Below are positions 1-64,000 of a DNA stretch of 64,000 bases, in pieces. Position numbers and translations under genes: made by a program. How positions within the stretch are numbered: the stretch's first letter is position 1; each line of letters begins with the position of its first letter. A model generated the notes under the pieces. It worked only from the letters and a program-made list of their open reading frames with translations, was not told the origin of the DNA and made no database searches. The stretch is from an uncultured Pseudomonadota bacterium (GTDB lineage: Bacteria > Pseudomonadota > Alphaproteobacteria > Acetobacterales > Acetobacteraceae). The DNA is taken from assembly GCA_963791885.1 (NCBI GenBank), contig CAWBUL010000005.1, positions 1,942,356 through 2,006,355 of the forward strand, given 5' to 3'.

Positions 1-265
1 CCTTGATCCCCCACTGTGCGGCGGTACCGCCGCCAGCGTTGATCTCGGCGATGGCGAGCTCATAACCGAGTTTGGCGTCGGTTCCGTCGGAGGAGTAGGG
101 CCCGGTCAGAGGGGTTGTGATGCCGACCATCACGCTGTCGCCTTGCGCGCCGGCGGGCCATGTACCAAGCGCGGGATGCTGCTCGGCGGCGTTGAGGCGC
201 ACGAGCGGCATCGCTGAAGCGGCGAGCGCAATATGCATCATGCCGCGGCGGCCGATTGGGGTCAT
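1..265 (-). CDS. ABC transporter periplasmic substrate-binding protein, Leu/Ile/Val (LivK)-type; N-terminal part only, runs off the window start
   Basis: Hand translation of the reverse strand from ATG 265-263 gives MTPIGRRGMMHIALAASAMPLVRLNAAEQ (signal-like), then VMVGITTPLTGPYSSDGTDAKLGYELAIAEINAGGG. That is the typical N-terminal motif of this binding-protein family. It is absent from the ORF track because it has no in-window stop. Confidence 0.6.
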   Translation of the reverse strand, partial: MTPIGRRGMMHIALAASAMPLVRLNAAEQHPALGTWPAGAQGDSVMVGITTPLTGPYSSDGTDAKLGYELAIAEINAGGGTAAQWGIK

Positions 266-545
266 GGGGCGTCTCCCGGTTTGTTATTTGTGCGGCCAGA
301 GATTGCGTCCGGGCGCAGCGTTCCGCAATTGCGGCGAAGAGCGTTGAGCCGTCGGGGGAACCAACAATTTCAGGTGTTTGCCCCCGAATTTGCACGAACG
401 GCAAAATACGGGAGACTCCAGCCGATCGTGTGGCCGGGTGCGGCAGTAAGACGCTATCATTCCTTCGGTCGGGTGCGGCTTCGCACTCAGCTTCGAGGCC
501 CGCGAGACCTGAACGGCGCGGACAAGGTGCAAGGGAGATCATGTC

Positions 546-1265
546 GTGGCAGGCAAAACGGGCCTCGTGGTCAGCGCTCATTCCGCGGACTTCGTCTGGA
601 GGGCGGGAGGTGCCATCGCACTCCATGCCGAAAACGGCATGGCCGTGACGGTGATCTGCCTATCCTACGGGGAGCGTGGGGAGTCCGCGAAACTCTGGCG
701 CCAGCCGGGCATGACGCTGGAGCGGGTGAAGGCTGAGCGACAGAAGGAGGCAGAGTCGGCGGCCGAATGTCTTGGCGTCGCTGATATCCAGTTCTGGGAC
801 TTGGGCGACTATCCGATCACGCTGGATCAGGAGGCGCTGTTCCGGCTGGTCGATGTCTATCGCGCGATCCATCCGGCTTTCGTGCTGACGCACTCGACGA
901 AGGACATTTACAACCACGATCATCCGGCGGTGACGCAGTTCGCGCAGCATGCGCGGATCGTGGCGCAGGCGCATGGGCATAAGCCGGAGCAGAAGGTGTT
1001 GGGGGCGCCTCCGGTCTTTCTGTTCGAGCCGCATCAGCCGGAACAGTGCGACTGGAAACCGGACGTATTGCTCGACATTACGCCGGTCTGGGCGAAGAAG
1101 CGGGCCGCTATCCAGTGCATGGCCGGGCAGGAGCATCTGTGGGAGTACTACACGCGGGTGGCCGTTCAGCGGGGCGCTCAGGCTGCGCGGAACTCCGATA
1201 AAAAGATAACATACGGAGAGGGTTACGAGGCGGTGTTCCCGCGCGTGGTGGAGCGCTTGGCATGA
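546..1265 (+). CDS. PIG-L/LmbE-family zinc hydrolase, GalB-like 4-oxalomesaconate hydratase candidate
   Basis: 239-aa ORF with a GTG start. Motifs VVSAHSADFVWRAGG, SYGERGES and HDHP are typical of the PIG-L fold. It is translationally coupled (4-nt overlap) to an RraA-like aldolase, as in gallate clusters. Confidence 0.65.
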   Translation: MAGKTGLVVSAHSADFVWRAGGAIALHAENGMAVTVICLSYGERGESAKLWRQPGMTLERVKAERQKEAESAAECLGVADIQFWDLGDYPITLDQEALFRLVDVYRAIHPAFVLTHSTKDIYNHDHPAVTQFAQHARIVAQAHGHKPEQKVLGAPPVFLFEPHQPEQCDWKPDVLLDITPVWAKKRAAIQCMAGQEHLWEYYTRVAVQRGAQAARNSDKKITYGEGYEAVFPRVVERLA

Positions 1266-1945
1266 GCGTGGTGATCACCGGTACACCGCGCGTCGATGTC
1301 GGGGTCGCGGAAGGGTACTCGATGTATGGCGTCGCCACGATCCATGAGGCGCAGGGCCGCACCGGGCTGATGGCGTCGTATATGCGGCCGGTCTGGGCGG
1401 GGGCGAAGCTGATTGGCAGCGCGATTACGGTGTCACTGCCGCCGGCTGATAACTGGATGATCCATGTCGCGGTCGAACAGTGCCGGGAGGGGGACGCGCT
1501 GGTGGTGGCACCGACCTCGCCGAGCGATGCCGGGTATTTCGGGGAACTTCTGGCGTGTTCTCTGGCTGCACGGGGCGTGATGGGGTTGGTGATCGAGGGC
1601 GGTGTGCGGGACGTCGCGGCGCTGCGGGAGATGAAGTTCCCGGTCTGGTCGAAGGCGGTCTCGGCGCAGGGGACGGTGAAGGAGACGCTGGGTTCGGTGA
1701 ACGTGCCGATCGTGTGCGGCGGGCAGATTGTCCAGCCGGGCGACCTGGTGGTGGCGGATGACGATGGCGTGGTGATCGTGCCTCGGCTGGCAGCGGCTTC
1801 GGTGCTGGAGAAGAGTGCAGCACGGGAGCGCAAGGAGGCCGAGACCCGCAAGCGGCTGAAGGCGGGGGAACTGGGATTGGATATTTACGGGATGCGGGAG
1901 GCTCTGGCGCGTAAGGGTCTGGTCTATCGCGACGCGAAAGGCTGA
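1262..1945 (+). CDS. 4-carboxy-4-hydroxy-2-oxoadipate aldolase / oxaloacetate decarboxylase (RraA-like, LigK/GalC type)
   Basis: 227 aa. YGVATIHEAQGRTGL, GELLA and VVADDDGVVIVP resemble the class II RraA-like aldolase family. The start overlaps the upstream stop. Confidence 0.75.
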   Translation: MSVVITGTPRVDVGVAEGYSMYGVATIHEAQGRTGLMASYMRPVWAGAKLIGSAITVSLPPADNWMIHVAVEQCREGDALVVAPTSPSDAGYFGELLACSLAARGVMGLVIEGGVRDVAALREMKFPVWSKAVSAQGTVKETLGSVNVPIVCGGQIVQPGDLVVADDDGVVIVPRLAAASVLEKSAARERKEAETRKRLKAGELGLDIYGMREALARKGLVYRDAKG

Positions 1946-1948
1946 GCG

Positions 1949-2794
1949 GTGACCCCCGTGTTGCGCGCCGCGATTGGCTCATATCCGCATACGCGCGCGC
2001 TGAAATCGGGGGAGATCGCCTCGGACCTGTTGCGGCTGGAGTTCGCCGATATCACGCCGATCAATCGGGCTTTCGCACCGATGGTGCGGGAGCTTCGGTT
2101 CGATGTCTCCGAGATGGCGATCGCGACGTTCCTGCAGGCGAGGGCGTATCGAAAGCCGCTGGTGCTGCTGCCTGTCGTCATGGCGGCACGCTTCCAGGAG
2201 GCGGCTCTGTTATGCCGCAGAGACAGCGACATAGCCGGCCCTGCCGATCTCGCGGGCCGGCGCGTTGGCGTGCGTGCATACAGCCAGACCACGGGCATGT
2301 GGCTGCGTGGCATCCTGGCTGAGTCGCACCGGGTGCGCCCAGAGCAGATACGCTGGGTGACGTTCGAAGGCGCGCATGTGGCCGAGGCACCGGACCCGGC
2401 CTGGGTGATTCGGGCGGAGTCAGGCCACGAGATGATGGGGATGCTGCGGGCGGGCGCGTTGGACGCCGTGATCGTCGGCAACGATGCGCCGAACGATCCC
2501 AACTTGCGCACGGTGTTCGAGGATCAGGCAGCCGCCGGGGAGGCGTTTCGTGCCCGCCACGGGTTCGTGCCGGTCAACCACATGGTGGTGGTCACGCGAC
2601 AGCTGGCGGCAGATCGACCCGACCTCGTGGCGGAACTGGTTCGGTTGTTCCGCCTTGCGGGAACCACGGTGGACCGTGCGGCACTGGAGCCGGCTATCGC
2701 GCTGGCGATCCGCTATTCGGCGGAGCAGGGGCTGCTGCCGCGGGAGATCGGGTTGGACGAGGTATGGGAGGGCTTGCCGGCGCTGGCGGCATGA
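1949..2794 (+). CDS. Periplasmic-binding-fold (NMT1/THI5-like) protein, 4,5-dihydroxyphthalate decarboxylase-like
   Basis: 281-aa ORF starting 3 nt after the aldolase stop. The N-terminus LRAAIGSYPHTRALKSGEI...FADITPINRAFAPMVRELRFDVSEMAIATFL resembles that family. The functional assignment is weak. Confidence 0.4.
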   Translation: MTPVLRAAIGSYPHTRALKSGEIASDLLRLEFADITPINRAFAPMVRELRFDVSEMAIATFLQARAYRKPLVLLPVVMAARFQEAALLCRRDSDIAGPADLAGRRVGVRAYSQTTGMWLRGILAESHRVRPEQIRWVTFEGAHVAEAPDPAWVIRAESGHEMMGMLRAGALDAVIVGNDAPNDPNLRTVFEDQAAAGEAFRARHGFVPVNHMVVVTRQLAADRPDLVAELVRLFRLAGTTVDRAALEPAIALAIRYSAEQGLLPREIGLDEVWEGLPALAA

Positions 2795-2844
2795 TGACGC
2801 GTGGAGTGACCAGCTTTCAGCGAGCAGAAACGGGGAGTTGCAGG

Positions 2845-3225
2845 ATGGATGAGGACAAGGTTCGAGAGGCGCTTAATCGCCACTGGGCCGCCTCGGATGC
2901 AAACGACTTCGAAGTCGAGCATGACATATACCGAGAGGATGCAGTGCTTGAGTACCCGCAATCGGGCGAGCGCATCAGGGGTCGACGCAACATCCAGGCG
3001 TCTCGCGTTGCGCAGCAGAACTTCAAGCGCTTCACGCTGCGCCGAATTGTCGGCGCGGGAGATCTCTGGGTCTCGGAATTCATCATTACGTATGACGGCC
3101 AGCCATCCCATTCGGTGAGCGTCATGGAATTCCTGGATGGCAAGGTGGCCCGCGAGACCCAATACTTTGGCGATCCGTTCGAGCCGGGGCCTTCACGCGC
3201 CCATTTGGTTGAGCGAATGGCGTGA
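2845..3225 (+). CDS. SnoaL/NTF2-like (ketosteroid isomerase fold) protein
   Basis: Internal ATG at 2845 is preceded by GGGGAG at 2832-2837. The sequence MDEDKVREALNRHWAASDANDFEVEHDIYREDAVLEYPQSGERIRGRRNI is typical of the NTF2-like superfamily. Confidence 0.6.
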   Translation: MDEDKVREALNRHWAASDANDFEVEHDIYREDAVLEYPQSGERIRGRRNIQASRVAQQNFKRFTLRRIVGAGDLWVSEFIITYDGQPSHSVSVMEFLDGKVARETQYFGDPFEPGPSRAHLVERMA

Positions 3226-3345
3226 CACCGGCCCGACGGTAGCGGATCCGCGCGCTGGGCCGGCAGAGCTGCCTGTCGAGCTGTTTTCGGGATATGATCA
3301 TCGCATGATGATGAATATTACCCGACTGCCGCCGGGCAGCCGGCA

Positions 3346-3946
3346 ATGACGACGGTCTACGGCATGGCTCCGTCCGGTAATTGCTGGAAAGCGGCGCAGA
3401 TCCTGCGGCTTACAGGCCATTCCTTCCGCTGGGTGGAGGTGGACGCCAACGCGGGCGAAACCCGCGCGCCTGCGTTCCTGGCGCGTTTTCCGAAGGGGAA
3501 GATACCGGTGGTGGAGACCGACGACGGAACGGTTTTCACTGAATTGAATGCGATCCTCGCCCATTTCGCGGAGAATACGCGCTGGCTGCTTGATCCCGGC
3601 GTTGCCCGAACCCGCGTGTTCGAGTGGTTGTTCTGGGAGCAGGTACAGCCACGAGCCCTACATCGCAGTGGCTCGTAACATCCGTTCTTATCTGCGCACC
3701 GCGCAAGCAGAGGCGGAGCGGCTGGAGCGCTGCCGTCTGGGCGGCGAGCGGGCGTTGGACGTGATGGAACGGCGTTTGCGCGTGGATGATTGGCTGACGG
3801 ATGCCGGCCCGACGATCGCCGACCTTTCCCTGTTCGCTTATACGCATGTCGCGGACGAGGGCGGTTTCGAACTTGCGCATTGGCCCGCGGTGTCGGCGTG
3901 GGTCGAGCGGGTGCGCGCTCTGCCCGGAATTGTTCCGCTACGCTGA
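3346..3946 (+). pseudogene. Glutathione S-transferase, frameshifted by a 1-nt insertion
   Basis: The N-terminal thioredoxin-like half (3346..3678, frame 1) ends ...VFEWLFWEQ. The C-terminal half continues YSHEPYIAVARN...IADLSLFAYTHV in frame 2 (3548..3946 ORF). The frames join at CAG(3640-3642) G(3643) TAC(3644-3646). Confidence 0.75.
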
Positions 3947-3955
3947 TGGCGGGTG

Positions 3956-6664
3956 TTAAGTGACCTGCCGTGTGACGCGCCGCGCTTCCAGCAGGACCGC
4001 TATCCGTTCGGCGAGGTGCTCCGCGCTTACCGGCTTTCGGAGCAGAGTGAAGCTGCCGCTGATCGCGCCAGTGACCGCGAGGGAGGTGCCTTCCTCGGCA
4101 TAGCCGGTCAGCAGCACGGAGGGCAGGTTGGGCTGATAGGCCTGTGCAGCGCGGATCAGGCTCAGGCCGTCCATTCCGGGCATCGACAGATCGGTGACCA
4201 GAACATCAATGCCTTCTCCTGCATTGAGCAGCGCCATGGCTTCCATGCCGCTTTGCGCAACCAGGGTGGCGTAGCCCATGTCCTCCAGCAGGGTGCTCAT
4301 GAGTTCGCGGATCGTCGCATCATCGTCCACCAGCAGTACACGGGCGCGCATCGGGCGTTCGGGTCCGGCCGGGCCCGTGGGGCGGATGAGGGTGGTTTCG
4401 ACCTGCGGCAGCCAGATGGCGACCCGAGTACCAAAGCCCGGGTTGCTTTCGATGTGGAAGGCACCACCCGATTGCTCGGCGAAGCCCTTGACCATCGGGA
4501 GTCCCAAACCTGTGCCTTCGCCCGCAGGCTTGGTCGTGAAAAACGGCTCGGTGACGCGCGCCAGCGTGGCCGCATCCACCCCGACGCCGGTATCGGTGAC
4601 CGTGAACCGCACATAGTGTCCGGGCCGCAAGCTCAAGGCATTCGGCCGCTCGGGCACAGTTTCGGTGACCGCGGACAGCACCAGTACGCCGCCGGACGGC
4701 ATCGCGTCGCGGGCATTGGTGGCGAGGTTGATGAGCGCGGTTTCAAGCTGGCCTTTGTCAGCGATGACAGCGGGTAGGCCGGGCGGGGCTTCGATCTCCA
4801 TGCGGATGGCGGGACCCAGGGCAGGTTCCAGCACCTCGGTCAGGCCATGCAGCAGGTCGGCCGGCGCGATGGGCTCGGCGCGAAGGTCTCCGTGGCGGGA
4901 GAAGGCGAGCAACCGTCGGGTGACGGACGCGCCACGTCCCGCGGCGTCCAGAATCAGTTGCGCCAGGCGCTGTAGCCCGCCATCGGTGGTGCGGTTCGCG
5001 ATCAGCGTCGCGCCGCCCTGAACGGATTGCAGTACATTGTTGAAATCATGGGCGATTCCACCTGCGAGCTGACCCAATGCCTGCATTCGTTCGGCATGCG
5101 CCGCGCGGATCTGAGCCTCCTCGCGGGCGGCGACTTCGGCACGGACTCGTGCTTCCAGTTCATGGTTGATGGTGCGCAGCCGTGCTTCGGCTTCACGCAG
5201 CACGTCGTCCGCGCGAACGCGGTCGCTGATGTCCTGGATGATCCGGATGGCGTAGAGCGGCGTGCCCTGGTCCCGCAGCAGGGAGACATGCACGCTGACC
5301 CAGACACGCGAGCCATCCTTGCGGATCAGGCGATTTTCCAGCGTGTAGGAATCGATGTCGCCACGCCAGAGCGCTTCATGGCGTGACCGGTCGCGGTCGC
5401 GATCCTCGGGTGCGGTCAGAAGATGGAAGGGCTGGCCGGTCAGACCCCCCTCGGGGTAGCCGAGGATCTCGTGCAGGCGCTGATTGGCGTTGCGATAGAT
5501 GCCGGCGCGGTCGGTTTCGCCGATGCCAACCGGCGCCGCCGCGTAGGTCGCGCGCAGCCGGTGCTCACTGACCTGGAGCTCGGCCAGAACAGCGTCGCGT
5601 TCCTTCAGCCGATGCGCGGCGTGTTCCGCTGCCCGACGCAGGGCGTCACCCACATCCTCGGCCTCGCGCAGACCCGGGGTCGGTGGTGGCGGAATTTCAC
5701 CGCGGCCGAAGGCCATAGCCGCACGTGCGAGGGCCCGCATCGGAACGGCGATCCGGCGGGCCAGCAGCCATGCGGCCGTCGCGGCCAGAAGCAACGTGGC
5801 CAGTCCGGTCGCGAGTGTGATGAGCAAAGCGGCGCGGAGCGGATCGTCGATTTCGCTGCGGGGCACGCCGACGACGACCGACCAGCCGGTCAGGGGCGAA
5901 CGGAGCAGGGTGGAGTAGAGGGCAAGGCCGTCACGCGAGACGTTGGGGAACCAGACTGCATCACCGGCCTGGGCGCGGATATCGGCCGATGGCGGGCGGC
6001 CGAGGTATTCGTCGAGATGGCGGGTCCGACCGATGATGAGCCCTTGCCGGTCCATGATTCCCGCGAGCCACGACGTCGGCAGCGCCTGGTCCTGCAGTAC
6101 GGCGGAGAGCTGAGTCGGAGGCAGGCCGGCGGCGAGCACGTAGGCGACCTGTCCATTGCGGAAGACCGGGACCTCCACGGAAAGGATAGGCTCATTGCCA
6201 AGCGCGGCGGGAACCAGGTCCGAAATCGCCGGGCGGCCGGTGGCGAAAACCTTCAGATGTGTCTCGAGATGAAGGCTACGCGGCAGCGGTGCGCCCCATG
6301 GCACCCGGCTGCTAACGAGCTGCTGGCCGCTGCGGTCGATCAGGACGATGCCGGTCGCGCCAAGGACGGGGGCGGCCGCGGTGATCAACTCGCGGAAGTC
6401 TTTCAGATCACCGGACTGGAGACTCGGCGCCTGAGCCAGCAGCTTCAGGGACGTCTCGGCGTTGCTGACGTAGCGATCCGTGGCGACGACGAGCGACTCG
6501 GCCCTCGCGTGCGCGGTATCCCGGAGGCGATCGGCGGTTTGCTGTACAGTCAGCACCCCGAGCCAGGTGGCAAGCGCGGCGGTGGGCAGGGCGCTGACCA
6601 AGGCCAGGGCGATGAGCCATGTCCGGGTGCGGGGGCTGCGCCGGGCTGTTGCGGGAGCGGCCAT
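3956..6664 (-). CDS. Hybrid sensor histidine kinase/response regulator (TM-dCache-TM-HAMP-PAS-HisKA-HATPase-REC)
   Basis: 902 aa. It has an N-terminal TM helix, a roughly 250-aa Cache-like periplasmic region, a second TM helix and a PAS domain. Further motifs are LGQLAGGIAHDFNNVLQ (H-box), NLATNARDAMP (N-box), DTGVGVD, GTGLGL, and a C-terminal receiver VLLVDDD...DLSMPGMDG. Confidence 0.85.
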   Translation of the reverse strand: MAAPATARRSPRTRTWLIALALVSALPTAALATWLGVLTVQQTADRLRDTAHARAESLVVATDRYVSNAETSLKLLAQAPSLQSGDLKDFRELITAAAPVLGATGIVLIDRSGQQLVSSRVPWGAPLPRSLHLETHLKVFATGRPAISDLVPAALGNEPILSVEVPVFRNGQVAYVLAAGLPPTQLSAVLQDQALPTSWLAGIMDRQGLIIGRTRHLDEYLGRPPSADIRAQAGDAVWFPNVSRDGLALYSTLLRSPLTGWSVVVGVPRSEIDDPLRAALLITLATGLATLLLAATAAWLLARRIAVPMRALARAAMAFGRGEIPPPPTPGLREAEDVGDALRRAAEHAAHRLKERDAVLAELQVSEHRLRATYAAAPVGIGETDRAGIYRNANQRLHEILGYPEGGLTGQPFHLLTAPEDRDRDRSRHEALWRGDIDSYTLENRLIRKDGSRVWVSVHVSLLRDQGTPLYAIRIIQDISDRVRADDVLREAEARLRTINHELEARVRAEVAAREEAQIRAAHAERMQALGQLAGGIAHDFNNVLQSVQGGATLIANRTTDGGLQRLAQLILDAAGRGASVTRRLLAFSRHGDLRAEPIAPADLLHGLTEVLEPALGPAIRMEIEAPPGLPAVIADKGQLETALINLATNARDAMPSGGVLVLSAVTETVPERPNALSLRPGHYVRFTVTDTGVGVDAATLARVTEPFFTTKPAGEGTGLGLPMVKGFAEQSGGAFHIESNPGFGTRVAIWLPQVETTLIRPTGPAGPERPMRARVLLVDDDATIRELMSTLLEDMGYATLVAQSGMEAMALLNAGEGIDVLVTDLSMPGMDGLSLIRAAQAYQPNLPSVLLTGYAEEGTSLAVTGAISGSFTLLRKPVSAEHLAERIAVLLEARRVTRQVT

Positions 6665-6786
6665 AAGTCAAATTAGGGGGGGCCTGGAGCCAGGAAAATG
6701 TCTTATTCGTTCATCGGCCGGTATGTTCCGCCGCATCCGCTCTTCTCCAACATTGTCGGGATGACACATCGAGAGTTAGAGCCCTG

Positions 6787-7815
6787 ATGTCCCGGATGTT
6801 GCAGGAAGTGCGGGAGACGCCGGGGCTGGTTCAGGTAGCGCTGCGCGAGGATTCCGAGCGCTACGAAGCCCTGGGTCGCCGGCTGCGAGCGCGACCGCCG
6901 GGATTTGTGGCCACGATCGCCCGGGGGAGTTCGGACCACGCGGCACTGTACGCGGCGAGTTTGATCGCGATCCGCGCGGGGCATGCGACCGCCTCGCTGC
7001 AGCCGTCCTGGATCACGCGCTATGGGGCCAGGATCGATCTATCCGGCGCGCTGGTGCTGGCGATCTCCCAGAGCGGTGCCAGCCCGGATCTGGTCGAGGC
7101 GCTGGGGGCGGCGCGCCGCGCGGGCGGGCTGACGGTCGCGCTGGTGAACGACGCGGAGAGCGAACTGGCGCGAGAAGCCGAATGGGTGCTGCCGCAGCGA
7201 GCCGGGCCGGAGAAAGCGGTGGCGGCAACCAAGAGTTTCATTCTGAGCCTGGTCGCGCTGGCACGGCTGGTCGCGGCCTGGACGGAGGACGCGGCGCTGG
7301 CCGTTGCGCTGGCTCAACTGCCGAACCGGCTGGCCGCTGCGCTGGAGTGCGACTGGTCCGATGCCGTGGGATTTCTCGACGGAGAGCAACAATCCGGCGC
7401 GTTCGTGGTGGCGCGCGGCCCGGCGCTGGCCATCGCACACGAGGCTGCACTGAAGCTGAAGGAGACCTGCTACGTCCATGCAGAGGCCTTGAGTTCCGCC
7501 GAAATCCTGCACGGGCCCTTTGCCGTGCTGGCGGACGGCTTTCCGGTGCTGGGGTTCGCCCTGGAGGACGAGGGGGGCGAGGACACGCGCGCTCTGGCGG
7601 AGCCTGTGACGAAGGCGGGCGCGCAGCCGATGATAGCGGCCAGCGGTCCTGTCTCAGCGGGCTTGCGTCTGCCGCTGCCGGCGCCCGTGCATCCGCTGCT
7701 CGATCCCATTGTGGCGATCACGGCGTTCTATCCGTTCGCCGAAGTGCTGGCGCGGCGGCGCGGCATCGATCCGGACCGGCCGCGCAACCTGCGGAAGGTG
7801 ACGCGTACGACGTAG
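6787..7815 (+). CDS. SIS-domain sugar-phosphate isomerase/aminotransferase-like protein (GlmS C-terminal / AgaS-like)
   Basis: 342 aa with two SIS-like repeats (ARGSSDHAALYA, ISQSGASPDLV, VARGPALAIAHEAALKLKE). Confidence 0.7.
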   Translation: MSRMLQEVRETPGLVQVALREDSERYEALGRRLRARPPGFVATIARGSSDHAALYAASLIAIRAGHATASLQPSWITRYGARIDLSGALVLAISQSGASPDLVEALGAARRAGGLTVALVNDAESELAREAEWVLPQRAGPEKAVAATKSFILSLVALARLVAAWTEDAALAVALAQLPNRLAAALECDWSDAVGFLDGEQQSGAFVVARGPALAIAHEAALKLKETCYVHAEALSSAEILHGPFAVLADGFPVLGFALEDEGGEDTRALAEPVTKAGAQPMIAASGPVSAGLRLPLPAPVHPLLDPIVAITAFYPFAEVLARRRGIDPDRPRNLRKVTRTT

Positions 7816-7970
7816 GGAGCGGAAAGCTCGACCAGTTTCGCGCTGACATCGAGGTGAACCGCGGCGCGCTGATGCGATCGGGTTGTGATCTTCCCGGGCG
7901 GTCACGGAATCGTAAGGCAGATGGCTTCGCTGGTGTTACGTCTCTGACCCTGCCCCCAAACTGTCCTCAC

Positions 7971-8828
7971 TCATAACCAGAATCCGTTCTGGTTGTGGTC
8001 CGTCCTGGACCGGGTTGCGAACTCGTTCGGAGTAAGTCCACGCAGGCTGGTGTGGGGCCGATGGGCATTATAGTCGGCCCGCCAAGCTTCGATGATCCTC
8101 CGGGCTGCGGGCAAGCCCTGGAAGACGTGCTCATTGAGGCATTCGTCGCGCAAGCGACCGTTCAGGCTCTCGACGAATGCGTTCTGCACTGGCTTGCCGG
8201 GGGCGATGTAGTGCCAGCCGACACCGCGATCTTGCCGCCAACTCAGCACCACATGCGACGTCAGCTCGGTCCCGTTGTCGCTGACCACCAGCAAGGGGGC
8301 GCCGCGCCGTTCTACGATGTGATTGAGTTCGCGCACCACCCTGCGACCGGACAGCGATGTATCCACCACCAGCGCCAGGCATTCGCGGGTGAAGTCGTCC
8401 ACCACCACAAGCACCCGAAAGCGGCGGCCGTCGGCCAGTACGTCGGAGACGAAGTCCAGGCTCCAGCGCTGGTTCGGACCCTGTGGCAACGTCATTGGCG
8501 CGCGCGTTCCCAAAGCCCGCTTGCGACCGCCACGCCGCCGCACAACCAGTCGTTCCTCGCGGTAGAGCCGGAACAGCTTCTTGTGATTTAGCATGATCCC
8601 TTCTCGCCGCAGCAGAATATGCAAACGCCGATATCCGAACCGGCGCCGCTCGGCCGCCAACGCGCGGAGCCGCGTGCGAACCGCAGCGTCGCCGCCACGG
8701 CGCGATAGGTAACGGAACACCTTCGGTGCAATGCTCAGCAGCGAACAGGCACGCCGCTGCGAATAGCTCTTCTCTTCAATCGCCCAGATCACAGCTTTCC
8801 GCCGCGAGCCGGGCGTCAGAAGTTTTTT
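7971..8828 (-). CDS. IS3-family transposase OrfB (DDE integrase), expressed by -1 frameshift from OrfA
   Basis: In the -1 frame after the heptamer the sequence reads [31 protein letters not shown]...WSLDFVSD...[11 protein letters not shown]...[17 protein letters not shown]...[10 protein letters not shown]. Confidence 0.85.
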
Positions 8829-9082
8829 CCCAAGGCTTCCTTCAGCGTCGCCACATCCAGCACCGATTCCGCCAGCAGCTTCTTCAGCTTGCGGTTCTCC
8901 TCTTCCAGAGCCTTCAGTCTCTTGGCGTCCGAGATCTCCATCCCGCCGTAGCGCGATCGCCAATTGTAGAACGTCGCGTCGCTGATCCCGTGCTTGCGGC
9001 ACAGCTCCGTTACCGGCAGTCCTGCCTGATGGTCTTTCAGCACACCGATGATCTGCTCCTCAGTGAACCGGCTCTTCCTCAT
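8816..9082 (-). CDS. IS3-family transposase OrfA (HTH)
   Basis: 88 aa, [72 protein letters not shown]. This is the canonical IS3 OrfA. Confidence 0.9.
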
Positions 9083-9238
9083 CTTCCGTCTCCTGGCGGG
9101 AACGGACTCTAGCTCAGAGCGGGGACATTTCAGGGGGCAGGGTCATCTCTGATAGATTAACCGAGTCTCCCATACTAGAAATGTGACCAGCACTGGTTAG
9201 CTGTCTCCATCGGGGCTCGGTCGACGGAGCCTCGAAGA

Positions 9239-9940
9239 ATGAACGCGGGAGGGGGTGTGATCCGAGGGATGTTGTTGCGCCGCTGCGGAACTGCTGCTGT
9301 CGGAGCGCTGCTGGTGTTCATCGGCGCCGGTTCTGCCAACGCTGATGTGCAGACGAGTTTATCGTTTCTTTCTCCACATGTCATCGACGCGGGCGGCTCG
9401 GTTTCCGTGGACTTTGGGGTGACGTTTATCCCTCTGCCGGCAAGCTTTAACCCTCCGGAATTTATCGACGATTCGAATTCGATGCAGGTGAGCAGTTGCG
9501 GGGTGGTTGCGGGCGCGTGCACGGAGCTGCTTATCGAAACGACGGCGTCGGTTCCGTCCCCACTTTTCGCTGAGGTGGTGGCCGGCAACTCGTTTGGGCC
9601 GCCAAATTTTTATCCTGAAACCAGCGCGGGCAGTTTCGAGCTGACCCTGCCTTATCCGAATGTCGGAACCTGGGAGATTACGACAGCGGGCGGCGATATG
9701 GAGACGATCGTCGAGGAGGAGTGCCTGACATCGTTTGTCGGGGGAGAGCAGCAAGGCGGTACCAGCTGCTCTGCGATACAGACCATTCCTATTACGGGGA
9801 CTTTCGATCCGGGTGGAACGCCGACGCTGTATGTCACAGTCCTGCCGGCGGGGACGCCCATTCCGGAGCCTGCCGGCTGGGCGGTGCTGGGGCTTGGCGT
9901 ATTTGGGGTTTCGGTTGCCTCGCGAAGGCGGCGGGCTTAG
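9239..9940 (+). CDS. PEP-CTERM sorting-domain secreted protein
   Basis: 233 aa. It has an N-terminal signal peptide (LLRRCGTAAVGALLVFIGAGSANA). The C-terminus PIPEPAGWAVLGLGVFGVSVASRRRRA matches PEP motif + TM helix + Arg cluster. Confidence 0.7.
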   Translation: MNAGGGVIRGMLLRRCGTAAVGALLVFIGAGSANADVQTSLSFLSPHVIDAGGSVSVDFGVTFIPLPASFNPPEFIDDSNSMQVSSCGVVAGACTELLIETTASVPSPLFAEVVAGNSFGPPNFYPETSAGSFELTLPYPNVGTWEITTAGGDMETIVEEECLTSFVGGEQQGGTSCSAIQTIPITGTFDPGGTPTLYVTVLPAGTPIPEPAGWAVLGLGVFGVSVASRRRRA

Positions 9941-10013
9941 CGAACTTGGTTCTTGATAGTGTGGGCTGAATCTGGTCGGCCGCCAGCGCTTCGCCGTCTC
10001 CTCGGAACAGTCC

Positions 10014-10058
10014 GCCCGGGATGCTACTGCCCGGAATACTACTGCCCGGGACACTACT
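10014..10058. repeat. Three tandem 15-bp units GCCCGGRAYRCTACT
   Basis: Units at 10014-10028, 10029-10043 and 10044-10058, between two convergent genes. The last unit overlaps the stop of the small minus-strand ORF. Confidence 0.8.
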
Positions 10059-10329
10059 GAGAGACGGCCAGCCGGCCGAGGACCGCCCCTGTGCGGGGAT
10101 CAACCACCACCACGCGGTCGGGGCCGCCGCCCTGAAGCTCGATGGCCAAGCGATCGCCCGACGGCGCGATGGCAGCAATATGTGTGCCGGCCGGCTGATC
10201 CAGGGTAACCGCGAAGGCCTGAGCGGTCTGTGTGGAGGTGGGCCGTGCCACCAGCATCACGACCAGCACCGTGGTGCCGATCAGGATCAGCACGCCCATT
10301 CCCACGGTCAGCGCAATCAGCCCGCGCAT
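10054..10329 (-). CDS. Small membrane-anchored hypothetical protein
   Basis: The last 91 codons of the 403-aa track ORF give MRGLIALTVGMGVLILIGTTVLVVMLVARP..., one TM helix plus a soluble tail. The rest of that ORF is antisense to rluD. Confidence 0.45.
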   Translation of the reverse strand: MRGLIALTVGMGVLILIGTTVLVVMLVARPTSTQTAQAFAVTLDQPAGTHIAAIAPSGDRLAIELQGGGPDRVVVVDPRTGAVLGRLAVSQ

Positions 10330-10368
10330 CGTCTCGCTCCCTTCCCCTTGTCGAGGTATCCGGTGGCT

Positions 10369-11367
10369 ATGCCGAACCAGGGTGAGACCCTGCGCCTGAC
10401 CGCTACGCCCGAGGCGGCGGGCGAGCGGCTGGACCGGTTCCTGGCGGAGCGCATCGGCACGATGTCTCGCTCCCGCGTCAAGTCGCTGATCGAGGCGGGA
10501 CAGGTCCGGCGGGACGGGACCGTTGTTCGCGAGCCGGCGGAGGGGGTGCGCGCAGGGGCGGCCTACGAGGTCGATGTGCCCGCGCCCAAGCCGGCGATCC
10601 CGCAGCCTGAACGGATCCCCCTGGCGATTCTCTACGAGGACACAGACCTCATCGTGCTGGACAAGCCGGCAGGCCTCGTCGTTCACCCGGCGCCGGGAAA
10701 TGAGAGCGGGACGCTGGTGAACGCGCTGATTGCCCATGCCGGGGAGGAGCTTGCCATCGGCGGCGAGCAGCGGCCGGGAATCGTGCATCGGTTGGACAAG
10801 GACACCTCCGGCGTGATGGTGGTGGCGAAGACCCAGGCGGCGATGAACGCCCTGGCCCCGGCCTTCGCCGCACGGGACCTGGAGCGCCTGTATCTGGCGC
10901 TGGCTTGGGGCCTGCCGGCTCCGGCCACCGGAGAGATCGACGGAGCCATCGGGCGCGACCCGAAAGACCGCAAGCGGATGGCGATTCGGCCCCTGGGGCG
11001 TCCTGGGGGCAAGCCGGCGCTCACCCGATATCGGCTGGTCGAAAGCTGGCATGCAGCCGTCAGCCTGCTCGAGTGCCGGCTGGCCACCGGGCGGACGCAT
11101 CAGATCCGGGTGCATCTGAGTGCGCGAGGGCATCCGATCGTGGGAGATCCGATCTACCTGCGGCGCATTCCTTCGGCCTCGCGCAGCGTGCCCGAGCCGG
11201 CGCGGGGGCGGCTGCTGGACTTTCCGCGGCAAGCCCTGCACGCGGCGGTGCTGGGTTTTCGGCATCCTCGAACGGGGGAGATGCTTCGGTTCGAAACGCC
11301 GATGCCGGCCGATATGGCGGGGTTGATCGAATCACTGCGGATTGATCCGGGAGTGCCACAATCCTGA
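10369..11367 (+). CDS. rluD: 23S rRNA pseudouridine synthase, RluD family
   Basis: The internal ATG at 10369 gives 332 aa. There is an S4 domain (RLDRFLAERIGTMSRSRVKSLIEAGQVRRDG). Catalytic and conserved motifs are HRLDKDTSGVMVVAK and GRTHQIRVH. Confidence 0.85.
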   Translation: MPNQGETLRLTATPEAAGERLDRFLAERIGTMSRSRVKSLIEAGQVRRDGTVVREPAEGVRAGAAYEVDVPAPKPAIPQPERIPLAILYEDTDLIVLDKPAGLVVHPAPGNESGTLVNALIAHAGEELAIGGEQRPGIVHRLDKDTSGVMVVAKTQAAMNALAPAFAARDLERLYLALAWGLPAPATGEIDGAIGRDPKDRKRMAIRPLGRPGGKPALTRYRLVESWHAAVSLLECRLATGRTHQIRVHLSARGHPIVGDPIYLRRIPSASRSVPEPARGRLLDFPRQALHAAVLGFRHPRTGEMLRFETPMPADMAGLIESLRIDPGVPQS

Positions 11368-11431
11368 CGCACCATGCAGCGCAGTTTGCTCCATGCGATG
11401 AGCGCGATCCTGCTCTGATAGGTCAACAATG

Positions 11432-11460
11432 TTGACAGGACCGAATTGGTACTATATAAC
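11432..11460 (+). promoter_or_regulatory. Candidate sigma-70 type promoter upstream of rpoH
   Basis: TTGACA (11432-11437), a 17-nt spacer, then TATAAC (11455-11460), about 200 nt upstream of the rpoH start. Confidence 0.35.
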
Positions 11461-11661
11461 CGCGTTGCTTAGAGGGACGAGGCAAGGTCCTTCCGGGTGC
11501 GCCGTCCGAAGGCCCGGTTGCCTCAAGAGGGGCTGTTCTTCGGGACGTCACAAGCTTGCCACCAATGGACTAATCTTCAGTCCGCGGCGTTAGTGGCTTA
11601 CCAAGACCGACCTGCGCCATCCGGGCAGGTCGAAACGCCGCCCAGACGAAAGGAGCCTCCT

Positions 11662-12573
11662 GTGGCCTCTGCCGTCCTCAATATTGCACCTGAAGGCAAT
11701 CTTTCCAGGTACCTTCAGGAGATTCGTAAGTTCCCCATGCTATCGCCGGAGGAAGAGCTGGAGCTCGCCAAGCGGTGGCGTGACAAGCAGGATATGGAAG
11801 CGGCCCATAAGCTGGTCACTTCACATTTGCGGCTCGTGGCAAAGATCGCCATGGGCTATCGGGGATACGGCTTGCCGGTGGGCGAACTGATCTCCGAAGG
11901 CAATGTCGGAATGATGCAGGCGGTGAAGCGGTTCGATCCGGACCGTGGGTTCCGCTTGGCGACCTATGCCATGTGGTGGATTCGCGCGGCGATCCAGGAA
12001 TACATCCTGCACTCCTGGTCGCTGGTGAAAATGGGCACCACGGCTTCCCAGAAGAAGCTGTTCTTCAATTTGCGGCGGCTGAAGGGCCAAATGCAGGCGA
12101 TCGAAGACGGCGACCTGAAGCCCGAGCAGGTGGCCAAGATCGCGAAGGTGCTGGATGTGCCGGAGCAGGACGTGGTCAGCATGAACCGTCGGTTGGCGGC
12201 GCCGGATCATAGTTTGAATGCGCCGGTGCGGGCCGACAGCGAAGGCGAGTGGCAGGATTGGCTGGTCGACGAGTCGGAAAGCCAGGAAAGCACCATCGCC
12301 GACCGCGAAGAGCTCACCGGGCGAAAGGCTCTGCTGAACACCGCGTTGAAGACGCTGAACGATCGAGAGCGGCATATCCTGATCGAGCGCCGGCTGAAGG
12401 ACAATCCAACGACGCTGGAAGAGCTATCGCAGCAGTACGGGATTTCCCGTGAGCGGGTGCGGCAGATCGAGGTCCGGGCGTTCGAGAAGCTGCAGAAGGC
12501 GATGAAACAGCAGATCGCGGAGCGGCGGATGCAGACGACTGCACGGACGCCGGAGTTGGTGGCCGCGCGGTAG
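11662..12573 (+). CDS. rpoH: RNA polymerase sigma-32 (heat-shock sigma factor)
   Basis: GTG at 11662 lies 6 nt after AAGGAG. The 303-aa product has the RpoH box QKKLFFNLRRLKG, region 2 (ISEGNVGMMQAVKRFDP, YAMWWIRAAI) and region 4 (LEELSQQYGISRERVRQIE). Confidence 0.9.
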   Translation: MASAVLNIAPEGNLSRYLQEIRKFPMLSPEEELELAKRWRDKQDMEAAHKLVTSHLRLVAKIAMGYRGYGLPVGELISEGNVGMMQAVKRFDPDRGFRLATYAMWWIRAAIQEYILHSWSLVKMGTTASQKKLFFNLRRLKGQMQAIEDGDLKPEQVAKIAKVLDVPEQDVVSMNRRLAAPDHSLNAPVRADSEGEWQDWLVDESESQESTIADREELTGRKALLNTALKTLNDRERHILIERRLKDNPTTLEELSQQYGISRERVRQIEVRAFEKLQKAMKQQIAERRMQTTARTPELVAAR

Positions 12574-12602
12574 CGTACTTCCGGGCTCGGCTGGGTGGTT
12601 TA

Positions 12603-12640
12603 AAGGGCGGGTGGATTGATCCACTCGCCCTTTTCGTTTT
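12603..12640 (+). terminator. Rho-independent terminator of rpoH
   Basis: Stem AAGGGCGGGTGG, loop ATTGAT, stem CCACTCGCCCTT (one G-U pair), followed by a TTCGTTTT run. It lies 30 nt after the rpoH stop. Confidence 0.6.
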
Positions 12641-12677
12641 GTGCCAAATGGTCCGTGCGGATGGGGAGAGAGTTCGC

Positions 12678-13634
12678 ATGATCCGGAAATATGCGGGCGG
12701 TCTGATCGCGATCTTCGCGATTTCCTTCGGGGTTGCTCTGCTGTGTCTGGGCACGCAAGCCCGATCGCTGGACCGCGCCGTGACGCTGGCCGGGATCCAG
12801 GATGGCGGTCCGCAATGGGTGGCGGCCGCAGCGCAGTATCCGGAGCTGAGCGTGCTACTGTTTCGGGCGTATGGCGGCGATCCGGCGTTCGGGGCGATGC
12901 TGCGGCGGTGGGGACATAACGCGACGTTTCCGGTGATCGGGCGGTGCTTTCCCGATGGACGCGCTGACGGGGCTGAGATGGCGTGCGGGCGGAAAGTAAT
13001 CGCTTGGATCAACACGTCCGGGGCGGATTACTTGCGGCAGTTCGCCGTGGACAAGGACGGTGTCGCGCATCGATTGCTGCTGCCGACGGCGAGCGCGGCG
13101 GTGGAGGACTTCGTGGCCGGCGGGCTGGAGACGGTGGAGCGCAAGCGTGCCTCCGGCGAGACCGTGACGCTGGGCGATTGGGGATCGGCTGGACTGGATG
13201 TGGTGCAGGCCCCGTTGCTGGTCGCGGCCGGTGCGGAGAGCCTGGCCGCTCGGGGCGTGGCTGCCGAGGGGGCGGACCTTGCCAGTGAAACGGCCGCGCG
13301 AGATGGGGCAGTGGTTGCGCGGGAAACTGCCGGGCGTTCGGTGTTCGCCGAGGCGGTCGCGCGGGTAGCGGGCAGCGGCTGGGTCTGGAAGACGGGCGGC
13401 GTGCTGGCGGTTGGGTATGTGGCGATCCGCCATCCAGGGGTGATCACGGCGTTGGGCGGCTACGCGGCGAGGCTGATCGGACTGCCGGCGTGGGCCGGGC
13501 AGGCATTCATCTGGGCACTCGGCGCGGTGGTTGTGGCGATGGTCGTGCAGCCGCTGCTGGTGATGCTGATGCTGGCCGGCCGCGGTGGGCGAATGGGTTA
13601 TCGTGTGCTCACGGTTCGTGCAGCCGAATCGTGA
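12678..13634 (+). CDS. Hypothetical membrane protein (Ala/Gly-rich)
   Basis: MIRKYAGGLIAIFAISFGVALLCL forms an N-terminal TM helix, and there are two C-terminal TM helices. No recognisable family. The start was chosen at the internal ATG. Confidence 0.4.
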   Translation: MIRKYAGGLIAIFAISFGVALLCLGTQARSLDRAVTLAGIQDGGPQWVAAAAQYPELSVLLFRAYGGDPAFGAMLRRWGHNATFPVIGRCFPDGRADGAEMACGRKVIAWINTSGADYLRQFAVDKDGVAHRLLLPTASAAVEDFVAGGLETVERKRASGETVTLGDWGSAGLDVVQAPLLVAAGAESLAARGVAAEGADLASETAARDGAVVARETAGRSVFAEAVARVAGSGWVWKTGGVLAVGYVAIRHPGVITALGGYAARLIGLPAWAGQAFIWALGAVVVAMVVQPLLVMLMLAGRGGRMGYRVLTVRAAES

Positions 13635-14472
13635 CCGTCAGCGTACGGGTTTCTCCCGGGCGAAGGTGCATAAGGCCGGGCTTGTCGGTGAACTCGCCGG
13701 TGAAGTTGGTCGGGCTGGCGTGGCCGTGCCAGCATTCGAGACAGATGAAATGACCGGGCGGACGCATCCAGATGCCGAGCTTTGGGAAACCGACCGGCGT
13801 GACCTCGATTGCATGGCCGGTCGGGGTCTCGTAGCGCAGGGATGACGGGCTGTCGAAGAGGAGGGCGCCGGCATCGAAGGTCGATTCCGCGAGGGGCAGC
13901 GCTCGGTCGGTGAGGCGGATGCCGGTGGGCTCGGGTTGAATCAGGCCGTCGGCGCCACGGAAGACGGGCGTGCCGGGATCGTCGGCGAAGACGATGCGAT
14001 GACCGTCTTTGGAGGCGCCGGGAGTCAGTGGCCAGTTGAAGCCGGGATGGGTGCCGATGGAGGCGGGAAGCATTTCGCTGCCAGTGTTGGTGAGCGTGTA
14101 GGTGACGGTAAGCGCCGTGGCTTCGATGGCGTGGGTGACGGAGAGAGCGAAGGGGAAGGGATAGACGGCGCGGGTCTCCTCATCGTCGGTGAGTTCGAGC
14201 GTGCAGCGCGCGCCGGTGCGCTCGGTCCAGTGAAACTCTTTGTGGGGCGCGAAGCCGTGGATGCCGAGTTTGTAAGTGCGGCCGTTCAGGCGGTACTCAT
14301 CATCCACCAGGCGGCCGATGATCGGAAAGAGTGTCGGGCCGTGGCGCATCCAGGGCTCGTGCGCCTGCCAGATGTATTCCAGGTTTGACTGGCCACGGAG
14401 TGAGCAAAGCTCGGCGCCTCGGGGCAGGATGCGGGCGGTGATGGCGCCTGAGGTAATTTCACATACGTCCAT
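13609..14472 (-). CDS. Aldose 1-epimerase family protein
   Basis: The last 287 codons of the 502-aa track ORF, starting MDVCEITSGAI with AAGGAA upstream. Supporting motifs are LFPIIGRL, GIHGF and THPGFNW. Confidence 0.8.
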   Translation of the reverse strand: MDVCEITSGAITARILPRGAELCSLRGQSNLEYIWQAHEPWMRHGPTLFPIIGRLVDDEYRLNGRTYKLGIHGFAPHKEFHWTERTGARCTLELTDDEETRAVYPFPFALSVTHAIEATALTVTYTLTNTGSEMLPASIGTHPGFNWPLTPGASKDGHRIVFADDPGTPVFRGADGLIQPEPTGIRLTDRALPLAESTFDAGALLFDSPSSLRYETPTGHAIEVTPVGFPKLGIWMRPPGHFICLECWHGHASPTNFTGEFTDKPGLMHLRPGETRTLTVTIRLHEP

Positions 14473-14489
14473 TTTGACAACAGTTTCCT

Positions 14490-15836
14490 TCAGATGAGTT
14501 TGCGGCCGGCAAGCTCGATCTGTTCGAGCGTGCGCCTGGCGGTTTCGGGCAGGAAACGGGAGACGACGATGGCGGCGGCGATGCCGCTCACGGCGAAGGT
14601 TCCGAAAGCAATCGCCGTGCCTGAGGCGAGGAGTGTCGGGAAGATCGAGGCGATGAGGAAGTTGGCAGTATAGGTGGTGAAGACGCAGGCGCTCATGGTC
14701 CGGCTGCGGGCTTTCAGCGGCAGGAGTTCGGGCAGGACGATCCAGAAGACGGGTCCCCAGGTGAGGGAGAAGGTGGCCTTGAAGACAGCGAGGCAGGTGA
14801 CGGCGAACGTCGCGCCGCTGCCGACGGCCAGCAGGTGAAGCTGAAAGATAATGCCGAGGGCGGCCATGCTGGCGGCCATCACGAGCGCACCACCGATAAG
14901 CAGGGGCTTGCGGCCGACATGGTCGACGATGCGGCCGAGCAGCACGGTCATGATGACAGAGAGCGACTGTAGCCCGACGGCGGTGAGGATGGCCTGGGAT
15001 GGTTTGAAGCCGGCGGCCTGCAGGATCGTCGGCGTGTAGTAAACGATGGTGTTGATGCCGACCATCTGCTGGAAGATGGCGAGCGCGATACCGAGGAAGA
15101 GCATGCGGCGGAGCCATTCCTCCTTCATGATGTCGGCGAAGGAGAGTTTGACCGTCGCGCGCAGGGCACGGATGCCGTCGAGTTCGCTTTCGGCTTCCTC
15201 GGGTGTGCGATTGCGGAGAAGGACCTGGCGGGCTTCGCCCCAGCGTTCGTGGCCGGCGAGCCAGCGGGGTGATTCGGGGATGAAGAACGAGCCGCAGCAG
15301 AGAATGGCGCCGGGGATGGCGGCGATGGCGAACATGTCGCGCCAGTCCCCTTTGCCGGACAGTCCGTAGCCGATGACGTAGGCGAGCAGGATGCCGATGG
15401 CGATGAGGAGTTGGTAGAGCGAGGTGATGCGGCCTCGGAGCGCCGCGGGGGCGATTTCGGCGAGGTAAACGGGAACCTGGACGGCACCGATGCCGATGCC
15501 GAGTCCAAGCAGGATGCGGAACGCAACGAGCATCTCGGGCGTGATGGCCCGGGCGCAGCCGAGGCTCCCGATAACGAAGATGACTCCAACGAGCGTGAGG
15601 AGACGGCGGTTGCCGATTTTCTCGGCGAGCCGGCCGGAGAAGGTCGAGCCGATGAGGCCGCCGAAGAGCAGACCGCTAACGATGAGGCGCTGCACGCCGG
15701 GGGTGACGTGCATGTCCTTCTTGATGAACAGCAGGGCGCCGGCGACGACCCCGCTGTCGTAGCCGAACACGAGGCCTTCAAGAGCGCCGAGGCCGTAGAT
15801 GAGCCAATTCCGATGGAGCGTGCGCGGGGCGGGCAT
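14490..15836 (-). CDS. MFS sugar-porter family transporter
   Basis: The internal ATG at 15836 gives 448 aa. Motifs GYDSGVVAGAL, GRLAEKIGNRRLL, PESPRWL and PETARRTLEQIE are sugar-porter signatures. Confidence 0.85.
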   Translation of the reverse strand: MPAPRTLHRNWLIYGLGALEGLVFGYDSGVVAGALLFIKKDMHVTPGVQRLIVSGLLFGGLIGSTFSGRLAEKIGNRRLLTLVGVIFVIGSLGCARAITPEMLVAFRILLGLGIGIGAVQVPVYLAEIAPAALRGRITSLYQLLIAIGILLAYVIGYGLSGKGDWRDMFAIAAIPGAILCCGSFFIPESPRWLAGHERWGEARQVLLRNRTPEEAESELDGIRALRATVKLSFADIMKEEWLRRMLFLGIALAIFQQMVGINTIVYYTPTILQAAGFKPSQAILTAVGLQSLSVIMTVLLGRIVDHVGRKPLLIGGALVMAASMAALGIIFQLHLLAVGSGATFAVTCLAVFKATFSLTWGPVFWIVLPELLPLKARSRTMSACVFTTYTANFLIASIFPTLLASGTAIAFGTFAVSGIAAAIVVSRFLPETARRTLEQIELAGRKLI

Positions 15837-15915
15837 TGAGGGGACGATTTCTGGACGGTCCCGGTTCTTTGGCCGGAATGGTTTCTGGTTTGGGTGAGGG
15901 GCGGAAGGGCGCGGG

Positions 15916-16698
15916 TTAGCGCGCTGTCCATCCGCCGTCGATCGCCAGCGCCGCCCCAGTGACGGAGGCGGCGGCCGGGGAACACAGATAGACGACCATC
16001 GCGGCGATCTCACTGACCTGCACGAAGCGCTTCGTCGGCTGGCCGGCGAGAAAGATGCGCTCCGTCACTTCGTGTTCGGTGATGCCGTGCGCTTTCGCCT
16101 GGTCGGTTACTTGCTGCTCCACGAGCGGCGTCCAGACATAGCCCGGGCAGATGGCGTTGCAGGTGATACCATGTTCGGCGGCCTCGAGAGCCGTGACTTT
16201 GGTCAGGCCGACGACGCCGTGTTTGGCGGCAACGTAGGCGGACTTGAACGGGGACGCGACCAGTCCGTGCGCAGACGCGATGTTGATGATGCGACCATAA
16301 CCGCGCTGCTTCATGGCTGGCAGCACGGCCTTGCTGGCGTGGAACACGGCAGACAGGTTCACCGCGATGATGGCATTCCAGCGATCTTCGGGAAACGCCT
16401 CGAGCGGGGCGACATGCTGGATGCCGGCGTTGTTGACCAGAATGTCGATCGGGCCAGCGCGTTCGATCATTGCGGCGATCGCGGCGGGCTCGCGCAGGTC
16501 CGCGGCGTCGTACACGATGGGCACGCCGTGGCGGGAAAGGTCGTCTTGCAGCTTGCGGGCATGCTCCGGCGTGGCAATGCCGTTGAGCGTGACCGCGGCG
16601 CCCTGGGCAGCGAGTTCAGTGGCAATGGCCAATCCGATGCCGCTGGTCGATCCAGTGACGAGGGCGGTGCGGCCGGCGAGGGAGCGTTCGTGCGACAT
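15916..16698 (-). CDS. bdhA: D-beta-hydroxybutyrate dehydrogenase (SDR)
   Basis: 260 aa. TALVTGSTSGIGLAIA, NNAGIQHVAPLE and IASAHGLVASPFKSAYVAAKHG match the 3-hydroxybutyrate dehydrogenase subfamily. Confidence 0.8.
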   Translation of the reverse strand: MSHERSLAGRTALVTGSTSGIGLAIATELAAQGAAVTLNGIATPEHARKLQDDLSRHGVPIVYDAADLREPAAIAAMIERAGPIDILVNNAGIQHVAPLEAFPEDRWNAIIAVNLSAVFHASKAVLPAMKQRGYGRIINIASAHGLVASPFKSAYVAAKHGVVGLTKVTALEAAEHGITCNAICPGYVWTPLVEQQVTDQAKAHGITEHEVTERIFLAGQPTKRFVQVSEIAAMVVYLCSPAAASVTGAALAIDGGWTAR

Positions 16699-16748
16699 GC
16701 CGGGGTTATGGTGTGGGACAGGTGCCGGGGCAACCGACCCTTGTTGAG

Positions 16749-17834
16749 CTAAGCCGGTGCTCCGCGCGGCAAGGCTCGTTGGCCCCAGCGCTGGCCCGGT
16801 ATCTCGACGTGAACGTGAAGGATCCAGGCGATCAGCATCGGCACGGCGATGGCGAGTGGCACCCAGAGCGCGGTGAACAGGATCGGCTGGCCAGGGAATA
16901 GCGCCGAAAGGGCGGTGCCGACGACCTTCTGCGCGGGCTCGTTCACCAGATAGACCGGGTAGGAGATGGCGCCGAGCCAGAGCAGCGGGCGGGACCGCAG
17001 TACAGGCGCCAGCGGTCCACCGTGACGCTCGGACGCGAGCGCGAGGGTCCAGACGAGCGGGGCGGCGAGCTTGGTGGGACCGGCCTCAGCCCAGCACAGG
17101 GCAAGTACGGCGAGCAGGACGGCGGCGTAGAGGCGGGCCGTGGTTTGACCCGGTTTTTGGTCGAGTTCGGCGGCCGCAAGGCCGAGGGCAAAGTATTGTG
17201 CCTTGTTTGGGAGGAAGGCGCGGCTGAACTCCCACTCGGGCGAGGCGAACGAGGACCATGCAATGGCGGCGACGGCCACAGCGAGAAGCATGAGCATGCC
17301 ATAGCGAAGGGAGTGGTTGCGATACGCCAGCACTGCCACGAGGGCGTAGAACTGCCACTCGGTGCTGTGGCTCCAGGCGGCGCCGAGGAAGCTGACCCAG
17401 GCGTTCGGCAACACGACATCGGGGAACAGGCCGTGCGTCATCGTCAGATGGGCGGCGATCTCCGGCGCCCAGTGCGAGGGCCAATCCTCTGACCAGATGG
17501 TACGGGCGGTGCTGTCGAGGCCGATCCACGGCATGCGATCGAAGCCTCGGCCGAGCGGCTGGATGGCGACTGCGATGGGGAAGACCACGAAGAAGACGGG
17601 AAGCAGGCGCGCGGCACGGGCGAGCAGGAACGGGGCGGGCTGGTTGTCGAAGCGGGTGAGGGAGCGGGCGATGACCATGCCGCTGAGGATAAAGAAGACA
17701 TCCACCGCGGCTTCGCCGTGGGAGAAGGGGCGGGTGAGCCAGAGCGGAAGCGCGCCGAAGGGAGCCATGTGCGAGAGCAACACATAGGTGGCGAGCACGC
17801 CCCGCAGCCCGTCGAGACACGCCAAGCGTCTCAC
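16749..17834 (-). CDS. Acyltransferase family 3 (OafA-like) membrane protein
   Basis: 361 aa, polytopic. The N-terminus LDGLRGVLATYVLLSH is typical of Acyl_transf_3. Confidence 0.7.
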   Translation of the reverse strand: MRRLACLDGLRGVLATYVLLSHMAPFGALPLWLTRPFSHGEAAVDVFFILSGMVIARSLTRFDNQPAPFLLARAARLLPVFFVVFPIAVAIQPLGRGFDRMPWIGLDSTARTIWSEDWPSHWAPEIAAHLTMTHGLFPDVVLPNAWVSFLGAAWSHSTEWQFYALVAVLAYRNHSLRYGMLMLLAVAVAAIAWSSFASPEWEFSRAFLPNKAQYFALGLAAAELDQKPGQTTARLYAAVLLAVLALCWAEAGPTKLAAPLVWTLALASERHGGPLAPVLRSRPLLWLGAISYPVYLVNEPAQKVVGTALSALFPGQPILFTALWVPLAIAVPMLIAWILHVHVEIPGQRWGQRALPRGAPA

Positions 17835-18007
17835 GCAATGCCTCCTTGAAGGGGATCGGTTCGTTTTGGACCGATTCCGCTTCCGCGGATTCCTCTGCGA
17901 GCGTGACTTACGTTTCGTCTTCTATGCAGCCGAAGCGACCGCGCTCTGAAGGATCAGGATTGGCAGAGAGTGGTTAAGGAGGAGGAAACGACGGATGGTG
18001 GTTACGA

Positions 18008-18922
18008 TTATGTGTCGTCGTAGTGCACTTGTGTGCCGTGCCAGCCTTCCTTGTGTCGGCGCCAATAGTATTCTTTTAGGCGCAACGAGATAGGACCAGG
18101 ATGGTCGTTGCCCATGATATGTGTGCCGACGCGAGAGGCGGGCATGATGCCGCCGGCGGTGGTGGCGAGGAAGACCTCATCGGCGGTTTCCAGTTTCGCG
18201 CGTGGAATGTCGGCGGTCTCGGCCGGAATGCCCAGTTCGCCGCAGAGCTCGAGCACGGACTTCTGCGTGATGCCGCGCAGGCTGCCATGGCGAGGCGTAT
18301 AAACGACGCCGTTGTTGACGACGAAAATGTTGAAACCGGGGCCTTCGGTGACCAGACCCTGAGCATCGCAGAGCACGGCGGTGTCGAACCCGTGGTCATG
18401 GGCTTCCCACAGCGCGCTCTCGAGATCGCCCCACATGTAATTCTTCACGGTGGGATCGAAGCTGGCATCGGGCACGCGGGGGATGGACGAAATCCAGATA
18501 TGGGCGCCGCGTTCCTGCACCTCGGGCGTGATGACGTCGATCCAGGGCAGGGCGTAGGCGACGAGGTGCGGCTCGCAGTCGGCCGGACGGCGGGAGCCGG
18601 GCACGGTGGGGCGGCCACGCAGCGCGACCATGGCGACGTAGGCGTCACGCAATCCGGTTAGCGCGACGACGCGGTTGAGGATGGATTCCAAACGCTCGCG
18701 TGATTCGGGGACGGTGAGGCGGCGCTTCCGCATGTTGGTCTCGAACCGATCGAGGTGATCGGAGAGACGGAAGAACATGCCGTGACGGACGTGAACGACG
18801 TCATAGGTCGTGTCGGAGCGGGTGAGGCCCCAATCGAGAACGGAGATGGTAGCCTCGGCGATCGGGACGAAGCGGCCGTGGATATAGGCGGCGCCGTTGG
18901 CGTACTGGGCTTCGGTCGTCAT
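18008..18922 (-). CDS. Class IV (branched-chain/D-amino-acid type) aminotransferase
   Basis: The internal ATG at 18922 gives 304 aa. Supporting sequence is DWGLTRSDTTYDVVHV, VKNYMWGDL, TEGPGFNIF and RGITQKSVLEL. Confidence 0.8.
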   Translation of the reverse strand: MTTEAQYANGAAYIHGRFVPIAEATISVLDWGLTRSDTTYDVVHVRHGMFFRLSDHLDRFETNMRKRRLTVPESRERLESILNRVVALTGLRDAYVAMVALRGRPTVPGSRRPADCEPHLVAYALPWIDVITPEVQERGAHIWISSIPRVPDASFDPTVKNYMWGDLESALWEAHDHGFDTAVLCDAQGLVTEGPGFNIFVVNNGVVYTPRHGSLRGITQKSVLELCGELGIPAETADIPRAKLETADEVFLATTAGGIMPASRVGTHIMGNDHPGPISLRLKEYYWRRHKEGWHGTQVHYDDT

Positions 18923-18938
18923 GGCGTTGGGATCCTTC

Positions 18939-19235
18939 TCAAACACATGCTTCGATCTGAAGTGCATCGGCAGGCATCTCGGCCTGCGCATGCTTCAAAT
19001 CGTGGATCGCCTGGAGATTCAGCCAGTATTGGGCGGAGGTATTGAAAGCCCTGCCGAGGCGGATCGCCATTTGCGCCGTGATGGCATGTTCTCCATTCAT
19101 GATCCCGGTGATTGCATTGTGCGGGACATGGATATGCTCGGCGAATTTCCGCGCGCTGAGACCGAGAGCCTGCAATTCATCTCGCAGGATGCTACCTGGA
19201 TGGACGGGAGGAAGCTTGTCGATGGGTCGGGTCAT
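18939..19235 (-). CDS. higA: HigA-family antitoxin (XRE HTH)
   Basis: MTRPIDKLPPVHPGSILRDELQALGLSARKFAEHIHVPHNAITGIMNGEHAITAQMAIRLGRAFNTSAQYWLNLQ is the canonical HigA sequence pattern. No intact toxin ORF lies upstream. Confidence 0.75.
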   Translation of the reverse strand: MTRPIDKLPPVHPGSILRDELQALGLSARKFAEHIHVPHNAITGIMNGEHAITAQMAIRLGRAFNTSAQYWLNLQAIHDLKHAQAEMPADALQIEACV

Positions 19236-19413
19236 TTCGAGGGTCAGTGACCTCTTGGAGCCTGCAGGATGCGGGCCCCGCAAGATACGCCGACGATTTG
19301 ACACCGCAAGCTCTGGCCGTTCGCTGACTGGGGTAATCGCATTGGCACCCCACCGCGCCGCACGCTGCCCGGCGCATCATGCAATGTCTGTGTAGCCTCG
19401 GGCAAAGCTAGCC

Positions 19414-19552
19414 TTTAACACGGAGTTCACTGAGAACGCACGGAGGTGCACGGAGCAATACCAAGCGGGGTTGCTCCTAACGGTCAATAATTCGTTTATC
19501 ACGATTTTATCTCAGTGATCTCCGTGGGGCCTCTGTGAAACTCCGTGTTAAA
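19414..19552. repeat. 139-bp palindromic (MITE/REP-like) element carrying five CACGGAG heptamers
   Basis: The left arm is TTTAACACGGAGTTCACTGAGAACGCACGGAG. The reverse complement of the right arm is TTTAACACGGAGTTTCACAGAGGCCCCACGGAG. There is also an internal 7-bp stem GGAGCAA/TTGCTCC (19453-19459 / 19471-19477). Confidence 0.55.
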
Positions 19553-19688
19553 CTGCTTGCTTTGCTGTCAGCAGCCCCTGGCTAAGGCTTGTCCCCCTCG
19601 CGTCGGCTGCGATAGCTCGCGATGACCTTGCGCACTGCGCGCCATCTGCGTTGATGATATTATGGGGACGTCCGACCGAGGAGCATCA

Positions 19689-21095
19689 ATGCCTGACCTG
19701 ACCGACGCCATTGCCCGCATCGTTGGACCAACCGGCATCCTCACCGGAGCGGATGCAGAGCCCTATTGCGAGGACTGGCGCAAGCTGTACCACGGTCGCA
19801 CGCAAGCGGTCGTGCGTCCCGCGAATACGGAACAGGTTGCCGATGTGGTGCGCCTGTGCGCGGAGACCGACACGCCGGTGGTGCCGCAGGGCGGCAATAC
19901 GTCGATGGTCGGCGGTGCGACCCCCGACGAAACGGGCCGGGCGATCATTCTGAGCCTGACGCGCATGAACCGGGTGCGCGCGATCGACCCGACTGACCTC
20001 ACCATCACGCTGGATGCCGGCATCACGCTGAAAGCCGCGCAAATGGCTGCCGCCGAGGCGGGTTGCCTGCTCCCGCTGTCGATTTCATCCGAAGGCTCGG
20101 CAGAGATCGGCGGGATTTTGGCGACCAATGCCGGCGGCAACAACACCGTACGCTACGGCAATGCGCGCGATCTGCTGTTGGGGCTGGAGGTGGTGCTGCC
20201 GGACGGCGCGGTATGGAACGGGCTGCGGCGGCTGCGCAAGGACAACACCGGTTACTGCCTCCGGCAGATCTTCGCCGGATCGGAAGGAACGTTGGGCGTC
20301 ATCACGGCCGCAGTGCTGAAACTGGCGCCGCGGCTGCGTGAAACAGTGGTCGCGTTCTGCTCGGTGCGCGGGCCGGAGGATGCGCTTGCTCTGTTCTCGC
20401 GCTTCCAGGCCCACGATCCGGGTGCGATCCAGGCGTTCGAATACATGTCGGGCCTGGGCACCTCGTTCGTGCTGCGCTACATCCCGGGCGCGGTGCTGCC
20501 GGTGTCGGAGCCTGCGCCGGGTTATGTGCTGATCGAACTGGCGACGCCGCGGGAAGGGGCGGGACTGCGTGCCTCCATGGAGGAGGTGCTGGGGGCGGCG
20601 CTGGAAGCGGGGGTGATCGCGGACGCGGCGATCGCGGAGAGCGAGGCACAGCGCGCGGGGATTTGGCGGCTGCGCGAGGAGCATTCCGAGGCGCAGAAGC
20701 GCGAGGGTGCCTCGATCAAGAACGACGTATCCGTGCCGGTCTCGAAAGTGCCGGACTTCATCCGCGAGGCGACGGCGGCGTGCGAGCAGCTGATGCCGGG
20801 TGTCCGCGTCGTGCCGTTCGGTCATATCGGGGACGGTAACATTCACTTCAACCTGGAACAGCCGGAGGGGGTGAATGCGTCCACCTTCCTGGCACAGGAC
20901 CATGCGGTGATGGACACGGTGAACGAGGTTGTGCGTCGGTTTGGCGGCAGTTTTTCGGCGGAACACGGCGTAGGGCGGTTGAAACCGTATCTGATGCCGG
21001 ATTGGCGCGGCGGCGTGGAACTCGATCTGATGCGGCGGTTGAAGGCGGCATTCGATCCACGCGGAATCATGAACCCAGGGAAGGTGCTTCCCTGA
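19689..21095 (+). CDS. FAD-linked oxidase (GlcD / D-2-hydroxyacid dehydrogenase family)
   Basis: The start MPDLTDAIARIVG at 19689 gives 468 aa. It contains a PCMH-type FAD-binding region (VVRPANTEQVADVVRLCAETDTPVVPQGGNTSMVGGA) and the C-terminal sequence GSFSAEHGVGRLK. Confidence 0.85.
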   Translation: MPDLTDAIARIVGPTGILTGADAEPYCEDWRKLYHGRTQAVVRPANTEQVADVVRLCAETDTPVVPQGGNTSMVGGATPDETGRAIILSLTRMNRVRAIDPTDLTITLDAGITLKAAQMAAAEAGCLLPLSISSEGSAEIGGILATNAGGNNTVRYGNARDLLLGLEVVLPDGAVWNGLRRLRKDNTGYCLRQIFAGSEGTLGVITAAVLKLAPRLRETVVAFCSVRGPEDALALFSRFQAHDPGAIQAFEYMSGLGTSFVLRYIPGAVLPVSEPAPGYVLIELATPREGAGLRASMEEVLGAALEAGVIADAAIAESEAQRAGIWRLREEHSEAQKREGASIKNDVSVPVSKVPDFIREATAACEQLMPGVRVVPFGHIGDGNIHFNLEQPEGVNASTFLAQDHAVMDTVNEVVRRFGGSFSAEHGVGRLKPYLMPDWRGGVELDLMRRLKAAFDPRGIMNPGKVLP

Positions 21096-21118
21096 CTGGT
21101 TATTCCTCGGGCGGCCCC

Positions 21119-22213
21119 ATGTCTTCCGATCGAACGGGCGGGGGCGGTGTGGCGGCATATCTGAACCGGATCGGCACCGCGGTGCCGCGCCATGAAGTGC
21201 ATGGTGCGAGCGTTGCCTTTGCCCGCACCCTGTTTCCCGACGAGCGGGAGCAATCGATCTTCGATCGTATGGTTGCGGGGGCCGACATCGCGCGCCGCTA
21301 CTCGGTGCTGGCAGCGCATCCACATCCCGGGTCCGACGACTACGACCAGGAGGGATTCTATCAGCGCGCCGCGTTTCCTTCGACCGGCACGCGGATGGCG
21401 CGGTACCAATTTGAAGCGCGCGGCTTGGCACAGGCGGCCATCGAGGCGCTCGATCTGGGGCGCGACCGTGATCGGGTGACGCATCTGATCGTGGCCAGTT
21501 GCACCGGATTCTCCGCGCCGGGCCTCGATTTCCACATGATGCGCGATGCCGGGCTGCCGGAGACCGTGGAGCGAACCATCGTCGGTTTCATGGGCTGCTT
21601 TGCCGCGGTCAACGCGCTGAAGCTGGCGCGCCACATCGTCCGTTCGGAGCCGCATGCGCTGGTGCTGGTGGTGAATGTCGAACTCTGCAGCCTGCATTTG
21701 CAGGAACAGTTCGAATTGCCGAAGATCATGAGCTTTCTGCTGTTCGCGGACGGGGCCTCGGCGGCGTTGGTTTCGTCCGAAAGGGAGGGGTTGGCGCTTG
21801 ACGGATTCCGCGCAACCGTCGTTCCCGACAGTGAGCCCCTGATCACCTGGCATATTCGCGACCAGGGTTTTGATATGTCGCTGTCCGGTCAGGTACCGAA
21901 CCGGATCCGGCAATTCCTGCGCGAGCATGGGATGGGGTTTTTGGGGAACGGGGCGGACGATCCGGAGACGGCCTGGGCAGTGCATGCGGGTGGCCGGTCG
22001 ATCCTGGATGCCGTGCAGCAGGGGCTGGCTCTTGCGCCGGAGGCACTGCGGCATTCGCGCGCGGTGCTGCGAGAGTTCGGCAACATGTCCTCGGCCACGT
22101 TGATGTTCGTGCTGGCGAGGATCCTGCGAGAGCGGCACGTTGGGCGGCCAGGCATCGCGATGGCGTTCGGACCGGGGCTGACGGTGGAAAGTTTCGCATT
22201 CCATCATGCCTGA
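21119..22213 (+). CDS. Type III polyketide synthase (chalcone/stilbene synthase family)
   Basis: 364 aa. The catalytic triad contexts are LIVASCTGFSAPGLD (Cys), AVHAGGRSILD (His) and EFGNMSSATLMFVL (Asn). The start could alternatively be a GTG about 10 codons downstream. Confidence 0.85.
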   Translation: MSSDRTGGGGVAAYLNRIGTAVPRHEVHGASVAFARTLFPDEREQSIFDRMVAGADIARRYSVLAAHPHPGSDDYDQEGFYQRAAFPSTGTRMARYQFEARGLAQAAIEALDLGRDRDRVTHLIVASCTGFSAPGLDFHMMRDAGLPETVERTIVGFMGCFAAVNALKLARHIVRSEPHALVLVVNVELCSLHLQEQFELPKIMSFLLFADGASAALVSSEREGLALDGFRATVVPDSEPLITWHIRDQGFDMSLSGQVPNRIRQFLREHGMGFLGNGADDPETAWAVHAGGRSILDAVQQGLALAPEALRHSRAVLREFGNMSSATLMFVLARILRERHVGRPGIAMAFGPGLTVESFAFHHA

Positions 22214-22898
22214 ACGATTGCGGACGCGCAGCACGACGCCGGAGCAGATGGACACGGCGTGTGCGGATTTCGCCGATTACGCGCGCTGCCTGCGCGACCT
22301 GACACGCGTCAACATGGTTACGCGCACGCACGCACCGGTGCTGGCGTGGCTGCGGCGACAAGCGCCAGCGGATGGTGCATTCAGCCTGTGCGACATCGGG
22401 TGTGGTGAAGGCGATCTGCTGCGGGCGATCGGGCGCCGCTTTCCGGGTGCTCGGCTGACGGGCGTGGATCGGCACCCATGGAGCATTCGCGCGGCGCGGG
22501 AAGCGACACCGGCCTCGGCGCAGATTGAGTACGTCGAGGCGGACCTCTTTTCGCTGACGGGCCGCGACTGGGATTTCATCGTGAGTTCGCAATTCGCGCA
22601 TCACCTGACGGACGACGAGCTGGTGCGCTTCATCCAGTGGCAGGAAGCGCATGCGGTGCGGGGCTGGTTCATCGCGGACCTGCACCGGCATTGGATGTCG
22701 TATTACGGATTTCCACTGCTGGCGCGGGCGATGCGCTGGCACCGGCTGGTGCGGGAGGACGGGGCGGTCTCGATCGCACGGGCATTTCGGGCGAAGGAGT
22801 TGCGGGGCGTGCTGGCGCGCGCAGGCGCGTCCGGTGCGCGGGTGCGGTGGCACGTGCCGTTCCGCCTGTGCGTATCGCGGCAATGCGCCCGGTCATAG
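22206..22898 (+). CDS. Class I SAM-dependent methyltransferase
   Basis: 230 aa with an 8-nt overlap with the PKS stop. Motif I is LCDIGCGEGDL, and there is an acidic loop VDRH. Confidence 0.7.
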   Translation: MPERLRTRSTTPEQMDTACADFADYARCLRDLTRVNMVTRTHAPVLAWLRRQAPADGAFSLCDIGCGEGDLLRAIGRRFPGARLTGVDRHPWSIRAAREATPASAQIEYVEADLFSLTGRDWDFIVSSQFAHHLTDDELVRFIQWQEAHAVRGWFIADLHRHWMSYYGFPLLARAMRWHRLVREDGAVSIARAFRAKELRGVLARAGASGARVRWHVPFRLCVSRQCARS

Positions 22899-23926
22899 TC
22901 GGCGGCGGTCCAGCGGGGTCCGCGGCGGCGATCGTGCTGGCGCAAGCGGGGGCCGCGCCGCTGGTTCTGGAGCGCTCGACCGGGCCACATGACAAAGTGT
23001 GCGGCGACTTCCTCAGCGGCGAGGCCGGCGCGATGCTGGATCGGCTGGGCGTCGGGCCGGACCGGTTGGGTGCCGTGCCGGTAAAATGGGTGCGGCTCGT
23101 GCGGGGAGGGCAGTCGGTCACCGCGCCGCTGCCCTTTCCTGCGTGGAGCGTGTCGCGACGGGTCCTCGACGAGGCGCTGCTGCAGCGTGCGGCGGCGTGC
23201 GGGGCCGAGGTGGTTCGTGGTGAAACGATCCGCGCGGTGCAGTCGGATGGCACGATCGAGCGCGCTGTCGGCGGAGTGATCAGGGGCACTGTCTTTCTCG
23301 CAACGGGCAAGCATGACCTGCGCGGAAGCGCTCGGCCGCGCGACCGGCGGATGGTGGGGTTCAAGACCTATGTGCGGCTTGCGCAGGCGCAGTTCGACGC
23401 GCTGGCCGGCGGCGTGGAGATCGTGCTGCTGCCCGGTGGATATGCCGGGCTGCAGAACGTGGAGGACGGGCGGACGGTGCTGTGCTGGCTGGCGCGCGGC
23501 GGGGATGCACGGGCGTGCCTGGCGCATCCGCACGTGGCGGCCCGGCTGGAGGGTGCGAGTGCGATGCCGGACCGGCTGCTGTCGGTTGCCGGCATGCCGT
23601 ACGGGTTTCTCGCGCCCCCGGCGGATTTCTTCCGGCTCGGGGATCAGGCGGCGGTGATTCCATCCTTTGCCGGCGCGGGCGTGGCAATTGCGCTGATCTC
23701 TGGCGCAGCTGCGGCCGAAGGGTATTTGCGCGGCGACGATCCAGCAGTGTTCCAGCGTTCGTGCGGGCAGCGTATGCGCGGGCCGGTGAAGCGCGCCACG
23801 TTGCTGCATCGGGCTCTGTCGTCCGGCGGCTTCAAAGGCGCAACGTTCGAAGTTTGCGCGCTATGGCCCGGCGCGATGACGCTCGCGGCGCGGGCGACGC
23901 GCGTAGGTGAGGCCGCGTCCTATTGA
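22883..23926 (+). CDS. FAD-dependent oxidoreductase (geranylgeranyl reductase / aromatic hydroxylase family)
   Basis: The internal ATG at 22883 overlaps the methyltransferase stop by 16 nt. MRPVIVGGGPAGSAAAIVLAQAGAAPLVLER is a Rossmann GxGxxG fold, and GDQAAVIPSFAGAGVAIAL is present. Confidence 0.75.
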   Translation: MRPVIVGGGPAGSAAAIVLAQAGAAPLVLERSTGPHDKVCGDFLSGEAGAMLDRLGVGPDRLGAVPVKWVRLVRGGQSVTAPLPFPAWSVSRRVLDEALLQRAAACGAEVVRGETIRAVQSDGTIERAVGGVIRGTVFLATGKHDLRGSARPRDRRMVGFKTYVRLAQAQFDALAGGVEIVLLPGGYAGLQNVEDGRTVLCWLARGGDARACLAHPHVAARLEGASAMPDRLLSVAGMPYGFLAPPADFFRLGDQAAVIPSFAGAGVAIALISGAAAAEGYLRGDDPAVFQRSCGQRMRGPVKRATLLHRALSSGGFKGATFEVCALWPGAMTLAARATRVGEAASY

Positions 23927-24993
23927 GGGCGCAAATTCATCACTGGAGGCGTTTTCACCGACGGTGCCACTGATGTGTCCTGTTCCTCGAGCACGGGGCG
24001 AGACAGCGCGGCCTTGGGCGCTAGCCACTTGCGCAGGCGCAGGCTCGGTTTTTCGACAAAATGCCAGGAGAGGGCGGCAATGCCGACGCTCAGCGGCCAG
24101 CCGATCGCCAAATTGATCCACCAGACCCGATAGGCCGGCGCGAGAGTCATGATGGCCTGCTGTAGCACGAAAGAGTAGAGGTAGATGCCGTACGAGTAGT
24201 CACCCGACATCAGAACCGGGATGCGCGGCAGCCTGACCGTCCCGAGATACGTGACGAAATAAGTCGCGCTGACCACGCCGAGGATGAAGGCGAGATGTGC
24301 AAACCAGAAGGAGACGGCGATGTACAGGATGATGGATAGTACGAACAGGCTGGGGCGCACCGGAATGCGGTCGCGCCAGAGATAGAACACTTGTCCGCAC
24401 AGGAAGCAGAGGACCAGCGACGCTCCGGACTGGAGCGCAACCCCAGCGGGGATCGTGTGGCGGAACAGGGTGGCGGTCTCGAGCACGACGCCGATGATTA
24501 GGAGACCGAGCACGATCCGCGGACGAGTGGCGATGCCCAGGATCATCAGCACAGCCATCAGTAGGTAGCAGTGGAGTTCCTGAGGCACGGTCCACAACTG
24601 ACCATTCACGATCCCGGACAGAGGGTTGCTCAGGAAGACGCCGGGCAGATGAAAGTGAATCCAGCCGACGACGTTGAGGAAATACACAGCGAATTGGGGG
24701 GCCCGATAATAGTCATGCAGCGACAGTGATGTGACGATAGGCCCGAGGATCAATGCGGATACGGTGATTTCCACACACAGGGCAGGCAGAATCCGAAGCG
24801 CGCGGAAGGCGATAAAGGTACGCACGCTGCGGACGCGGACGGCACTGCCGGCGACGAGGAAGCCGGAGAGGGCGAAGAAGGCCGGCACGATGATAAGAAT
24901 CGTGGGCCCGAACAGGCCCGACTGCATCTGCCGCCCGATGGTGAGCTGGAATGAGTGGAAGACGACCACAGCCGAGGCGAGCGCAAGGCGCAT
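23920..24993 (-). CDS. Acyltransferase family 3 membrane protein (second copy of the family in the window)
   Basis: 357 aa, about 10 TM helices. The N-terminus is RLALASAVVVFHS. Confidence 0.65.
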   Translation of the reverse strand: MRLALASAVVVFHSFQLTIGRQMQSGLFGPTILIIVPAFFALSGFLVAGSAVRVRSVRTFIAFRALRILPALCVEITVSALILGPIVTSLSLHDYYRAPQFAVYFLNVVGWIHFHLPGVFLSNPLSGIVNGQLWTVPQELHCYLLMAVLMILGIATRPRIVLGLLIIGVVLETATLFRHTIPAGVALQSGASLVLCFLCGQVFYLWRDRIPVRPSLFVLSIILYIAVSFWFAHLAFILGVVSATYFVTYLGTVRLPRIPVLMSGDYSYGIYLYSFVLQQAIMTLAPAYRVWWINLAIGWPLSVGIAALSWHFVEKPSLRLRKWLAPKAALSRPVLEEQDTSVAPSVKTPPVMNLRPQ

Positions 24994-25092
24994 GAAATCG
25001 AAACCGGGGCCGATACCTCCAGGGCTAAGTTCGTCAGTATGGACCTTATTGTTCGGGGAGAACGCCCGGTCAACCGCAGATTGATGACGCGC

Positions 25093-25899
25093 TTATGCGA
25101 CGGAGCGCAGCAACTCGATGCAGTCGGCCAGCGCCCGATCCGCGTCGGGCGCCGCATAAACCGAGACGGCGAACGGTTCGAGCGAAACCAAACCGCCATA
25201 CGCACCCTCACGCAGCTGACGAAGCTGCGCCAAAGTTCCAAGCCGGTCCTGCTCTGTGACCAGCACACGGTGCTCGTCCCTGATTGACTCGACCGGCAGG
25301 GCTGCATCCGTCACGCCCGAAACATGCACCAACTCTGTGTGCGACGGGAACATCTTCTGCTCTCCGGACAACGCGTGATGAAACGTGTCGTGGAGCAGGG
25401 CAAAGACGTACCCGGTTTCGGTTTCGTCGATTGCGGCCAGCGCCGCTTCCTTGGTGCGCAGCGCGCATTCGGGGAAGCCGAGCGGCTCGACCAGACCGCG
25501 CACGTTATAACGCTCGAGGATAGACGCGAGTTGCCGCAGCGCGCGGCGCAGATCGTCAGCGCGACGTGCAGGGCTGCGCGCGTCGGTCCGGTCGTTGACC
25601 GGACACAGCACGAGGTCTGCGTTACAGGCGTCGGCGTAAGCCGCGAGATGCTCGGCTTCCACGGCGCGCGCGTCAGTCCAGTCGTCGAACCGTTGCAGCG
25701 CATTCAGCGCGATGATGCGCACGCCGATATCATCCGCCTGAGCGCGAAGGGAGGCGGCCGGCGTGCCGTCCGCGATTTCGATCCCGGGCAGGTCGTTGCG
25801 GATTTCGACGTCCGTGATCCCGAGCCTATGCGCGGTCTGGGCGAAGGCGGCAAAGCGGCTGCGCGGCCGCACCATGTGATTGAGTGCCACAGGAATCAT
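25093..25899 (-). CDS. Xylose isomerase-like TIM-barrel protein (sugar phosphate isomerase/epimerase)
   Basis: 268 aa. VEIRND, LVEPLGFPE, HDTFHH and SLEPF are the metal-ligand-like motifs of the AP endonuclease 2 / TIM-barrel family. Confidence 0.65.
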   Translation of the reverse strand: MIPVALNHMVRPRSRFAAFAQTAHRLGITDVEIRNDLPGIEIADGTPAASLRAQADDIGVRIIALNALQRFDDWTDARAVEAEHLAAYADACNADLVLCPVNDRTDARSPARRADDLRRALRQLASILERYNVRGLVEPLGFPECALRTKEAALAAIDETETGYVFALLHDTFHHALSGEQKMFPSHTELVHVSGVTDAALPVESIRDEHRVLVTEQDRLGTLAQLRQLREGAYGGLVSLEPFAVSVYAAPDADRALADCIELLRSVA

Positions 25900-26765
25900 T
25901 GTGCGGCTGCCAGGATGCGTTCAGCGAGTTTCTGATGCGGGCGGTCGATCATCTTGCCGTCAAGCGCGAAGACGCCGGAATCGGGATTAGCCGCAAACCC
26001 CTCGCGAACCCGCTTCGCCCACTGCACCTGCGCTTCGCCGGGGGTGAAGGCGGCGTTGACGATGTCAATCTGCCCCGGATGGATGAGAACCTTGCCGGCG
26101 AAACCATCGGCGGCCGCGGCCTCGGCTTCCCTCCGCAGACCGTCGGGGTCGCGCGGATCGGGCCAGGGCGTGTCGAGCGCCGGCACGCCGATCGCCGCCG
26201 CGGTGGTGATCACCTTGGCGCGGGCAGCGGAGGCGGGCGCGTTGTAGGCGCCGTCGGGGCGGCGGGGGACGATGCCGAGATCGGCCGAGAGGTCCTCGGC
26301 CCCAAAGACCATGGCAATGAGGCGCGGCGCACCTGGCGTGTAACTGTCCAATCCCGCGACCGACCCGGCGGTTTCCGTGACGATGGCAATCACCTTAATC
26401 GTCCCAACGGCGAGGGAGGACGCCGTCTCCAGTGCTTCCAGGTGATGGTCGAGCGCGATCAGGTCCCGCAGCCCGGAACACTTCGGCAGCATCAGGGCCG
26501 CCGGCGCGGCGGGGACGATGGACGCGAGGTCGCCGAGATACCACGGCGTGCCGGGCGGATTGACCCGCACGATCACATCGGCACGGCGTGGTGCACTGCC
26601 GAGTGTGCGGAGCGTGCCGGCGACCGTGCCACGAGCGGCCTCCTTGGCGGACGGCGCAACGGAATCTTCAAGATCGAGCACGACCGCATCGGCCGCAGAG
26701 TCGAGAGCACGGGCGGATTTCCGTTCCGAATCGCCGGGCGCGAAAAGCGGACTTCTCAGTCGCAT
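25896..26765 (-). CDS. HpcH/HpaI aldolase - citrate lyase beta (CitE)-like CoA-ester lyase
   Basis: The internal ATG at 26765 gives 289 aa. Supporting sequence is RSPLFAPGDSERK, DAVVLDLEDSVAP, FGAEDLSADLG and KVLIHPGQI. Confidence 0.75.
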   Translation of the reverse strand: MRLRSPLFAPGDSERKSARALDSAADAVVLDLEDSVAPSAKEAARGTVAGTLRTLGSAPRRADVIVRVNPPGTPWYLGDLASIVPAAPAALMLPKCSGLRDLIALDHHLEALETASSLAVGTIKVIAIVTETAGSVAGLDSYTPGAPRLIAMVFGAEDLSADLGIVPRRPDGAYNAPASAARAKVITTAAAIGVPALDTPWPDPRDPDGLRREAEAAAADGFAGKVLIHPGQIDIVNAAFTPGEAQVQWAKRVREGFAANPDSGVFALDGKMIDRPHQKLAERILAAAQ

Positions 26766-26887
26766 ACTGCTGGACGCTGCGGTCTGTGTAACACGGAACA
26801 ATCTTGCGCACGGGCAGCCGATATGCAAATCAGCCAGTGCAGGGATAACCCGGCTTCGACTAATCAATAAGGGGGAGAAGTCCAGGA

Positions 26888-27655
26888 GTGAGCGGCATCA
26901 TCCTGGAAACCGAGGGGCTTACGCGGGAGTTCTCCGGCTTCGTTGCCGTGGACGACGTTTCGCTTGCGGTCAAGGAAGGCACGATTCACGCGCTGATCGG
27001 GCCGAACGGCGCGGGCAAGACGACGTGCTTCAATTTGCTGACGAAGTTCCTGCAGCCCACGCGAGGGCGCATCGCCTTCAAGGGGCGCGACATCACGCGG
27101 CTGAAGCCGGCGCAGGTCGCGCGGTTGGGGCTGGTGCGAAGCTTTCAGATCTCGGCGGTGTTTCCGCGTCTGACGGCGCTGGAAAATGTGCGGCTGGCGC
27201 TGCAGCGCGCGCGTGGCAACTCCTTCGATTTCTGGCGGTCGGAGACAACGCTGCGGGACCTTGACGATCGCGCGCGGGCGCTGCTGGCGGATGTGGGATT
27301 GTCGGGGTTCGGCGACCTGACGGCGGGCCAACTGGCCTATGGGCAGAAGCGGGCGCTGGAGATCGCGACAACGCTCGCGCTGGATCCGGAAATGATGCTG
27401 CTGGACGAGCCGACAGCCGGCATGACGCATGCTGACGTGGATCTGATTGTGGAACTGATCCGTACCATCCGAGCCGGGCGCACCATCCTGATGGTGGAGC
27501 ACAACCTGTCCGTGGTGCAGGGCCTGTGCGACACGATCACCGTGTTGACCCGCGGCCGGGTGCTGGCCGAAGGGGATTACGCGTCGGTGTCCCGCAATCC
27601 GGAGGTGATCGCGGCGTATCTCGGTTCCGACGCGCCGGCGATGGCCCATGCTTGA
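26888..27655 (+). CDS. Branched-chain amino acid-type ABC transporter ATP-binding protein (LivG-like)
   Basis: Walker [10 protein letters not shown], signature [12 protein letters not shown], Walker B LLLDEP. Confidence 0.85.
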
Positions 27656-28343
27656 AGTGGGGGACCTGAACGCCTGGTACGGCGAAAGCCACGTGCTTCA
27701 CGGCGTGCAGTTCGAGGTGCGGGAAGGTGAGGTGGTGACGCTGCTCGGCCGCAACGGTGCCGGCAAGACCACGACGATGAAATCGATCATGGGGCTGGTG
27801 CCCCGGCGCGAAGGCAGCATTCGGTTTCGCGGGCGCGAACTGGTCCAGGCCTCGCCGGAGGCAATCGCGCGGTCAGGCATCGCGCTGTGCCCGGAAGAAC
27901 GCGGCATTTTCGGCTCGCTGAGCGTAACGGAAAACCTAATGTTGCCGCCGGTGATCGCGCCCGGCGGGCTGAGCGTGGATGAAATCTACACGCTGTTTCC
28001 GAATCTGAAGGAACGGGCGCGCACCGCCCAAGGCACGAAGCTGTCGGGCGGGGAGCAGCAGATGCTGGCGATCGCGCGCATTCTGCGCACGGGCGCGAAG
28101 ATGCTGCTGCTGGATGAACCGACAGAGGGGCTTGCGCCGGTGATCGTGCAGCAGATCGGGCGGACCATCCACGAGATCAAGAATCGCGGCTTCACCGTAC
28201 TGCTGGTGGAGCAGAACTTCCGTTTCGCCTCGACCGTGGCGGACCGGCACTACGTGATGGAGCATGGGCGCGTGGTGGACATGATCCCCAACCACATGCT
28301 GGAGGCGAGCATGGACAAGCTGCACGAGTATCTGGGCGTATGA
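27648..28343 (+). CDS. Branched-chain amino acid-type ABC transporter ATP-binding protein (LivF-like)
   Basis: GRNGAGKTT, LSGGEQQMLAIA and LLLDEPTEGLAP. It overlaps the upstream gene. Confidence 0.85.
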   Translation: MLEVGDLNAWYGESHVLHGVQFEVREGEVVTLLGRNGAGKTTTMKSIMGLVPRREGSIRFRGRELVQASPEAIARSGIALCPEERGIFGSLSVTENLMLPPVIAPGGLSVDEIYTLFPNLKERARTAQGTKLSGGEQQMLAIARILRTGAKMLLLDEPTEGLAPVIVQQIGRTIHEIKNRGFTVLLVEQNFRFASTVADRHYVMEHGRVVDMIPNHMLEASMDKLHEYLGV

Positions 28344-28353
28344 GGCGGTTCTG

Positions 28354-29241
28354 ATGTTCACCATCTTCGGCATCCCGAGCCCGCTGCTGTTTGGCCAATT
28401 GCTGCTGGGCCTGATCAACGGCGCCTTCTACGCCATGCTGTCGCTGGGGCTGGCGATTATCTTCGGTATGCTGAACATCATCAATTTCGCCCATGGTGCG
28501 CTGTTCATGATGGGCGCGTTTGCGGCGTGGATGCTGTTGAATTACGCGGGCATTCCGTATTTCGCCGCGCTGATCGTAGCGCCGCTGATTATCGGGGCAT
28601 TCGGCATCGTGCTCGAGCGGACGATGATCAGCCGGCTGTACAAGCTGGACCATCTGTACGGGTTGCTGCTGACCTTCGGGCTGGCGCTGGTGATCGAGGG
28701 GCTGTTCCGCAATTTCTACGGCAGCTCCGGCCTGCCGTATGAAATTCCGCAGGTGCTGCAAGGGGCGACCAATCTGGGGTTCATGTACCTGCCGAACTAT
28801 CGCGGCTGGGTGGTGATCTTCGCCCTGGTGGTGTGCCTGTCCACCTGGGCACTGATCGAGAAGACGTCCCTGGGTGCACGGCTGCGAGCCGCCACGGAAA
28901 ATCCCAACCTGGTGCGCGCGTTCGGCGTGAACGTGCCTCGGTTGATCACGCTGACTTATGGCGGCGGCGTGGCGTTGGCGGCCCTCGCTGGCGTGCTAGC
29001 AGCGCCGATCTACTCGGTGAACCCGAATATGGGCGATAATTTCATCAATACGGTGTTTGCCGTGGTGGTGATCGGCGGCATGGGATCGATCCTGGGCTCG
29101 ATCGTCACCGGCTTCGGTCTGGGCGTGATCGAAGGACTGACCAAGGTGTTCTACCCGCAGGCCTCGGCCACCGTTGTGTTCCTGGTCATGGTGATCGTGC
29201 TGCTGTTCATGCCGCGCGGCTTGTTCGGGAAGACCGCCTGA
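28354..29241 (+). CDS. Branched-chain amino acid-type ABC transporter permease (LivH-like)
   Basis: 295 aa, polytopic. The sequence LINGAFYAMLSLGLAIIFGMLNIINFAHGA is present. Confidence 0.85.
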   Translation: MFTIFGIPSPLLFGQLLLGLINGAFYAMLSLGLAIIFGMLNIINFAHGALFMMGAFAAWMLLNYAGIPYFAALIVAPLIIGAFGIVLERTMISRLYKLDHLYGLLLTFGLALVIEGLFRNFYGSSGLPYEIPQVLQGATNLGFMYLPNYRGWVVIFALVVCLSTWALIEKTSLGARLRAATENPNLVRAFGVNVPRLITLTYGGGVALAALAGVLAAPIYSVNPNMGDNFINTVFAVVVIGGMGSILGSIVTGFGLGVIEGLTKVFYPQASATVVFLVMVIVLLFMPRGLFGKTA

Positions 29242-30233
29242 TGTCATCGACCACCACGACCGCTGACGAAGCCGCCGCCCTGTCGCGCAACCGCACGGCC
29301 TTTTTCGGCTTCACGCGCGCGCAGGCCGTGGCTTTTGTGATCATGCTGGCGCTGATCGTCGTGCTGCCGCACGTGCTGTATCCGATCTTCCTGATGCGGG
29401 TGCTCACGGGTGCGCTGTTCGCCTGCGCATTCAACCTGATGATCGGCTATGTCGGACTACTGTCCTTCGGGCACGCGGCGTTCTACGGCATGGGCGCGTA
29501 CATTGCGGCCTGGACGCTGAAATTCTGGGGCATCGATGCGGTGCTGGCGATCGCGCTGGGTGGCGTGATGGGCGGTGCGCTGGGGCTGGTCCTTGGCTAT
29601 CTCGCGATCCGACGGTCAGGCATCTACTTTGCAATGATCACGTTGGCGCTGGCACAGATGGTGTATTTCTTCTGCCTCGAGGCGCCGTTCACGGGCGGGG
29701 AAGACGGGATCCAGCAGGTGCCCCGTGGCCACGCGTTCGGACTGTTCTCGCTCAACAGCGATATGCACATGTATTGGCTGACCGCGGGCATCTTCCTGGC
29801 CGGATTTCTGTTGATCCATCGTGTCATTCACTCGCCCTTCGGACAGATCCTGAAGGCGATCCGAGAGAATGAGCCGCGAGCCACGTCGCTTGGTTACCGC
29901 ACGAACGATTACAAGCTGATCGCGTTCGTTCTGTCCACGGCGTTGTCGGGCGTCGCGGGGGCAACCAGCGCCGTGGTGTTCGGCATCGCGACCCTGGACG
30001 GGGTGCATTATTCGCGCTCGGGCGAGGTGGTGCTGACGACACTGCTGGGCGGCTTGGGTACCGTATTCGGGCCGGTGGTGGGCGCGGCGCTGACCACGGG
30101 GATGGAGAACTACCTGGCCCAGTTTGGTGACTGGGTCACTGTGACGCAGGGGGCAATCTTCGTGGTCTGCGTGCTGGCGTTCCGCCGTGGCATCGTGGGT
30201 GAGATCGCGCATCTGCTGCGGCTGTCGCTGTAG
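29241..30233 (+). CDS. Branched-chain amino acid-type ABC transporter permease (LivM-like)
   Basis: 330 aa, polytopic. GYVGLLSFGHAAFYGMGAY is present. The start overlaps the previous stop. Confidence 0.85.
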   Translation: MSSTTTTADEAAALSRNRTAFFGFTRAQAVAFVIMLALIVVLPHVLYPIFLMRVLTGALFACAFNLMIGYVGLLSFGHAAFYGMGAYIAAWTLKFWGIDAVLAIALGGVMGGALGLVLGYLAIRRSGIYFAMITLALAQMVYFFCLEAPFTGGEDGIQQVPRGHAFGLFSLNSDMHMYWLTAGIFLAGFLLIHRVIHSPFGQILKAIRENEPRATSLGYRTNDYKLIAFVLSTALSGVAGATSAVVFGIATLDGVHYSRSGEVVLTTLLGGLGTVFGPVVGAALTTGMENYLAQFGDWVTVTQGAIFVVCVLAFRRGIVGEIAHLLRLSL

Positions 30234-30239
30234 CAGCTG

Positions 30240-31222
30240 TTACGCTGCCGGCCTGGCGAGATGACACGCGACAAGTTGGCCGCCCAATTCCCGCTCCTCC
30301 GGTGCCTCATCCCGGCAGCGCGCGGTCGCAAGCGGGCAGCGCGGGTGAAATGCGCATCCTGTCGGAACGGCAAGCGGGCTCGGCAATTCCCCCCTGACGG
30401 CGGTCGCGCTCTGCTTGCGCTCGAAATCCAGGCTCGGCGACGCGGCAATCAGCGCTTGCGTATATGGATGAAGCGGCGTCGCGAAGATCTGCTCCACGGA
30501 TCCCGATTCCACGATCCGGCCAAGATACATCACTGCTACACGCTGCCCGAGATACCGGACGAGTTGCAAATCGTGCGATACAAACACGATCGTCAGCGCC
30601 AGCCTTCGCTGTAAATCGAGCAGAAGGTTGATGATTTGCGCCTGGACCGAGACATCCAGCGCCGAGACGATTTCGTCGGCAATCAGGCACTCCGGCTCCA
30701 GCGCCAAAGCGCGTGCGATGCTGATCCGTTGTCGCTGGCCGCCGCTGAAACTGTGCGGGTAGCGAACCGCGGCCTGCGCCGGCAATCCGACCATCGCCAG
30801 CAGATCACTCACGCGGGCCTGCAAATCCGGCCCGTGCCGCAGTCCATGCACCTGGATCGGCTCGGCGATCTGGCGGCCTATCGTTTTGCGTGGGTTCAAC
30901 GACCCATAAGGATCTTGGAATACCATCTGCACACGGCGGGAAAAGCTCCGCTGTGCTGCTCCATCCACGGCCGCGATATCGCGCCCGGCATAGAGAATCT
31001 GTCCCTCATCGGGCGTATGCAGCCTGACCATGCAGCGCGCGAGCGTCGATTTCCCGCAGCCGGACTCGCCGACGATGGCCAGCGTTTCGCCCCGCCTGAC
31101 CTCCAGATTTACGCCGTTCAGCGCGGCAACCACCGCCGGCTTTTCCCGCCGGATCATCTGCAACGGTGTGCGTGGACGCACGAAGCGCTTGTGCACGTCC
31201 AGCACGCGAACGAGGGCGTCAG

Positions 31223-31226
<4 letters not shown>
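30240..31226 (-). CDS. Peptide/nickel ABC transporter ATP-binding protein (DppF/OppF-like)
   Basis: The start MTDALVRVLDV at 31226 overlaps the upstream stop (ATGA). GESGCGKST, FSGGQRQRISIA and a C-terminal oligopeptide-type extension (CAFHPRCP) are present. Confidence 0.85.
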
Positions 31227-32217
<991 letters not shown>

Positions 32218-32221
<4 letters not shown>

Positions 32222-33054
32222 TCGGGCGCCATCCAGGCAACCACGGCGTCACCGAGCAGACTGAAGGAGAGTCCCGCGGCGACGATGGCAATGCCGGGGA
32301 AGATCGACATCCACCATGCCGTGGTAACGAAATTCTTGCCGTCGGCGATCAGCACGCCCCATTCCGCTGTGGGCGGCTGCGCGCCCAAGCCGAGGTAACC
32401 CAGGCTGGATCCTAGCAAGATGCACAACGACAGATCCGTCATCCAGTATACGATGGTCGGTGTGATCACGTTCGGAAACAACTGCCCGAAGATGATTCGC
32501 GGGGTACTGAATCCCATGACGCGGGCCGCTGCCACGTAGTCGCGGGTCGCCTGTACCATCATCTCGGAGCGCAACAGCCGCGCATATGGAACCCAGCCGA
32601 CGACGCTGACCGCGATGTAGAGGTTCAGCAGTCCGGGGCCCAGCACGGCGACGATTGCGATTACGAGGATCAGAAAAGGCACTGTCACGGTCAGATCGAC
32701 CAGCCGGCCGAACACGATATCCAGGGGGCCGCCGAAATAACCGATCAGCGCGCCGGCGATTGTTCCGAACACCAGTGGGAAAGCCGTGCAGAACAGTGCG
32801 ATCTGCAGATCGACCGGAGCGGCCCAGATCACGCGGGACAGAACATCGCGTCCGAGATTATCTGTGCCAAACGGATGCGCGAGGCTCGGCGGCTTTAGCA
32901 GCGCCAAATAATCGAGATGGTTCGGATCATACGGGCTGAGAAGCCCGGGCATTATGGCACAGACGATGAACAGCACGAGCAGGCTGGCGCCCAGCAGCAC
33001 CCCCGGACGGGGAAACGGCCAGCGCCGAGATGGGGCAGCCAGGGTCGCGCTCAT
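32218..33054 (-). CDS. Peptide/nickel ABC transporter permease (DppC-like)
   Basis: The start MSATLAAPS at 33054 overlaps the DppB-like stop (ATGA). GTDNLGRDVLSRV and AARVMGFSTPRIIFGQLFPN are present. Confidence 0.8.
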
Positions 33055-33995
33055 CGCCCGGACGCGGGACGCGGATCGAGCCATGCCACGGTGATATCCA
33101 CCACCAGGAAAACGCAGGACACCAGGAGCGCGATCACCAGGGTCAGTCCCTGGATCACCTGGTAATCGCGGGCGTAGATGCTGTTCACCATCAGCGTGCC
33201 GATGCCGGGGATGGCGAACACGGTTTCCGTGATGACCGCGCCGCCGATCAGCATCCCGATATGCAGTCCGAACAGCGTCACCGTCGGCAGGATGGCGTTG
33301 CGCAGCACGTGCCGGCGCAGGATCACGGCACGGCTCAACCCCTTGGCGATGGCGAAGCGCACATACTCGGCATCCAGCACCTGGATGATCGAGGCGCGCA
33401 GGTTGCGCATCAGGATCGCCGAGAGACTCAGGGCGAGCGTCAGCGCCGGAAGCACCAGATGGTAGAGATTATCGGCGAACCCGTCGCCGAAACCACCGAC
33501 GGGGAACCACCGCAGTCCCGCGCCGAGCGCGATCAGCAACACCAGTCCCAGGTAGAAGACCGGGATCGAAACGCCCAGCTGGAACACACCGCGGATGAGT
33601 ATGTCGGGCCCGCGATCGCGCCACAACGCGGCCGCGAAGGCGGACGGAACGGCGATCACCGCGGCGAGCAGTGCGGCCATCACGGTCAGCATGATCGTCA
33701 CCGGCAGTCGCTGCACGATCAACTCGGACACCGGCACCCGAAGTGTCAGCGAACGTCCGAGATTGCCGGAAAGGGTTTGGCGCACGAACGTCCAGAACTG
33801 CACCCAAAGCGGCTGATCAAGTCCCATCGCATGCTGGGTCTGCAAAACGGTGGCGGTGGTCGCACGCTCACCCAGCACCGCCAGCGCCGGGTTGCCCGGG
33901 AGCAGGCGCGCGAGCACGAAGACGAGAATCAGCGCAAGGATCAGGGTCGGCACCATCTGGAGCAGGCGCCAGCCGATAAATCCGGCACGCAGCAT
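33051..33995 (-). CDS. Peptide/nickel ABC transporter permease (DppB-like)
   Basis: 314 aa. The sequence runs from LRAGFIGWRLLQMVPTLI to EYVRFAIAKGLSRAVILRRHVLRNA. Confidence 0.85.
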   Translation of the reverse strand: MLRAGFIGWRLLQMVPTLILALILVFVLARLLPGNPALAVLGERATTATVLQTQHAMGLDQPLWVQFWTFVRQTLSGNLGRSLTLRVPVSELIVQRLPVTIMLTVMAALLAAVIAVPSAFAAALWRDRGPDILIRGVFQLGVSIPVFYLGLVLLIALGAGLRWFPVGGFGDGFADNLYHLVLPALTLALSLSAILMRNLRASIIQVLDAEYVRFAIAKGLSRAVILRRHVLRNAILPTVTLFGLHIGMLIGGAVITETVFAIPGIGTLMVNSIYARDYQVIQGLTLVIALLVSCVFLVVDITVAWLDPRPASGR

Positions 33996-35632
33996 TATTT
34001 GGAGCCGGCGGGCTCCATATGCACGCCGGAGAACATGTAGTTACCGAGCGGCAGTTGGACGAAGCCCTGCACGCGCGTGTTCAGCGCGACCGGGTAGGGC
34101 TCATCGAGCAGGAACACCATCGGCGCGGCGTCGATGTAGATTTCCTGGATGTGACGGAACATCTCGGCTCGCTTCTGTGGATCGGTCTCGGTCTGGCTCT
34201 TTTCGAACAGCGCATTCAGCTCCGGGTCGTTGAAGCCGCTGCGGTTCGATTCGTAAGCGGGGTAGTACGCCATGTAAGAGACGATCTGGCTAGGATCGTT
34301 ATAGTCGTTCGTCCAGATTGCGGAGCGCATCTGGAAATCGGAAGCGCGGTATTTCGCAATGTTGGTGGTGGAATCGAGTAACTGCACTTTCAGCCGCACG
34401 CCCAGTTGTGCCCACATCTGCTGAATGGCCGCAAGTTCTGCGGCATCATCCGCGTTCCCCGCGACCGCGAAGATCGTCAGGTCGAACCCATTGTCGTAAC
34501 CCGCTTCCTTTAGCAACGCTTTGGCTTTGGCGGGATCGTACGGGTAGGGCTCGCTCGTGGCGGTTAATGCCATCGGTGTGGAGGCCGGTGGAAGTGTCAC
34601 CTGCGGTTTGCCCATGCCGTAGGTGACGATCTGCGCAATCGCCTTCTTCTCCACGCCATAGTTGAGTGCCTGGCGGACACGTTTGTCGCCGAGCGGATTT
34701 TTGGTGCCGTCCTTCAGCGTCGGACGAATATTCATGCCCAGGTACGCGATCTTTTCCGCCGGAAACAGGACCATGCGGATATTCGGTGTCGCTTTCAGCT
34801 CCGCCGCCCGGGAAAATGGGACGAACTCTGTCCCGTCGATCTGCCCGGACTTCAGCATCAGGATGCGCGTGGCGTCGTCAGGCACAATCAGCACGTCGAC
34901 CTGATCCAGGTACGGAAGCGGCTGGTTGTCCTCTCCCGTTTTCCAGTAGTGCGGGTTGCGCATCAGGCTGAATTTGCTCCCGCGTACCCAGTTGGCCAAA
35001 ACGAATGGACCTGAGGCGACGGGATGATCGGCAAACGCGCGTGCCTTGTCGCGCAATGTCGTGCCGGGCATGGCCATCATCTGCTTTTCCGGCACGACGG
35101 CTGTATAGAAGCTTGCCAGCACCTGCGGGAACACGGGGTCGGGACGGGAGAAGTGAATCACGACGGTGTCGGGCGACATAGCCTCCACGGATTTCACCGC
35201 CGAGAGCAGGAAATAGTAGTTCCCGCCTTCTTCTTTGCTGTGGCCGCGGTCCAAGGTAAACTTGACGTCGCTTGCCTGGATGGGTGAGCCGTCCGAGAAT
35301 TTTATCCCCGGTCGCAAGGTGACCGTCATCGTCAGCCCGTCATCAGAAAGTTTATAACCCGATGCCAGTCCGGGCTGCAGGGCTTTGCCGTCTGGCGTCG
35401 GCTGCAGCAGCGTGTCGTAGACGTTCAGGCTGAACCAGATGTCTTCGGTCTGCTGCTGATAGACGGGATCGAAGAAGATGACGTCACGCGCCGCGCCGAA
35501 CACGAACTTACCACCGCGGGTAATGCCAGCAGCGCGCGCCAAGGAAAATGGTCCTAGTGTCGCCGCGACGGCCATGCCGCCGAGTACGTGGCGTCTTTTC
35601 GCAAGCAGGGAATTTACAGGGGGGAGATTCAT
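33995..35632 (-). CDS. ABC transporter substrate-binding protein, family 5 (DppA/OppA-like)
   Basis: The start MNLPPVNSLLAKRRHVLGGMAVAATL gives a Tat-like signal. The product is about 545 aa with typical family 5 sequence blocks. Confidence 0.85.
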   Translation of the reverse strand: MNLPPVNSLLAKRRHVLGGMAVAATLGPFSLARAAGITRGGKFVFGAARDVIFFDPVYQQQTEDIWFSLNVYDTLLQPTPDGKALQPGLASGYKLSDDGLTMTVTLRPGIKFSDGSPIQASDVKFTLDRGHSKEEGGNYYFLLSAVKSVEAMSPDTVVIHFSRPDPVFPQVLASFYTAVVPEKQMMAMPGTTLRDKARAFADHPVASGPFVLANWVRGSKFSLMRNPHYWKTGEDNQPLPYLDQVDVLIVPDDATRILMLKSGQIDGTEFVPFSRAAELKATPNIRMVLFPAEKIAYLGMNIRPTLKDGTKNPLGDKRVRQALNYGVEKKAIAQIVTYGMGKPQVTLPPASTPMALTATSEPYPYDPAKAKALLKEAGYDNGFDLTIFAVAGNADDAAELAAIQQMWAQLGVRLKVQLLDSTTNIAKYRASDFQMRSAIWTNDYNDPSQIVSYMAYYPAYESNRSGFNDPELNALFEKSQTETDPQKRAEMFRHIQEIYIDAAPMVFLLDEPYPVALNTRVQGFVQLPLGNYMFSGVHMEPAGSK

Positions 35633-35951
35633 GAATTCGCACTGTGACCATGCCACCTGACGCGGTCAACTCGTTCGGCCCGCGCCGAATACCCTTTCCG
35701 GCACGGGATCGTGGGTGAAATTCGCGTATCTGTTCGGGCTGAACGATTTGAGAGACGTCAAACGGCGCCTGCAAAAACAAGTCATTCGCGCGTCATCATG
35801 ACTCTCACCCGAATGTGCATCCGAACGCCCAGGAAACAGATGGTATGCGCCTTCAGCACTGTTCCAAACGGTTTAGATTTGCACCCGTCGGGCGATTGCG
35901 CCTGAAAAGCATCCTGCGCCCACCCGACCAGATATAAATGGGAGGTGCTGC

Positions 35952-36450
35952 ATGATCACGCGCCGCGCAACCGGTCAGTTGCTTGCGTCCACGGCTGTTT
36001 TGGCCGTTTCCGGCGCGTTACGTCCGGGCCTCGCCGATCAGGAAATCAAGGTTGGAATTGACCTGTCGCTAACCGGGGCGGATTCGGAAAGCGCGCAGCG
36101 CATTCTCTACGGTGCCCAATTGGCGTTCAACGATGCGAACGCCAAGCATGCCATTCCCGGCTACACCATCAAGGCAGTGGTCTATGATGACGGAACGGCA
36201 ACCGCGGGGCAGTACGATCCTGCGCAGGCCGCCACCAATGCGCGACGGATGGTGAGCGAGGGGATGGTCGCGGCCGTTGGTCCGATGATGAGCGGCGCCG
36301 GGAAGGCAATGGGGAACGGTTTCATTCGATAAATATGGCGACCTTACGGACCGGACGATCAGCATTTTCCAGATCCGGCAGGACAACAAGTATCCGTTGA
36401 ACGATATGATCCACCAGTACCACTACATCGACACCGCACCGGCGGTGTAG
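35952..36450 (+). pseudogene. Leu/Ile/Val-type ABC substrate-binding protein with a large internal deletion
   Basis: The N-terminal 120 aa (signal, IKVGIDLSLTGADS..., AVGPMMSGAGKAM) end at a stop at 36330-36332. A different frame then reads SFDKYGDLTDRTISIFQIRQDNKYPLNDMIHQYHYIDTAPAV*, the extreme C-terminus of the same family. About 230 codons are missing. Confidence 0.7.
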
Positions 36451-36459
36451 CTGGAACGA

Positions 36460-36487
36460 ACAGGGGGCGCGATCTCACGCCCCCTGT
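36460..36487. terminator. Bidirectional hairpin between the binding-protein pseudogene and the peroxiredoxin gene
   Basis: ACAGGGGGCG, loop CGATCTCA, then CGCCCCCTGT: a perfect 10-bp stem. It lies 10 nt after the + strand stop and 7 nt after the - strand stop, with T-rich flanks. Confidence 0.55.
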
Positions 36488-36493
36488 CGGATT

Positions 36494-37135
36494 TTATCGA
36501 GGCAGCGGCGGCTGTTCCACCATCCGCAGATACGGCCGCAGCTCCTTCCAGCCCTGCGGGAAGCGCTTCTTCGCCTCCTCGTTGGACAAGCTCGGCACGA
36601 TGATCACCGGCTGACCATCGGTCCAGTTCACCGGCGTTGCCACCTTATGCGCGTCCGTCAGTTGCAGGCTGTCGATCACGCGCAGGATTTCGTTGAAGTT
36701 GCGTCCGGTGCTCGGCGGATAGGTCAGGATCAGCCGCACCTTCTTGTTCGGATCGATGATAAAGACGCTGCGCACGGTGATCGACGGATCCGCGTCGGGA
36801 TGGACCATGCCGTAGAGGTCGGAAACCCTTCGGTCGGCATCCGCCAACACGGGGAAGTTCAGTTTCTGACCCTGTGTCTCCTCGATGTCCTTTTCCCAGC
36901 CCTTGTGGCTGTCCGCGGGATCGACCGAAAGACCGATTGGCTTGACGCTGCGCTTTTCCCACTCCGGCTTCAGCCGCGCGACTTCGGCGAGTTCGGTGGT
37001 GCAGACCGGCGTGTAGTCCTTGGGATGGCTGAACAGCACACCCCAGGAATTGCCCAGCCATTTGTGGAAGCTGACCCGCCCCTCTGTGCTGTCTTGTTCG
37101 AAGTCGGGCGCCGTCTGTCCAAGTTGGATCGCCAT
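36494..37135 (-). CDS. 1-Cys peroxiredoxin (Prx6-like)
   Basis: The start MAIQLGQTAPDFEQDS gives 213 aa. The active site is FSHPKDYTPVCTTEL. Confidence 0.9.
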   Translation of the reverse strand: MAIQLGQTAPDFEQDSTEGRVSFHKWLGNSWGVLFSHPKDYTPVCTTELAEVARLKPEWEKRSVKPIGLSVDPADSHKGWEKDIEETQGQKLNFPVLADADRRVSDLYGMVHPDADPSITVRSVFIIDPNKKVRLILTYPPSTGRNFNEILRVIDSLQLTDAHKVATPVNWTDGQPVIIVPSLSNEEAKKRFPQGWKELRPYLRMVEQPPLPR

Positions 37136-37246
37136 CGTCCTACTCCTCCATTTGTTCCATTTATCCCGGACATATGCGGGCGGGTGGCCCACCATAAAAG
37201 CCCCCCGGTTTTTCCGCCCCCCGGTTCCTGATACGTCCACCCCCAA

Positions 37247-38397
37247 ATGTCCGATGAAAACCCCGCACACCCGGCCCTGCTCCCCGCCGGCCTGCGCGAT
37301 CTCCTGCCGCCCGATGCGGAAACCGAGGCCGCTGCGGTCGAGGCGCTGATGGCCGTGTTCGCCGGCCGCGGCTACGAGCGGGTGAAGCCGCCGTTACTGG
37401 AATTCGAGGACACGCTGTTTGCCGGGTCTGGAGCGGCGGTGGCCGAACAGACCTTCCGGCTGATGGACCCTGACAGCCAGCGCATGATGGGCCTGCGCGC
37501 CGACACCACGCCGCAGGTTGCGCGCATCGCCGGCACCCGCCTGGTCAACGAGCCCCGGCCGCTGCGCCTGTCCTATGCCGGCCAATGCCTGCGCGTGCGG
37601 GGCAACCAGTTGGCGCCGGACCGGCAGATGGCCCAGGCCGGGATCGAACTGATCGGCACCAATTCTGTGGCGGCCGACGCCGAGATCGTGCTGGCCGGCG
37701 CCGAGGCGCTGCACGCCGCCGGGCTGGCGCGTTTCAGCTTCGACCTGACGCTGCCGACGCTGATTCAGGCCATGCTGGATGACGCCGGGATCGCCGATCC
37801 GGCCCGCACCGCGCTGATGCGCGCGCTGGACCGCAAGGATGCGGCCGCTGTGGCGCGCCATGGCGGCTCGCTCGCGCCGGTCCTGACAGACCTGCTTCTG
37901 GCCGCCGGCCCGGCCGACCGGGCGCTGGCTGCGCTTGCCGAGGCCCGCCTGGGTGACGCCGCGCGTCCGCTTGCCGATCGTCTGGCCGAGACAGTCAGTG
38001 CCATCCGCGCCCGTGCGCCCACGCTGCGGCTGACCGTCGATCCGGTGGAGTTCCGCGGCCTGCGCTACCACACAGGCGTCGCCGTCACGATTTTCGCACC
38101 CAATAGGCACGAAGAACTCGGGCGCGGCGGCCGCTATCAGTGCGGCGACGAGCCGGCCACTGGCCTGACGCTGTATCCGGATGCCATTCTCCGCGCCGTG
38201 CCGCCGCGTCCGCGGCGACCACGCGTCTATCTTCCCGCCGATGCCGACCCCGATGCCGCTGCCAGCTTGCGCGCGCAGGGCTTCGCCACGATCGCCGCCT
38301 TGAACGGGGGGAATGATGAAGCCGAAGCGCGCAGCCTCGGCTGCTCTCACATCCTGCGCGGCGGTAAGGCCGTGAGCCTGCAATCCGGAGAAGCCTG

Positions 38398-38398
<1 letters not shown>
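37247..38398 (+). CDS. hisZ: ATP phosphoribosyltransferase regulatory subunit
   Basis: 383 aa with a HisRS-like core lacking an anticodon domain ([33 protein letters not shown]). It lies directly upstream of purA with a 1-nt overlap. Confidence 0.8.
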
Positions 38399-39687
<1,289 letters not shown>

Positions 39688-39875
39688 GGGTTCTCTGCGC
39701 GAATCGGTAGCGGCACCGCAGTTCCAGGCCTTAGTGTCGCGACCGATCCAGTACCGAGGGGAACAAAACGTCAGGGACGAAACAGGGCGAAGCGCGACAG
39801 GCATCTCTCGCGGGACCTGACGGGGTCAGCCTGCGGCAAATCTCCTGGCGCGGGCCGTTCGCGCCCCGCGCGGCG

Positions 39876-42260
39876 GTGATGGCGCTGCGGACGCGACGTA
39901 TTCCCGTGACCAACGTCTCGACCGCGCCCGCTATCCTCCAGCATTGTGCGATCGATCCGCTGCGCGGCGTCGATGGCACGCTGGCCCCCGGCGTGCTGTC
40001 GGTGGGATCGATGCCGGGCAATCCCATTGGCCCGGCGGAGAGCGCCGAGCTCATGCTGACGGGCACGATTCCGGTCCACCCCGGCAAATACGCAACCACC
40101 GTCCGTCTGCTCGCTGCCTCTGGGGACAGTCTCGCCATTCCTGTTTCGCTGGAGGTACCGGCGGCCGCCGCCTGGGGCATTTTGTGCATGCTTCTCGGGC
40201 TGTTTCTGCTGGGAACCGTCAACCTGCTCCAGGGTGAAGGCGCGATCCGGACGACGCTGCACGATGCGCTGCAAGCCCGGCAGGACATTCACACCGTCCT
40301 GGAGACAAATCCTGCTCCGCAGAGCCTGGCGTCCGACGTCGAACTGATGAATCATGATTTCGATGTGGCGATCGCTATCCTGAGTCAGCGTCGCCAACCG
40401 TCGATCGTCGACCACCGGGAAGCCGAGGCGCAACCGCACCTGGACGAGGCGACGAAGATCGCCGCGAAGCTGCGTGCCGACCTGACCGGGCTGCCGCGAG
40501 GTCAGGCAGAGATTCAGGACGTGCAACAGGACTGGTCGGCGCTGCAATCGACGCTGCAGCAGATCGCCGCGTTGCCGCAGACCCTGCCGGCACAGAACGA
40601 CCAGAGCTTCGCCGCGCGGCTCAACGCGTTTCTGATCAATTTCCGCAATCGCACCTTGCGCGATCCGGCCATCCTTGTCGTCGCGGAGATGTCCACCGAG
40701 CTGGGCCGTATGAAGCTGGAGGAGGCGGCCGGCGAGGGTGACGCCGCGCGCGATCTTGCGCTTAACACGCGCGTGTGGCTGGAGCGCTCTTCGCTGTTTC
40801 TTCAACGCGAACTCACACTCTATCGCACCGCGCTCATCCAGGCCGGATGGATGCTGAACACCGATCGCGTCCTTCGCGAGCGCGCCGCCAAGGACGATCT
40901 GCTACCGGAAGACCGCGCCGCGATCCTGTCCAATCTCGACCGGGCGGAAGCGAAGTTGGCCGGCGACGCCACGTACGAAGACTTCCGCGATGCCAACCGC
41001 CTGATCGATGCAGCCTGGACGGCTCAGGTGCGCGGCTCCGCCAACATGGCCAAAATCAAGGACGATCAGGCGATCGCCGCTGCCGACAAGCAGACGGACT
41101 ACACAGACGTCACCGATCTGATGGGGAAGCTTCAGGCCGAACCTGCGCCACATACGATGGCCATGAAACAGTCCGGACTCACGCAAATTCTTGATTTCTG
41201 GCGTGCGCACGTGGCGGGCGTGACCGACGTCACGATGCGCGAGGCGATGCAGCACCAGTTGGATTCGATGCGGTCGCTCGTGAGCGCGGGCAAGCTGATG
41301 GACGCCTCTTCCGTCTATCGCACATTCATCAACGACTGGACGAAGTGGAACGGCAAACTCGTCGATCAGGGACTGGATCAGATCGATCATCCACGCTGCC
41401 TGGAATACTTCGCCGACCTCCAACGCAACGCGGCAAGCATCGAGGCCACACTGCGCGAGTTGCCCGCGAGCCCGCAGCTGACAGCGTGGGACCGCAGCCT
41501 CGATCAGATCCGGCTCGACCTGCTGCGTCAGGGACCGGACGCAGAGGCGGTCTCGGCCAATTGCATGCCGCCGCTGATCGACATCGGCAAGCGGACGGTG
41601 ACCCTGTCAGGTGAATTGTTCACCGCCGGCCTGATCGACGTAGCGCTCCCGGCGGCGACGCGGCTGCGTCTGGCGCAGGAGTTTGGCGTTGCCTCAGCGA
41701 TCGATCTCACCAGCGCCAATATAAGCCGGCCGCGAAACCTGACGTTGCGTTCGCTGACGCCGGCGGATGAGCGCGTGGTGGGGCGCGATCTGAGTTTCAC
41801 ATTGACCGGCGCCGATCCGGTGTGGGGGAGTTCGACCACGATCCGGGTGGATTTCGGCGACGGCACGGCGCCGTTCATTGCGAACGCCGAAGCGGTTCGT
41901 CAGAGCGGTCCGATCGTGCACCAATACGCTGCGCCAGTGACCGCACGGCTCACCGTGACGGCGACGGAGGATCCGAGGCCGGGCGAGGCGACAGGAACAC
42001 TACTGGGTCAGGGTAATACGACGGTGCTGATCGTGCCGTCGCCAGTCACGCGGGCGCGCATCATCGCCGATGAGTTTCTGAACCTGCGCTTCGCGCTGGC
42101 GCTGCTGATCGCGATGACGGTTTATTACTGGCGTTACCACAACCGGACCACGGTCTTCGGCGCCCGGGGCTATGATTACGTGGAAGCGTTCGCCCTGGGA
42201 TTTGCGGTCGACGCCGCCGTTTCGCGGTTGCCGCAGGCCATTGCAGGGTTCGTCAGCTGA
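39876..42260 (+). CDS. Large hypothetical membrane protein with a PKD-like domain
   Basis: 794 aa. A TM helix lies at about aa 98-118 (AAAWGILCMLLGLFLLGTVNLL), followed by a roughly 500-aa helical region. A PKD-like block reads TIRVDFGDGTAPF...VHQYAAPVTARLTVTA, and there are two C-terminal TM helices. No signal peptide. An in-frame stop at 39732-39734 limits upstream extension. Confidence 0.6.
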   Translation: MMALRTRRIPVTNVSTAPAILQHCAIDPLRGVDGTLAPGVLSVGSMPGNPIGPAESAELMLTGTIPVHPGKYATTVRLLAASGDSLAIPVSLEVPAAAAWGILCMLLGLFLLGTVNLLQGEGAIRTTLHDALQARQDIHTVLETNPAPQSLASDVELMNHDFDVAIAILSQRRQPSIVDHREAEAQPHLDEATKIAAKLRADLTGLPRGQAEIQDVQQDWSALQSTLQQIAALPQTLPAQNDQSFAARLNAFLINFRNRTLRDPAILVVAEMSTELGRMKLEEAAGEGDAARDLALNTRVWLERSSLFLQRELTLYRTALIQAGWMLNTDRVLRERAAKDDLLPEDRAAILSNLDRAEAKLAGDATYEDFRDANRLIDAAWTAQVRGSANMAKIKDDQAIAAADKQTDYTDVTDLMGKLQAEPAPHTMAMKQSGLTQILDFWRAHVAGVTDVTMREAMQHQLDSMRSLVSAGKLMDASSVYRTFINDWTKWNGKLVDQGLDQIDHPRCLEYFADLQRNAASIEATLRELPASPQLTAWDRSLDQIRLDLLRQGPDAEAVSANCMPPLIDIGKRTVTLSGELFTAGLIDVALPAATRLRLAQEFGVASAIDLTSANISRPRNLTLRSLTPADERVVGRDLSFTLTGADPVWGSSTTIRVDFGDGTAPFIANAEAVRQSGPIVHQYAAPVTARLTVTATEDPRPGEATGTLLGQGNTTVLIVPSPVTRARIIADEFLNLRFALALLIAMTVYYWRYHNRTTVFGARGYDYVEAFALGFAVDAAVSRLPQAIAGFVS

Positions 42261-42284
42261 ACTTCGGTCTTTACCGGGTACAAC

Positions 42285-44231
42285 ATGTTCGCACCATTGA
42301 GCTGGCTTGCTGATTCGGACGCCCTGACGCCCGACGGATTTTGCCTGGCGTGGGAGCCAGGCTTGATCTGGCTGCAGGCAGGATCGGATCTGGTTATCGC
42401 GGCGTCCTACTATTCGATTCCCCTGGCGCTTGTGGTGTTCGCTCGCCGGCGTACCGATCTTGCCTTCCGCTGGATTCTGTTGCTGTTCGCAGCCTTCATC
42501 CTGGCGTGCGGCACCACCCACCTGTTCAGCGTTCTGACCTTGTGGGTGCCCGCGTACTGGGCCGAAGGAGTTGTGAAGGCCGTCACGGCGGTGATTTCAA
42601 TCATCACTGCTCTATGTCTCTGGCCGCTGATCCCGCGCCTGATCGCACTGCCGTCGCCCGCGGCCCTGGAGCGGGAGATCGAAGCACGCGACCAGGCCAG
42701 CCGTCAGCTTGCGGAAAGCGAGGCCCGCTATCGATCGCTGTTCATCCGCGCCCCGGCTGCCATGCATTCGGTCGATCAGCAGGGGCGGATCATCGCTGCC
42801 AGCGACATGTGGCTCGAGCTGCTTGGTTACGCGCGGAACGATGTCGAGGGGCGCCCGCTCTCCGAATTCCAGGAGCCGGGATCGCCGACCGACGACTGGA
42901 CCGAGACGCGCAATCAGGAGCGGCGCTTCGTGTGCAAGTCGGGCGCGGTGATCGACGCGCTGTTGTCGTCCACGCAAGAGCAGGACGCTTTGGCGATGGG
43001 ATGGCGGGCCGTCGGCGTGCTGATCGATGTGACTGCCCGCAAGCGGGCGGAGTCAGCGCTGCTGGACAGCGAGGAGCGGCTGCGCCAGGCCGAGAAGTTG
43101 ACGGCGCTTGGCCAGCTCGCCGGCGGCATCGCGCATGATTTCAACAACGTACTCCAAGCGATACAGGGCGCCGTCACCCTGCTTTCTCGCAATCGCGCCG
43201 ATCCCTCGGCGGTCGCGCGCTACGCGGCCCTGATCGATGAGGCCACAAGCCGCGCATCCTCAGTCACGCGCAGGCTGCTGGCGTTCGCGCGGCGCGACAC
43301 GTTGCGCGCGGCGCCCATTGGCGTGCAAGGCCTGCTGGGAGGCATGCGTGAATTGCTGACGCACACGCTGGGCACGGGCATCACGGTGGCCATCGATGTG
43401 CAATCCGCACTGCCGGACATCCTTGCCGATCGCGGGCAGCTTGAAACGGTGCTGCTGAACCTTGCCACCAATGCACGCGATGCCATGCCGTCAGGCGGTC
43501 GGCTGACGCTGTCTGCGGCGGTGCATGAGGTCCTGACCGAGGATCAGCCGCTCGGACTTGCCCGCGGTGAGTACGTGCGGCTTTCGGTCACCGATACCGG
43601 CGTGGGCATGGATGCCACGACGCTGACCCACGCCATGGAGCCGTTCTTTACCACCAAGCCGCAGGGCAAGGGTACGGGGCTGGGGTTGGCGACGGCACGC
43701 GGTTTCGCGGGACAATCAGGCGGTGCGTTGGGTATCGAGAGCGCCCCAGGTCTGGGAACCACGGTCAGCCTGTGGCTCCCCGTCACCGACGCGCATGCGC
43801 CGAATGTATCGCGCGACGCGCGCGATGCCCCCGGTCACCATACGGTCCACGTCTTGCTCGTGGATGACGATGCCATGGTCCGAGAGGTACTCGCGTCGGA
43901 ACTTGCGGACCGAGGTTTCGAAGTCATGCAGGCTGAAAACGCTCAGCATGCGCTGGATCTTCTCGTTGCCGATAGAACGATCGATCTGCTGATTTCGGAC
44001 CAGGCCACGCCCGGGACGGATGGGCTGACCCTGATCCGCATGGTGCGCGAACGCCAACCGGGGCTGCCGGCAATCCTGCTGACGGGCTATGCCAACGAAG
44101 CCACGGCGCTGGTGGCCAGCGGGTTCGTTGGATCGTTCACCCTGTTGCACAAGCCGATCACCGGGACCGAACTGGCGGATCGGGCGGCAGATTTGGTGGA
44201 CGCGGCGCGCGCAACGGATGTGGCACAGTAG
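42285..44231 (+). CDS. Hybrid histidine kinase with an ETR1-like (ethylene-binding-domain-like) three-helix N-terminus, PAS, HisKA, HATPase and REC
   Basis: 648 aa. The N-terminal helices SDLVIAASYYSIPLALVVF, FRWILLLFAAFILACGTTHL and KAVTAVISIITALCLWPLIP resemble ETR1. They are followed by a PAS domain, LGQLAGGIAHDFNNVLQ, NLATNARDAMP, DTGVGMD, GTGLGL and a receiver domain VLLVDDD...DQATPGTDG. Confidence 0.85.
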   Translation: MFAPLSWLADSDALTPDGFCLAWEPGLIWLQAGSDLVIAASYYSIPLALVVFARRRTDLAFRWILLLFAAFILACGTTHLFSVLTLWVPAYWAEGVVKAVTAVISIITALCLWPLIPRLIALPSPAALEREIEARDQASRQLAESEARYRSLFIRAPAAMHSVDQQGRIIAASDMWLELLGYARNDVEGRPLSEFQEPGSPTDDWTETRNQERRFVCKSGAVIDALLSSTQEQDALAMGWRAVGVLIDVTARKRAESALLDSEERLRQAEKLTALGQLAGGIAHDFNNVLQAIQGAVTLLSRNRADPSAVARYAALIDEATSRASSVTRRLLAFARRDTLRAAPIGVQGLLGGMRELLTHTLGTGITVAIDVQSALPDILADRGQLETVLLNLATNARDAMPSGGRLTLSAAVHEVLTEDQPLGLARGEYVRLSVTDTGVGMDATTLTHAMEPFFTTKPQGKGTGLGLATARGFAGQSGGALGIESAPGLGTTVSLWLPVTDAHAPNVSRDARDAPGHHTVHVLLVDDDAMVREVLASELADRGFEVMQAENAQHALDLLVADRTIDLLISDQATPGTDGLTLIRMVRERQPGLPAILLTGYANEATALVASGFVGSFTLLHKPITGTELADRAADLVDAARATDVAQ

Positions 44232-44250
44232 AAAGTTGAGGGAAGGGCGC

Positions 44251-44793
44251 CTATCCGCTCGACACCAGGCCATTGATGGTCTTGGCGATCTGCTGCCACT
44301 CTGATGAGGCGATGTACTGGTCCGTCAGCGACGCCATCTGCGCCACATCCGTGCAGTCATCCAGTGAGTAGGTCTGAGTGAACACGGGATTGGCGCGAAT
44401 ATAGGTCGATCCCCGCAGCATCATCTGCGCGGTCAGATCGTTGATCTGGCTGCTCCCGGCGAACATCGCCTCGATCAGCGGAAAGGCGGGCGAGGTTCCA
44501 TCCTGGTATGGCCACATCCATCCAAGAATGCCGCCAGGGAAGATAGCGTCGGATGGCGGATAGGAGTTGCTGACGTCGCCTGTCCCGAGGGAGACGGGGG
44601 CGACACTGCCGGGTGCGGGCCCGTTTGCGCCCGAAAGCGAACTCGCCGAATAGCAGGCCGCGGCGACAGTGCAGGGATTGTCGGCACAGACGCCGCCATC
44701 CACGAACGAACCGGGCGTGATGGTGTGGGGCGGGAAGAACAGCGGCGCGGCCGCGCTGCACATCGCGGTGTCAATCAGGCTCGTGGCGCTTAG
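44251..44793 (-). pseudogene. Patatin-like phospholipase, C-terminal part (separated from its N-terminal part by a nested IS insertion)
   Basis: SATSLIDTAMCSAAAPLFFPPH...FVDGGVCADNP contains the catalytic Asp (DGG) motif. Sequence upstream of 44793 in this ORF belongs to the IS5 end. Confidence 0.8.
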
Positions 44794-44948
44794 GGAAACT
44801 CTGATCAACCCCGCCATCTGCGCCGCCCGGTCGTGGTGGTGGCGAAGACGGAGAAATCTGGATGCGACCTGAGGCCGGAATTCGGCGTTCGCGGGCCGGT
44901 TCGGCCGGTCTGCCGGATCGTCGCAGCGCTGCGGACGCAGCTCTCCTC

Positions 44949-45039
44949 TCACGCAGCCAGTAGCGACCTTCGAGCGAGGTAAAGATTGGCGAGGCCGCAG
45001 GTGACGAACAGCCGGTGGGCATTCTTGTCCAACCCGCGA
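44949..45039 (-). pseudogene. IS5-family transposase, C-terminal 30 codons
   Basis: RGLDKNAHRLFVTCGLANLYLARRSLLAA* continues ...KVRY from the other side of the IS630 copy. Confidence 0.8.
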
Positions 45040-45041
45040 TA

Positions 45042-46179
45042 GTGCTCTGACTCATACGGACGATGCAGGCAATCTTTCGAGCTTGGCAAGGATTGAGGCG
45101 GTGACTGCGGTCCAGACGAATGGGCGTGGTTCTGCATTTCGCTCAGCGAGGTAAGTCTTAATGGCAGCCTGCAGGCTGACGAGGGAGTGGAAGCTGCCGC
45201 GCCGGATGCGTTGTCGGGTAAGAGCGGAGAAGAAGGTCTCCACCGCGTTCAGCCATGACCCGGAGGTTGGCGTGAAGTGGAAGGTCCATCGGTCATGGCG
45301 TGCCAGCCAGGCCTGTACCTTTCGGTGCCGGTGGGTGGCGTAGTTGTCGACGACCGCATGGACCAACTTGCCGGACGGCACCTCGCGTTCGACGGCATTG
45401 AGGAAGCGGATGAACTCCTCGTGCCGGTGTCGCTGCATGCAGCGACCGATCACCGTACCCTTCAGCACGTTCAATGCGGCGAACAACGTCGTCGTTCCAT
45501 GGCGTTTGTAGTCGTGGGTCATGGTGCCGCAGCGGCCGGGTTTCAGCGGCAGTCCAGGCTGGGTACGGTCGAGCGCCTGGATTTGGCTCTTTTCGTCGAT
45601 CGACAGCACCACCGCGTGGGCGGGCGGATCGAGATAAAGGCCGATGATATCCGCCATTTTCTCAGCGAACTGCGGATCACGCGAGCGCTTGAAGCTGCGC
45701 ACGCGGTGCGGCTGGAGTTGGTGCGCCGCCCAGATGCGCTGCACCGAGCGCAGCGACATGGCGGTGGCGTTTGCCATGGCTCGCCCGGTCCAATACGTGG
45801 TCCCAGGGGGCGGCTCGCCACACGTGAGCGCCACGACGTGCGCCACTTTATCGGCCGGGATCGGTCGTTTGCCGGGCTTGCGCGTCTTGTCACGCAGCAA
45901 CCCGTCGGGACCTTCCTCGGCAAAACGCTGCTGCCAGCGCCAGACCATGGGGCGGCTGACGCTGATCTCTTTCGCCACATGTTGCACCGGCCGACCACTG
46001 GCCGAGGCCAGAACGACTCGGGCTCGCTCGATGTATTTGCCCGCTCGGTTGCGATCCGATGCTATTGCCTTAAGCCGCTTCCTGTCTGCCGCGCTCAACA
46101 ACACGCATACTGTCTGTGCCATGCTCACAAAATCGCATGGCAACCGCATGTTGTGAATCGATAGAATGCGTCAGAGCAA
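45042..46179 (-). mobile_element. IS630-family insertion sequence, copy 1 (1138 bp)
   Basis: Flanked by TA (45040-45041 and 46180-46181). The ends are GTGCTCTGACTCAT... and ...GAATGCGTCAGAGCAA. It contains a single 365-aa transposase ORF. Confidence 0.9.
45052..46149 (-). CDS. IS630-family transposase
   Basis: There is an HTH N-terminus (SVSRPMVWRWQQRF). The DDE region reads LSIDEKSQIQAL...VVDNYATHRH...FHFTPTSGSWLNAVETFF. The likely true start is MAQTV at 46122. Confidence 0.9.
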   Translation of the reverse strand: MRLPCDFVSMAQTVCVLLSAADRKRLKAIASDRNRAGKYIERARVVLASASGRPVQHVAKEISVSRPMVWRWQQRFAEEGPDGLLRDKTRKPGKRPIPADKVAHVVALTCGEPPPGTTYWTGRAMANATAMSLRSVQRIWAAHQLQPHRVRSFKRSRDPQFAEKMADIIGLYLDPPAHAVVLSIDEKSQIQALDRTQPGLPLKPGRCGTMTHDYKRHGTTTLFAALNVLKGTVIGRCMQRHRHEEFIRFLNAVEREVPSGKLVHAVVDNYATHRHRKVQAWLARHDRWTFHFTPTSGSWLNAVETFFSALTRQRIRRGSFHSLVSLQAAIKTYLAERNAEPRPFVWTAVTASILAKLERLPASSV

Positions 46180-46181
46180 TA

Positions 46182-47039
46182 GCGCACCTTCACAAATCCA
46201 AACACGCGCTTGATGACCCCGATACTATGCTCGACCTTCGCCCGTACCTTCGACTTGGTCCGATTGCGAGCTTTCTCTGCCTCATCGACAACACCGCGAT
46301 GACGATATCGCCGGTTGGTGAAGTCCTGTGCAGATGGAGCATGCTCGCGGATGACATGACGCTGGCCACGATAGGCCTGGTCGCCCCAGACACGCCGTTC
46401 CTCGCCATGTAGCAGGTCACCAAGCACGCTGGCATCATGCACATTCGCCGCAGTGGCCACCGCGGAATGGATCAGCCTGGTCCTGCTATCTACCCCGACA
46501 TGCGCCTTCATCCCGAAATACCACTGCTGGCCCTTGCGGGTCTGGTGCATCTCGGGGTCGCGCTGCTTTGTGGCATTCTTGGTCGAACTCGGAGCGCTGA
46601 TGATGGTCGCGTCCACGATCGTGCCGGTGCCCACCTTCAGACCCAGACTCTCAAGATGCTCGTTGACGGTGGCAAATATCTCAGTTCCAAGCTCGTGCTG
46701 CTCCAACAGGTGGCGGAACTTGCAAACCGTGGTCTCGTCCGGCACCGGCTCACGGCCGAGATCGATGCCGGCAAACTGCCGCATCGCAGCCAAGTCATAC
46801 AGCGCCTCCTCCACTCCGGGATCCGAGAGATTGAACCACAGCTGCAGGAAGTAGATGCGCAACATGCGTTCCAGTCCCACCGGTGGTCGGCCCCTGCCAG
46901 GCTTCGGATAGACCGGCTCGATCAGCGCACAGAGTTGCTGCCACGGCACTACCCGCTCCATCTCGGCAAGAAAGGCTCCCCGCCGTGTGGTCTTGCCGTA
47001 GCGTTCGAAGCTTACGCTCGCCAGGGTCGCTTGACGCAT
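46182..47039 (-). pseudogene. IS5-family transposase, N-terminal 286 codons (truncated by IS630 copy 1)
   Basis: MRQATLASVSFERYGKTTRRGAFLAEMERVVPWQQL...DATIISAPSSTKN...WYFGMKAHVGVD...GDQAYRG...VEHSIGVIKRVFGFVKVRY, after which the reading frame runs into the IS630 end. Confidence 0.85.
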
Positions 47040-47128
47040 CTCGTTCGGTCGATCCGAATGTAATCAATGCCACTCAACTACAGGCTGCTCCGTGACCGTG
47101 TCGAGATGGGATTCTTCAGAAGTCTCCT

Positions 47129-47692
47129 TAGATCCGGCGTCGTGGTCAGTCCCGGCAGGTTATGGAACACACAGGCCTGCCACGCATTGTTTTGGCCGGG
47201 GCTGATACGAAAGCTTGGTACGACGACGTATTTCTGCCGCTGCGTGGCAAGCTGCGCGAGGGTCATGGCGGGGAAGTTCGCCGTCAGCAGTGTTTGCAGT
47301 CCTATGCTTTGATATTTCGGGAAGGCCATTTGCTCCGCGGCTTCCATCACCAGCTGCAGGATCTTCGACCAGTCGATTTCCTCTCCGGCAGCCGCAGTTT
47401 GCGGCGGAATGGCAGCGGCGATGTGCGCACGCAGAGCGCGGGACTGAGCCTGGTTCAGATAGGGCGTGAAGATCTCGTTGCAGTTCGACATGGACTCATA
47501 AAGGGAGACGATGGTGCCGATCGGCACGCCGGCGGCGAGGCCGAGCGCGATAATGCTGCCGGTCGATGTGCCCGCGAACAGCGAAACGCTCTGCAGGAAT
47601 GCCGGATCCAGGCTCTGCAGCAGCTTGGCGGTGATCACCCCGCGCACGCCGCCGCCATCGTAGGACAGGATAATGAATGGCGGATTGGCCAT
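47129..47692 (-). pseudogene. Patatin-like phospholipase, N-terminal part
   Basis: ILSYDGGGVRGV is the oxyanion GGGxRG motif, and FAGTSTGSIIAL is the GxSxG nucleophile elbow. The native sequence ends at ...TTTPDL (47129). Confidence 0.85.
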
Positions 47693-47702
47693 GGCGCGCC
47701 TC

Positions 47703-49526
47703 CTATCTCACGACCGCCGCCGCGATCTCCCGGAACAGGCGGGCCGGCAGACTGCCGCCCTGCATGTCGGTCATCGGCGCCTCGTTGTCGTTGCCCATCC
47801 AGACGCCGATGATAGTCCCATCGACCGCCCCGATGAACCAGGCGTCGCGCGCATCCTGCGTGGTGCCGGTCTTGCCAGCGACATCGTGGCCGGGCAGCGC
47901 CGCCTCCCGCCCGGTGCCGCGCGCCACGACGGCCCGCAGCATACGCAGCATCTCCGCCGCCTGATCCGGCGGAATCACCTGCTCCGGCGGTGTGAGTGCG
48001 ATCGCCTCGGTGCGCCCATCCGTGCGAATGCCCCGAATCGCCGCAGGGGTGACACGCCGGCCACCATTGAAGAACGGAGCGTAGGCAGCGGCCAGTTCGA
48101 GCAACCCGACCTCCCCGGTGCCGAGCGCGATGGAAGCGTTGTCCGGCAGCTTGTCGGCAATGCCAAGACGCGCGGCGACGGCGGCGGCGACGCGGGGCCC
48201 TCCGGCACGCAGGAGCAGGCGGACGGCGGCGGTGTTGATGGATTGGGCCAGGGCTTGTTCGACGGTGATCTCGCCCAGATAGCGCCGCTCGAAATCGTGC
48301 GGCGACCAGTTGCCGAGCCGGATCGGTGCATCCAGTACGGTATCGTCCGGCGTCACGCCATGCTCCAGCGCGGCGAGCCACACGAAGGGCTTGAACGCGG
48401 AACCAGGCTGACGGCGCGCGAGCGTGGCGCGATTATAGGCGCTTTCCTGATAGTTGCGGCCGCCAACCATCGCACGCACCGCGCCGGTGGCGGAATCCAG
48501 CACGACCACCGCAGCTTGAGATGCGTGATGCGCGGCGCCCGGGCCGGCCAGCATGGTGGCGACGCTGCGCTCCGCTGCCTGCTGGATACGCGGATCGAGC
48601 GTGGTGAGGATCGAAGCATCCTGGTCGGGGGGGATGACCAATTCGGCCCGTTCCGCGGCCCAGTCGGCGAACCACCCGCCAGCCAGAACGGTGCCTTCAG
48701 GGAAGCGCATCCGGTCGGTGGCTGCCTGGGCCTGGGATGCCGTGATGTCGCCGTTCGACACCATGGCAGCCAGCACCTCGCGGGCGCGCGCGGCCGCGGC
48801 GTCCGGGTCGACGCGGGGGTTGAAGCGTGACGGGGCGCGCGGCAATCCCGCGATGACGGCGGCCTGCCAGAGCGAGAGCTGACGAGCGGAGACACCGAAA
48901 TAGACCCGCGCGGCGGCATCCACGCCCCAGGCGCCGGCGCCGAAATAGATGCGGTTGAGCCAGATCTCGAGGATCTGGCGCTTGGTGAAATGCTCACTGA
49001 GCCAGAGCGTGAGGATCAGTTCCTGCACCTTGCGGCGGAAGGTGCGCGCGTTCGACAGGAACAGATTCTTCGCGACCTGCTGCGTGATGGTCGATCCGCC
49101 TTGCACGATCCGGCCACGCGTCACGTCGGTCATGAACGCGCGGCCGATGCCGATCGGATCGATGCCGGGCTCGCTCCAGAAGCGATGATCCTCGATCGCC
49201 ACGGCGGCTTCCGGCACATAGGCAGGCAGATCGGACAGGTGGACGGTCTCGCCCACGATATCGCCATAGCTGGCGAAGATGCGGCCGGATGTGTCGGCCA
49301 GGGTCAGGCTGGGGCGGCGGACGGCGTCCAGCGCCAATTCGGGACGCGGCAGGTCGCGCGCGAACCACAGCAGCAGGGCGGCGGCGCCGAGGGTGCCCCA
49401 TATGCCGGCGATGATGAGCCGACGGAACCAGCGCCAGCGCAGGCGCGGGCGACGTACGGCACGCTCGGGCGCCGGTGCGCGGGCGGGAATGAGGCTGGAC
49501 TCGGACGCGGTCCGGGCGCGGGACAT
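47703..49526 (-). CDS. Class A penicillin-binding protein (glycosyltransferase GT51 + transpeptidase)
   Basis: 607 aa. GT51 motifs are EDHRFWSEPGIDP, GGSTITQQVAKN and RKVQE. Transpeptidase motifs are SAFKPF, SIN and KTGTT. Confidence 0.85.
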   Translation of the reverse strand: MSRARTASESSLIPARAPAPERAVRRPRLRWRWFRRLIIAGIWGTLGAAALLLWFARDLPRPELALDAVRRPSLTLADTSGRIFASYGDIVGETVHLSDLPAYVPEAAVAIEDHRFWSEPGIDPIGIGRAFMTDVTRGRIVQGGSTITQQVAKNLFLSNARTFRRKVQELILTLWLSEHFTKRQILEIWLNRIYFGAGAWGVDAAARVYFGVSARQLSLWQAAVIAGLPRAPSRFNPRVDPDAAAARAREVLAAMVSNGDITASQAQAATDRMRFPEGTVLAGGWFADWAAERAELVIPPDQDASILTTLDPRIQQAAERSVATMLAGPGAAHHASQAAVVVLDSATGAVRAMVGGRNYQESAYNRATLARRQPGSAFKPFVWLAALEHGVTPDDTVLDAPIRLGNWSPHDFERRYLGEITVEQALAQSINTAAVRLLLRAGGPRVAAAVAARLGIADKLPDNASIALGTGEVGLLELAAAYAPFFNGGRRVTPAAIRGIRTDGRTEAIALTPPEQVIPPDQAAEMLRMLRAVVARGTGREAALPGHDVAGKTGTTQDARDAWFIGAVDGTIIGVWMGNDNEAPMTDMQGGSLPARLFREIAAAVVR

Positions 49527-49621
49527 TCGGCGGCGTTGTACGCAAGCAGCGTGTTCGGCGGAAGCTTGCTCATCGGGTGTGGGGCTGGGCAGAGTGGCGC
49601 CACTGACAGCGGGGAACTTGG

Positions 49622-50527
49622 ATGCGCGGTATTTTCATGGACGCGGTGGATGACCTGGCCGACGTGTTCCGGCGCGTCGTGCGCGATGACGATCCACCGG
49701 TCGACGTGCAGGAGCGCGCGCATGTGGCGCCGGAGGAGCTGGCGGGATTGTTGCACGGCTACGATTTCGTGCTGGACGATCATACGCAGATGCCGACCGC
49801 GGCGATGCGCGAATGCCGCGACATCAAGCACATCATTTTTCTCGGCACCGGCGCGCGCAGCTACATGAACCCCGAGGAGCTCGCCGGGATCGGCAAGACG
49901 GTCCACATCATCAAGGGTTACGGCGACACGGCTGTGGCGGAGCACACGATCGCCCTGATGTGGGGCGCGGCCCGCGGGATCGCCCGGATGGACCGCGACA
50001 TGCGGCGTGGCGTGTGGACCCGGACAGAGGGGCCGCAACTGACCGGCAAGACGCTCGGCCTGATCGGCTACGGCGGCATCGGGGCGGAGGTGGCGCGCAT
50101 CGCGCATGGCAGCGGGATGCGCGTGCTGGCGTGGAATCGCTCGACCAAATCCGCGCCGGGTGTGACGTTCGTCGATCTGGACACGCTGCTGGCGGAGAGC
50201 CACGTGGTGTCGCTGCATCTGCTGCTGAATGACGAGACGCGCGGTTTCCTGAACGCGGAGCGGATCGCGCGGATGCGGCCGGGCGCCATCTTCGTGAACA
50301 CGGCGCGCGGCGCGCTCCTGGATGAGGAGGCGCTGATCGCCGGATTACGCGAAGGGCGGATTGCACATGCGGCGCTCGATGTATTCCACCAGGAGCCGCT
50401 GCCGGTGGATCATGCGTTCACGCGGTTGGAGAACGTGACGCTGTCGGCGCACAGCGCGTTCCGCACGCCGGAGGCGAGCGAGGCGCTGCTGCGGCGTGCC
50501 CTGGACATTGCGCGCAGGCTTGCGTAG
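49622..50527 (+). CDS. D-isomer-specific 2-hydroxyacid dehydrogenase family protein
   Basis: GKTLGLIGYGGIGAEVARIA is the NAD-binding motif. SLHLLLNDETRGF, NTARGALLDEEAL and AALDVFHQEPLP are also present. Confidence 0.8.
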   Translation: MRGIFMDAVDDLADVFRRVVRDDDPPVDVQERAHVAPEELAGLLHGYDFVLDDHTQMPTAAMRECRDIKHIIFLGTGARSYMNPEELAGIGKTVHIIKGYGDTAVAEHTIALMWGAARGIARMDRDMRRGVWTRTEGPQLTGKTLGLIGYGGIGAEVARIAHGSGMRVLAWNRSTKSAPGVTFVDLDTLLAESHVVSLHLLLNDETRGFLNAERIARMRPGAIFVNTARGALLDEEALIAGLREGRIAHAALDVFHQEPLPVDHAFTRLENVTLSAHSAFRTPEASEALLRRALDIARRLA

Positions 50528-50574
50528 CGGGGTTCATGTTGCGCGCCCCGCCGCCTGCCAACCCGGCGCGCTGT

Positions 50575-50655
50575 GCCCGCCTGGCGGAACGGTAGACGCA
50601 GCGGACTTAAAATCCGCGGCCCAGTGGCGTGGGGGTTCGACTCCCCCGGCGGGCA
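50575..50655 (+). tRNA. tRNA-Leu (anticodon UAA)
   Basis: Folded by hand. Acceptor stem GCCCGCC/GGCGGGC with discriminator A. D arm GCG-GAACGGTAGA-CGC. Anticodon stem-loop GCGGA-CTTAAAA-TCCGC. Long variable arm GGCCCAGTGGCGT. T arm GGGGG-TTCGACT-CCCCC. Confidence 0.85.
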
Positions 50656-50773
50656 TAAGCGATTGTTATTTTTCTGAAATCGCTCTGTCAGACAGGACCA
50701 TTTTGTTCCGCCTCTTAGGGTCATCGCCGTTCCTATGCGGGCATTATGCGGACGCTGCGGCTGAAAACCCAGC

Positions 50774-51184
50774 TTACCCCTCTTCCTTTTGTCCGGCCCC
50801 GAGTTTGACCAGGATCGCCTTGAGCGCCATCCGTTCCTCGTTCGAGAGCCGGGAAACATCCAGCTTCGGCGGCCCGGCCTGCTCCGCCTCAGTTTCCCTC
50901 ACCTTGCCCAGCCCGCGATCCAGCACCGTCTGTGCCGCCACGATCCGGCAACGGGTGTCCTCGCCCTCGTCGGTCACGATGGCAATCAGCGTCCGAATGG
51001 CATCGAGCGAGGCTTCAGCGGCGATCTTCTGGACCTCGCGACAGCGGCCGCCCACGCCGGACGGGTTGCCAGACTTCCCCTTTTGCCAAGGCGCGATGCG
51101 GCCATGCCCGTGCGACGGGATGATGAGGGACGGCGCAGTGCTGGAGGCAGTGGTACCAGTGCCGTGCCCGATCAGGGTTTCCAT
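50774..51184 (-). CDS. DUF5681-like phage/plasmid-associated protein
   Basis: 136 aa. PWQKGKSGNPSGVGG (GNP motif) followed by RIVAAQTVLDRGLGK is the pattern I recognise from DUF5681 proteins. Confidence 0.5.
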   Translation of the reverse strand: METLIGHGTGTTASSTAPSLIIPSHGHGRIAPWQKGKSGNPSGVGGRCREVQKIAAEASLDAIRTLIAIVTDEGEDTRCRIVAAQTVLDRGLGKVRETEAEQAGPPKLDVSRLSNEERMALKAILVKLGAGQKEEG

Positions 51185-51370
51185 GATGTGAGTTTACGCT
51201 AGGCGGTCGTCCGGAGACGAGCAGTTTTGCACGGCTCAGGCGCAAGTGACGCCCCGGCACCGTCGCGCGCACCGAGCCGAGCATCGGCCAACACGAAGGC
51301 GTTCTGGGGCAGCTCGTTGAAAGCCCGCTCTGCGCTGTCCTGCTGGGTTATGTTGTCCACGCGCGAGAGC

Positions 51371-51715
51371 CGACGTGCGCCACTTTATCGGCCGGGATCG
51401 GTCGTTTGCCGGGCTTGCGCGTCTTGTCACGCAGCAACCCGTCGGGACCTTCCTCGGCAAGATGCTGCTGCCAGCGCCAGACCATGGGGCGGCTGACGCT
51501 GATCTCTTTCGCCACATGTTGCACCGGCCGACCACTGGCCGAGGCCAGAACGACTCGGCTCGCTCGATGTATTTGCCCGCTCGGTTGCGATCCGATGCTA
51601 TTGCCCTAAGCCACTTGCTGTCTGCCGCGCTCAACAACACGCATACTGTTTGTGCCATGCTCACAGAATCGCATGGCCACCGCGTGTTGTGAATCGATAG
51701 AATGCGTCAGGGCAC
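51371..51715 (-). mobile_element. IS630-family remnant (right-end 345 bp, diverged, frameshifted)
   Basis: It aligns to 45835-46179 of copy 1 with several substitutions and a 1-nt deletion. It ends ...GAATGCGTCAGGGCAC followed by TA (51716-51717). Confidence 0.8.
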
Positions 51716-51925
51716 TAGCGTAGCGCGCGTCGCGCCGGAATCCAGCATGGGGTTTTCACACGGTCTGAATGAGTTCAGCATCGCATGTACAACAGCGCTG
51801 GTGGGCGCGCCCGATGGCCAGGCGGGGGCAGCAAAGGCGTACCCGAGAGATCCCACAGCCAGTGGCGGCTGACCGATAAACATGTGCGTTTAGCGATCCC
51901 CTTTTTGCGTCAGAGTAATAAGGTC

Positions 51926-52638
51926 CTAACCGACCCGGTAAAGCTCCTCAACATACCCAGGACGCATCCAAGAGCGATGTCGAGAGACAAGCTGATAACC
52001 CCCGGCAGATCCGGTTAGAGCCGATACCTTACCTTGCGACCAGTCCCCCACTTCGTTGCCGGATTCCTGATTAATGCTGAGGAAGAGTTGTATACCGAGC
52101 TTCTTTGCATCAACTAAATACGAAATGGCCGCTTGAGTCTCAATTTCCGGAAGCGAGTTTACATTGAGCAACAGGTCGGACGGCTGGACATGTGGGAGTG
52201 AGGCATATTCCCACGGAGCGGCGAGAAACACAGGCGCAGTCTTGGGCTCGCCGTACAGTCGTAAGTCGGACTCTTCGCTCAGCACAAATCCTTGGCACAA
52301 CGCGACGGTCGGCAGATCAACAATCATATACCGTTCGACACCGAACCGACGCGCATACGATGCAGTGAGGGCTGCGCCTCCACCAATTTCAACAATACCG
52401 TTTCCACCTGAAACTTTCAGGATTTGCTTGGCTCGCACGGCTGCGTACAGGCAATCAAGGATACGGTGACTGAATACTCCGAAAGGTGATCCAAGCCCCC
52501 AATAGCTGCCGAGGTAGCGCGGCGGAGAGATATCAATCGCGAGTGTCTTACTAATTTTAGCCAGAAGGTCGTCAATCGCTGTTTGTGCATTTTCGCCCCA
52601 AGGGCCCTGTTCTGGATTCTCGACCTGGACGCAACCTA
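51926..52638 (-). pseudogene. Class I SAM-dependent methyltransferase (sugar O-methyltransferase-like), C-terminal part split off by IS630 copy 2
   Basis: The reading frame is open from 52636 (GCVQVENPEQGPWGENAQTAIDDLL...). It contains ILKVSGGNGIVEIGGGAAL (SAM motif I) and the stop at 51926. Confidence 0.65.
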
Positions 52639-53776
52639 GTGCTCTGACTCATACGGACGATGCAGGCAATCTTTCGAGCTTGGCAAGGATTGAGGCGGTG
52701 GCTGCGGTCCAGACGAATGGGCGTGGTTCTGCATTTCGCTCAGCGAGGTAAGTCTTAATGGCAGCCTGCAGGCTGACGAGGGAGTGGAAGCTGCCGCGCC
52801 GGATGCGTTGTCGGGTAAGAGCGGAGAAGAAGGTCTCCACCGCGTTCAGCCATGACCCGGAGGTTGGCGTGAAGTGGAAGGTCCATCGGTCATGGCGTGC
52901 CAGCCAGGCCTGTACCTTTCGGTGCCGGTGGGTGGCGTAGTTGTCGACGACCGCATGGACCAACTTGCCGGACGGCACCTCGCGTTCGACGGCATTGAGG
53001 AAGCGGATGAACTCCTCGTGCCGGTGTCGCTGCATGCAGCGACCGATCACCGTACCCTTCAGCACGTTCAATGCGGCGAACAACGTCGTCGTTCCATGGC
53101 GTTTGTAGTCGTGGGTCATGGTGCCGCAGCGGCCGGGTTTCAGCGGCAGTCCAGGCTGGGTACGGTCGAGCGCCTGGATTTGGCTCTTTTCGTCGATCGA
53201 CAGCACCACCGCATGGGCGGGCGGATCGAGATAAAGGCCGATGATATCCGCCATTTTCTCAGCGAACTGCGGATCACGCGAGCGCTTGAAGCTGCGCACG
53301 CGGTGCGGCTGGAGTTGGTGCGCCGCCCAGATGCGCTGCACCGAGCGCAGCGACATGGCGGTGGCGTTTGCCATGGCTCGCCCGGTCCAATACGTGGTCC
53401 CAGGGGGCGGCTCGCCACACGTGAGCGCCACGACGTGCGCCACTTTATCGGCCGGGATCGGTCGTTTGCCGGGCTTGCGCGTCTTGTCACGCAGCAACCC
53501 GTCGGGACCTTCCTCGACAAAACGCTGCTGCCAGCGCCAGACCATGGGGCGGCTGACGCTGATCTCTTTCGCCACATGTTGCACCGGCCGACCACTGGCC
53601 GAGGCCAGAACGACTCGGGCTCGCTCGATGTATTTGCCCGCTCGGTTGCGATCCGATGCTATTGCCTTAAGCCGCTTCCTGTCTGCCGCGCTCAACAACA
53701 CGCATACTGTCTGTGCCATGCTCACAGAATCGCATGGCAACCGCATGTTGTGAATCGATAGAATGCGTCAGAGCAA
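52639..53776 (-). mobile_element. IS630-family insertion sequence, copy 2 (1138 bp)
   Basis: Flanked by TA at 52637-52638 and 53777-53778. It is nearly identical to copy 1. Confidence 0.9.
52649..53746 (-). CDS. IS630-family transposase
   Basis: 365 aa. It differs from copy 1 at 3 positions: F7S in the leader upstream of the likely true start, plus A75V and V350A. Confidence 0.9.
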   Translation of the reverse strand: MRLPCDSVSMAQTVCVLLSAADRKRLKAIASDRNRAGKYIERARVVLASASGRPVQHVAKEISVSRPMVWRWQQRFVEEGPDGLLRDKTRKPGKRPIPADKVAHVVALTCGEPPPGTTYWTGRAMANATAMSLRSVQRIWAAHQLQPHRVRSFKRSRDPQFAEKMADIIGLYLDPPAHAVVLSIDEKSQIQALDRTQPGLPLKPGRCGTMTHDYKRHGTTTLFAALNVLKGTVIGRCMQRHRHEEFIRFLNAVEREVPSGKLVHAVVDNYATHRHRKVQAWLARHDRWTFHFTPTSGSWLNAVETFFSALTRQRIRRGSFHSLVSLQAAIKTYLAERNAEPRPFVWTAATASILAKLERLPASSV

Positions 53777-54406
53777 TAGGTATTCAGCAAGCGAGAGAAT
53801 GCGATCCATAGACAACATTGAAATGTCTTGATGATAGTCAAGAACTTCCCTCCGCGCGGCATCATGATGTCCGGAACCGGCGACAAATCCGTGAGAGAGA
53901 TCGGTCTCGCCTAGCCGCGCTAGATAGCGTCCGAGGTTCGTCAGATCACCTCCAGCCGCCAGTTCGGCCACTTCGCCGTGACGCTCGCTCACAATAGCTC
54001 CCCAGATAGGTCCCAGCTCTCCTGATGCACGTTGCATTGCTTGCCGAAACGCGGAGGCCAATCGGGCCAAGAAATCAACGTCCGGCAACGGTGTCGCGGG
54101 CTGGTATGTGAGCCTCTGTGGCCGATTTAGTATTTGTATCAGGTAGGGATGAGTCAGGTGAGAGGTGACGTTTAGGTAAGGATTATTCAGGTGAGAGGTA
54201 AGGTGGCTTTCTCGCCCTCCTAACGCACGAGCCATTTGCCGCGTCAATTCTTTCAGAGTGTCGCGTTCGGCAGCAATCGTATCGCGTTCGGCAGCAATCG
54301 TATCGCGTTCGGCAGCAATCGCATCGCGCTCGGCCGCTATGATGTCGCGCTGATAAAAAGGACGGCGCACGAGTGGGAGGCGCCGGTGTAACTGGAAAGG
54401 GATCAT
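53777..54406 (-). pseudogene. Methyltransferase gene, N-terminal part (209 native codons)
   Basis: MIPFQLHRR...four AAERDxI heptads...DRILSLAEY, after which the frame runs into the IS630 end. Joining it across one TA copy to 52636 is in frame. Confidence 0.6.
54258..54341. repeat. Four tandem 21-bp units (encode AAERD[A/T]I heptads)
   Basis: GTRTCGCGTTCGGCAGCAATC occurs three times (54258-54320), followed by one diverged unit (54321-54341). Confidence 0.85.
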
Positions 54407-54876
54407 TCTTGCCCCGAGAATCGATAAACGTGAGGCGGTTTACATGCACGATGAAGCAGCACAATATCACGCTGACAGAAAGTCGCTGCAGTGATGATAA
54501 GCTCGGATGTCCTCCGAATTGCCGTCGAACCGGTCCATGTCAGCCAGGATGAACACATTCCCCTGACCTCAGCGCGCGACCACAGGAACTGTCTGTCTCG
54601 CAGCTTCAGTTGGCCCTCCTCGGGCCTCAGTTCCTGAATGCTGACAGCGTCGGCTCCCATCGGCGCGGCAGCAGCATTCGACAGTGCGATCACACAAGGC
54701 CTGTGCCTCATGCTCGCCGACGACTCGGCGCTGATCGACCGGAACCCTCGCATCGACGCAAGCTCGACGGCAAGCTGTGCTGTCCGGTAATGGGCGGTGC
54801 GCACGAAGGCCAGGAACGCGGTGAGGAATTCCAAGCAGTCGTCCCCAAAACCTATCGGATGCAATCTCGTGCCCAC
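54403..54876 (-). CDS. Hypothetical protein (possibly the tail of a degraded longer gene)
   Basis: 157-aa ORF whose stop overlaps the downstream ATG (ATGA). Upstream ORF pieces in other frames (54852..55055 and 55009..55191) suggest frameshifts. No family recognised. Confidence 0.3.
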   Translation of the reverse strand: MGTRLHPIGFGDDCLEFLTAFLAFVRTAHYRTAQLAVELASMRGFRSISAESSASMRHRPCVIALSNAAAAPMGADAVSIQELRPEEGQLKLRDRQFLWSRAEVRGMCSSWLTWTGSTAIRRTSELIITAATFCQRDIVLLHRACKPPHVYRFSGQE

Positions 54877-55266
54877 TGCGAGGCGCGGGACGTCAGGAAG
54901 ACCGCCGTCAAGGCATCGAAGGGGTTGGCCTCCGTTTGCCTTTCCGACAATGGCGGCTCGAGCCGTCGCGCACTCGTCTCAAGGCACAACAACACCTGGC
55001 CAAGCGCATCAGCGTCCGGAGGCGGCCGTCGGAGCAGGCGCAAGGGCTTGCTCAATCGAATGGGTTATTGCCGCTTTCGGCAAAAGCAGCGAAGCCGTTT
55101 CCATCGAGACGAGTTCCAATAAAGCCGTGTTGGAAGCGTACGCGAAGGCCGCGTGCTGGCTCACGTCGTAATGAAGGCCGTTGTTTCGCAAGCCGCGAAG
55201 CCACGGTATGGCTGCTCTGTTGCGTCGCTCCGGCCAATCCTGGGCAATATGGATCTGATGTCGACG

Positions 55267-55558
55267 TCAGAACACCAGTTGCTGCCACGCCCCGTACTCG
55301 ATCGCACCGTAAATCCGCGGCAGCACGATCCCCTGAATCACCTGGATCAGGATCACCGCGATCCATGGGCTGATATCGATCCCACCCAGATAGGGCAGAA
55401 AGTTACGGGTGGGACGAAGCACCGAATCCGTCAGCCGGTACAGGAAATCGGCGATCGACCAAACAATGCGATTGCGGCTGTCGAGGATGCCGAACGCGAT
55501 GAGCAAACTCATCACCGCGGAGATGATGATCGCCCATTTGAAAATGCCCAGGGCGTAC
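55267..55558 (-). CDS. YggT-family membrane protein, 5' end abutting/truncated at IS630 copy 3
   Basis: LRPTRNFLPYLGGIDISPWIAVILIQ is the YGGT motif. The frame stays open upstream (YALGIFKWAIIISAV) right up to the IS630 target TA. Confidence 0.5.
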
Positions 55559-55570
55559 TAGTGCTCTGAC

Positions 55571-56633
55571 TCATACGGACGATGCGGGCAATCTTTCGAG
55601 CTTGGCAAGGATTGAGGCGGTGGCTGCGGTCCAGACGAACGGGCGTGGTTCTGCATTTCGCTCAGCGAGGTAAGTCTTAATGGCAGCCTGCAGGCTGACG
55701 AGGGAGTGGAAGCTGCCGCGCCGGATGCGTTGTCGGGTAAGAGCGGAGAAGAAGGTCTCCACCGCGTTCAGCCATGACCCGGAGGTTGGCGTGAAGTGGA
55801 AGGTCCATCGGTCATGGCGTGCCAGCCAGGCCTGTACCTTTCGGTGCCGGTGGGTGGCGTAGTTGTCGACGACCGCATGGACCAACTTGCCAGACGGCAC
55901 CTCGCGTTCGACGGCATTGAGGAAGCGGATGAACTCCTCGTGCCGGTGTCGCTGCATGCAGCGACCGATCACCGTACCCTTCAGCACGTTCAATGCGGCG
56001 AACAACGTCGTCGTTCCATGGCGTTTGTAGTCGTGGGTCATGGTGCCGCAGCGGCCGGGTTTCAGCGGCAGTCCAGGCTGGGTACGGTCGAGCGCCTGGA
56101 TCTGGCTCTTTTCGTCGATCGACAGCACCACCGCGTGGGCGGGCGGATCGAGATAAAGGCCGATGATATCCGCCATTTTCTCAGCGAACTGCGGATCACG
56201 CGAGCGCTTGAAGCTGCGCACGCGGTGCGGCTGGAGTTGGTGCGCCGCCCAGATGCGCTGCACCGAGCGCAGAGACATGGCGGTGGCATTTGCCATGGCT
56301 CGCCCGGTCCAATACGTGGTCCCAGGGGGCGGCTCGCCACACGTGAGCGCCACGACGTGCGCCACTTTATCGGCCGGGATCGGTCGTTTGCCGGGCTTGC
56401 GCGTCTTGTCACGCAGCAACCCGTCGGGACCTTCCTCGGCAAAACGCTGCTGCCAGCGCCACACCATGGGGCGGCTGACGCTGATCTCTTTCGCCACATG
56501 TTGCACCGGCCGACCACTGGCCGAGGCCAGAACGACTCGGGCTCGCTCGATGTATTTGCCCGCTCGGTTGCGATCCGATGCTATTGCCTTAAGCCGCTTC
56601 CTGTCTGCCGCGCTCAACAACACGCATACTGTC
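55571..56633 (-). pseudogene. IS630-family transposase lacking its first codons (IS3 insertion at codons 3-4)
   Basis: The track ORF 55571..56731 reads native sequence from QTVCVLLSAADRKRL onward. Its first 34 residues are translated from the IS3 end. Confidence 0.85.
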
Positions 56634-56696
56634 TGACCCTGCCCCCTGAAATGTCCCCGCTCTGAGCTAGAGTCCGTTCCCGCCAGGAGACGGAAG

Positions 56697-56963
56697 ATGA
56701 GGAAGAGCCGGTTCACTGAGGAGCAGATCATCGGTGTGCTGAAAGACCATCAGGCAGGACTGCCGGTAACGGAGCTGTGCCGCAAGCACGGGATCAGCGA
56801 CGCGACGTTCTACAATTGGCGCTCGCGCTACGGCGGGATGGAGATCTCGGACGCCAAGAGACTGAAGGCTCTGGAAGAGGAGAACCGCAAGCTGAAGAAG
56901 CTGCTGGCGGAATCGGTGCTGGATGTGGCGACGCTGAAGGAAGCCTTGGGAAAAAACTTCTGA
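56697..56963 (+). CDS. IS3-family transposase OrfA
   Basis: Identical 88-aa product to the 8816..9082 ORF. Confidence 0.9.
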
Positions 56964-57808
56964 CGCCCGGCTCGCGGCGGAAAGCTGTGATCTGGGCGAT
57001 TGAAGAGAAGAGCTATTCGCAGCGGCGTGCCTGTTCGCTGCTGAGCATTGCACCGAAGGTGTTCCGTTACCTATCGCGCCGTGGCGGCGACGCTGCGGTT
57101 CGCACGCGGCTCCGCGCGTTGGCGGCCGAGCGGCGCCGGTTCGGATATCGGCGTTTGCATATTCTGCTGCGGCGAGAAGGGATCATGCTAAATCACAAGA
57201 AGCTGTTCCGGCTCTACCGCGAGGAACGACTGGTTGTGCGGCGGCGTGGCGGTCGCAAGCGGGCTTTGGGAACGCGCGCGCCAATGACGTTGCCACAGGG
57301 TCCGAACCAGCGCTGGAGCCTGGACTTCGTCTCCGACGTACTGGCCGACGGCCGCCGCTTTCGGGTGCTTGTGGTGGTGGACGACTTCACCCGCGAATGC
57401 CTGGCGCTGGTGGTGGATACATCGCTGTCCGGTCGCAGGGTGGTGCGCGAACTCAATTACATCGTAGAACGGCGCGGCGCCCCCTTGCTGGTGGTCAGCG
57501 ACAACGGGACCGAGCTGACGTCGCATGTGGTGCTGAGTTGGCGGCAAGATCGCGGTGTCGGCTGGCACTACATCGCCCCCGGCAAGCCAGTGCAGAACGC
57601 ATTCGTCGAGAGCCTGAACGGTCGCTTGCGCGACGAATGCCTCAATGAGCACGTCTTCCAGGGCTTGCCCGCAGCCCGGAGGATCATCGAAGCTTGGCGG
57701 GCCGACTATAATGCCCATCGGCCCCACACCAGCCTGCGTGGACTTACTCCGAACGAGTTCGCAACCCGGTCCAGGACGGACCACAACCAGAACGGATTCT
57801 GGTTATGA
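56951..57808 (+). CDS. IS3-family transposase OrfB (-1 frameshift product)
   Basis: Within OrfB proper it is identical to copy 1 except for H to Y in ELN[H/Y]IVERRG. One further nucleotide difference (I16L in the track ORFs) lies upstream of the frameshift site in the orfA overlap and leaves OrfA unchanged. Confidence 0.85.
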
Positions 57809-58624
57809 GTGAGGACAGTTTGGGGGCAGGGTCATGTCTGTGCCATGCTCACAGAATCGCATGGCACCGCATGTTGTGAATCGATAGAATGCGTCAGAGC
57901 ACTAGGGAAAGTGGATGTCGCATAGACCGATAATGTTCTGCGACCGCGGTCGGGGGCATTTCCCGCCCAGACGTGCAGCGGGGACGCGTCGGCGCCGGCG
58001 AGAGCACCGGCGAATACGCCCGTGACGCCCCGAATCCACTGCCGCTGAGAAGTAGTGAGCCGACCGATCGCACTCTCTCATGCAGTGAGAACCAAGCCTC
58101 GCGCCGTGTTGAGAACAGCGGCGCTGAACGGAGCGCCCCAGCCTCAGAATGGGCCAGCCCAGGGGATTTCCGCGCAATACGCGCGTGCGCGATACATGTC
58201 GGTAGAATCCGCGCCCGAACTTCCCACTCCACGGTTTTTGGGGTGGGTACAGCCGTCTACGAACGTCCCACAATCGGTGGCCACCACGAAATCGTCGTAG
58301 CCGGCGTCGATCAAGCGCGCCCTCGAAGAACGTGGCGCATCCCGCGCTCCTGGCGGAGAAAATGCACCATCTGGGGGTCACAGGCGCCCTCGTTATGCTC
58401 CGTTGGCTCGTTGGGGTCGTTGGCGTCTGGCATCCTCGGCTCCGCTTCTGGCGCGCCTGATTAGCCCCTGCCAGAGCCTATCGGCTTCCTGTACCCGGAT
58501 CTCGGGCGCGTCGCAGGGCTCGGGGGCGGGCCTTCCAGCGGGCCGACGATGGCGGCCAGCTTAGGGTGGTTCGGGTTGGTTGGTGGGCTTGCGGATGCGG
58601 CGCGGGACACGGGGGCCGCTCCAC

Positions 58625-58668
58625 GGATGTAGCTGCGGACTGCTTCGGATGTAGCTGCGGACTGCTTC
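58625..58668. repeat. Perfect 22-bp tandem duplication GGATGTAGCTGCGGACTGCTTC x2
   Basis: The units are 58625-58646 and 58647-58668, inside the 58461..58805 minus-strand ORF. The length is not a multiple of 3. Confidence 0.9.
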
Positions 58669-59656
58669 GGCCGGCCCATCAACCCTGGCGCTCCAATCCC
58701 GAGCATCTCCCTACGCTCATGTTCCATCCATCCGCGGATCAATTCAAGCTCCGGTGTCGGCACGACGTGCATCAATTCATTGCCTTCAGCGCTCCACAGG
58801 GTCATTCAATGCTGGACGGGCGGAAATCGGCAACGCCTGTCCTGTCGATCTGAGGCCACTCCTCAAGCCCACGCGAGCCAGACGGCTATATGTCCCCACA
58901 GACAGTTCACGATCCACCCCAAGGTCATATAAAGCCCGACGGTGATCATGAACAATGCCGTGCTGGTTCTTATGATCGACCAAGCATACCGTGAGCCTAA
59001 GGGCGGTTCGCCTCTCATAAGTCCCAAGTTCCCCGAGGCCTGGGTTTCGCCATCAGCCCAATGCGGCCGCCATCAGAGCAGTCTGGTCCCCAGAGCAGTC
59101 TTGATTTGACTTTGAAGCGGCGTTTCCTCAGACCAGCTTTCTCAAATTTAGTCCACTGGAATCAGCATAGAATAAATACCCGCATGGCTTGTGGACCAGC
59201 TTTGGGGTGCGTCGCGACTTCAACCGGCCACGCTGGCCCACATCCATAGCGTGTCCATCCAGCGGCTCGAAGGTGTTTTGATCGCGCATGAGCAGGAGTT
59301 CTTCCTGTTCGAGAGCAAGTTTCTTAACAATGTGATCTCTGGTTGAAAATCTGCCTGCGACCTGAACCTCATCTTGCCTTTTTGGAGATATGGTTCACTC
59401 AGACGTGACCTGTGTATCCAGAATCGACCGATGCGAAACGGAAGCAGGAATTGAGAGCAAAATGAAACTGTCTACAATGCTCGGCGAAGCGGCCCTTTCA
59501 CTTCGACAACCATTCATGCTCCCACCGGTCGCTCCCGGGGTGATCAGATCCGCCACCTTAACAACGCGCATCGCGCAACGCGGTTGTCGGGTTCTCACCT
59601 CGTGACGGCTGCATGCGAAGACCTCCCGCTACAGATCACGCCGAGCCGATGATGGT

Positions 59657-59857
59657 GTGGTCCGGCAGCAGCTGCGCGAACTGGCGGCACAACGTCGACG
59701 ATTTAGCTATCGCCACCTGGACATCCTGCGGACCCGAGAAGGCACCCGGGTGAATCACAGCGGCTGTTCCGAATTTACCACGAGGACCGGCTGGCGGTTC
59801 GCCGGCGGGGCGGACGCAAGCATGCTTTGGGCACGCCGGCGCCGATGGTGGTGCCGC
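59657..59857 (+). pseudogene. IS3-family transposase OrfB fragment (frameshifted)
   Basis: [33 protein letters not shown] parallels [33 protein letters not shown] of the intact copies. It continues in another frame as [14 protein letters not shown]. Confidence 0.65.
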
Positions 59858-59977
59858 AGCAACGCCGCGTTCCGCCAGGATCAGCTCGACGTCGCGCATG
59901 CTGAGACCGAACACGTGATACAGCCACACGGCATGGCTGATGATCTCGGCCGGAAACCGATGCCGAGGATACCTGGC
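59858..59977 (-). pseudogene. IS6-family transposase N-terminal fragment
   Basis: [35 protein letters not shown] matches the conserved N-terminus of IS6/IS26-type transposases as recalled from memory. Confidence 0.6.
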
Positions 59978-59980
59978 GGG

Positions 59981-60215
59981 CTCAAGCGCTTCGGGGAGAC
60001 CGAGGTGATCAAGCGCGTAAGTTTCGACGTAACGGATGGAGAGTTCGTTGTATTTGTGGGTCCGTCGGACTGCGGCAAGTCGACGCTGCTGCGGCTGATC
60101 TGCGGGCTCGAGAGCGCCACCGAGGGCGATATCCTGATCGATGGGCAGCGGGTGAAGGATTTGCCTACAGCGCGGCGCGGTTTGGCGCTGGTGTTCCAGT
60201 CCTACGCGCTCCGGC
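59981..60215 (+). pseudogene. Sugar-type ABC transporter ATPase (UgpC/MalK-like) fragment, about 80 codons
   Basis: [77 protein letters not shown]. It has a degenerate Walker A (SDCGKS) and lacks a start and everything after the Q-loop. Confidence 0.7.
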
Positions 60216-60593
60216 CCTGCACTGATGGCGCTTTGGCGCGAAGACAGAGGTCTTCTACACGATGGGCGAAGCCGAATGCGCACGCGGTGCATATGGATAA
60301 TGCACAGCGGTGATTAACTGCTACGGCGGTTTAGCTGGCAAAGTCGCCGTCAGCCTGCGTTTCAAATCCAGAGCAGGAGGCGCGAGTTGATGGAGAGGTA
60401 TGATTGGCCGACCACCCAACCTATGAAGAGAACATTCTCTATTTGATGATCGAACTCGCTCAAGCGCTCGCCCGCAGAACGCCGCAATGGGCTCCGGAAC
60501 AGATGGACCTCGCGAGGCAATTGCTGGCAAGCCTATTGGAGAGGATATTGGAGATCATGCCGAGTCATGTGACGGCGCAGCCGATCTAACAAC

Positions 60594-61034
60594 ATGACGA
60601 ACTTAGAGATCACATCCGAGGGTCTGGCCCGATTTTATATATCCCTTGGAAGCAAGGGCGTTGCGGAACTTACGAACGAGACCACAAGCGGCTCCTGGCT
60701 TCTCAGCCTCGGATGCCACAAGCACAAGGTCGGAGACATCGAGTTGCCCTGGCAAAAGGCGTTACAGCGGGCGCTCGACTATCTCGAGGCCATGCCCAAC
60801 GCTCAGGAAACCCACCACTATTCAGAGGTCGATAACTGTCTGACCGCTGACCCCGGCTGTCTCACCACGACAGGCGGGCGGTCTGACCAGCAAGCAAATC
60901 GCCCCGCGGCGGGGGTAGGACGCCTGCGGAAACAAGGCACCCCGAGCCACGGGACCGAGGCTGAGGGCAACGTGCACCGCGTCGATGTTGAGTATGAACG
61001 AATGCACCAACCGCGGGGGCCGTGCCGAAGCTAG
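60594..61034 (+). CDS. Hypothetical protein
   Basis: 146-aa ORF in lower-GC DNA, 4 nt after the 60404..60589 ORF. No family recognised. Confidence 0.3.
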   Translation: MTNLEITSEGLARFYISLGSKGVAELTNETTSGSWLLSLGCHKHKVGDIELPWQKALQRALDYLEAMPNAQETHHYSEVDNCLTADPGCLTTTGGRSDQQANRPAAGVGRLRKQGTPSHGTEAEGNVHRVDVEYERMHQPRGPCRS

Positions 61035-61090
61035 AGATCGGTCCAGGACGGAGGCTCCCCCGCTGTTCTCCTCCGTGCCGACGGCAACTT

Positions 61091-61120
61091 CCCCCCGGCC
61101 CTCCGGGGGCGGGGGGTTTT
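61091..61120 (+). terminator. GC-rich hairpin plus T run downstream of the 60594..61034 ORF
   Basis: CCCCCGG (61092-61098), loop CCCT, CCGGGGG (61103-61109), then a G run and TTTT (61117-61120). A second small hairpin GGGCC-TTCG-GGCCC follows. Confidence 0.35.
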
Positions 61121-61540
61121 CCGTGTCGGGGCCTTCGGGCCCTTGACCGGCGCCATCACCACACCACGGAAGGAACAGGACCATGGTCTGTTCACGTTAC
61201 ACGTACGTGCAGAGAGATGGCGCTGTGCTGATCGAGGATATGATCGGTCAGATCTGTGTTTCGGCGTGCAAATTTGACCCCAATGTGGGGTGCGCCCTGG
61301 GGGGTGGACAGGATCAAGCTGCAGTTTTGACCTCTGCCGGGCGTGGTGATCCTCGAACTGCACGGGCTGAGATATAGTCGCCTGTGAATTATCCGGAACC
61401 GACTGGGGCACAAGAGATTTGGGGCCGGACCAAGTAACCGTATTTGCCAGAAATCGGCGTCCCAGCCGGCGATTCCTTGCAAATTGCTCCGACGCGAGGG
61501 GGCGTGATTAGCTCTGTCCGACCGGTGCGGAGCAAGACCC

Positions 61541-61870
61541 ATGCGTCCCAGGCAACGGCGTGACAGCGGCCAGTATGATTTGCTTCGCGCCCGGCTGGAC
61601 CAGATCGTCGATCTGAACCATCCGCTCTCGAAGCTGGCCCGCACCATCGACTGGCGGTTCCTCGAAGATCCGCTCGGTCCGCTACGACCGGGCCAAGGAG
61701 TTGAGCGCCCGGCTGGCGGCCGACATCGCGGCGATGACGGCCCAGGCCGAGGCGGCTGATCGCGAACAAGACGACCCGCAGGCCCTTCCGGCGGAACTCG
61801 CACGGCGTGAGGCGCTCAAGGCGAAGCTCGATGCCGCTTGCGCGCGGCTGGAAGCCGAGGCGTCGTTGTA
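61541..61870 (+). pseudogene. IS5/IS1182-type transposase fragments (N-terminal InsH-like block fused out of frame to a central coiled-coil block)
   Basis: QYDLLRARLDQIVDLNHPLSKLARTIDWRFLE is the DUF772/InsH N-terminal pattern. In another frame, YDRAKELSARL...ALPAELARREALKAKLDAACARLEAEA follows and then a stop. No DDE domain is present. Confidence 0.55.
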
Positions 61871-61920
61871 GCGGTGCTCGGCCGTGTGCCCATCGAGATC
61901 GCGCCTGAGGCGGCCCGGAT

Positions 61921-62248
61921 GCAAATGGAGATGATTGGAATGAATAAAGAGGACCTCGAAAAGCTGCGGCGGGAGCTGGAAAGCTTGGTCACCGACTTCA
62001 GAGGGGGACGCAGCGGCCCCTATTCGACGGAGTTACAGTATAATCTGTCGCGGCTCACGACTGCGCTGACCGGTTTCACGCAACTCGGATACCGGTCAAT
62101 GCATGGGTATCAGGAGCCGGCCGAGCTGCTGGCCCAGATCGACAGTCTGCTTGCCCAAACGGATGAGATCCGCGATCTCGCGGAGCGGGTGCGCGAAATT
62201 CTGCTGCGGCCTCCTCCGGAGGAGAAGTCGTCAGATTTCACGAACTAG
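61921..62248 (+). CDS. Hypothetical protein
   Basis: MQMEMIGMNKEDLEKLRRELESLV... is a helical small protein. The start was chosen at the first ATG after the transposase fragment. No family recognised. Confidence 0.3.
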
Positions 62249-62364
62249 GCCGTGACCGAAAAGGAACGCACGCTGCGGCACGCACAAGTTCCGTGAAGTA
62301 ATCAACGCGGCGAAGACGATTGCTGAGGTGCCGACGAAGTCGGCTTCGCTGAGGAGGAGTAACC

Positions 62365-62565
62365 TTGGCCTGGAAGCTCGCTCAATGCGCCTGGCGCGAT
62401 CGGTCACAGCTCGATGCATATCTCGGGGAGAGTTGGGAGCCGTTCGCGGTCACCGACGCCTACGGCGAAGCGATTGTCTGGCTACGCCGTTCCGCTGACC
62501 TGCAGGACGCCAAAGTGGTTAATTTGCCGCGGCCGCCACGCGGCGAGCCGGAGGTAGCGCGATGA
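62365..62565 (+). CDS. Hypothetical small protein
   Basis: 66-aa ORF with a TTG start, preceded by GAGGAGG 7 nt upstream. Confidence 0.4.
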   Translation: MAWKLAQCAWRDRSQLDAYLGESWEPFAVTDAYGEAIVWLRRSADLQDAKVVNLPRPPRGEPEVAR

Positions 62566-62703
62566 ACGCAAACAATCTCGCGGGAGCCTCAGCGTGCGGA
62601 CTTTCCGCATAGCTCGGCCGGCGCAGGTGGTGCATCCAGGGGTGCACCGGGTGCGCCGTCCAGCCGCCGCGTCTGAAATGCGACTGTCCAAGCGGGGAGT
62701 GAC

Positions 62704-63594
62704 ATGCGGCCGATATTGTTCGCCTGGCTGGCTGGCGCGATCGCACTGATCGTCGTCGCCTTCTTCTTGGAACCTTTCGTGGTCGTCCCCGCCGGCAGTC
62801 GCGGCGTGCTGCTCGACTTCGGCGCCGTGCAACCAGAGCCGCTCGCGCCTGGCCTGCACCTGATCACACCGATCGTGCAGTCGGTTGTCGAGATGGATAC
62901 GCGTGTGCAGCTCCATCAGGACACCGAGGAAGCGGCCAGCCACGACTTGCAGGACGTTCACGCGTCGGTGGCGACGAATTGGCGCATCAAGGAGGAAGCG
63001 GCGCCGCATCTCTACCAGACAATCGGTCCCGTGCGGCAAATTCTCGACCGGCTGATCGTTCCTGCGATCGCCAACACGATCAAGGCGGTGACGGCGCACT
63101 TCGATGCCGAGGAACTGATCACGAAGCGCGATCAGGTCGCCGATCAGGCTTTGACAGTCCTGCGCGCCTATCTCGCGCCCTACGATGTGTAGGTCGAAGC
63201 CATCAACATCACCAATTTCAGCTTCTCGCCGGACTTCTCGCAAGCGATCGAGCGGAAGCAGGTAGCGCAGCAACAGGCTTTGCAGGCGGAATACGAGCTG
63301 CAACAGAAGCGTGTCAGCGCGCAGCAGCAGGTGGTGGAAGCGCAGGCGGCGGCGGCGCGCGTCGAACAGGCGCGCGGCGAGGCGCAGGCGATCATCTTGA
63401 ACGCCGACGCACAGGCGAAGGCCAACACGGAGATCGCCAAATCGTTCGACCCGGCGATCATCCAGTGGCGAGCGATCCAAAGTTGGGACGGCAAGATGCC
63501 GACCTTCCTCGGCACTTCGGCACCGTTGCCATTCCTCAACCTCGGTCCCGCCTCACCAACGCAGGGCATCACTACGGAGAGCAAAACGCCGTGA
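62704..63594 (+). pseudogene. SPFH/band-7 (prohibitin-like) protein interrupted by an in-frame TAG
   Basis: The sequence has an N-terminal TM helix followed by VVVPAGSRGVLLDFGAV...APYDV, then TAG (63190-63192). It continues VEAINITNFSFSPDFSQAIERKQVAQQQA...AIQSWDG in the same reading frame (62704 and 63280 are both frame 1). Confidence 0.75.
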
Positions 63595-63889
63595 CGATGG
63601 ACGGCCGCGCTAACTTCGAGACTTCGTGGAGATTTCCGAGCGGGGCCGGGATCTCGTCGCCCTCGGCTTGCACGTAAAGACCTGTCCACAAACCCTTCGA
63701 GATATTACCCGCGTCAATCTCATTGACGACAATCTTGTATATCTCGTCATCGGATGTAGATGCGCTGGGCCGAATGGGGTCACGTGCAACAACCTTCCCG
63801 CCGTCAAAACCGGGCTCGTCAGCGGGGGGCTGCATTGTGGAGCCCATGGGCGGTCGCTGGCCTTTTGGCACGCCGAATGTGGCGCGCAC
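63572..63889 (-). CDS. Hypothetical protein
   Basis: 105-aa ORF. The segment DEIYKIVVNEIDAGNISKGLWTGLYVQAEGDE resembles a short motif common in small proteobacterial proteins. No functional call. Confidence 0.3.
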   Translation of the reverse strand: MRATFGVPKGQRPPMGSTMQPPADEPGFDGGKVVARDPIRPSASTSDDEIYKIVVNEIDAGNISKGLWTGLYVQAEGDEIPAPLGNLHEVSKLARPSIVTAFCSP

Positions 63890-64000
63890 CCGCTCCCAGC
63901 TGCTCAGATACGCTAACCACAGACCATAGAACGCCCCCCGACTACCAACTGCACTGGGCAGCGGGGGCCGCGGGAATTATAGGCGGCGTAAGCCTTGGAT

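Follow-up and report, generated by a model that had tools for sequence, protein, structure and literature searches.

The question raised by this locus is whether three overlapping genes, coding for a type III polyketide synthase (PKS), a methyltransferase (MT) and a flavoprotein, belong to one pathway, and whether this pathway is of the kind known from the srsABC operon of Streptomyces griseus, as the original prediction had proposed. All positions refer to the window, which is the whole stretch of 64,000 nucleotides that was analysed.

A coupled operon and its conservation

The three open reading frames were confirmed on the forward strand at the predicted positions, with overlaps of 8 nt and 16 nt (Table 1). 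The PKS ends with F-A-F-H-H-A-TGA, its stop codon lying at 22211-22213, and the ATG of the MT is located at 22206. At the second junction, the MT ends with a TAG at 22896-22898 and the ATG of the flavoprotein is found at 22883. These overlaps of stop and start codons suggest a translational coupling, which would hold the three proteins in proportion. The start of the PKS is ambiguous (ATG at 21119, or GTG at 21149, which lies in frame as codon 11), since the alignments with homologues begin only at residue 13. A scan for promoters and terminators revealed nothing convincing apart from one weak hairpin where the preceding oxidase gene ends, and the counts were at the level of shuffled sequences.

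Table 1. Positions of the three genes and their overlaps in the window
Feature	Position	Strand	Description
Type III PKS gene	21119..22213	+	364 aa; predicted long-chain alkylresorcinol synthase
Class I SAM-dependent methyltransferase (MT) gene	22206..22898	+	230 aa; PKS-associated family related to NF004851/PRK06202
FAD flavoprotein gene	22883..23926	+	347 aa; PHBH fold; probable ring hydroxylase
Overlap of PKS stop and MT start, 8 nt	22206..22213	+	ATGCCTGA; read directly from sequence
Overlap of MT 3' end and flavoprotein start, 16 nt	22883..22898	+	read directly from sequence

Among 59 informative loci whose PKS is at least 48% identical, mostly from Alphaproteobacteria, 48 show the order PKS-MT-flavoprotein. 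Since the same three genes recur in the same order, the arrangement is not a matter of chance. In most of the related loci the junctions overlap or abut, the start/stop overlaps comprising mostly 4 to 16 nt, and an identical junction of -16 between MT and flavoprotein was observed in 11 of them. The PKS is present in 65 of 151 sampled genomes of the host family (about 43%), and it is the sole type III PKS of the 7.6-Mb genome. A horizontal-transfer island was rejected, since the PKS tree largely follows taxonomy and no compositional signal was observed (GC of 0.65-0.69 compared to a window mean of about 0.64). Altogether, the three genes form a real, tightly coupled and self-contained operon, which is common in Alphaproteobacteria.

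Two flanking genes had been named as possible contributors, an FAD-linked oxidase (19662-21095), whose stop lies 23 nt upstream of the PKS, and a convergent gene of the Acyl_transf_3 family (23920-24993). This part of the original prediction was not borne out, as neither gene is conserved with the triad among 80 loci. The oxidase is GlcD-like (TIGR00387, 248 bits, below the cut-off). It was rejected as a cluster member because its synteny, with spacings between 75 bp and over 3 kb, is confined to close Acetobacteraceae relatives, while no triad of any other taxon among the 80 loci has it as a neighbour. The acyltransferase was rejected as well, with an occurrence of 0 in 80 loci. Among the neighbouring genes, no dedicated system for a starter unit (ligase, ACP, KS) was detected. 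They code for an aldose epimerase, an SDR, a class IV aminotransferase, an HTH protein, a TIM-barrel protein, an HpcH aldolase and an ABC transporter, i.e. unrelated functions, and include no unusual accessory genes.

Product type of the polyketide synthase

The PKS was assigned by its Pfam matches to Chal_sti_synt_C (86.5 bits) and Chal_sti_synt_N (65.9 bits), both compared to a cut-off of 27. Its relatives in the PDB scored between 110 and 138 bits, the best being PKS1 of Ectocarpus (4b0n). The intact Cys/His/Asn triad that had been claimed for this enzyme was recovered as C160/H289/N322. These residues align with the catalytic positions in CHS-type enzymes of known structure, and none of the 80 homologues deviates from them.

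For the type of product, the residue W244 is of special importance. It is kept in 79 of 80 homologues and aligns with G256 of CHS and L261 of 2-PS. In published alignments, the switch between resorcinol and pyrone formation is represented by W281 in ArsB, G284 in ArsC and L266 in PKS18 (PMC6274091, PMC7064976), and the equivalence of W244 and ArsB W281 rests on these published alignments and not on a direct one. A second residue, M253, is conserved in all 80 homologues and lies nine residues past W244, a spacing equal to that of G284 and M293 in ArsC. Furthermore, T129, C190 and L194, which were mapped by motif offset and not by structural superposition, would occupy the positions of the long-chain acyl tunnel, with the same Cys+4 spacing. 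The corresponding residues are T144/C205/A209 in PKS18 and T137/C198/L202 in CepA. Tunnel residues of the Thr/Cys/Leu kind have been described for CepA, BpsA and PKS18 (PMC7064976). Based on these residues, the PKS is predicted to be of the resorcinol type and to act as a long-chain alkylresorcinol synthase. The original prediction had been made dependent on the PKS clade and on the tailoring genes as conserved neighbours, and it holds in this respect because the PKS contains the resorcinol-determining Trp and the MT and flavoprotein genes accompany it in the 48 loci mentioned above.

The only characterised type III PKSs of Alphaproteobacteria that we found are RpsA, which uses a methylmalonyl extender, and RePKS, a heptaketide pyrone synthase (PMC6274091), so that the choice of starter and extender by the PKS is uncertain. 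An unlikely alternative would be that it forms alkylpyrones, or methyl-branched products derived from methylmalonyl-CoA, instead of alkylresorcinols, and that a pyrone or resorcylic acid scaffold is then tailored. RpsA of Rhodospirillum centenum is in line with this, since this alphaproteobacterial enzyme makes alkyldimethylpyrones and resorcylic acids (PMC6274091). Resorcinol synthases often release pyrones as well, which is common for resorcinol-type enzymes in vitro (PMC7064976), and some close homologues of the PKS carry the JGI label 'alpha-pyrone synthase', although these labels are automatic. However, the nearly invariant Trp244, together with Met253, argues against a pyrone synthase, as do the related operon-borne PKSs of planctomycetes and cyanobacteria, which yield alkylresorcinols (PMC10896814, PMC6836626).

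The methyltransferase and the flavoprotein

The second gene had been described as a class I SAM methyltransferase, in agreement with both its Pfam matches and its predicted fold. Only class I Rossmann-type families were matched (Methyltransf_25/11/12/23, with 49 bits for Methyltransf_25), and the AF2 model (pLDDT of 96.5) has the fold of a soluble class I enzyme, for which MM_2633 and the aromatic C-methyltransferases NovO and CouO are the nearest folds. Compared to NF004851, the MT scored 121 bits over residues 6-226, which is below the cut-off of 243. The MT of an operon from Paludisphaera shares 33% identity with it over 232 aa, and the MTs from Deinococcus and Cellulomonadaceae share 31% each. 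The residues R8, E13, D16, N36, G67, D88, H132, H133, R161 and D185 are invariant.

The assignment of the flavoprotein is more complex. Its Pfam match is restricted to the N-terminal FAD_binding_3/GxGxxG region (33.6 bits). The GxGxxG and GD motifs are present, while the DG motif, a feature of NAD(P)H-dependent group A hydroxylases, is absent and replaced by ATGKHDL. The best NCBIfam match was TIGR02032 (GG-red-SF) with 74 bits over residues 4-124 only, compared to a cut-off of 158.8, and the QhpG profile NF049967 gave 36.7 bits. For the AF2 model (pLDDT of 94), Foldseek returned ChlB4, Bmp2, PltA, FasV and PltM as best matches, followed by group A monooxygenases. A profile search of the PDB led to Mpy16, CmlS, ChlB4 and PltA, followed by DGGR (3oz2), QhpG (7ctq) and FixC. 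The invariant residues are G7, G9, G12, C40, G41, R92, D96, G142, G186, Y187, G189, G253 and G266. Accordingly, the flavoprotein belongs to the branch of geranylgeranyl reductases (GGRs), halogenases and QhpG-like enzymes and not to the UbiH-like branch. The GxGxxG flavoprotein of the original prediction is thus retained, but it is not a hydroxylase of the UbiH/PHBH type.

Within this branch, the flavoprotein is a probable ring hydroxylase, and QhpG, which is an aromatic-ring hydroxylase, provides a precedent for this reaction. The planctomycetal co-expression yielded no hydroxylated product and did not assign a role to the FAD oxidoreductase (FDO) (PMC10896814). Three features of the flavoprotein itself speak against a hydroxylase, namely the missing DG motif, the invariant Cys in a KxCG motif as in GGRs and the FADH2-dependent halogenases as nearest solved relatives.

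In a less probable reading, the flavoprotein would be a reductase that saturates a double bond, for example of an unsaturated alkyl chain or of a polyketide intermediate, or reduces a quinone, and the pathway would end at a methylated alkylresorcinol that has gained no further ring oxygen. TIGR02032 as best NCBIfam match points in this direction, and it reached 116 bits full-length for the planctomycetal homologue, but every score remained below the family cut-off. The same direction is indicated by DGGR (3oz2), which scored 72 bits in the profile search, and by the missing DG motif. The invariant Cys40-Gly41 of the flavoprotein is part of a KVCGxF motif, which we take to resemble the KxCGG motif of GGRs, but the Y-x-W-x-F-P strand of the latter is cut down to G-G-Y-A-G-L. 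Regarding the related operons, the planctomycetal co-expression gave methylation only (PMC10896814), and the steps of HidA and HidB were called 'reduction and methylation' in one cyanobacterial paper (PMC8086630). On the other hand, hierridin B requires a third ring oxygen, and the hid cluster offers no candidate other than HidB for its introduction (PMC6836626). In addition, the slot after the homologous MT is occupied in the examined operons of Deinococcus and Actinobacteria by a genuine UbiH-like hydroxylase, which argues for hydroxylation as the role of this slot.

A role of the flavoprotein as a cryptic flavin-dependent halogenase of the phenolic ring is very improbable, even though its best structure and profile matches (ChlB4, Bmp2, PltA, PltM, Mpy16, CmlS, CndH) are FADH2-dependent halogenases and no enzyme is assigned to the chlorination step of hierridin C (PMC6836626). 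The WxWxIP motif is missing, GGYAGL being aligned to GWVWMIP of CmlS, and K68, which aligns with the catalytic Lys of CmlS, varies within the family (K, R, T, N, S, D, H). A halogenase identity was therefore rejected on the basis of motifs.

There is also a small chance that the whole HidB/FDO-type family, with its invariant Cys-Gly, its missing DG motif and its halogenase-like fold, departs from conventional NAD(P)H-dependent hydroxylases and comprises two-component FADH2-dependent ring oxygenases, or catalyses another reaction such as a reduction or ring modification. If so, chemistry that has not yet been described would lead to a modified polyketide lipid, quinone-like or otherwise altered, in thousands of such operons from Alphaproteobacteria, Planctomycetota, Cyanobacteria, Verrucomicrobiota and Bacteroidota.

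Proposed pathway and comparison with known operons

Taking the probable ring hydroxylase as the third enzyme, it appears likely that the self-contained operon converts an alkylresorcinol by methylation and ring oxygenation into a tailored phenolic lipid. According to its residues, the PKS would load a long-chain fatty acyl thioester that primary metabolism supplies and add three malonyl units, and a C2-C7 aldol ring closure would lead to a 5-alkylresorcinol or an alkylresorcylic acid. By homology to the HidA family, the MT would then methylate the ring on oxygen or carbon. O-methylation would follow the manner of HidA, the cyanobacterial enzyme that methylates 5-pentadecylresorcinol in vitro (PMC6836626), while C-methylation has been proposed for the Gimesia enzyme and is hinted at by the fold similar to NovO and CouO. 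In the third step, the weakest link of the proposal, the flavoprotein would introduce a further ring oxygen, yielding a methoxy- or methyl-alkylhydroquinone that could be oxidised to an alkylbenzoquinone. The product of the operon is probably a methylated and oxygenated phenolic membrane lipid, which most likely resides in the membrane and may serve as a protective or redox lipid, as reported for the products of srs and pkq.

The roles reported for products of PKS-MT-flavoprotein operons comprise beta-lactam tolerance (srs), alternative respiratory quinones in hypoxia and spores (pkq) and the bioactive hierridins. Since the PKS occurs in about 43% of the sampled family genomes and the triad in most of the informative loci, the product is probably a common, little-studied lipid of soil Alphaproteobacteria. 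For this locus itself the gain is modest, as it adds one more member to a type of pathway that is already known. Genome mining, however, tends to lump such triads as 'srsABC-like', while at least two unrelated types of MT and two distant types of flavoprotein occupy the same slots.

A comparison with srsABC of S. griseus and pkqABC of Mycobacterium smegmatis and Streptomyces sp. MNU77 illustrates this point. The order PKS-MT-flavoprotein is shared (PMC9927152, PMC13730376), as are the Trp of the resorcinol-type PKS and the predicted logic of an alkylresorcinol that is methylated and then hydroxylated to an alkylquinone. In contrast, SrsB is described as a membrane methyltransferase of the ICMT family (PMC13730376, PMC6669644), to which the soluble class I MT is unrelated. 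SrsC, which was compared by description only, is reported with flavoprotein-hydroxylase motifs, whereas the flavoprotein of this locus lacks the DG motif and is GGR/halogenase/QhpG-like. The label 'SrsABC-like' of the original prediction thus applies to gene order and pathway logic, but not to the MT and probably not to the flavoprotein. To a Streptomyces homologue, the PKS is only about 35% identical, and a homologue on a Streptomyces plasmid (L085) was rejected as an srs-type triad because it consists of a PKS and an MMPL protein.

The operons of Deinococcus radiodurans, Microbacterium and Cellulomonadaceae share the gene order, the overlaps and the MT family, the Deinococcus MT reaching 334 bits on NF004851. 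Their third gene, however, codes for a full-length FAD_binding_3 monooxygenase of the UbiH/PHBH type (129-169 bits compared to 33.6 bits here), and BLAST gave no significant match between these third genes and the flavoprotein. ArsB and ArsC of Azotobacter vinelandii are likewise type III PKSs for long-chain phenolic lipids, but the ars operon relies on a type I fatty acid synthase of its own (ArsA/ArsD) and contains neither an MT nor a flavoprotein. Homologues from Roseomonas are only about 29% identical to ArsC (PMC8776678).

The closest resemblance was found to the hid-type operons (hidABC/hidCAB and the planctomycetal MT-FDO-PKS), which comprise the same set of a type III PKS, a soluble class I MT and an FAD oxidoreductase (PMC6836626, PMC8086630, PMC10896814); the planctomycetal type has been linked to hidABC and to alkylresorcinols. 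This likeness was tested by sequence with the operon of Paludisphaera borealis as planctomycetal proxy, while HidA/B/C, Gimesia and Rhodopirellula were compared by description. The P. borealis PKS is 39.5% identical, and its MT, aligned over its full length as described above, scored 232 bits on NF004851 compared to 121 bits here, both matches being full length and the sequences divergent. Its FDO showed 29% identity to the flavoprotein over the full length and 42% over the first 110 aa, matches the TIGR02032 and QhpG profiles as well, and shares the motifs KVCG, GGY-G and GD-x-x-x-I-x-P-x-x-G-x-G. Pentadecyl- and heptadecyl-resorcinols are the products of the PKSs from such planctomycetal operons, and a single methyl group was gained when MT and FDO were co-expressed (PMC10896814). 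One of the two arrangements reported for cyanobacteria is PKS-MT-OR, as observed here, whereas the classic hidABC (MT-OR-PKS) differs. Although hid-type hosts are cyanobacteria and planctomycetes, the operon resembles their version more than srsABC of Streptomyces and would represent an alphaproteobacterial member of the hierridin type.

Gene organization and neighbourhood

As originally predicted, three overlapping open reading frames encode a type III polyketide synthase (PKS), a class I methyltransferase (MT) and a GxGxxG flavoprotein, and the domain assignments agree. The PKS and MT genes overlap by 8 nt (MT ATG at 22206, PKS end CAT CAT GCC TGA), the MT and flavoprotein genes by 16 nt (flavoprotein ATG at 22883, within the MT end CGG CAA TGC GCC CGG TCA TAG). 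These stop/start overlaps suggest translational coupling. Since the alignments of homologues begin only at residue 13, the PKS may start at ATG 21119 or, ten codons further on, at an in-frame GTG. It is the only type III PKS in the host genome (7.6 Mb, 12 contigs).

Features of the PKS operon and its surroundings (window coordinates)
Feature	Position	Strand	Description
Acyl_transf_3 gene	16749-17834	-	membrane acyltransferase
Hairpin	21076-21094		8-bp stem (CAGGGAAGGTGCTTCCCTG)
Type III PKS	21119-22213	+	364 aa; Chal_sti_synt_N/C (Pfam/NCBIfam)
Methyltransferase	22206-22898	+	230 aa; class I methyltransferase domains (Pfam/NCBIfam)
Flavoprotein	22883-23926	+	347 aa; GxGxxG FAD-binding N-terminus (Pfam/NCBIfam)
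Acyl_transf_3 gene	23920-24993	-	membrane acyltransferase, convergent

The proposed contribution of the adjacent oxidase and acyltransferase to the cluster was not borne out by synteny. The GlcD-like FAD-linked oxidase, which stops 23 nt upstream of the PKS, accompanies the triad in close relatives only among the related loci examined, and at variable distance. The convergent acyltransferase gene, overlapping the flavoprotein stop by 7 nt on the downstream side, is conserved beside the triad in none of the 80 loci examined. As the remaining neighbours have functions unrelated to the triad, the functional unit is therefore considered to comprise the three genes, which lie in an ordinary context without extra genes.

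The hairpin overlaps the oxidase stop codon 25 nt before the PKS start; its T tail is weak, and it could separate the oxidase from the PKS operon as a partial terminator or a processing site. Two Acyl_transf_3 genes flank the operon about 6 kb apart, neither of which is kept adjoining the triad in other genomes.

Conservation and distribution

Scanning one genome per species yielded 242 relatives, from which the 80 loci were examined. The close set (PKS at least 48% identical) comprised 64 loci, 5 of them cut by contig ends, from Acetobacteraceae, Sphingomonadales, Hyphomicrobiales/Rhizobiales, Caulobacterales, Azospirillum, Verrucomicrobiota (one) and Myxococcota (one). The predicted conservation of MT and flavoprotein as PKS neighbours was clearly observable, with the full triad in the same order in 48 of the remaining 59 loci and PKS-MT in 5 more. 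Overlapping junctions are the rule, with 4 nt the predominant length, and eleven loci share the identical 16-nt MT/flavoprotein overlap. PKS-MT is also kept in remoter loci of Bacteroidota, Spirochaetota and Actinomycetota.

Individual loci showed deviating arrangements. In four Bacteroidota loci (L066, L071, L073, L080) the flavoprotein homologue does not directly follow PKS-MT; it has 21-25% identity and the same motifs and is located roughly 3 kb upstream. Four alphaproteobacterial loci (L024, L028, L053, L054) carry a PKS of the triad-bearing clade with no MT or flavoprotein detectable after it, which could reflect operon loss or substitution by other tailoring genes. In the closest MAG relative (L002, 6200-7350; PKS 83% identical) the PKS is apparently truncated or frameshifted to a 277-aa ORF, followed by a 243-nt gap and an intact MT and flavoprotein; the gene is then a pseudogene, or the long-read assembly contains an error at this place.

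In the PKS tree, the enzyme falls within a fully supported Acetobacteraceae clade nested in a mostly alphaproteobacterial clade of 62 rows (SH-aLRT 97), a topology that fits mainly vertical descent. An orthologue was present in 65 of 151 sampled genomes of the host family (61 of 143 genera).

PKS residues and predicted product

The catalytic triad C160/H289/N322 is invariant in 80 aligned homologues. W244 (I-T-W-H-I-R-D), kept in 79 of them, aligns with chalcone synthase G256 and 2-pyrone synthase L261 when the PKS is compared with solved enzymes by HMMER. In published alignments this site corresponds to PKS18 L266, ArsC G284 and ArsB W281, and a Trp here turns the enzyme from pyrone to resorcinol formation (PMC6274091, PMC7064976). 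M253, nine residues after the Trp as in the ArsC pair G284/M293, is invariant in the 80 homologues. T129, C190 and L194 correspond to the Thr/Cys/(Ala, Phe, Leu) set by which the long-chain acyl tunnel of PKS18, BpsA and CepA is opened; mapped by motif offset, this correspondence is suggestive. The solved relatives are all roughly equidistant (110-138 bits), and the NCBIfam search reached no equivalog. Taken together, we read the enzyme as a predicted alkylresorcinol synthase acting on long chains, from a clade without a characterised member.

Under the proposed mechanism, the PKS would be loaded with long-chain acyl-CoA or acyl-ACP of endogenous origin and form a 5-alkylresorcinol or alkylresorcylic acid. 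The MT would methylate the ring, and the flavoprotein would add oxygen, giving a hydroquinone/quinone-type lipid.

Tailoring enzymes and comparison with known operons

The AF2 model of the flavoprotein (pLDDT 94, pTM 0.93) shows a PHBH fold. Its top Foldseek matches were the FADH2-dependent halogenases ChlB4, Bmp2, PltA, FasV and PltM, with group A monooxygenases ranking next. When 46 family members were combined into a profile, it matched Mpy16, CmlS, ChlB4 and PltA first, then digeranylgeranylglycerophospholipid reductase, QhpG (a peptidyl-tryptophan dihydroxylase) and FixC. A halogenase function was rejected, since the signatures are missing (GGYAGL where CmlS has GWVWMIP) and the family varies at the position aligned to the catalytic Lys. 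Where NAD(P)H-dependent hydroxylases carry the DG motif, the flavoprotein reads ATGKHDL and lacks it. A Cys-Gly in KVCGxF is invariant, resembling the geranylgeranyl reductase motif. Within this branch, QhpG provides a precedent for aromatic-ring hydroxylation.

The oxidoreductase of the Paludisphaera borealis (Planctomycetota) MT-oxidoreductase-PKS operon has the same motifs and matches TIGR02032 (116 bits) and QhpG. The operons of Deinococcus, Microbacterium and Cellulomonadaceae, in contrast, have in third place a gene for a full-length UbiH-like FAD_binding_3 monooxygenase (129-169 bits), to which the window flavoprotein showed no significant similarity by BLAST. Because these third genes differ, the slot after one MT family is filled by two distant flavoprotein types, which argues for ring oxygenation as its probable role. 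In a planctomycetal co-expression experiment, methylation was the only change seen (PMC10896814).

The label SrsABC-like holds for the order PKS-MT-flavoprotein; it does not hold for the MT, which is soluble and of class I (AF2 model, pLDDT 96.5), in contrast to SrsB, described as an ICMT-type membrane methyltransferase (PMC13730376, PMC6669644). Across the entire MT, NCBIfam NF004851/PRK06202 scores 121 bits, below the model cut-off of 243, compared to 334 bits for the MT of the Deinococcus radiodurans PKS-MT-monooxygenase operon and 232 bits for that of Paludisphaera. Near full-length identities (BLASTP) were 33% to Paludisphaera and 31% each to Deinococcus and Cellulomonadaceae. R8, E13, D16, N36, H132-H133, R161 and D185 are invariant in the PKS-associated MT family. 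Among the nearest folds are NovO and CouO, both aromatic C-methyltransferases (TM ~0.7, 20-22% identity). C-methylation was proposed for the Gimesia enzyme, HidA is an O-methylating enzyme, and at this locus either may occur.

Two further loci extend the comparison. In D. radiodurans (L084, NZ_OV024759.1, 5001-10714), a glycosyltransferase and a phospholipase-D-like gene come after the triad of PKS, class I MT and UbiH-like monooxygenase on the same strand, a hint that the phenolic product of this species may be glycosylated or lipid-linked. In Streptomyces sp. BHT-5-2 (L085, NZ_CP081497.1, 4992-8472), an MMPL-family transporter gene comes directly after a type III PKS that is only distantly related (35% identity), an architecture different from srsABC.

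Earlier genome mining assigned type III PKSs of Roseomonas and relatives a likely role in pyrone or resorcinol synthesis (PMC8776678), and two other type III PKSs of Alphaproteobacteria, RpsA and RePKS, have been studied in vitro (PMC6274091). We found no paper characterising an alphaproteobacterial member of the PKS-MT-flavoprotein triad. Since the operon type is already known from cyanobacteria and planctomycetes, the locus adds a member to a known type. Planctomycetal MT-oxidoreductase-PKS operons, whose PKSs form pentadecyl- and heptadecyl-resorcinol (PMC10896814), are reported as close relatives of the cyanobacterial hierridin cluster hidABC, and recombinant HidA methylated 5-pentadecylresorcinol (PMC6836626). 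The link of the window operon to hid is drawn through the planctomycetal proxy (Paludisphaera) and published statements. In cyanobacteria the order hidA>hidB>hidC occurs as well as hidC>hidA>hidB (PMC8086630), and the gene order in the window equals the latter arrangement.

Follow-up and report, generated by a model that had tools for sequence, protein, structure and literature searches.

The kinase gene and its genomic neighbourhood

The window, by which we mean the whole 64-kb stretch of DNA analysed, comes from an uncultured Acetobacteraceae-like alphaproteobacterium, a placement based on PurA. Within it, the ORF list and a domain scan placed a kinase gene at 42285..44231 on the + strand, which is the strand of all features of this gene given below. 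The gene opens with an ATG start, closes with a TAG stop at 44229-44231 and encodes 648 aa, exactly as a sequence-only reading of this DNA had described it. Residue 1 of the product aligned to residue 1 of AzoEtr1 from Azospirillum brasilense Sp7 (OH82_RS30505; PLoS Genet 2025, PMC11819568). The Pfam scan revealed the domain order EBD-PAS-HisKA-HATPase-REC, in which an ethylene-binding domain (EBD) is followed by a PAS domain, a histidine-kinase core and a fused receiver (REC). The identical 648-aa protein was found on 3 contigs in public assemblies. The gene is under purifying selection, as seen in a dN/dS of 0.12 when compared with an orthologue of 97% identity and in a pN/pS of ~0.07 for the EBD. 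An AF2 model of the full protein had a mean pLDDT of 86.8, and in this model three confident TM helices ran into PAS and DHp via long helices.

A co-oriented ORF of 794 aa (39876..42260, + strand) ends 24 nt before the kinase start and may be co-transcribed with the kinase; its product gave only a weak, sub-threshold PKD match. No promoter-like or terminator-like sites were detected between the two on the + strand, in a scan that was uninformative, as expected at 64% GC. We compared the neighbourhoods of orthologues at 97%, 58%, 55% and 47% identity and ran tblastn on 80 EBD loci. The 794-aa gene adjoined the kinase in same-species or sister-lineage contigs only, and tblastn against the fetched loci showed that its product was absent from the 80 other EBD loci. 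Downstream of the kinase lies a convergent patatin gene, which is split here, with IS activity beside the kinase. The upstream gene and the patatin gene were each considered as a functional partner and neither was supported, since these neighbours are common to same-species or sister-lineage contigs only.

With the patatin gene downstream, no response-regulator gene adjoins the kinase, and the window contains just one further REC, which is part of another hybrid kinase (3956-6664). Near the kinase we found no HPt, response-regulator, copper-handling or ethylene-metabolism genes, and the neighbourhood was not conserved. Rfam and tRNA scans returned nothing relevant to the kinase gene. A 1-Cys peroxiredoxin gene is located near the kinase. 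Elsewhere in the window, the PAS-HK-REC module is also joined to a dCache sensor, and the module therefore appears in more than one sensory setting.

The membrane domain is of the ETR1 type

The ethylene-binding domain (Pfam ETR1_N, PF25487) occupies 42363..42650 (aa 27-122). It matched the Pfam profile at 132.8 bits against a gathering cut-off of 27, over profile positions 2-97 of 97 (E=5.4e-39). Hydropathy and the AF2 model agreed on three helices, TM1 at 42357-42449 (aa 25-55), TM2 at 42468-42539 (aa 62-85) and TM3 at 42555-42647 (aa 91-121), with pLDDT of ~88-95 across them. There is no Lys or Arg in aa 1-30, as against RRR in the loop at 52-60, so that the positive-inside rule is obeyed. 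The predicted topology of the sensor domain is thus three helices with the N-terminus out and the C-terminus in.

The sequence-only reading had proposed that these helices track Arabidopsis ETR1. The three helix strings on which it relied were located at aa 34-52, 61-80 and 98-117 of the translated ORF, and the ETR1 strings it had quoted proved correct against UniProt P49333, of which our AtETR1 reference sequence is an exact match. We then took residue equivalences from a three-way MAFFT alignment of the ORF, AtETR1 and AzoEtr1. Invariant columns (ORF=AtETR1) were D35=D25, Y42=Y32, I45=I35, P46=P36, I72=I62, C75=C65, H79=H69 and K98=K91, and these include the Asp25, Tyr32, Ile35, Pro36, Cys65 and His69 equivalents that the earlier reading had named. 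Seven AtETR1 residues have been reported as required for ethylene binding, D25, Y32, I35, P36, I62, C65 and H69 (Wang et al. 2006, cited by PMC11819568). Equivalents of all seven, and of the Lys91 partner, are present in the ORF.

In TM1, Asp35 (42387..42389) corresponds to AtETR1 Asp25 and AzoEtr1 D35, and the other binding residues aligned there are Y42 (42408-42410), I45 (42417-42419) and P46 (42420-42422). The alignment places the predicted Cu/ethylene site in TM2 at 42498..42521, with Ile72 at 42498-42500, Cys75 at 42507-42509 and His79 at 42519-42521; the last two codons were those already assigned by the sequence-only reading. In TM3, Lys98 (42576..42578) corresponds to AtETR1 Lys91 and AzoEtr1 K98. 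The Asp25-Lys91 polar pair is reported to couple binding to output, and K98 is the proposed bridge partner of Asp35 (PMC10266040, PMC11819568). Both D35 and K98 are present in the ORF, which is a statement about sequence and not about geometry.

We assessed conservation of these positions across 389 homologues. His was invariant at position 79 (389/389) and Cys nearly so at position 75 (388/389), while position 35 was Asp in 365/389 and Asn in 21/389, and position 98 was Lys in 361/389. Conservation of the eight functional residues ranged from 93 to 100%.

These alignments bear on whether the likeness to ETR1 could be a chance resemblance between generic hydrophobic helices, the outcome that the earlier reading had said would undo its proposal. 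The Pfam match extends end to end (E=5.4e-39), BLASTP against AtETR1 gave E=6e-19 across the N-terminal 180 aa, and D, Y, P, C, H and K align exactly, with Cys and His falling on C65 and H69. Chance resemblance is refuted, and we leave it next to no probability. A PDB sequence search with the EBD returned only a spurious GPCR match (E=0.27), and it offered no solved ETR1-type TM domain for comparison. Judged by its sequence, the membrane domain truly belongs to the ETR1-type EBD family and retains all of the known binding residues.

The periplasmic PHGxC motif and the H17D allele

Per-column conservation revealed a periplasmic motif in the N-terminal tail, P16-(H)17-G18-x-C20 (42333..42344). 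The ORF departs from the P-H-G-x-C-x-x-W consensus that precedes TM1 and reads P-D-G-F-C: position 17 was His in 363/389 homologues (93%) and is Asp here (GAC, 42333-42335). Relatives at 95-97% identity have CAC/His at this position, and the His17-to-Asp change is confined to the strain group of the ORF. Different samples have yielded the D17 allele, on at least 3 contigs in all, and the neighbourhood is intact on one of these. The motif is accessory in bacterial EBD proteins rather than family-defining, it is absent from plant ETR1, and we found no discussion of it in the cited ethylene-receptor literature.

Replacement of His17 may impair copper loading or dimerisation, and the EBD of the D17 allele might be compromised, or serve mainly as a membrane anchor or dimeriser with PAS as the effective sensor. 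Such a reading would fit a substitution at a site conserved in 363 of 389 homologues that is limited to one strain group while close relatives keep His, and the IS activity next door that accompanies the split patatin gene. The pairing of a PAS-HK-REC module with dCache elsewhere in the window likewise fits it, as a sign of modularity. However, purifying selection on the EBD is strong (pN/pS ~0.07), the canonical binding residues are all intact, and plant ETR1 binds ethylene without a counterpart of His17. The recurrence of D17 across contigs and samples indicates that the allele is not a decaying singleton, and inspection of the PAS sequence found no recognisable cofactor motif. We therefore regard a compromised or purely structural EBD as distinctly unlikely. 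An effect of H17D, if real, would have a counterpart in the natural Asp25Asn variants of the EBD family, which are reported to have low affinity.

Cys20 (42342-44), conserved in 385/389 homologues, is the single N-terminal Cys and aligned to ETR1 Cys4, in a tail where the alignment is loose; Cys4 and Cys6 of AtETR1 are covalent homodimerisation sites. The rice receptors OsERS1/2 were reported to conduct Ca2+ and other cations, an activity for which the assembly sites Cys4/Cys6 at the N-terminus are needed but Cys65 is not (PMC13261662). With C20 kept in nearly all bacterial homologues, the TM domain of the ORF might form a cation-permeable pore, in addition to or instead of sensing. That report is single, recent and limited to plant receptors, and a pore would not account for the Cu/ethylene residues being conserved almost universally; moreover, the attached kinase and receiver point to signalling. 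A pore is therefore highly improbable.

The cytoplasmic transmitter and receiver

In the AF2 model, a signalling helix (42657..42746, aa 125-154) leads from TM3 to PAS and is set off from TM3 by a brief interruption at the conserved P123-S124. The PAS domain (42759..43034, aa 159-250) was identified by Pfam PAS_9 (E=3.5e-8), together with PAS and PAS_8, and has a beta-sheet core in the AF2 model. Pfam and a motif scan placed the histidine-kinase core at 43107..43787, comprising HisKA/DHp (aa 275-339), in which His284 (43134-43136) is the predicted phospho-acceptor, and HATPase_c (aa 382-501), which has an N box (N392), G1 (D437), G2 (G463) and EPFFTTK. The linker ahead of the receiver, aa 504-517, is disordered in the model (pLDDT <50). 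The fused receiver (43851..44183, aa 523-633; Pfam Response_reg E=8e-19) contains the motif residues D528/D529, D572, T600 and K623, and Asp572 (43998-44000) is its predicted phospho-acceptor. The kinase catalytic motifs and D528, D572 and K623 were invariant in 79 orthologues. The Pfam scan found no HPt domain within the 648-aa protein and no GAF domain in the ORF, where PAS takes its place. These results bear out the earlier proposal that the output side is PAS-HisKA-HATPase-REC rather than of the plant GAF type.

The closest solved kinase core was CckA 5IDJ (E=6e-41), and a Foldseek search of the PDB with the AF2 model of the whole protein matched the cytoplasmic PAS-HK part alone (YF1/SB2F1, CckA, LvrB), the sensor end being uninformative. 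The top NCBIfam models were PRK13557 (E=5e-96; 322 against a cut-off of 631) and CckA models. We considered CckA as the identity of the protein and rejected it, because the scores of 285 and 244 bits lie far under the equivalog cut-off of 1000.

Proposed function and place in the family

Taken together, sequence features and analogy with characterised homologues make it probable (about 70%) that the product of the ORF is a hybrid sensor histidine kinase of the inner membrane, belongs to the ETR1/SynEtr1/AzoEtr1 family and senses ethylene by means of Cu(I), modulating a phosphorelay from H284 to D572. By the model of those homologues, a homodimer would hold Cu(I) on Cys75 and His79, oriented by Asp35, inside the membrane. 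Ethylene would diffuse in and bind the copper, and the Asp35-Lys98 bridge would reposition TM3. The change would travel along the TM3-helix-PAS-DHp axis and alter autophosphorylation of H284, and phosphate would pass to D572 and from there to an HPt protein and a response regulator whose genes lie elsewhere. If the receptor behaves like SynEtr1, AzoEtr1 and the plant proteins, ethylene would most likely switch its output off. In A. brasilense, biofilm formation falls with ethylene treatment and likewise with receptor disruption, and slr1212 is negatively regulated by ethylene. Several points weigh against this reading, namely Asp17 in the periplasmic motif, the lack of HPt, response-regulator, copper-handling and ethylene-metabolism genes near the kinase, and a fused receiver in place of the separate response regulators of AzoEtr1 and SynEtr1. 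Any source of ethylene for this host is speculative, because the host lineage is not known as plant-associated.

The EBD is carried by 8,572 clusters at 50% identity, and a scan of species-representative genomes gave at least 597 EBD loci, the window's own genome not being among those returned. The most frequent layout in the family is EBD-PAS-HK, either followed by a REC or lacking one. Among the matches listed are the non-plant-associated taxa Methylobacter, Nitrospirota, Anaerolineales and Polyangiales, and bacteria that can be cultivated, such as Zavarzinia sp. CC-PAN008, Caulobacter sp. Root655, Rhodovastum atsumiense and Belnapia, also carry orthologues. Publications on EBD proteins of Proteobacteria go back to about 2016-2019 (PMC7700396; PMC11819568, refs 27, 32 and 41). 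AzoEtr1, an alphaproteobacterial EBD-PAS-HK protein, binds ethylene and controls biofilm formation and root colonisation (PMC11819568). The sequence-only reading had presented the gene as a good candidate for an ethylene or other Cu-dependent gas sensor and had implied that such bacterial receptors are rare. Its functional proposal is the reading that the sequence best supports; the implied rarity fell away before the size of the family, its Pfam curation and the ethylene binding of AzoEtr1. A survey of orthologues and their neighbours, which that reading had suggested, found a large family with no conserved signalling neighbours. With thousands of EBD proteins, a Pfam-curated domain and AzoEtr1 already shown to bind ethylene, the ORF is ordinary for the EBD family and conceptually adds nothing beyond AzoEtr1 and SynEtr1.

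The breadth of the family also raises the question of whether a true EBD Cu(I) site could serve another signal, such as a different alkene or an alkyne, CO or NO, the availability of periplasmic copper, or an effect of oxygen or redox state on Cu(I) and the thiolate. Ethylene binding has been demonstrated for a handful of members (plants, SynEtr1, AzoEtr1), the thousands of others include many from the non-plant-associated taxa named above, and the host here is itself an uncultured Acetobacteraceae-like organism; the nearby 1-Cys peroxiredoxin is a weak contextual hint in the same direction. Against this, the binding residues defined by mutagenesis of AtETR1 are 93-100% conserved family-wide, pointing to a shared ligand chemistry. 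Both tested bacterial members bind ethylene (PMC11819568), and we found no alternative ligand for any EBD in the cited literature. A signal other than ethylene thus appears rather unlikely.

If this kinase does bind ethylene, grounded perception would be extended from root-associated Azospirillum to an uncultured, probably free-living member of the Acetobacteraceae, and would include a fused-receiver (phosphorelay) version of the receptor. This would support ethylene as a widespread microbial signal and not a plant hormone only. More tentatively, the EBD-PAS-HK-REC subfamily, which abounds among Acetobacteraceae and further Alphaproteobacteria that live freely in soil, could signal into a ChpT-like phosphorelay that reports soil or microbial ethylene, or another Cu(I)-binding gas, apart from plants, and H17D could alter copper loading, dimerisation or ligand affinity; we hold this wider proposal to be rather unlikely. 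The potential for discovery lies in the conserved PHGxC motif, the natural H17D variant and the HPt/response-regulator partners of this abundant hybrid subfamily.

Comparison with known systems

AzoEtr1 is likewise alphaproteobacterial, has the same N-terminal length and register, so that D35, C75, H79 and K98 are numbered identically, and shares the order EBD-helix-PAS-HisKA-HATPase. The EBDs are ~50% identical and the whole proteins align at E=3e-67, whereas overall identity is 32% and is low outside the EBD. AzoEtr1[1-130] showed saturable 14C-ethylene binding, and its D35A and C75A mutants were non-functional (PMC11819568). AzoEtr1 has 525 aa, no fused receiver and a separate response-regulator gene directly downstream, whereas in the ORF the REC (D572) is fused and no regulator gene lies alongside. 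AzoEtr1 also has His17 (PHGVC) where the ORF has Asp17, and its host colonises roots, in contrast to the uncultured Acetobacteraceae-like host of the ORF.

AtETR1 (P49333, subfamily I) shares the three-helix EBD, the seven binding residues and Lys91, and is also a hybrid kinase with a C-terminal receiver. It differs in having GAF between EBD and kinase where the ORF has PAS, a TM2-TM3 loop that is 3 residues longer, and a short luminal N-terminus with Cys4/Cys6 where the bacterial tail is ~25 aa with PHGxC. Plant receptor output runs via CTR1/EIN2 and is largely independent of His-kinase activity (PMC11819568), whereas for a bacterial protein a phosphorelay is the expected route.

SynEtr1 (slr1212, Synechocystis PCC 6803), compared here by description, is also an ethylene-binding bacterial EBD histidine kinase; it differs in its phytochrome-like/GAF photosensory domain and in signalling to a separate response regulator, slr1213. 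Among the PAS-HK-REC modules of Alphaproteobacteria (CckA/PRK13557), the core of the ORF is closest to the DHp-CA of Caulobacter CckA, but its sensor end is an EBD, whereas that of CckA is a TM/PAS array.

An ETR1-type N-terminal domain on a hybrid histidine kinase

The ORF at 42285-44231 on the + strand starts with ATG and encodes a 648-aa hybrid histidine kinase with a three-helix ethylene-binding domain (EBD). A Pfam scan matched aa 27-122 to ETR1_N (PF25487, 'Ethylene receptor 1-like, N-terminal domain'), covering profile positions 2-97 of 97 with E=5.4e-39 and 132.8 bits (cut-off, 27 bits), followed by PAS_9 (aa 159-250), HisKA (aa 275-339), HATPase_c (aa 382-501) and Response_reg (aa 523-633). 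GAF had no match anywhere in the protein, and the PAS-HisKA-HATPase-REC output without GAF, proposed in the sequence-only reading, was borne out. In BLASTP, aa 20-177 paired with residues 4-183 of Arabidopsis ETR1 (AtETR1) at E=6e-19; the full AtETR1 query was identical to UniProt P49333 by exact look-up. The helix strings quoted in that reading were located at aa 34-52, 61-80 and 98-117, the AtETR1 strings it gave agreed with P49333, and the codons given for Cys75 (42507-42509) and His79 (42519-42521) were correct.

A three-way MAFFT alignment with AtETR1 and AzoEtr1, the receptor of Azospirillum brasilense Sp7, revealed invariant columns at D35, Y42, I45, P46, I72, C75 and H79, corresponding to D25, Y32, I35, P36, I62, C65 and H69, which AtETR1 requires for ethylene binding (PMC11819568). 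K98 was likewise invariant and corresponds to K91; Asp25-Lys91 is a proposed output-coupling bridge in AtETR1 (PMC11819568; PMC10266040). Among 389 aligned homologues, the His69 and Tyr32 equivalents were present in all 389, Cys65 in 388 and Lys91 in 361, while the Asp25 position held Asp in 365 and Asn in 21, in agreement with the published high conservation of this Asp and its natural Asn variants (PMC10266040). Since C75 and H79 occupy the C65 and H69 columns and the domain falls in ETR1_N, not in an unrelated sensor family, two of the outcomes that could have overturned the earlier proposal fail. The profile match and the aligned binding residues place the protein in the family and support a candidate ETR1-type sensor of ethylene or another Cu-dependent gas; that the resemblance to ETR1 arose by chance is a negligible prospect.

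Topology, predicted structure and selection

Hydropathy analysis located three TM segments in the N-terminal domain. Because the first 30 residues contain no Lys or Arg and the TM1-TM2 loop carries RRR, the predicted topology is N-out/C-in. An AlphaFold2 model built from 79 orthologues (mean pLDDT 86.8) predicted TM helices at 25-55, 62-85 and 91-121 (pLDDT about 88-95), a 30-residue helix (125-154) that connects TM3 with the PAS fold, extended DHp helices at 250-302 and 307-335, the CA domain, and a disordered linker (504-517) between the CA domain and the receiver. The cytoplasmic part was similar to the solved PAS-HK structures YF1/SB2F1 and CckA; no solved structure matched the sensor domain in a PDB sequence search or a Foldseek comparison of the model with the PDB. 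A channel function has been reported for rice ethylene receptors (PMC13261662), and we regard such a function for this kinase as highly improbable. The kinase motifs (H box H284, N box N392, G1 D437, G2 G463) and receiver residues (D528/D529, D572, T600, K623) were intact and invariant in 79 full-length orthologues. Judged from sequence, ligand, copper, output and phosphorelay residues are all intact.

Bacterial EBDs commonly carry a periplasmic P-H-G-x-C-x-x-W motif ahead of TM1; of 389 homologues, 363 keep its His, 385 its Cys and 366 its Trp. At the His position, residue 17, this kinase has Asp (GAC, 42333-42335); relatives at 95-97% identity encode His there (CAC). The Asp17 allele was seen on several contigs, indicating a real polymorphism. 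Plant ETR1 has no such motif in the three-way alignment, so ethylene binding as such does not depend on the motif, and we found no discussion of its role in the ethylene-receptor literature cited here. Compared at the DNA level with a 97%-identical orthologue, the gene had a dN/dS of 0.12 and, within the EBD, a pN/pS of about 0.07, indicating that the kinase is maintained by purifying selection. That the EBD is compromised or serves only as an anchor, leaving the PAS domain as the sensor, is quite doubtful.

Genomic context

PurA encoded in the window was 86-88% identical to proteins of Acetobacteraceae MAGs and Acidibrevibacterium, which identifies the host as an uncultured Acetobacteraceae-like alphaproteobacterium. 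The kinase gene is flanked by a co-oriented 794-aa ORF without assigned function (39876-42260, +), which ends 24 nt upstream with no promoter-like or terminator-like site on the + strand between them, and by a convergent, split patatin-like phospholipase gene (44251-47692, minus). Hydrophobic stretches of the 794-aa ORF lie near aa 97-111 and 738, and its sole profile match is a sub-threshold PKD (aa 634-699). The C-terminal (44251-44952, minus; Patatin profile 148-190) and N-terminal (47078-47692, minus; profile 1-60) patatin fragments are separated by IS630-like DDE_3 (45052-46149) and IS5-like DDE_Tnp_1/DUF772 (46125-47039) transposase genes, whose ORFs overlap by 25 nt. In two near-identical contigs (L002 and L088), the patatin gene at this site is intact and encodes 367 aa. 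Beside a peroxiredoxin gene, a 126-aa ORF (35952-36332, +) corresponds to no more than the N-terminal portion of a periplasmic binding protein and looks like a truncated gene remnant; its L002 equivalent carries Peripla_BP_6. Rfam and ARAGORN matched only a tRNA-Leu (anticodon TAA; 50574-50656, +) in the 64-kb window.

The order 794-aa ORF, kinase, patatin was found only in same-species and sister-lineage contigs, not around orthologues at 58%, 55% and 47% identity or at 80 other EBD loci. Between purA and the 794-aa ORF, the sister lineage has two additional genes, which encode a PEP-CTERM-domain protein and a TPR/sulfotransferase protein. The surroundings of the kinase contained no gene for a response regulator, an HPt, copper handling or ethylene metabolism. 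The window's only other receiver belongs to a 902-aa dCache_1-PAS-HisKA-HATPase_c-REC kinase (3956-6664, minus), whose transmitter and receiver are of the same PRK13557/CckA-like type as those of the EBD kinase (HK domain phmmer E=4e-79). This likeness suggests that, in this genome, different sensor domains have been swapped as modules on a single output unit. With unconserved neighbours, no nearby partner genes and a module common to the dCache kinase, the EBD kinase is an orphan hybrid kinase built on a modular transmitter.

Proposed signalling

By analogy with AtETR1, AzoEtr1 and SynEtr1 (slr1212 of Synechocystis PCC 6803), a dimer would carry Cu(I) on Cys75/His79, oriented by Asp35, and the copper would bind ethylene. 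An Asp35-Lys98 link would then shift TM3, and the signal would travel along the signalling helix, via PAS, into the DHp domain, where it would alter autophosphorylation of H284 and, with it, transfer to D572; an HPt and a response regulator, presumed to be encoded elsewhere, would complete the relay. Ethylene probably turns output off, because ethylene and receptor loss share one phenotype in A. brasilense and slr1212 is negatively regulated by ethylene (PMC7700396). It is unlikely that the EBD instead senses a different Cu(I)-binding signal. We put the probability that the kinase is a Cu(I)-dependent ethylene sensor modulating an H284-to-D572 phosphorelay at about 0.7.

Family distribution and comparison with AzoEtr1

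An exhaustive HMMER search with aa 1-135 over 1.84 billion 50%-identity representatives returned 8,572 EBD clusters at E≤1e-3, of which 1,258 reached E≤1e-30. When one genome of each GTDB species was scanned with a pattern, at least 597 loci were confirmed, those listed including Alpha-, Beta-, Gamma- and Deltaproteobacteria, Cyanobacteria, Verrucomicrobiota, Chloroflexota, Nitrospirota and others. ETR1_N was present in all 95 representatives checked, together with HATPase_c (59), PAS_4 (45, the commonest PAS model), Response_reg (22), GGDEF (9) and EAL (5). Of the best 120 full-length matches, 118 had ETR1_N, and most were about 650 aa with PAS, HATPase_c and Response_reg as well; named sources were Acetobacteraceae, Rhodopila, Belnapia, Rhodovastum and Dongiaceae. 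Many proteobacteria and cyanobacteria are known to encode EBD proteins with diverse outputs (reviewed in PMC7700396), and 1,221 ETR1-related sequences have been analysed (PMC10266040). The kinase is typical of an abundant family that is already known and curated.

Little here is new, as the closest characterised relative, AzoEtr1, has already been demonstrated within the same bacterial class. Carlew et al. 2025 (PMC11819568) reported that AzoEtr1 of the alphaproteobacterium A. brasilense, a 525-aa EBD-PAS-HK protein with a separate downstream response-regulator gene, binds 14C-ethylene saturably, that ethylene treatment or AzoEtr1 disruption reduces biofilm formation and root colonisation, and that D35A and C75A are non-functional. 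The sequence that we retrieved from the Sp7 chromid had the expected 525 aa and an N-terminus (MFGGVEAFF) matching the published primer. Its residue 1 aligns with residue 1 of the EBD kinase, the two are about 50% identical across the EBD, and D35, C75, H79 and K98 have the same numbering in both.
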